In this document: piece after piece, positions 1-20,000 of the stretch
Layout: the number at the start of each line of letters is the position of its first letter
How positions within the stretch are numbered: position 1 is the stretch's first letter
Origin: an uncultured virus (IMG/VR IMGVR_UViG_3300028388_003769)
Lineage: Duplodnaviria > Heunggongvirae > Uroviricota > Caudoviricetes
IMG/VR virus record: IMGVR_UViG_3300028388_003769
Direction: 5' to 3' (one strand)
DNA length: 20,000 nt
The notes under the pieces: generated by a model
The model's input: the letters and a program-made list of their open reading frames with translations, nothing else
What the model was told of the DNA's origin: nothing
The model's database searches: none
Program-made: the position numbers and the translations under genes

Positions 1-359
1 AACTCAGCTGCAGTTGAAAAGTGTTCACCATTTGCAGTTTTAACTTGTTTCGAGTACTGCTTGTACATGTTTTGTTGCAGTAGTAGTTCAAGATCTAATT
101 GGTCAGCTTGTTTAACAGTCTTGTTGTAACACGTATCTAAAAACTCTTGAATGGTTTCATGCATTGCTGTTCCAAACACGAGATGTATTGTACTCTCAAA
201 GGTTGACTGTTTATCAATATAACTCAGCTTCCACAGATGAGGACACTTTATAAATTTAGAGTACTGAAGGTATGAAACTTTTTTAGGTTTTTCAAAATAG
301 TTTATCCGCTTTCCAGTGTTCTGCTTTATTTTTTTTGTTATACGTTTAGTTAGTTTCAT
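1..359 (-). CDS. PD-(D/E)xK RecB/AddB-like exonuclease, N-terminal part (runs off the window; not in ORF track)
   Basis: Manual translation from ATG at 359: MKLTKRITKK...KVSYLQYSKFIKCPHLWKLSYIDKQ...HLVFGTAMHETIQEF..., open to base 1. The S-Y-x-Q...CP..W...Y and FGTAxHE pattern is typical of PDDEXK_1-type nucleases. Confidence 0.8.
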   Translation of the reverse strand, partial: MKLTKRITKKIKQNTGKRINYFEKPKKVSYLQYSKFIKCPHLWKLSYIDKQSTFESTIHLVFGTAMHETIQEFLDTCYNKTVKQADQLDLELLLQQNMYKQYSKQVKTANGEHFSTAAE

Positions 360-645
360 CTGATAAAAACTCTTGTTTTAAAGGTTCTGGAAGCTCTTCT
401 AATAGGACTTCACCACAAGAGTCGCAGACAAACAGCTGTATAGGAACCAACTGATCAGCAGAAGCGCCTGTTAGTAATTTGCTAATTTTTTTTAACATAA
501 ACGTAGGTCTAAAAAAAGCACCACTACACGACGTACACTTTACTGTAGGTTGGGCTGTTATGTCTATGTTTAGTTGTTGTGAGCTTGGAGGAGGCGTATT
601 GTTATTACTTTGACCTCCTAAGCCTATGATTTTTCCTTTACTCAT
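346..645 (-). CDS. Small Zn-ribbon protein (hypothetical)
   Basis: 99 aa with two CxxC pairs (CTSC, CDSC) and a low-complexity N-terminus. Overlaps the downstream nuclease start. Confidence 0.7.
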   Translation of the reverse strand: MSKGKIIGLGGQSNNNTPPPSSQQLNIDITAQPTVKCTSCSGAFFRPTFMLKKISKLLTGASADQLVPIQLFVCDSCGEVLLEELPEPLKQEFLSDETN

Positions 646-667
646 TGTTGTATGATTTATTAATTAA

Positions 668-2998
668 TTAATGTCCGTCTCTTAAATTAGTTGCTATTTC
701 TGGAGGAGCTTTTAATGTTACTCCTGGCAACTGCGTAGTTGTCTCCATTAAGTGCTGCACAATAGGAGCTGTTTCAGTTAAGTGCTCCTGTAAACACTCT
801 ACTACAAGTTGATCGTGTATTTGTGCTACTACTAATGCATCTAATCCTTGTTGTTTCAATTTACGATTGATCTGTAATGCTGCTCTATTAACTACAGAAG
901 CAGCTAGTGATTGTATTTGAAAATTCAAACAAGAATTTAATGCATTACGGTAATCCCTATAATACTGCATGGTTTGTTTTTTTCCAATAGATTTTTGTAG
1001 TTTAGACCGAAATCTATAATCCATTAACCTATCACCATAAGTGTCGTATGCTGCCTTTCCTCTATCCAGGTGACGTACTCGACCAACTTTATTTACTATC
1101 TTTCCTTTATACTTAAAATAATCTCTCGAACTCTCAATCCAATCTGCAACACCAGGAAAACCCTCAAGATAAGCATCTCTCAACCTCTCTCCTCGCTTTG
1201 GTGAAATACCAAGAGTCATAGCTAATGCATATCCTGACATGCCGTAAGCAATGCCTAGTGAGTAGGGTTTTGCTTTATTTCTTAAAGGAGCATTAATTTT
1301 TTTAAGATAATTATCTGCTTTCTTATCTGCAGAAACTCCTTTTAGTTTTTCAGTTCGAATAGCAACTGTACTGTAAAAGTCATGACCTTTATTGAAGATT
1401 TCTTGTAGGTTTTCATCACCAGTTATGGATGCAAATATATGAGGTTCCAAACTCTCATAATCAGCATCAATAAACTTATAACCATCCCTTGCTATAAAAA
1501 AAGCCCGAATTAAATTATTGTACTCGATAACTAGTGGATCATCTTCCCCTTCCTCTTTAGGTTTTGGTAGTTGCTGTAAGTTACTTCCATATCTTCCAGA
1601 TACTGTTCCGTGTTGTTTGAAGTATGGATAAAATATACCGTTTTCATGCTCTCTTAATAACCTGTCTATATATGTAGATTTAATCTTAACCAGTCTATTA
1701 TGAATTCTTAACTTTCTAGCCCACTCATAGGACTCACTAAGCTTTTCAACAAGATCGTCATCAAACCTAGGACTTCCTTTTTTAGTTTTGGATAGAGGTT
1801 TAATATTCATATACTTAAACGCTACATCTCGTAATTGTGATTTAGATTTTATGTTAATGGTATATCCGTTATTTTTTTCCTTCCACTGTTCTATAGATAC
1901 CATTACTAAATCCAAATCTTTCATTCCATGATCAGAATTAGGATCTAATAAAAACTGTTTCATAGGAGAATCAGGAAGTTTTAACACATTTTTCTTTACT
2001 ATGTGGTAATCTCCACTTTCCTTCTTAGGAATAGGAAGATTATACATCTTTACAAAAAGTTGAGCAAACCTACCCCTATTTGAAGGTGTGCATTCAGATC
2101 CAAATGCAGTATCAACTAGCCAATTTGTAAACGACTCTAACTCTTCTAACGCTTCAACAACCTCATCTTTCAACCGCTTCATATCTTGTATAATCCACTC
2201 ATTAGTGCCTTGTAGTAAGTCCAAATCCACTTTTAAGCCTCTACGTTCCATTGGAACAGTTACTTCCTTATACACAGGCATAACCTCCTCTTCAAAGAAA
2301 AATTTATCCAATCTCTCCTCAGCAATTTTACCAACATATAGTTTAGCAATTCTATAAGTTAAATCTGTATCTGCACATGCATATTCACTAAGTATATCTA
2401 AATCGGCCTTAAAAATCTCAAAATTACTTTTTGTGGTAGATCCACCATTACGCTTTACACTTTCATACAGTTGTACTTGCTCTTCGTTAGCTTGTCTATC
2501 TACATCTAAACCCAACTCTTCTTGACACATTTTAGCAATGGATTTTAATGCAAAAGGCTTTCCATACATAAAAGCACCTTCTTCCTGTACAGTGTGAACT
2601 GCTAAGGTTGTTTCAATCCACAAATCAGGTAACAAATCAATTCCATAATTAGAAAGCACTATTCCTGTATCAAACGAAGCATTGTGCATTACTAGCTTCT
2701 TTCCTTTTAAAAGAGTTAACACTCTAGAAAGAACCGATTCACCAGAAAGCTTTTGATCATTTATGTTAATATAAAAAGGCTGTAATTTTTTAGCATTTGC
2801 ATTATACACGTACGTTGGAATGTAGTATCCTGTTCCCTGTTTGGTAGTAAACGAGGCACCTATAATCTTATCTTTTCTAGGAGACAGTCCTGTAGTTTCT
2901 GTATCAAATGCAACTACTTCACTCTCTACCAACTCCTTTACTAGTCTCCACACTTGTGTTCCATTACAAACTTTTACGTATTGTTTATTGTTCGCCAT
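668..2998 (-). CDS. polA: Family A DNA polymerase with 3'-5' exonuclease domain
   Basis: Exo I DTETTG, Exo II HNASFD, Exo III YACAD; TVSGRYGS..LQQLP; motif A DADYESLEPHIFA; motif B RNKAKPYSLGIAYG; NFQIQS; motif C QIHDQL. Confidence 0.96.
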   Translation of the reverse strand: MANNKQYVKVCNGTQVWRLVKELVESEVVAFDTETTGLSPRKDKIIGASFTTKQGTGYYIPTYVYNANAKKLQPFYININDQKLSGESVLSRVLTLLKGKKLVMHNASFDTGIVLSNYGIDLLPDLWIETTLAVHTVQEEGAFMYGKPFALKSIAKMCQEELGLDVDRQANEEQVQLYESVKRNGGSTTKSNFEIFKADLDILSEYACADTDLTYRIAKLYVGKIAEERLDKFFFEEEVMPVYKEVTVPMERRGLKVDLDLLQGTNEWIIQDMKRLKDEVVEALEELESFTNWLVDTAFGSECTPSNRGRFAQLFVKMYNLPIPKKESGDYHIVKKNVLKLPDSPMKQFLLDPNSDHGMKDLDLVMVSIEQWKEKNNGYTINIKSKSQLRDVAFKYMNIKPLSKTKKGSPRFDDDLVEKLSESYEWARKLRIHNRLVKIKSTYIDRLLREHENGIFYPYFKQHGTVSGRYGSNLQQLPKPKEEGEDDPLVIEYNNLIRAFFIARDGYKFIDADYESLEPHIFASITGDENLQEIFNKGHDFYSTVAIRTEKLKGVSADKKADNYLKKINAPLRNKAKPYSLGIAYGMSGYALAMTLGISPKRGERLRDAYLEGFPGVADWIESSRDYFKYKGKIVNKVGRVRHLDRGKAAYDTYGDRLMDYRFRSKLQKSIGKKQTMQYYRDYRNALNSCLNFQIQSLAASVVNRAALQINRKLKQQGLDALVVAQIHDQLVVECLQEHLTETAPIVQHLMETTTQLPGVTLKAPPEIATNLRDGH

Positions 2999-3398
2999 AT
3001 AAATCTAACTTTAAATCACTTTGAGTTTGTGTTGTAGATTTAGTTAATTGTTCCTCCTTAATGTTGAGTCTGTTGTATATTTCATCTTGTGTAAAAGCAT
3101 ATAGTGTGCTTTGTTTTGGATCAACAACATATACCTTAGGTGTGTGTTTGTTTGTTACTGCATAAGCATTCATTACCAGTGTTAAAGACTTGTGTATAGC
3201 TACACTACTTCTTGCAAGTGCTATATCATTTGTAAGTGTTTCTGAAGTTTTTTTTACAGTCTCATAAAATCCTAAATCACCTACAGTCTTCCAAAACACT
3301 GTTCTTGTAACATCGTTCATCGAATCAATCATATCATCTACCAATACCCACCTATCTCCTGGTGGTACCCTAACTGCTATAAGATGGTCTTTAATCAT
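2985..3398 (-). CDS. Hypothetical phage protein
   Basis: 137-aa ORF (N-terminal RVPPGDRW) overlapping both neighbours in the same orientation. Confidence 0.65.
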   Translation of the reverse strand: MIKDHLIAVRVPPGDRWVLVDDMIDSMNDVTRTVFWKTVGDLGFYETVKKTSETLTNDIALARSSVAIHKSLTLVMNAYAVTNKHTPKVYVVDPKQSTLYAFTQDEIYNRLNIKEEQLTKSTTQTQSDLKLDLYGEQ

Positions 3399-3591
3399 TG
3401 TACTGTAGGTTTTTAGGAACGATTTGTTCGTACGCTTTTTGAATTGATTCGACTACTGAAAGATAGATGTTTTGTTTTCTTAGTTCCACGCTTAGGTCAA
3501 GAACCTGTTGTCTCACTTTTAAGTACTCAGCAGACATGAGAAGCTCTTCAACAACATCACATCCTACTGCATCAGAAGGTCTATTTGTCAT
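3391..3591 (-). CDS. Hypothetical protein
   Basis: 66-aa ORF with an ATGA start/stop overlap with the upstream gene at 3588-3591. Confidence 0.6.
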   Translation of the reverse strand: MTNRPSDAVGCDVVEELLMSAEYLKVRQQVLDLSVELRKQNIYLSVVESIQKAYEQIVPKNLQYND

Positions 3592-4058
3592 AGTTGATCT
3601 TTATGAATTTCTTGTAAATGTAAATATAAAACAGGATTACGAGTTTTACACTGTCTAACGTAGTGAAAGTATAGATCATACACACTTCCATCAAAACTGT
3701 CAAACTCATCCCATAAATCAAATTTAAAATAACTACGAAAGTCCTCTCTTAAAGCTCGTAGCTGTTTGTATTCCTTTTCAAACAACTCTTGCTTTAGTTT
3801 ACGAATTCTAACGTTTTTCATCTTTGTCGCATCTCGTACGTCAGTATAGTAGTGTACGTGTTCCTTTTTAGGAATCCCACTAAGTATGTGGTGCGTTATG
3901 TCCTGTATTTCTTGATACAGTTCATCAATTCTGTCTTGTATGTATTGTGGATAGTCATAATCTCCATGCTGAACCTTCTCTAACAATCCAGCATACTTAG
4001 ATAAAGGTCTGTGCTTCTTGACCCCTTTCATCCACCATCTATATTTGTTATATCCCAT
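3588..4058 (-). CDS. Hypothetical phage protein
   Basis: 156 aa, N-terminal YNKYRWW...HGDYDY, helical. Directly preceded by a promoter-like motif. Confidence 0.7.
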   Translation of the reverse strand: MGYNKYRWWMKGVKKHRPLSKYAGLLEKVQHGDYDYPQYIQDRIDELYQEIQDITHHILSGIPKKEHVHYYTDVRDATKMKNVRIRKLKQELFEKEYKQLRALREDFRSYFKFDLWDEFDSFDGSVYDLYFHYVRQCKTRNPVLYLHLQEIHKDQL

Positions 4059-4062
4059 GTGT

Positions 4063-4093
4063 GAAATATAACTCTTTTTTATAGATTTAGCAA
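4063..4093 (-). promoter_or_regulatory. Putative host-RNAP (early/middle) promoter
   Basis: Minus strand TTGCTA-N17-TATATT(TC) in an intergenic gap. The same architecture occurs at 16343-16370 and 19124-19152. Confidence 0.55.
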
Positions 4094-4096
4094 CTT

Positions 4097-4282
4097 TTAA
4101 CCGTGTAAAATTTGACGATTATTACCTATTTGCTCAACTTTAGACTCATTATTAATAATCGTCTGCCGAGCAAACCTACCCAACTGTTCATCAGTTGGGT
4201 TGTTGTGGTGAATGTACAATCTGATGCTGTCGTATAGATGAGCTTTGCTTTCTAAAAGTTTTATTATTGCTTCGTTTTTCAT
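4097..4282 (-). CDS. Hypothetical protein
   Basis: 61-aa ORF filling the gap downstream of queE, preceded by TATTTATA. Confidence 0.55.
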   Translation of the reverse strand: MKNEAIIKLLESKAHLYDSIRLYIHHNNPTDEQLGRFARQTIINNESKVEQIGNNRQILHG

Positions 4283-4295
4283 ATTACTTTTTTAT

Positions 4296-4303
4296 TATAA
4301 ATA
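4296..4303 (-). promoter_or_regulatory. Putative phage-specific (late-type) promoter motif TATTTATA
   Basis: Minus strand gTATTTATAataaaaaaagtaatATG. A similar motif lies at 11956-11962. Confidence 0.35.
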
Positions 4304-4308
4304 CCTAA

Positions 4309-5148
4309 CTACACTCCTGTAGTTTTATCCCAAGCAGATACGTGCAACCTACTAAGACCCACATACCCGTACTTCTTTGCCATTTCTAATGAAAATTTAG
4401 TTCTTTCGTGAAAGTTCTTTTGAGCATCTAATCCTGGCATTAAGATCACTCTTGTTGCAGGTATGTTAAATGGTTTAATAAAATCTGTTTCAATTTCTTG
4501 TAGATCCTCTTCATTAGAAATAACAAACTTGAACCAATAATTTGAATGTTGCATAATACGCTTTAGTGCTCTAGGTACAATTCTTCGATCTTTTTCCATA
4601 CCACTATTAGCTAGTTTAACCGAGCAATTTATCTGATTGATGTGTTTAAACAAATCGTCTTCAATATATCCAGTTCCATTTGTTTCTATTTCGTTATAAA
4701 ACTTTGGAGGATGCTCAGAACCCTGAAAAGAGTGGTGTTCATTACACCAATCAATAAAGCCGACTATAGCGTTAGCATTTGATCTTATAGTAGGCTCTCC
4801 TCCTGTCCATATTAAATGAACTCTACCTTGCATAATCCAATTAAACAGAAGGGGATGCTGCTCCATCCATGATTCATATAGTTGTTGATAGGTTGTTTTT
4901 CCTCCATTTATCCATACGGGTAGAGTGTCGCAAGTCCAAGTTGCTTTACCTTGTTGATGTAAATCTCCCATAAAATCTCCTGGGTCAAACTCTTCGAGAC
5001 CTTGTTTCATACGTCGTAGCATATCCCTCGAAGCACCACAAGACAAGTTACAATTCATTAACCTGATAAAATATGCAGGGTATCCTGTACTTGCTCCTTC
5101 ACACTGAACACTGTAAAAGTGTTCAGATATGTTTAAAGTATTGCTCAT
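4309..5148 (-). CDS. queE: 7-carboxy-7-deazaguanine synthase (radical SAM)
   Basis: EHFYSVQCEG..TG.PAYFIRL..CNLSC...WTCDT, TGGEP, EIETNGT, SVKL.NSG, FKFVI and C-terminal RLH. Lies in a cluster with folE. Confidence 0.92.
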   Translation of the reverse strand: MSNTLNISEHFYSVQCEGASTGYPAYFIRLMNCNLSCGASRDMLRRMKQGLEEFDPGDFMGDLHQQGKATWTCDTLPVWINGGKTTYQQLYESWMEQHPLLFNWIMQGRVHLIWTGGEPTIRSNANAIVGFIDWCNEHHSFQGSEHPPKFYNEIETNGTGYIEDDLFKHINQINCSVKLANSGMEKDRRIVPRALKRIMQHSNYWFKFVISNEEDLQEIETDFIKPFNIPATRVILMPGLDAQKNFHERTKFSLEMAKKYGYVGLSRLHVSAWDKTTGV

Positions 5149-5309
5149 AATTTATTTATTTTTTCATTTAAAATTAGTTGAAGTTTTTCAATTCTTACTT
5201 CTGTGTAGTCCACATCCATAGAGGACATGCAACACATCCTATTCTCATTTGCTATTTCCTGTAACAGATTTAACATAGAAACCACCTCTTCTTCGGTTAG
5301 TTTAATCAT
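5145..5309 (-). CDS. Small hypothetical protein, 54 aa (below ORF-track cutoff)
   Basis: Manual translation MIKLTEEEVVSMLNLLQEIANENRMCCMSSMDVDYTEVRIEKLQLILNEKINKL*. ATGA overlaps with the PRTase stop (5306-5309) and with the queE start (5145-5148). Confidence 0.7.
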   Translation of the reverse strand: MIKLTEEEVVSMLNLLQEIANENRMCCMSSMDVDYTEVRIEKLQLILNEKINKL

Positions 5310-5794
5310 AATAATCTAGATATTGTGTGTTCTCGTTCAAAAGTGCTACCACTTTCCCAAGGAAATACAATCCAGGAATCTGTATACAGTTCAACTCCTA
5401 TATAAGAACATTTAAAACTACTAGAAACTCTTTGCACTAAACAGGCTGTTTGTATTTGCAAACTAGAGGAAGATGTAATGTCCTTAAAAGTGTTACCTGA
5501 ATCGTTAATATCATCAACAAGCAACACATCCGGTCTTATTGCATGTTCGTTAAATGGAACATATTTCAAGCTAGTAGCATGCGATAGAATGGTTGCTAAA
5601 ATTAAACCTCCCCTAGGGATTCCTGCAACGTATTGTAGATGTTTGTAATCTGGACTACTGGAAACTTTGGCAGCAGTTGTTAGTGCTAAACTGTGTACAA
5701 TGTCCCACGACAAGTGTGTAACTTCTTGTCCTGTGCTAGTTACTTTTGTTGTATTTTTTATCATGATGCTTTCCTTTGCCATAATCTCCGTCAT
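5306..5794 (-). CDS. Type I purine phosphoribosyltransferase (Gpt/XGPRT-like); true start may be the ATG at 5764
   Basis: GIPRGGL loop, PRPP-binding motif VLLVDDINDSGNTF and C-terminal WIVFPWE. Confidence 0.88.
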   Translation of the reverse strand: MTEIMAKESIMIKNTTKVTSTGQEVTHLSWDIVHSLALTTAAKVSSSPDYKHLQYVAGIPRGGLILATILSHATSLKYVPFNEHAIRPDVLLVDDINDSGNTFKDITSSSSLQIQTACLVQRVSSSFKCSYIGVELYTDSWIVFPWESGSTFEREHTISRLL

Positions 5795-6236
5795 ACTTGT
5801 GCAGAGTTTCTGCTTTGAATAATAGAAACTGTCCTATTCGAGTTCCTTTTTGTATAGCTGCAGGACCTCCGTTAACATGAAGCACTCCTGCCATAACTCC
5901 ATGATATCCAGAATCATACAATCCAGACGTTAGAAATAAACCATTACGATTTAAGGTTGATCGAGTAATAATAAATCCTGCTTCACCTTCTCCGACAACA
6001 ACTTCTCCTTTCATTATTACTTCGTAACTACCTGGTTTTAACTTATAATACCCTTCAGCATTTGGTTGGACAATCCTGGATCCTCTGTGTATCTTTTTAG
6101 TTTCGTCCAATACAAAAGGTCTTTTCTCTAAAGCAAAAACTAGATCTAAACGTACGTCAATAGCATTTGGTTGAATATCAGACAGATCATATTGTGTTAG
6201 TTGTGAATTTGAATCTTTTGAGTGTATGTGTATCAT
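5736..6236 (-). CDS. Trimeric dUTPase / dCTP deaminase superfamily protein
   Basis: QPNAIDVRL, LKPGSY, RSTLNRNG, GLYDSGYHG, RIGQF and C-terminal YDGDYG. Confidence 0.85.
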   Translation of the reverse strand: MIHIHSKDSNSQLTQYDLSDIQPNAIDVRLDLVFALEKRPFVLDETKKIHRGSRIVQPNAEGYYKLKPGSYEVIMKGEVVVGEGEAGFIITRSTLNRNGLFLTSGLYDSGYHGVMAGVLHVNGGPAAIQKGTRIGQFLLFKAETLHKYDGDYGKGKHHDKKYNKSN

Positions 6237-6242
6237 GTTGTT

Positions 6243-6647
6243 TTATGTGTTTTGTTTAGACTTTTTAAATACTATATCTCTAGAATCAAAAACTCCACCT
6301 GTCCAATCTGCATTTGATTCTGGCAATTTAATTGTTTGATATTCCTTATTATTAGATTCTAAAAAATCCATTCGATGTTTGTCTTCATAATGCATTAGTA
6401 GTATTATATAATGAATTGCTTTAAGTAGGTCTTTTCTGTTTTTTCCTTGCTTTTTACCATATCGCATTAGGTATTTAATAGCGGTCCCTCGACACATAGC
6501 CTGCGATACGTTCATACTATCCCACACGTCCAACACTTGAATTCCTTTTTTATTCTGATTATAGTGTTGATCGTAGGTGTTCTTAATATACTCCAACGCT
6601 TCAGTAAGGTGTTTATCTTCGTTGTATTTAAAATTATTATTTTCCAT
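6243..6647 (-). CDS. DUF3310 family protein (T7 gp1.7-related, possible nucleotide kinase)
   Basis: YDQHY...IQVLD...CRGTAIKYLMRYGKKQGKNRKDLLKAIHY matches the DUF3310 pattern (HY...G.AIKY..R.GKK...DL.KA..Y). Confidence 0.8.
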   Translation of the reverse strand: MENNNFKYNEDKHLTEALEYIKNTYDQHYNQNKKGIQVLDVWDSMNVSQAMCRGTAIKYLMRYGKKQGKNRKDLLKAIHYIILLMHYEDKHRMDFLESNNKEYQTIKLPESNADWTGGVFDSRDIVFKKSKQNT

Positions 6648-7506
6648 ATTTCTGTACTAGATTATCTATATGTTTAATATTATTATAAACTACGCTATCG
6701 TTTAGTGTTCTACTATCATGATCCCATTCAAAGTCTACTTCAACTTCATACTTTCCATGAACTAAACCAGTCGGAGAGTTATCAAACTCAATACCGTTAC
6801 ATCCACACCATATGGCAGCTGAACTGTCCCACGAAGAGAAGTAATGAAGCCAACGTGATAGTAGTTGGATCTCGTTAGGTCCGTCCGTCATTCCAAGCAA
6901 ATGCAACTTAGGTCTATGTTTTGGCAAAAGATCTAACCAGGCTTCAAAGAAACCCCTGTCTTCTAATATACTTAAAAATTTCCACCTTGACAACATTCTT
7001 TGTAATTTATTTCCCTTTTCAACACCAAATGCATTAGGAATAGCTAGTATAGAAAATCCAATATAATCTATTAAGTGGTAATGTGCTAATCCCCAAAAAA
7101 AACATTCAATAAGATCTTCTATATCTCTAATTTTTGATTGCGGTATAAAAAAAGTACCAAATCCAGCTTGATGAATATCAAAAGCAACGTCTGCTGCTGC
7201 TTGTTTTGTGCGATCAGATGGTTCATTGGGATAATCAGACATTGCTATGTAGTCTGCTTGTATACGATGACCCATTTCAATTAACTTTTCTGTAGGGTAC
7301 ATGTCTTTACCTTGCTTGTACATCTCGAAAGCTGAGTTGTCCATGATGTTTATCATGTTGTTGTTTGCACGTTTTTCTTTAACATACCATCGCACATACT
7401 CAGGACTGCTTTCTACTAAATGAGCTAATGTTAGGTGAATCGGTCTGTTTTTTACAAACTGTAAGTACTTTACTGGTGCTATGTGACAAAATGATTTACT
7501 TTCCAT
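6637..7506 (-). CDS. dpdA: Divergent TGT-fold 7-deazaguanine transglycosylase (DpdA family, probably DpdA3-like)
   Basis: TGT/DpdA barrel motifs in the expected order: IMDNSAFE (cf. DSGxF), SDYP, IPQ, YIGFS, HLLG, SWDSS. Adjacent to folE and the dpdL-like gene. Confidence 0.72.
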   Translation of the reverse strand: MESKSFCHIAPVKYLQFVKNRPIHLTLAHLVESSPEYVRWYVKEKRANNNMINIMDNSAFEMYKQGKDMYPTEKLIEMGHRIQADYIAMSDYPNEPSDRTKQAAADVAFDIHQAGFGTFFIPQSKIRDIEDLIECFFWGLAHYHLIDYIGFSILAIPNAFGVEKGNKLQRMLSRWKFLSILEDRGFFEAWLDLLPKHRPKLHLLGMTDGPNEIQLLSRWLHYFSSWDSSAAIWCGCNGIEFDNSPTGLVHGKYEVEVDFEWDHDSRTLNDSVVYNNIKHIDNLVQKYGK

Positions 7507-7523
7507 AATATATTATTTATTTC

Positions 7524-8009
7524 TTACAGTGTGAGTGGTTTATATTCTAATACCGCACCATTTTCTCCATCTTCTGAAACTTCTACAGACATGCTGCGTT
7601 TAGATGAGTAGTTCTGTAAAAGATAATCCAATATCTCCTCAGCTAACATTTCACAAGATTTATAATCTAATTCCAACTTTCCTGGATCGTATAGATTTTC
7701 TAATTCTCTTTTTAGCATTATAAACTCAATGTCACGATTGTTATGCTCAACTTCAATTTTTACTTTAAAGTGAAATATGTGTCTATGTGGATATCTCAAA
7801 AACTTTACCTCTTCAGGAGCATCAGGATATTTGTGAATTCCTTCCTTTTTAAAAGTAATCCATATATATCTCTTCAACTCATAGGTCTTGTAGTAACGAT
7901 GAGAACCTTCATCAATAGATAGTGTGGCAGTCTCGTGTTTTGACTGTTCACTACCTTGCGTACGAGGTTCACGATCTTGTTTATGTTTGTTAATGTTTTT
8001 ATTATTCAC
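7524..8009 (-). CDS. dpdL: QueD-like T-fold protein with LxxxHRHxF motif (DpdL-like putative CDG decarboxylase)
   Basis: LRYPHRHIF at 7773-7799, plus RDIEFI, SCEMLAE and VSEDGENG. T-fold pattern related to QueD but lacking the canonical QueD CxxxHGH. Confidence 0.75.
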   Translation of the reverse strand: MNNKNINKHKQDREPRTQGSEQSKHETATLSIDEGSHRYYKTYELKRYIWITFKKEGIHKYPDAPEEVKFLRYPHRHIFHFKVKIEVEHNNRDIEFIMLKRELENLYDPGKLELDYKSCEMLAEEILDYLLQNYSSKRSMSVEVSEDGENGAVLEYKPLTL

Positions 8010-8685
8010 ACTTTAGATTATTAGCTATTAACGAAAACCATTCATTCTTTACAGACGGATTATAAAACTGACCACTAAGTACAGTGGTTTGTGTAAGTGA
8101 GCAATGAGCATTTACTCCTCTATTTTCCATACAACCGTGAGTACCGTGTATATAAACACCAACATCCTTAGTTCCTGTGTGTTTAATTACAGCATCGCTT
8201 ATCTGTCTTGTAAGCTCTTCTTGCAACGTTCCACGTCTAGCATACCACTGTGCAAGTCTAACATACTTAGACAAGCCTATAACATGAGTTGCTGGGATCA
8301 AGCCTATAAATGCAATACCTTTTACAGGCTGGTGATGGTGTGAGCACATAGAAACTATTTCAGCTCTGATATTTAAAATGCCCGTATATCGGTCTTTGGG
8401 GTTGTCGTTAGGAAATGCTGTAATGTTGGGCGGTTCTGTGTATCTACCAGACATAAGTTCATTGAAATACATCTTAGCCATTCGTCGAGCTGTGTCTTGT
8501 GAGTTTGGATCATTCTTACGATCTATCAAAAGAGTATCCAACACACCTTCAAATTTTTCGGTTAGCTCGTCTATTAACTCAGCTTTTTCCTGTTCACCGA
8601 CAAACTCCCAAATAGTATCACTAGCAAAATAGCGCTTTCCATGAGACTCCATACGGTCTCTTATTACTTTTGAAACTTCTTTCAT
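8002..8685 (-). CDS. folE: GTP cyclohydrolase I
   Basis: TARRMAKMY..EL..G, SMCSHHHQP, IGLSK..R, RR..LQEEL and HGCMENRGV. Confidence 0.96.
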   Translation of the reverse strand: MKEVSKVIRDRMESHGKRYFASDTIWEFVGEQEKAELIDELTEKFEGVLDTLLIDRKNDPNSQDTARRMAKMYFNELMSGRYTEPPNITAFPNDNPKDRYTGILNIRAEIVSMCSHHHQPVKGIAFIGLIPATHVIGLSKYVRLAQWYARRGTLQEELTRQISDAVIKHTGTKDVGVYIHGTHGCMENRGVNAHCSLTQTTVLSGQFYNPSVKNEWFSLIANNLKCE

Positions 8686-8711
8686 TTACTTGTAACTTTA
8701 TTAAAAAATAA

Positions 8712-10361
8712 TTAAGATTCACATGCAACACACTCGAGAAGGTTTCTTCCAACCTGTTGAGCGTTGTTTACTGATCTTTGATAATATAACGTTTTTATTC
8801 CAGATTTCCAAGCAATTAAGTAAAGATTATTTAAATCTTTTAACTCTATGTTATTAGTGTTAATCATAAGATTCAAAGACTGACCCTGATCAATATATTT
8901 TTGGCGAATGCTAGCTTGTCTGATTACAGCCAATTGAGACACTTCTTCAAAAGTTCTAAATACATCTTTCTCTTGCTCTGATAGAAAATCTAAATGTTGC
9001 ACAGAGCCTCCTCTGCGTGAAATGCTCTGCCACACTTCAGGAGTGTCTTTGTTCTTTTTTTGTAACACTTTTTTTAATTCTGGATTTTTGAAAGTCCACT
9101 TTCCTTTTGCAGTGTCTTTTATAAAGTAATTAGATGCAAGAGGTTCTATACTTGGTGAAACTTGACCTAGTATAAAAGAAGAGCTTGTTGTAGGTGCTAT
9201 AGCTAGTCGTGTTGTAAATCTCTCACCATAACCTTTTAGCATTTTAGGCTCACCATACTTATGTGCTAACTCGTGACTGGCTTTAACAGACTTTCTGTGA
9301 ATGAATTGAAATATCTCAGAAGTAATGTAATTAGCTGCTAGATCATCAAATGGAAGACTTTTACTCTGCAAGTAGCTGTGCCATCCTAGGACACCAACTC
9401 CTATACTTCTGTGTTCTTTAGCAAACTTTACAGCTTTTTCCATATATGGAATTTTGGAAGCTTTTTGTATAAAGTCAGTTAAAACACTATCCAAAAAGTA
9501 GTGTAGTGTTTCTACAGCATCGGTTTCTTTAAACTCATCAAAGTGTAGCAAATTCAAACTACTCAAACAACAAGTAAATGACTTTTCCTCATCACTATAC
9601 TCCATAATCTCTGTACACATTTGACTATGCTTGATAGCGATATCTTTATCTTTATAGACTTGAGGCTTGTTATTATTTACATTGTCTTCAAAAAAGATGA
9701 AAGGATACCCAGTCTCACTCCTTCTCTGCAAGATCAGTGCCCATATCCTTCGCTTTTCCTCATCTCCATCTATCATAGACTGCATCCATCCAGGAGGAAT
9801 AGTGACTGCTGTTGAAAGGGTTTTTATAGGATGGCCTTCTGTTCTACATCTTAAAAATTCCTCTATGTCTGCATGATCTATTGGTAGGTATGCTGCAAAG
9901 TGTCCTCGACGAGCTTCTCCTTGAGTAACCACAGAGGTTGTTGCTTGAAAAGCTTCCATAAAATGAACTGGACCTCCACTCTTGCCTTTACCTTTAATTT
10001 GAGATCCTCTAGGTCTTAAATTACCAAAATAGCCTGCTGTTCCTCCTCCATTGGATGTCATCATCCCTATTTCAGAAACAGATCTTAAAATATCAGGTAA
10101 GTGGTCTTGGATCGTAATTCCAAAACATGAAATTCCTAATCCTCTATCTAAACCAAAGTTTAACCAAATAGGAGTGGCTAGAGAGTAGTATCCTCGTGCT
10201 ACGTAGTCTTCAAACTTATCTGCAAATCCTTTTATTTGTAGTATGCTCTCTGCATGTTCTGCTATCTGCCTAATCCGCTGCTGTGGAGTTACGTCTTTTT
10301 GTAAATAGCCTCGTTTTAAAAACGAGATTGATTGTTCATTGAGCCATTGATATTGTGCCAT
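8712..10361 (-). CDS. nrdA: Class I ribonucleotide reductase alpha subunit (no ATP cone)
   Basis: ATP.W.N.G..RG..ISCF, GGGT, QGEARRG..A.YL..DH.DIEEFL, SQMCTEI, CCLSSLNL, AIAPTTSSS, IDQGQSLN, KTLYYQR and C-terminal CVACES. Confidence 0.96.
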   Translation of the reverse strand: MAQYQWLNEQSISFLKRGYLQKDVTPQQRIRQIAEHAESILQIKGFADKFEDYVARGYYSLATPIWLNFGLDRGLGISCFGITIQDHLPDILRSVSEIGMMTSNGGGTAGYFGNLRPRGSQIKGKGKSGGPVHFMEAFQATTSVVTQGEARRGHFAAYLPIDHADIEEFLRCRTEGHPIKTLSTAVTIPPGWMQSMIDGDEEKRRIWALILQRRSETGYPFIFFEDNVNNNKPQVYKDKDIAIKHSQMCTEIMEYSDEEKSFTCCLSSLNLLHFDEFKETDAVETLHYFLDSVLTDFIQKASKIPYMEKAVKFAKEHRSIGVGVLGWHSYLQSKSLPFDDLAANYITSEIFQFIHRKSVKASHELAHKYGEPKMLKGYGERFTTRLAIAPTTSSSFILGQVSPSIEPLASNYFIKDTAKGKWTFKNPELKKVLQKKNKDTPEVWQSISRRGGSVQHLDFLSEQEKDVFRTFEEVSQLAVIRQASIRQKYIDQGQSLNLMINTNNIELKDLNNLYLIAWKSGIKTLYYQRSVNNAQQVGRNLLECVACES

Positions 10362-10384
10362 TGTTGGTTGTGTTTTTGGTTATG

Positions 10385-11362
10385 TTAAAAAAGCTTGTCG
10401 GAGCTGAAAGAGCGCATTTTGCGTTGATACTCTATTGGTTTCTTATAAAAGAAATCTGTTAGTGCTGAAGCGAATACTTCGTCCTCCATCCATTGGGTTT
10501 GTTCTATATAGTGGGGCTCTACTTGAAAAACTTCCTTCAATCCTATACGCACTAAGGACTCATTTAGTCTTCTTTTAACGTATGCTTTTAAAATATCTTG
10601 TGAAACAAACTCATTAGAATAATCTCCAACCATCCATTCAATCAAGTTACACTCAGCCATATACGCTTCTATTGACTCCTCTATAATTCGTTGTTCAAAC
10701 TCCTCATCAAAAATCTCAGGATGCTCTTTACGAATTTGAGTAAGAAGTGCCATACCTCCTTCAGCATGTAAGTTTTCTTCCTTAGAAGTGTACTGTACTA
10801 CGTTAGCCATGTCCTTTAGAATTCCTCTAAATCTATTAAAACCTAATATAATAAAGAACTGGCTAAATAGAGATACGTTTTCAGTAAAAAGAGTAAACAG
10901 TGCTAATGAATAGCATATGTTTTTGCGGTCGTCTTCGTAGTGCTTATTTATATATTTGTTAAGATACCTAACTCGTCCTTTGATAAACTCCTCGCTAAGT
11001 ATGTTTTGAAACTCATCATTAAAGCCTAGTTTATTTAAAATCTCTGAGTAAGCTCTACTGTGAATTACTTCTATACCTCCAAACACAGCTCCCATATCAC
11101 CAATTTCAGGTTTGGGAATTAACTTACCAATGTTAGACCAGTAGCTCTTAACAGCAACTTCGACTTGACTAATCAATAAACTAGCTCGTTTAATCAACTC
11201 TTGTTCTTGCTTACTCAGTTTTGTATTATAGTCTTGAACATCGCTAGAAAAAGTAAACTCATTTACAGTCCAATGACCGGCCCACATAGCTTCTATTAAA
11301 GGTTTTGATATAAAGTCATACTCGAACGGTTTGTAGTTATCTCTTGGTGTAAATATAGACAT
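10385..11362 (-). CDS. nrdB: Class I ribonucleotide reductase beta subunit
   Basis: KPFEY, HW...E, SQVEVAV, EVIHSRAY (radical Tyr retained), FTENVSLFSQF, KEENLH and DFF...P.EY. Confidence 0.95.
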   Translation of the reverse strand: MSIFTPRDNYKPFEYDFISKPLIEAMWAGHWTVNEFTFSSDVQDYNTKLSKQEQELIKRASLLISQVEVAVKSYWSNIGKLIPKPEIGDMGAVFGGIEVIHSRAYSEILNKLGFNDEFQNILSEEFIKGRVRYLNKYINKHYEDDRKNICYSLALFTLFTENVSLFSQFFIILGFNRFRGILKDMANVVQYTSKEENLHAEGGMALLTQIRKEHPEIFDEEFEQRIIEESIEAYMAECNLIEWMVGDYSNEFVSQDILKAYVKRRLNESLVRIGLKEVFQVEPHYIEQTQWMEDEVFASALTDFFYKKPIEYQRKMRSFSSDKLF

Positions 11363-11376
11363 ATTGTATTTTTAAT

Positions 11377-11922
11377 TTATGAAAAAATAACTGCTACTAC
11401 TATGCTCAGTATAGCAAGCGGTATTCGTAGGTTTCTATCCCACCTAGGTACTGCTATACCTAATAGTGGAATTTTATAAAACCTTCCAGTAGGATCCTCA
11501 GTTCTAATACTAGTGAAGTGTAGTCCTGATCCTAAATTTATAAATCCCTTATGCAGTACTAATCCTGGATAGACTGAGCATATTATCATTATTAGATCAC
11601 CACCTAACAGTAGCATGAATCCCATAGCACATGGCATTATCAACGTCTCCCATAAATGAATGTCTGAAAAGGCTGCTAGTGGTTCTAAGAAAGATTGCAT
11701 AACCATTATGCAACTTAAAATAGAAAAAATAAATAAAAAGCTAGTTAGCATAAGTTGTAGTGTGGACTGTGGTAAGCTGTGAGAAAATAACACCATAATA
11801 GTTAGTGTTATAACTAATACCATAGTAGAAACTACCATAGCTAAATACCTTTCTGCATAACCAAATCCATTCTGCGCTCCAGATAGCGCACGCAGGACTA
11901 TCAGGGATAGTAACTCAAACAT
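11377..11922 (-). CDS. Hypothetical integral membrane protein
   Basis: 181 aa with about 4-6 hydrophobic stretches, e.g. LAMVVSTMVLVITLTIMVLF, LMLTSFLFIFSILSCIMVM and IPLAILSIVVAVIFS. Confidence 0.7.
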   Translation of the reverse strand: MFELLSLIVLRALSGAQNGFGYAERYLAMVVSTMVLVITLTIMVLFSHSLPQSTLQLMLTSFLFIFSILSCIMVMQSFLEPLAAFSDIHLWETLIMPCAMGFMLLLGGDLIMIICSVYPGLVLHKGFINLGSGLHFTSIRTEDPTGRFYKIPLLGIAVPRWDRNLRIPLAILSIVVAVIFS

Positions 11923-11955
11923 TTTAGGAAAATTTATTATTGTATCGTTGTGTTA

Positions 11956-11962
11956 ATAAATA
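11956..11962 (-). promoter_or_regulatory. Putative phage-specific (late-type) promoter motif TATTTAT
   Basis: Minus strand cTATTTATtaa in the gap between the helicase stop and the membrane protein start. Confidence 0.3.
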
Positions 11963-11972
11963 GGGACTTTTA

Positions 11973-13340
11973 TTATTGATCTTGTTGTTTTTCTTTAAAA
12001 AAGTCATAATATTTTCTTTTTAAATCATTGCGAACTTGATTAGACCCTTCAGACCGGTCTTGTCTAGTCTGTATCGCTTGATGACTTGTTGGTTTAAATA
12101 TTTGTATATTTCCATTAGCTGCATTAAACTTACTTGGAAATGACAATCCGTCTGGACCGAATCTGTTTTTGATAATATGAACCATAGCAGTATCTGCTAA
12201 TTTATCCTCTGTCCTTCTAGCCATACTCAGTATAAAATCACCAGTAAATGCTTTACTTATATCTTCAGATATAGCTGTTGCATCTACAACTTCAGAATCT
12301 ATTGAGGATCGGTTACTTTGGGAAGCTGTCCAAACAGGACAATTATACTCCCCAGCTATGTTTCTCAAGCCTTCATAGATGCCTCGTAGTTCAAGTCTCA
12401 ACTCCTTAGCGTTTCCTTTTAGTAGGTCAGCATAATCGACTATAATAACATCAGGTTCGAAGTTCATAATCTTACACCTATCTAAATGAGCTTTTAGAGT
12501 TAATAAGCTAGCACTTTTAGTGGGGTACTCTTCTATAATTAGATTTCCTGGTAATTGTTTTACAACATCTAGTATGTGGTCTTTGTGTATGTTTAGTGCA
12601 CTGTTATTTACACCAGTAATAATGCTATCATATCTTAATCCTGTATAGAATTTATTAAGCTCTAAAGTATAGTGTACTACGTTTAAACCCTTTTTAACAC
12701 CTCCGGCACCAATAGCAGCTAATACCCAAGACTTACCAGCACCAGGTGGTGCAACCACAACTCCCAGCTCTCCTCCAGCCAGTCCTCCTTGAGTTAGATC
12801 GTTAATTACTTCCCAGGGAGTTTCAGTTGTATCTCTGTTAGTCTCTTCATATCTCTGCTCAGCCTCCTCCTTATAGTTGTGACCTATATCACGGTTCATA
12901 CCAACTTTAAGAGCCTTATCTAGTGTTTGTTTTATACCGTCATAGTCTGACGACTTTAATAAATCAGCTGAAGTAAGGATAGCTTGTTTTAGTTCTTGGT
13001 TTTTGCAGAAATTTAGAGTTTGGGTTTTGACGTAGTCGAGATCAGTAGAGTTTTTATTAACCCAAGAGTCTCTAAGAAACTTTTTTGCTTCTTCTTTAAG
13101 AACTTTATTACGATCGTCAAGATTTTCTAGCTCGGTCTTAAACACCAGTAAGGTAGGACACTTTTTATGCTCAACAAAGTAATCCGACGCAGTTTGTATG
13201 AGAAAGCTAGCACCTTCGTTGGAAAAGTACTGTGGGCTTAGTATATCCACAACTTGTCCAAAAAAAATACTATCCTGCATTAGCGAGGATAGTATCTTAG
13301 TCTGGTAGTCATAACCGTATCTTTTAAATGTATCTTGCAT
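11973..13340 (-). CDS. dnaB: Replicative DNA helicase (DnaB / T4 gp41-like, SF4)
   Basis: GGLAGGELGVVVAPPGAGKS (Walker A), YTLEL, IIVDYADLL (Walker B), VWTASQSNR and KNRFGPDG. Confidence 0.94.
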   Translation of the reverse strand: MQDTFKRYGYDYQTKILSSLMQDSIFFGQVVDILSPQYFSNEGASFLIQTASDYFVEHKKCPTLLVFKTELENLDDRNKVLKEEAKKFLRDSWVNKNSTDLDYVKTQTLNFCKNQELKQAILTSADLLKSSDYDGIKQTLDKALKVGMNRDIGHNYKEEAEQRYEETNRDTTETPWEVINDLTQGGLAGGELGVVVAPPGAGKSWVLAAIGAGGVKKGLNVVHYTLELNKFYTGLRYDSIITGVNNSALNIHKDHILDVVKQLPGNLIIEEYPTKSASLLTLKAHLDRCKIMNFEPDVIIVDYADLLKGNAKELRLELRGIYEGLRNIAGEYNCPVWTASQSNRSSIDSEVVDATAISEDISKAFTGDFILSMARRTEDKLADTAMVHIIKNRFGPDGLSFPSKFNAANGNIQIFKPTSHQAIQTRQDRSEGSNQVRNDLKRKYYDFFKEKQQDQ

Positions 13341-14377
13341 TAATTAAACCTATTAAAAAGTAACCACCAACGATGAGCATCTTGTAATATTTCTTGTAAA
13401 TCGTTTTCTACTAGAATCTCTATAAGTTGGTTTCTATTAAACTTAGGCAGATCGTAGTTGTTGTATATATTGCGTATCGACGACTTGATTGACGATGATA
13501 TTTCAGGATCCTGCAACTGCATTAGTCTGTAATTTCTATGCGCTATTTCTGCCTGATTGCATATCTTTTCGTATAGTTTTATCTTCGATCCATCCTGCAT
13601 ATTCCTTTGTGCATCTTGTATGATGTCGTTTACAGACTTGTGTGTAGTTACGTCATTCAATCCAAAGCGTTTATTTAAACTTTTAGAACCGACCCCATGC
13701 ACTCCTTTAATATTATCAGAAGGATCACCTGTAAAGCATCTTAATGTTAAATAGTTTTTTGGAGTATACCCGAAAAACCGTGCAACACTATCTTCAGTTA
13801 TCTCAGCCTTCATAGGAGAGTAGTATTGAGACACGTTGGGTCCAATAAGTTGAAGAAAGTCTTTATCGCTACTCACAATCAGCTTGTGTCTGTTAGTGTC
13901 GAGAACGTCAGCTATTAGGTACGCTATAACGTCGTCAGCCTCTATACCATCAATACTAAAAACTTTAATAGGAAGAACTTGTAGAATCTCAAACACAATC
14001 TGCAACTGTCGTGCTAGCGACTCGTGTTCATCCATACCTTGCAAAAATTGTGGTCGGTTAAAGGAGGTACCGCTGACACGTTTACCTTTATAGTCTTTAT
14101 ATATCTTACGTCGTCTATAACTACCTCCTTCACCATCTACCACAACAATCAGTTCATTGGGATTTTGTTCTTTTATAATCTTAGAAAGTGTTCTAAAAAA
14201 ACCAACAACTCCACCAGTGTGTTCTCCTGAATTAGCACTTACTGTAGGAACTACTGCAAATGCTCTCATAAAAATATTAAGACCATCTACTATTACTACT
14301 CTATCCTGTGCGCTCTCATACTCATTTGCTGATTGATTAGTTTTTGCATGTTGCAAATACTTTGTATATAAATCCAT
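13340..14377 (-). CDS. 5'-3' exonuclease / flap endonuclease (PolI N-terminal / T4 RNase H-like)
   Basis: IVDGLNIFMRAF, VVDGEGGSYRRRKIYKDYKGKR, EADDVIAY, VSSDKDFLQL and GDPSDNIKGVHGVG. Confidence 0.93.
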   Translation of the reverse strand: MDLYTKYLQHAKTNQSANEYESAQDRVVIVDGLNIFMRAFAVVPTVSANSGEHTGGVVGFFRTLSKIIKEQNPNELIVVVDGEGGSYRRRKIYKDYKGKRVSGTSFNRPQFLQGMDEHESLARQLQIVFEILQVLPIKVFSIDGIEADDVIAYLIADVLDTNRHKLIVSSDKDFLQLIGPNVSQYYSPMKAEITEDSVARFFGYTPKNYLTLRCFTGDPSDNIKGVHGVGSKSLNKRFGLNDVTTHKSVNDIIQDAQRNMQDGSKIKLYEKICNQAEIAHRNYRLMQLQDPEISSSIKSSIRNIYNNYDLPKFNRNQLIEILVENDLQEILQDAHRWWLLFNRFN

Positions 14378-15534
14378 TAACTTTCATTTTCAGGAATAAA
14401 ATCATCAGTTACTTCGACATCATCAATTCCTATAGCACGCTCGTTATCTTCGTTTTCTGAATTGATCTCATACTCAATGATCATAGATTCACATATTGCG
14501 TTGTAGACTCTATTTCGAACTTCCGGATCTTTAAGAACTTTGCTGTAAAAGTCTTTTGATTGAAACTTAAATTCATTAAGTACCTCTCCGGTATTAGGAT
14601 CTGTGTCTACATAAGTATACCACGAACCTCCTTGTGTAACTAGTTTCTTATCTTTCAAAATCTTTAACCAAGATCCGTAATCATCAATTCCACTTGCATA
14701 GTATATGTCATAATCAACAGTACGTCTTGGTGGACCTACTCTGTTCTTAAAAACGTCTGCTCTGGTTTTAATACCAATAACGTCTCCAGACTTGTTCTTT
14801 ATAGCTCCAACACTCTTCAATCGCAACCTAACTGATGCGTGAAATCCGATAGCTTTTCCGCCCGAAGTGGTATACTTGTCACCAAAAGCAACTCCTAACT
14901 TCTCGCGAAGCTGGTTTGTTAAAATTAAACAAACTCTTTCCCTACCTAAATAGGTAGTGATTTTTCTCATTGCTTCAGAAATTACTATAGCTTTTTCAGT
15001 GTTCCAACCTTTAATACCATACTCTCCAGCTATTTCTGATCGGACCGATGCTCCCATTACAGAGTCTATTACGATCGTAACAAGTGTGTCTTTATCCTGC
15101 TTACGAACCTGCTCTATAATAGACTCTGTAGCTTCAAATACATCTTCAATTGCTTGTATATTTGCATATACCATAGTGTTGAGATCAACACCTATAGCTT
15201 TCATAAAGTCTCTATGAACAGCAGTTTCAGTATCAATATATACACCAATACCACCTGCTTGTTGAGTAGACTTTATACAGTGGGCTGCTATTAGAGACTT
15301 ACCTGAAGCCTCTAAACCAGTTATTTCAGTAATACGACCTACCGGAAGTCCTCCATTAGGTCTGTTAGATATTGCTAAGTCTAAGGCCGTGCATCCAGTT
15401 GATACCCACCCATGTATGTCGGTAGGTGTCATTTCTCCGGGAGTGAGAAAATATGCAACCTTATCTAGTGATTTAATTCTTTTATTTAAATCCTTAGCTA
15501 AACTTTTGGTTAACTTATTAGCATCTACCATCAA
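14377..15534 (-). CDS. recA: RecA/UvsX-like recombinase
   Basis: STG..ALD..I, GGLPVGRITEITGLEASGKS, YIDTE, VIDSV, TNQLREKLGV.FGD..TTSGGKA..FHASVRL, KNRVGPP and GSWY. Confidence 0.95.
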   Translation of the reverse strand: MMVDANKLTKSLAKDLNKRIKSLDKVAYFLTPGEMTPTDIHGWVSTGCTALDLAISNRPNGGLPVGRITEITGLEASGKSLIAAHCIKSTQQAGGIGVYIDTETAVHRDFMKAIGVDLNTMVYANIQAIEDVFEATESIIEQVRKQDKDTLVTIVIDSVMGASVRSEIAGEYGIKGWNTEKAIVISEAMRKITTYLGRERVCLILTNQLREKLGVAFGDKYTTSGGKAIGFHASVRLRLKSVGAIKNKSGDVIGIKTRADVFKNRVGPPRRTVDYDIYYASGIDDYGSWLKILKDKKLVTQGGSWYTYVDTDPNTGEVLNEFKFQSKDFYSKVLKDPEVRNRVYNAICESMIIEYEINSENEDNERAIGIDDVEVTDDFIPENES

Positions 15535-16310
15535 CCTCCAAACAGACTGTTAAAAGTATCTACTGCGTCTTTGATGTTAGAGTCTCCCGATGGTTGTGAT
15601 GTGTTAGTTGTTGGCTGTGAGCTTTGTTGTGTTTGACTCATTTTTTCATCAGCCTTTTCTGGTTTAATATAGTTCTCAAACAACTGCTCCAACTCGTCAT
15701 ATGGAGTAGGTTTAAAAATCTCCTGTGCTTTAGGCATTTTAGCTATAAGCTTCTGAACATCTGGGTCCTCGGTTGCAGGAGTAATCACTGGTTTGACTCT
15801 TGCAGTAATTGTAGGATACGCTCCTTCGTTCTTAGGCTCTGCTCTTTTTACTACAACATCTCTTCCGTTTTTTATATCCGTAATGTCACCTACATCAGGA
15901 TCCATCATGTTTTCAATAAGAGATTGATAAAGAGTATCGCTAAAACCCCAAAACTTTACACCCTCATGTTCCTTACCTCTCACTAAGATAGGTACATGAA
16001 CACGTCTTTTCGGCTCTAATCTCTTAGCTTGGATGAAGTCATCCTTATTTCCTGTAGTTTCAAGTTTTCTACAAAACTCTAGAATTGGATCAGGATCGTT
16101 GAATGAAGCCGGACTAAGATGAGGTCTTGAGTCTAGTTTGTAGTAGAAGTATAATTCAATAAAAGGATTTTCCATATTGTGTATATATGGTAATATCCTA
16201 ATTTGATGTTCATCTGTAGGTTTCCAAAAAAGAGTGCTATCTCCACGACTGCTACCGTCGCTCTTTAAGTCCTCAAGCTTGGACTTTAATAAATCAAAAT
16301 TTAATGCCAT
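15531..16310 (-). CDS. Single-stranded DNA-binding protein (T4 gp32-like)
   Basis: FWKP...IRILP...PFIELYFYY...SP.SF..PDPI.EF, VRGKE.EGVKFWGF, GDITD...GRD; flexible Ser/Gln/Thr-rich tail ending DTFNSLFGG. Directly upstream of recA with an ATGA overlap. Confidence 0.82.
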   Translation of the reverse strand: MALNFDLLKSKLEDLKSDGSSRGDSTLFWKPTDEHQIRILPYIHNMENPFIELYFYYKLDSRPHLSPASFNDPDPILEFCRKLETTGNKDDFIQAKRLEPKRRVHVPILVRGKEHEGVKFWGFSDTLYQSLIENMMDPDVGDITDIKNGRDVVVKRAEPKNEGAYPTITARVKPVITPATEDPDVQKLIAKMPKAQEIFKPTPYDELEQLFENYIKPEKADEKMSQTQQSSQPTTNTSQPSGDSNIKDAVDTFNSLFGG

Positions 16311-16342
16311 CGATATTTTTTTTTTAATTAATCAGTAATATG

Positions 16343-16370
16343 AATATACTACTTTTATAATAAAAGACAA
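16343..16370 (-). promoter_or_regulatory. Putative host-RNAP promoter for the SSB-recA-exonuclease-helicase operon
   Basis: Minus strand (T)TTGTCT-N16-TATATT in an 80-bp AT-rich intergenic gap. Confidence 0.55.
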
Positions 16371-16390
16371 ACTTTTTATAAAATTTTTTT

Positions 16391-16777
16391 TTATAAATTT
16401 ATAACTTTTTCAAACTCAATATCAACAACTTGTAATTGCTGATCACGTATAATCAAAAACTTGTTAGGATAGTTTTCCCATTCTATTTGGTATGATCTAT
16501 CTAAAACTCCATTATTAATTCTCATAATGAGATGGTTTAATGCATTAATTGTATATAACGTGTTTGGTTTTTTGCGATGAATGCTTATGGTATCTTGTGC
16601 TAATTTAGTATTTGTGCTACCATACACATTGTAAACTAGAAACAGATCATCTCTATACTGCTGTTCCCTATACAGATAGATCTTATTTCTAGCTATTTCA
16701 TAATACGTCTGTACGTAGTCTACCACTAAATTCAATGACTCTCTTACAGCAAACGTACAAAGTAATTGATTTCTCAT
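16391..16777 (-). CDS. Hypothetical phage protein
   Basis: 128 aa with QLLCTF...YNV...TISIHRKKPNTLYTINALN...NNGVLD...W, a pattern I recall from large phages next to SSB genes. Function unknown. Confidence 0.75.
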   Translation of the reverse strand: MRNQLLCTFAVRESLNLVVDYVQTYYEIARNKIYLYREQQYRDDLFLVYNVYGSTNTKLAQDTISIHRKKPNTLYTINALNHLIMRINNGVLDRSYQIEWENYPNKFLIIRDQQLQVVDIEFEKVINL

Positions 16778-16780
16778 TTT

Positions 16781-17854
16781 TTAATTTCCGAATATGTTAT
16801 TAAAGTTTAATTTTAAAAAACTTTGAGTAGTAGAAACATTATCTCGTGAAGTTAAATCTGCTTTTTCTAGTTTGGCGTAGTCTGTTTTATAAAATGCAAT
16901 TTCACCACTACCATCTAGAATTGCCATAAACTGACCATCTCCCGGTTTCTTACCGATTTTTGTTTTCACAATTTGACTAATTAGTGCGTTTGTAGCTTCT
17001 TGAGAGTCTTTTGGATTTCCTAATCTACTAAGAACTTTAGTAATCTTATAGTTAATCCTTGCAAATAAATCATAAGTATTAGCCAACTTTTCCAAATTAG
17101 CTATACTTTTAAACTCAAAAACTGTATCAAATGCATTTTTTAAGTTTTCTGGATAGAAATTTGTTGGGCTTATGATTGTTGATTTTTCTTTTTGCTGTTT
17201 AGTAAACTCTTCAATCAACGAGTATATGCCAAATACTATAGTAAGTTTTTTTAATGATTCTCTGTCCTGACCGAACCTGCCTAATGGTATTTTTCCTTTC
17301 TTCTTATCGTAGGCTTTTACCTCAACACTGGTACCATCAATAACTAAATCAGCATCCTGTAAAGTACTACCACATGACATTGATGATTGATTTTTCTGAT
17401 ATCTGAATAACCAATATAGCGCTACTTCTCCATTACCTATTGTCTTATCTGTTCCTTTCCCTTTTTTTGGAGCTATTGGATAAATCTTTTTCCAATTTTC
17501 CAAATCCGGTCCTTTTACTTTTACTATTCCTCCTGATCCAGGAATGCTATAGGTTCCCTTTACTTTTGGAATTTCTCCTAATTTATCCAAAATAGCTTGA
17601 TCGTGTTGTTCGATTTCATCACATCCTTCAGTAATTACTTTACCCACTATGGGATGAGCTAGTTTGGATAGGTGTTGTTTTTCTTCTTGCTTTAATTCTA
17701 AGCTCATAACAGCCTTTTCTAAGGCTTTCAGTTCGTTTGATGTGTAGGGTGGTCTTGCATACCCTTTTGGCAATCTGTAAAACCATTCAGTAATTAAACG
17801 GTCAAGTAGTTGTTCTGTGTTTACAGAATTTAGTTCACTTTTTAAATGTGACAT
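16781..17854 (-). CDS. Putative PD-(D/E)xK restriction-endonuclease-like protein
   Basis: IGNGEVALYWLF ... DADLVIDGTSVEVK gives the E...D-x-(E)xK arrangement. Distinct N-terminal segment LITEWFYRLPKGYARPPY. Confidence 0.55.
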   Translation of the reverse strand: MSHLKSELNSVNTEQLLDRLITEWFYRLPKGYARPPYTSNELKALEKAVMSLELKQEEKQHLSKLAHPIVGKVITEGCDEIEQHDQAILDKLGEIPKVKGTYSIPGSGGIVKVKGPDLENWKKIYPIAPKKGKGTDKTIGNGEVALYWLFRYQKNQSSMSCGSTLQDADLVIDGTSVEVKAYDKKKGKIPLGRFGQDRESLKKLTIVFGIYSLIEEFTKQQKEKSTIISPTNFYPENLKNAFDTVFEFKSIANLEKLANTYDLFARINYKITKVLSRLGNPKDSQEATNALISQIVKTKIGKKPGDGQFMAILDGSGEIAFYKTDYAKLEKADLTSRDNVSTTQSFLKLNFNNIFGN

Positions 17855-17856
17855 AA

Positions 17857-19119
17857 TTATAAGTAATTTAAATTAAAAAAATTAGATCCTACCTTAACAT
17901 TAACGTTAGGTAGTATCCTATTAAGCTGTTCAACAATCACAGCTTTTTCCTTTTTGGTAAGATCTAATAAAAACGAATCGTAAGTGTATAACACTAACTT
18001 AGATTGACGATTTCGCAACAAATTTAATACTTTTTGTATAAATATCATTGAAAAATCCGTTTCTATACCTTGAAGATAGTAATTAAATAACTTAGATCTA
18101 TACATATCTCCATATGTTTTTTTATATATTTTTCTCTTGCTAATCGGCAACTGTATATACTCTATCTGTAGATACTCTTGCCATAGTTTGTCTTTAAACT
18201 GTTCAATTGCTTTAAATAGTTTAAAATGTTTAAACTCCGGAAGTGGCTTGGAGTATATCATTTTGAAAGTTATCTGTTTGCTTAAATTGTGTTGTTCTTG
18301 TGTTAATGAATCACAATCAAAGTACATTTTTCCAAAAAAGTCATGCAAGTTCTCTTCAGGAAGTTCTATATCTAATAATCTTCCTAAAAGTCTTATATGA
18401 TAAGAATCAAAATCGTACTCTACTAAAACTCCATCACTTCCCCACCTCGATGTAAAGGCTTTACGACTATCGTCTTGCTTGTTTAAAGCTACAAAATTTA
18501 CTCCACCATACGCATTACTAGGCCTTCCTGTTGAGGTGTATAGATTGTACTCATTAAACAAAAGGTTACCTTTTGTACTCTTACTTGGATATTGTCCGAA
18601 TATTTTGTTAAAGAGCGGTAAATCAACGTGTATGCCGTTAGATTCTATTGTCATAATGTTCTCACTCACAACCTCTTTATAAAACGTCATACAAGGCGTT
18701 ATTTCAAAATTATAGTTATTATTAATAATATTTTGAATAACCTCTCTACACCACTGCTCTATTTTTAAAACTGGAATGTGATACACGTTATTGTTAACGT
18801 GTTGCAACAGTGCGTTAAAGTTCTCGTAGTTGTCTATCTTTAATATGTCCAAATCATTATTTAGCCATAAAAAAGTAGACAAATCGTAACTATCCGCTTC
18901 GTAATATCTATCAAATAGTTTTTTATTATAGACTAAATACGTGTCTTGTTGGATTGTAAATCTGTCAGTTAGCTTTAAGAACTTACTATCAAACATATTA
19001 ATACAAAACCCACAACCTTTATTGCTAACTAGATCGTATTCGTATATATAACCTATATCTCCTAAAGACCAGTGATATGACCAATCTTTTGGAATGCATA
19101 AAACTATTTTCATAATCAA
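17857..19119 (-). CDS. Short, atypical family A DNA polymerase-like protein (likely start ATG at 19113)
   Basis: IESNGIHVD, YNLYTSTGRPSN, RKAF, motif A VEYDFDSYHIRLL, motif B HNLSKQITFKMIYS, NYYLQGIET and motif C LYTYDSFLLD. No recognisable exonuclease catalytic motifs. Confidence 0.85.
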   Translation of the reverse strand: MIMKIVLCIPKDWSYHWSLGDIGYIYEYDLVSNKGCGFCINMFDSKFLKLTDRFTIQQDTYLVYNKKLFDRYYEADSYDLSTFLWLNNDLDILKIDNYENFNALLQHVNNNVYHIPVLKIEQWCREVIQNIINNNYNFEITPCMTFYKEVVSENIMTIESNGIHVDLPLFNKIFGQYPSKSTKGNLLFNEYNLYTSTGRPSNAYGGVNFVALNKQDDSRKAFTSRWGSDGVLVEYDFDSYHIRLLGRLLDIELPEENLHDFFGKMYFDCDSLTQEQHNLSKQITFKMIYSKPLPEFKHFKLFKAIEQFKDKLWQEYLQIEYIQLPISKRKIYKKTYGDMYRSKLFNYYLQGIETDFSMIFIQKVLNLLRNRQSKLVLYTYDSFLLDLTKKEKAVIVEQLNRILPNVNVKVGSNFFNLNYL

Positions 19120-19123
19120 CCTA

Positions 19124-19152
19124 AAGATACTATTTTTTTACACTTCAGGCAA
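19124..19152 (-). promoter_or_regulatory. Putative host-RNAP promoter upstream of the short PolA-like gene
   Basis: Minus strand TTGCCT-N17-TATCTT(TA). The -35 box lies inside the 3' end of the upstream ORF. Confidence 0.55.
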
Positions 19153-19662
19153 CTTTTTATAAAATTCTGTTAAACTTTTAAACATTTTCTGTATTCCTGG
19201 CATGGATTTATAAGCGGTAAGTATAGCTCGTTTGTTATATATTATAACTTTTTTTATAGCTCCCGTAAGTCTCCATTTAAGCGATAGAGTAGTATACATA
19301 CTACTATTTAAGTGCATAGCTGTTTGGTAGTCTGTTATACTAGCAAACTGCTTAGAGTCTACTTCTGTTATGATCATTGAAGGTTTTTTTTGTACAAAGT
19401 ATCTAGTTATAAATCCTTTAGCATAGTCAGATTCGTCAGGGGAAGGTTTGTGTGGTAGTGGAGTTGCGTATCCTCCTTTAATTCTGACCTTTGATCGTGC
19501 TATTTCTGTATCAATAACAGAACGTGGATATAGTGCGAGACCTTGTGTCTGTTCGTTAATGTACTCTCGTGCAACTCCTCGTTGATCTATATAGTACTGT
19601 CCTTCAAACACCTGTCCATTTGAGTAGTAGAACAAACCTTTTTTTGCTTGATTTATCTCCAT
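19138..19662 (-). CDS. Hypothetical phage protein
   Basis: 174 aa with G..FEG.YY, PSPDESDYAKGFITRYFVQK...ITEVD and LKWRLTG. Function unknown. Confidence 0.7.
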   Translation of the reverse strand: MEINQAKKGLFYYSNGQVFEGQYYIDQRGVAREYINEQTQGLALYPRSVIDTEIARSKVRIKGGYATPLPHKPSPDESDYAKGFITRYFVQKKPSMIITEVDSKQFASITDYQTAMHLNSSMYTTLSLKWRLTGAIKKVIIYNKRAILTAYKSMPGIQKMFKSLTEFYKKLPEV

Positions 19663-19676
19663 TTGTAAAATTTAGT

Positions 19677-20000
19677 TTATGGCCACTTTGCTCCAGGATA
19701 GAAGAAACTATCACCAATAACCTGACCAGGTACTCCACCTCTAGTTGCTACGTAAGATTCACCGGGTTGATATGCATTTGGATTAACTGCATTAAAAAAG
19801 AAATTATCCTTAGGAACATTAGACAGTTCATTTTTCATAGACTGGTTGATGCTGTTTTCTCGAAATTGATTTGGTCCGTTAACAAAGTTAGCTACGGGTC
19901 CTGGATTGGGTCCAGTTCCTGTAACAGAAGTAAATTGACTACGTTGAGTTAGTACATCTGTTACAGAGCTGTTACTTTGTCTGGCTCTGTTGAGTATGCT
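19677..20000 (-). CDS. SleB/CwlJ-like cell-wall hydrolase (Hydrolase_2) domain, C-terminal end of a gene entering from the right (not in ORF track)
   Basis: Manual translation SILNRARQSNSSVTDVLTQRSQFTSVTG...NFFFNA...GQVIGDSFFYPGAKWP*, open for 107 codons. ILNR...V..V..Q..QF and IG...FY are SleB-type hallmarks. Confidence 0.7.
   Translation of the reverse strand, partial: SILNRARQSNSSVTDVLTQRSQFTSVTGTGPNPGPVANFVNGPNQFRENSINQSMKNELSNVPKDNFFFNAVNPNAYQPGESYVATRGGVPGQVIGDSFFYPGAKWP

Follow-up and report, generated by a model that had tools for sequence, protein, structure and literature searches.

The window, the whole 20,000-nucleotide stretch that was analysed, comes from an uncultured virus of the Caudoviricetes (IMG/VR record IMGVR_UViG_3300028388_003769) and constitutes a replication and nucleotide-metabolism module by its Pfam matches. 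Positions 4309-11362 carry a packed run of ten minus-strand genes that is unbroken in the ORF listing and follows the order given in the initial annotation; a DNA polymerase gene lies elsewhere in the window:

10385-11362, minus strand: NrdB, ribonucleotide reductase small subunit (PF00268, 2e-48; phrog_86, 2.5e-62)
8712-10361, minus strand: NrdA, ribonucleotide reductase large subunit (PF02867, 4.1e-98)
8002-8685, minus strand: FolE, GTP cyclohydrolase I (PF01227, 5.7e-38; phrog_2197, 3.2e-47)
7524-8009, minus strand: DpdL, 161 aa, QueD-like T-fold, GTG start (phrog_17812, 1.5e-32)
6637-7506, minus strand: DpdA3-family TGT-fold barrel, 289 aa (identity to DpdA3 proteins; AF2 model)
6243-6647, minus strand: DUF3310-domain protein, putative dNMP kinase (PF11753, 4.8e-10; phrog_236 'nucleotide kinase', 8e-14)
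5736-6236, minus strand: dUTPase/DCD-fold protein, predicted nucleotide pyrophosphatase (PF22769, 6.5e-14; PF00692, 2.2e-6)
5306-5794, minus strand: PRTase, compact 6-oxopurine (Gpt-type) (phrog_8995, 2e-16; NF006613, 5e-11)
5145-5309, minus strand: 54-aa ORF, role unassigned by family searches (no family match)
4309-5148, minus strand: QueE-like radical-SAM enzyme, CDG synthase (phrog_2076, 7.4e-42)
668-2998, minus strand: family A DNA polymerase with 3'-5' exonuclease (PF00476, 9.4e-63; PF01612, 2e-11)

The overlapping and ATGA-coupled junctions described earlier are present in the coordinates, with two ATGA overlaps of 4 nt (PRTase/54-aa ORF and 54-aa ORF/QueE), overlaps of 8 nt between FolE and DpdL, 11 nt between DpdA3 and DUF3310 and up to 59 nt between the DCD-like gene and the PRTase, and gaps of 6-26 nt at the remaining junctions. 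The 54-aa ORF had no match in Pfam, PHROG or NCBIfam and relatives of it were absent from all fetched loci.

Regarding the 289-aa gene, which had been read as DpdA-like, no match was obtained in Pfam, PHROG or NCBIfam, while its product aligns over the full length with the DpdA3 of phiST (25% identity, E 2e-6) and shares 40-45% identity with QIG70629 and QIW86899, both listed as DpdA3 in Supplementary DS1 of Cui et al. (2023). The AF2 model (pLDDT 91.2) has ArcTGT and TGT as its best Foldseek matches (E 6e-9, probability 1.0), and on sequence identity and predicted fold the protein is a member of the published DpdA3 family with a TGT-like barrel, which bears out the earlier reading. A profile of this family also detects DpdA3 from immuto (2.3e-15) and from CP220 (3.6e-8) and misses the DpdA of PA5oct, BUCT-ZZ01 and ACP17; DpdA3 length among the phages examined is 258-289 aa. 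Three aspartates, D56, D91 and D227, never vary in the family alignment; the assignment of the first two to TGT residues relies on an hhalign match that falls short of significance (probability 0.12). TGT carries a Zn site with a Cys cluster, whereas no Cys is invariant in the DpdA3 alignment and no conserved cluster resembling that site is present.

Among the genes of deazapurine synthesis, FolE would catalyse the first step from GTP in the direction of 7-deazaguanine. The QueE-like protein matches NCBIfam QueE models at 1.5e-13 to 3e-5, all far under their cut-offs, and has a weak Pfam Radical_SAM match (0.094). No ORF of the window matches PF01242, the QueD family, even at E up to 10, and QueC was likewise not found in the window ORFs; of the proposed production of CDG by FolE, QueD and QueE, the first and last enzymes are encoded here and QueD has no window ORF. 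The identification of the 161-aa gene as DpdL-like is upheld by its match to phrog_17812, by 41% identity to phiST CGPG_00067 (2e-14, tblastn) and by residues 71-79 (LRYPHRHIF), which fit the signature LxxxHRHxF given for DpdL by Cui et al. (2023); a PF01242 match is absent from this protein also. DpdL has been proposed in published work to be a CDG decarboxylase.

The alignment of the DUF3310 protein with T7 gp1.7 is confined to residues 111-193 of the latter (33% identity, E 3e-5), the C-terminal 83 residues of that kinase, with an hhalign probability of 38%, and the stand-alone domain is regarded here as a putative, unproven kinase. The DCD-like protein matches NF002598 at 6.4e-25, under its cut-off, and its alignment to 2qxx sets TLE against AGV, with no Glu in the window protein at what we take to be the catalytic position of the deaminase. 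Enzymes of the dUTPase/DCD fold are known for pyrimidine nucleotides, and we are aware of no precedent for one specific to dGTP; we propose the protein as a candidate hydrolase of dGTP to dGMP.

The core gene order is repeated in 82 IMG/VR loci (the best 80 of 411 plus 2, with 72 distinct DpdA3 sequences). Within this set of the best 80 of 411 plus 2, the core genes share one strand in 82/82 loci. Counting only loci with enough flanking DNA, DUF3310 lies directly downstream of DpdA3 in 79/79 (300 nt or more on the downstream side), the DCD-like gene is found downstream of the kinase slot in 68/68 (1500 nt or more on that side), and DpdL is upstream of DpdA3 in 63 of 64 (1500 nt or more on the upstream side), part of this synteny being inherited since the compared loci are related. 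Overlap counts are inflated, the ORF caller tending to extend N-termini too far. Where 7 kb or more of upstream DNA was available (22 loci from the same best 80 of 411 plus 2), FolE was found in 21 of 22 and the PRTase in 14 of 22, and an NrdA relative was present within the fetched DNA in one of all 82. The co-occurrence that the initial annotation proposed to examine was observed for DUF3310 and the dUTPase-fold gene, which accompany DpdA3 in every one of these loci with enough DNA, and only in part for the PRTase, which is patchy and outside the core. Judged from these loci, NrdB and NrdA are not conserved parts of the DpdA3 module.

As far as family matches tell, DpdA3 always has two partners, one of kinase type and one a (d)NTP hydrolase, whose slots are taken by unrelated families in different lineages, a pairing that is new here. 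The two slots hold DNMK, the T4 gp1-like dNMP kinase family, and a DCD-like gene in D479, Ahp1 and Bakedbeans, AAA_18 and MazG in phiST, and AAA_18 and a DCD-like gene in MA9V-3, while the DpdA3 of CP220 is flanked by HD::AAA_33 and AAA_28 as an island amid tail genes. Twelve immuto-type loci, hand-picked together with the phiST-type loci (14 of 84 fetched), have AAA_28 in 12/12 and PRA-PH in 11/12, the twelfth having a canonical dUTPase; beside the DpdA3 of Bacillus phage BSP7 a weak P-loop match was obtained and no hydrolase was recognised. DNMK and DUF3310 are mutually exclusive across D479, Ahp1, Bakedbeans and RHph_I1_18. Fusions of DpdA3 to DUF3310 occur in at least 11 protein clusters, including that of Rhizobium phage RHph_I1_18, and a quick tree of 70 hand-picked rows needs four gains or losses of this fusion, of which well-supported branches force at least two; DpdL::AAA_18 fusions were found in both phiST-type loci examined. 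In Ahp1 the module copies are additional paralogues, as its genome encodes both enzymes elsewhere in canonical form (dUTPase, 85 bits; DNMK, 168 bits), and D479 has a second, canonical dUTPase.

This gene context suggests, with a probability that we put at about 0.55, that the conserved core of the DpdA3/DpdL system acts on free deoxynucleotides before replication. FolE and QueE, together with a QueD from outside the window or from the host, would turn GTP into CDG, from which DpdL would yield 7-deazaguanine as in the published proposal; the dUTPase/DCD-fold enzyme would hydrolyse dGTP to dGMP, draining the dGTP pool and supplying the substrate on which the DpdA3 barrel would exchange guanine for the 7-deazapurine by TGT-type transglycosylation; and the DUF3310 protein would phosphorylate the modified dGMP, with host NDP kinase completing the triphosphate and the phage family A polymerase inserting 7-deaza-dGTP, giving near-complete replacement of G. 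All of these substrates and reactions, and the order of decarboxylation and base exchange, are ones that we infer. 7-deaza-dGTP is a good polymerase substrate; no member of the TGT family is known to us to use free nucleotides as substrate, and ArcTGT and TGT, the closest folds to DpdA3, are nucleic-acid transglycosylases. According to Cui et al. (2023), the fully substituted phages are those with DpdA3, activity of DpdA3 in E. coli was not achieved, and the ADG nucleoside was present in the cytoplasm of CP220-infected cells. If the proposed exchange on dGMP is correct, the swap would precede DNA copying, unlike the published model in which finished DNA is modified.

In that model DpdA3 is a post-replicative DNA transglycosylase and its neighbours provide an NTP-using helper or pool management, which we consider rather unlikely here. 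Bacterial DpdA requires the ATPase DpdB, so the P-loop neighbours could be helpers and not kinases, and AAA_18, AAA_28 and AAA_33 are generic Pfam families only; however, DpdB is ParB-like and not of a small-molecule kinase type, the same slot is also held by DNMK and DUF3310, which are not DNA motors, and a helper role leaves dNTP hydrolases of three folds without a function. The TGT/ArcTGT fold agrees with the published model, as does the conclusion of Cui et al. (2023) that modification is post-replicative, whereas the short length of DpdA3 and its lack of a TGT-like Cys cluster do not. DpdA1/DpdA2 phages, described as partly substituted in the literature, also argue against it, both kinase and NTP pyrophosphatase being absent in 11/11 control neighbourhoods. 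Neither enzyme lies within some three genes of DpdA1 or DpdA2 in 9g, VH7D, Moby and ACP17, and 7 DpdA1 IMG/VR loci and KVP40 gave the same picture.

The PRTase (PF00156 at 24.6 bits, below the 26.3 cut-off; PDB 1vdm, 3e-8) and the RNR had been assigned core steps in a ribonucleotide route, with attachment of 7-deazaguanine (or CDG) to PRPP by the PRTase, a kinase giving the diphosphate, reduction by the phage RNR and incorporation by the polymerase. Taken as the main path, this route would leave DpdA3 only to polish residual G. A precedent for the first step exists in the toyocamycin and tubercidin clusters, where PRTases join preQ0 or CDG to PRPP according to bioRxiv 10.64898/2026.04.15.718813, and the 29 tblastn matches of the window PRTase (Campylobacter, Cellulophaga, Flavobacterium, Brevundimonas and Synechococcus phages and two faecal records) extend to the groups of phiST, immuto and CP220, in which substitution is complete; the PRTase lies near RNR in the window and in phiST, in the latter also beside a DNMK-like gene. 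As the main path this is nevertheless improbable, since the PRTase was absent from all four nearest complete isolates (D479, RHph_I1_18, Ahp1 and Bakedbeans; PF00156, tblastn), is patchy in the related loci noted above and occurs in 6 of 12 immuto-type loci (at most three ORFs away), and these absences, with RNR nearby in one of 82 loci (best 80 of 411 plus 2), leave the route at most an accessory path. PRTases also occur within the PA5oct and BUCT-ZZ01 clusters, where neither kinase nor NTP pyrophosphatase was found among the scanned neighbours and the DpdA lies outside the DpdA3 profile, and the universally conserved DpdA3 would be left without a necessary role. Comparative evidence favours the earlier suggestion of routing through the nucleotide pool and not its passage from PRTase to kinase to RNR as a core path, and the proposed base exchange on dGMP by DpdA3 is the better fit to the conserved core. 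The PRTase appears to be accessory, either salvaging released guanine, most likely recycling it to GMP/GTP, or activating the deazapurine base with PRPP.

That the kinase-type and dUTPase-fold genes serve ordinary nucleotide metabolism and are merely co-operonic, with no role in modification, is most improbable: dUTPases and dNMP kinases are frequent in phages, the window is itself such a module and the related loci share ancestry, but neither enzyme accompanies DpdA1 or DpdA2 in the neighbourhoods scanned, Ahp1 keeps canonical copies of both elsewhere, the CP220 trio forms an island amid tail genes, families are swapped at one position across unrelated phage backbones, and kinase-type domains are fused to both DpdA3 and DpdL.

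The window consists of a single minus-strand block of phage replication genes (ORF listing), among which profile searches identified a family A polymerase, a PD-(D/E)XK nuclease, a DnaB-like helicase, a 5'-3' exonuclease, a UvsX/RecA-like recombinase and a gp32-like SSB. A 420-aa ORF at 17857-19119 with a weak, palm-like family A polymerase match under the cut-off (E 1.2e-5) is present in addition to the full PolA at 668-2998. The ten genes from NrdB to QueE were found in exactly the order and on the strand claimed in the initial annotation, as judged from ORF coordinates and junctions.

Genes of the ten-gene run in the window
10385-11362, minus strand, NrdB
8712-10361, minus strand, NrdA
8002-8685, minus strand, FolE
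7524-8009, minus strand, predicted DpdL, 161 aa (phrog_17812, LxxxHRHxF)
6637-7506, minus strand, predicted DpdA3, 289 aa (homology to listed DpdA3, TGT-fold model)
6243-6647, minus strand, DUF3310 protein (PF11753)
5736-6236, minus strand, dUTPase/DCD-fold gene (PF22769, PF00692)
5306-5794, minus strand, probable PRTase (NF006613, PDB 1vdm)
5145-5309, minus strand, 54-aa ORF
4309-5148, minus strand, QueE

The junctions of this run are tight: two are ATGA overlaps, three more neighbours overlap by 8, 11 and up to 59 nt, and the remaining junctions leave gaps of 6-26 nt. A DNA-level search of phage records with the cluster returned nothing beyond RNR similarity at 63-65% identity.

The 289-aa protein had no match in Pfam, PHROG or NCBIfam. 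It aligns end to end with the DpdA3 of phiST, CGPG_00065 (25% identity, E 2e-6), and is 40-45% identical to QIG70629 and QIW86899, which are DpdA3 in Supplementary Data S1 of Cui et al. (2023; PMC10516641). A profile built on its family finds immuto gp206 (2.3e-15) and CP220 gp056 (3.6e-8), a large protein collection contains 1709 relatives, and the IMG/VR relatives found in one search are 51% identical. An AF2 model built on 25 relatives (pLDDT 91.2, pTM 0.89) gave ArcTGT or TGT for all of its top 50 Foldseek matches in the PDB (E 6e-9 to 1e-7, TM 0.49-0.57); sequence profiles alone did not reach TGT, the DpdA3-clade profile yielding only chance Kelch matches against PDB sequences. Homology to listed DpdA3 proteins together with the modelled fold thus identifies the gene product as a predicted TGT-fold barrel of the DpdA3 family, bearing out the earlier guess of a DpdA-like barrel. 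Three aspartates, D56, D91 and D227, are invariant in the family alignment, which has no invariant cysteine. In a short, non-significant hhalign match (probability 0.12), D56 and D91 pair with the presumed catalytic residues D89 and D143 of E. coli TGT, a mapping that is no more than suggestive. A complex prediction for DpdA3 with the DUF3310 protein scored 0.00, gave no verdict and weighs neither for nor against binding.

Scanning IMG/VR with the DpdA3-family profile gave 411 relatives, of which the best 80 were taken together with two from another search, for a total of 82 loci and 72 different DpdA3 sequences. Among these loci (the best 80 of 411 plus two), a DUF3310 gene lies downstream of DpdA3 in 79/79 with at least 300 nt downstream, a DCD-like gene in 68/68 with at least 1500 nt downstream, and DpdL lies upstream in 63 of the 64 with at least 1500 nt upstream; the core genes are all on the same strand in 82/82. 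The loci with at least 7 kb upstream (22 among the best 80 of 411 plus two) contain QueD (22), FolE (21), QueE (21) and PRTase (14). The 82 loci are related to one another, so that part of their synteny is inherited, and the ORF caller begins some genes too early.

Both slots beside DpdA3, one for a kinase-type gene and one for a (d)NTP hydrolase, are kept across phages and are filled by genes assigned by their profile matches to unrelated families. In Vibrio phages D479 and Bakedbeans and Aeromonas phage Ahp1 the DUF3310 slot holds a DNMK of the T4 gp1 family, together with a DCD-like gene, and in RHph_I1_18 DpdA3 and DUF3310 are fused in one 422-aa protein that is followed by a DCD-like gene. 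DUF3310 was not detected anywhere in D479, Ahp1 or Bakedbeans, nor was DNMK in RHph_I1_18, and by these searches the two are mutually exclusive across these phages. The order in phiST is MazG, DpdL, an AAA_18 protein and DpdA3, that in Chryseobacterium phage MA9V-3 is DCD-like, DpdL, AAA_18 and DpdA3, and Campylobacter phage CP220 has a three-gene island of HD::AAA_33, DpdA3 and AAA_28 between its tail-sheath and tail-tube genes (fetched locus L103:4543-7036). In 12 immuto-type IMG/VR loci, hand-picked from 80 fetched and spanning 65-87% identity, an AAA_28 gene is at most 3 ORFs away in 12/12 and 11/12 carry a PRA-PH (MazG-like) hydrolase, whose slot in the twelfth holds a canonical dUTPase (L152:3383-3823; PF00692 1.4e-22). 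In MA9V-3, DpdL makes up the C-terminal portion of a 293-aa protein (fetched locus L105:3647-4528) with an unassigned N-terminal half, and the CP220 island is situated far from the PRTase and QueE of that phage.

At least 11 protein clusters contain DpdA3 fused with DUF3310, and a quick tree of 70 chosen rows (11 fused, 59 unfused) has four fusion changes, of which well-supported branches force at least two. DpdL and an AAA_18 kinase-like domain are encoded in a single open frame in both phiST-type loci examined (L210:3082-3996 and L211:1489-2457). Such DpdL::kinase fusions leave room for DpdL acting on a nucleotide, against the docking argument in the supplement of Cui et al. (2023; PMC10516641) that only a base fits DpdL. 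Outside the module, the Ahp1 genome encodes both a canonical dUTPase, at 85 bits, and a canonical DNMK, at 168 bits, and a second, better-scoring dUTPase elsewhere was found in two of the four complete relatives (D479 and Ahp1), from which the module copies in these two phages are read as extra, diverged paralogues; in RHph_I1_18 and Bakedbeans the module copy is the sole dUTPase-fold gene.

Searches by annotation and Pfam detected no kinase-type gene or NTP pyrophosphatase within about 3 genes of DpdA in 9g (DpdA1) or in VH7D, Moby and ACP17 (DpdA2), and none was found near DpdA in seven DpdA1 IMG/VR loci and KVP40 either; several of these DpdA1/DpdA2 controls are close relatives of one another, and the set leaves out the DpdA1 locus L124, in which dpdA was not recovered by ORF picking. 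In PA5oct, BUCT-ZZ01 and ACP17 (fetched loci L099, L100 and L098), DpdL lies beside a larger DpdA and glycosyltransferases, and the first two also have a PRTase in these clusters; no kinase-type gene or NTP pyrophosphatase was present among the neighbours scanned in PA5oct and BUCT-ZZ01. The DpdA of all three phages was not found by the DpdA3 profile, and the PA5oct protein is placed under DpdA3 in the table of Cui et al. (2023; PMC10516641). These clusters may specify a sugar-decorated deazaguanine.

Regarding the CDG-pathway genes, the dpdL-like call for the 161-aa gene was confirmed by a tblastn match to phiST CGPG_00067 (41% identity, 2e-14) and by the stretch LRYPHRHIF at residues 71-79, which corresponds to the LxxxHRHxF signature that, in place of CxxxHGH, is the mark separating DpdL from QueD (Cui et al., 2023; PMC10516641). 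The protein also matches phrog_17812 (1.5e-32), and the signature is present in 77 of the 82 DpdL ORFs of the IMG/VR loci (best 80 of 411 plus two), four of the five without it being cut at contig ends. On this homology the gene encodes DpdL, a QueD-like protein and putative CDG decarboxylase. CDG decarboxylation by DpdL is also unproven in print: expression of DpdL in E. coli made no dDG, and neither DpdA3 nor DpdL worked in that host, according to Cui et al. (2023; PMC10516641). FolE and QueE are present beside DpdA3 in the window; QueD, named among the CDG makers in the initial annotation, is absent, PF01242 having no match among the window ORFs at any E value up to 10, and it is encoded in 22/22 of the related loci that reach 7 kb or more upstream (among the best 80 of 411 plus two). 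In QueE the three cysteines expected to hold the radical-SAM cluster are C33, C37 and C73, an insertion of about 35 residues precedes the WTCDT stretch, and the Pfam Radical_SAM E value is only 0.094.

Regarding the two slots in the window, the DUF3310 protein matches PF11753 (4.8e-10; 39.8 bits, cut-off 24), and its alignment to T7 gp1.7 is limited to gp1.7 residues 111-193 of 196 (33% identity, E 3e-5; hhalign probability 38%). The likeness to gp1.7 thus holds for the domain and not for the full length, and gp1.7 orthology was rejected in favour of a DUF3310-domain protein, which is a putative kinase by analogy since DNMK and P-loop kinases fill the same slot elsewhere. The neighbouring gene belongs, on its profile scores, to the dUTPase/DCD superfamily (PF22769 52.7 bits, cut-off 27; PF00692 27.9 bits, cut-off 22). 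Where Mycobacterium tuberculosis DCD (2qxx) has TLE, the Glu of which we take to be the catalytic Glu of dCTP deaminase, the window protein has AGV, which argues against deaminase activity, and its identification as a dCTP deaminase was rejected for want of that Glu.

The PRTase gene product scores 24.6 bits against PF00156 (under the 26.3 cut-off) and 42 bits against NF006613, Gpt (5e-11, under the 138 cut-off), and its C-terminal half, including VLLVDDINDSGNT, which we presume to be the PRPP motif, aligns to PDB 1vdm at 3e-8, so that it is likely a member of the PRTase superfamily of the compact 6-oxopurine (Gpt) type. All 29 of its tblastn matches are in Campylobacter, Cellulophaga, Flavobacterium, Brevundimonas and Synechococcus phages and two faecal-sample records, and they take in the fully substituted phiST, immuto and CP220 groups. 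The initial annotation had given the step from base to nucleotide to the PRTase, the DpdA-like barrel or both, and a later one to the phage RNR. The PRTase is found in 0/4 of D479, RHph_I1_18, Ahp1 and Bakedbeans and in 14/22 of the longer loci (among the best 80 of 411 plus two), a distribution that marks it as a frequent accessory and not as an obligatory base-to-sugar joining step; a NrdA relative lies inside the fetched DNA in 1/82 loci (best 80 of 411 plus two), and RNR was rejected as part of the module. There is a precedent for the PRTase step in the toyocamycin/tubercidin clusters, in which, as the preprint describes them, a PF00156 enzyme encoded beside FolE, QueD and QueE converts the free base to a 7-deazapurine nucleotide (bioRxiv 10.64898/2026.04.15.718813). 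Those clusters make secondary metabolites and, in the same account, have no DpdA, and the window's PRTase differs from theirs in being closest to compact archaeal/Gpt-type 6-oxopurine PRTases and dispensable in relatives. The spread of the enzyme among these phages fits salvage of guanine released by base exchange; less probably, and by analogy with those clusters, it may activate the deazapurine.

By gene content, a putative dNTP hydrolase, a putative dNMP-level modifier and a putative dNMP kinase are encoded together. In the T4 hydroxymethylcytosine pathway, gp56 is a dCTPase, gp42 a dCMP hydroxymethylase and gp1 a dNMP kinase. The window resembles this pathway in its gene-content logic, in which a dNTP hydrolase gives a dNMP that passes to a dNMP-level modifier and a phage dNMP kinase, and a gp1-family DNMK sits in the kinase slot of the window's relatives, whereas the modifier of the window is predicted to be a TGT-fold transglycosylase that would swap a whole base, and a purine. 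The Z-genome triad of PurZ, MazZ and DatZ in cyanophage S-2L is described as achieving full pre-replicative purine replacement with a hydrolase that excludes the canonical dNTP (PMC8342488), and MazG- and HD-type hydrolases likewise adjoin DpdA3 in phiST, immuto and CP220; its chemistry and enzymes are different, however, and the window is without a PurZ-like synthetase. From the core gene logic shared with both systems a nucleotide-level sequence is proposed, in which the dUTPase-fold enzyme would convert dGTP to dGMP, DpdA3 would swap guanine for the deazapurine on dGMP, the DUF3310 protein would phosphorylate the exchanged product, host NDP kinase would complete the triphosphate and the phage polymerase would build it into DNA; all of the substrates are inferred, as is whether decarboxylation precedes or follows exchange. 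The probability is put at about one in two that DpdA3 is not a DNA transglycosylase but the first TGT-superfamily base-swapper on a free deoxynucleotide (dGMP + 7-deazapurine -> 7-deaza-dGMP + guanine), with a dGTP-specific pyrophosphatase acting before it and a dedicated dNMP kinase after it, and with several kinase families and three hydrolase folds having supplied these two roles. The routing through the nucleotide pool proposed initially is retained as a proposal, with the hydrolase and kinase-type slots tied to DpdA3, and loses the PRTase and RNR as core steps.

For phages that swap every guanine for a 7-deazaguanine, Cui et al. (2023; PMC10516641) assign the replacement to post-replicative base exchange by DpdA3; they conclude in favour of post-replicative insertion in a main text with 0 occurrences of 'kinase' and 'phosphoribosyl'. 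Their phiST dDG system resembles the window in FolE, QueE, a DpdL with LxxxHRHxF, a DpdA3-family barrel, no QueC and a PRTase, and differs in that it includes QueD, its DpdA3 is only 25% identical, and AAA_18 and MazG take the places of DUF3310 and the dUTPase/DCD-fold gene. In that account the kinase-like CGPG_00066 of phiST was set aside because no homologues are encoded by other 7-deazaguanine phages, and CGPG_00068 is given as a dUTPase or MazG (Cui et al., 2023; PMC10516641). The bacterial Dpd system also combines a TGT-family 7-deazaguanine inserter with a required nucleotide-using partner gene, but its DpdA is reported to act on DNA at low frequency with the ParB-like ATPase DpdB (PMC10164549), whereas the partners of DpdA3 are kinase-class or DUF3310 proteins and a dNTP hydrolase, and DpdA3 lacks a conserved Cys cluster. 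A kinase-type gene and a (d)NTP hydrolase always accompany DpdA3, the weakest case being Bacillus phage BSP7 with no recognised hydrolase beside DpdA3 and only a faint P-loop match, and the kinase-type gene is in some cases fused to DpdA3, a pattern in favour of the nucleotide-pool route. A published proposal of such a route was not found in the literature searched, which did not extend to bioRxiv supplements; the cluster is a further DpdA3/DpdL member, and both the hydrolase and kinase-type rule and the pre-replicative reading are undescribed in that literature.

If exchange on free dGMP is correct, the polymerase would draw on a modified dNTP pool to make the fully substituted genomes (dDG, dADG, fdPreQ1). 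The published view of all such modifications as post-replicative would then be overturned and the TGT fold would gain a new activity; pre-replicative rewriting of genomes would have its third example among purines, and 7-deaza-dNTPs would have an enzymatic source. The DpdA3 rule names three enzymes open to testing in vitro with the cultured phages phiST, immuto, CP220, Ahp1 and D479.

D479 (fetched locus L001) has the DpdA3/DpdL module, and DpdA2 is matched by numerous Vibrio phage records comparable in size and kind of source, among them D484 and D486, a hint that modification cassettes may have been swapped if these phages are related. Regarding the host, a Shine-Dalgarno-like purine run is absent before all ten starts at 4309-11362 of the window, the leaders are A/T-rich and the window GC is 35%, features that together may point to a host of Bacteroidota type.
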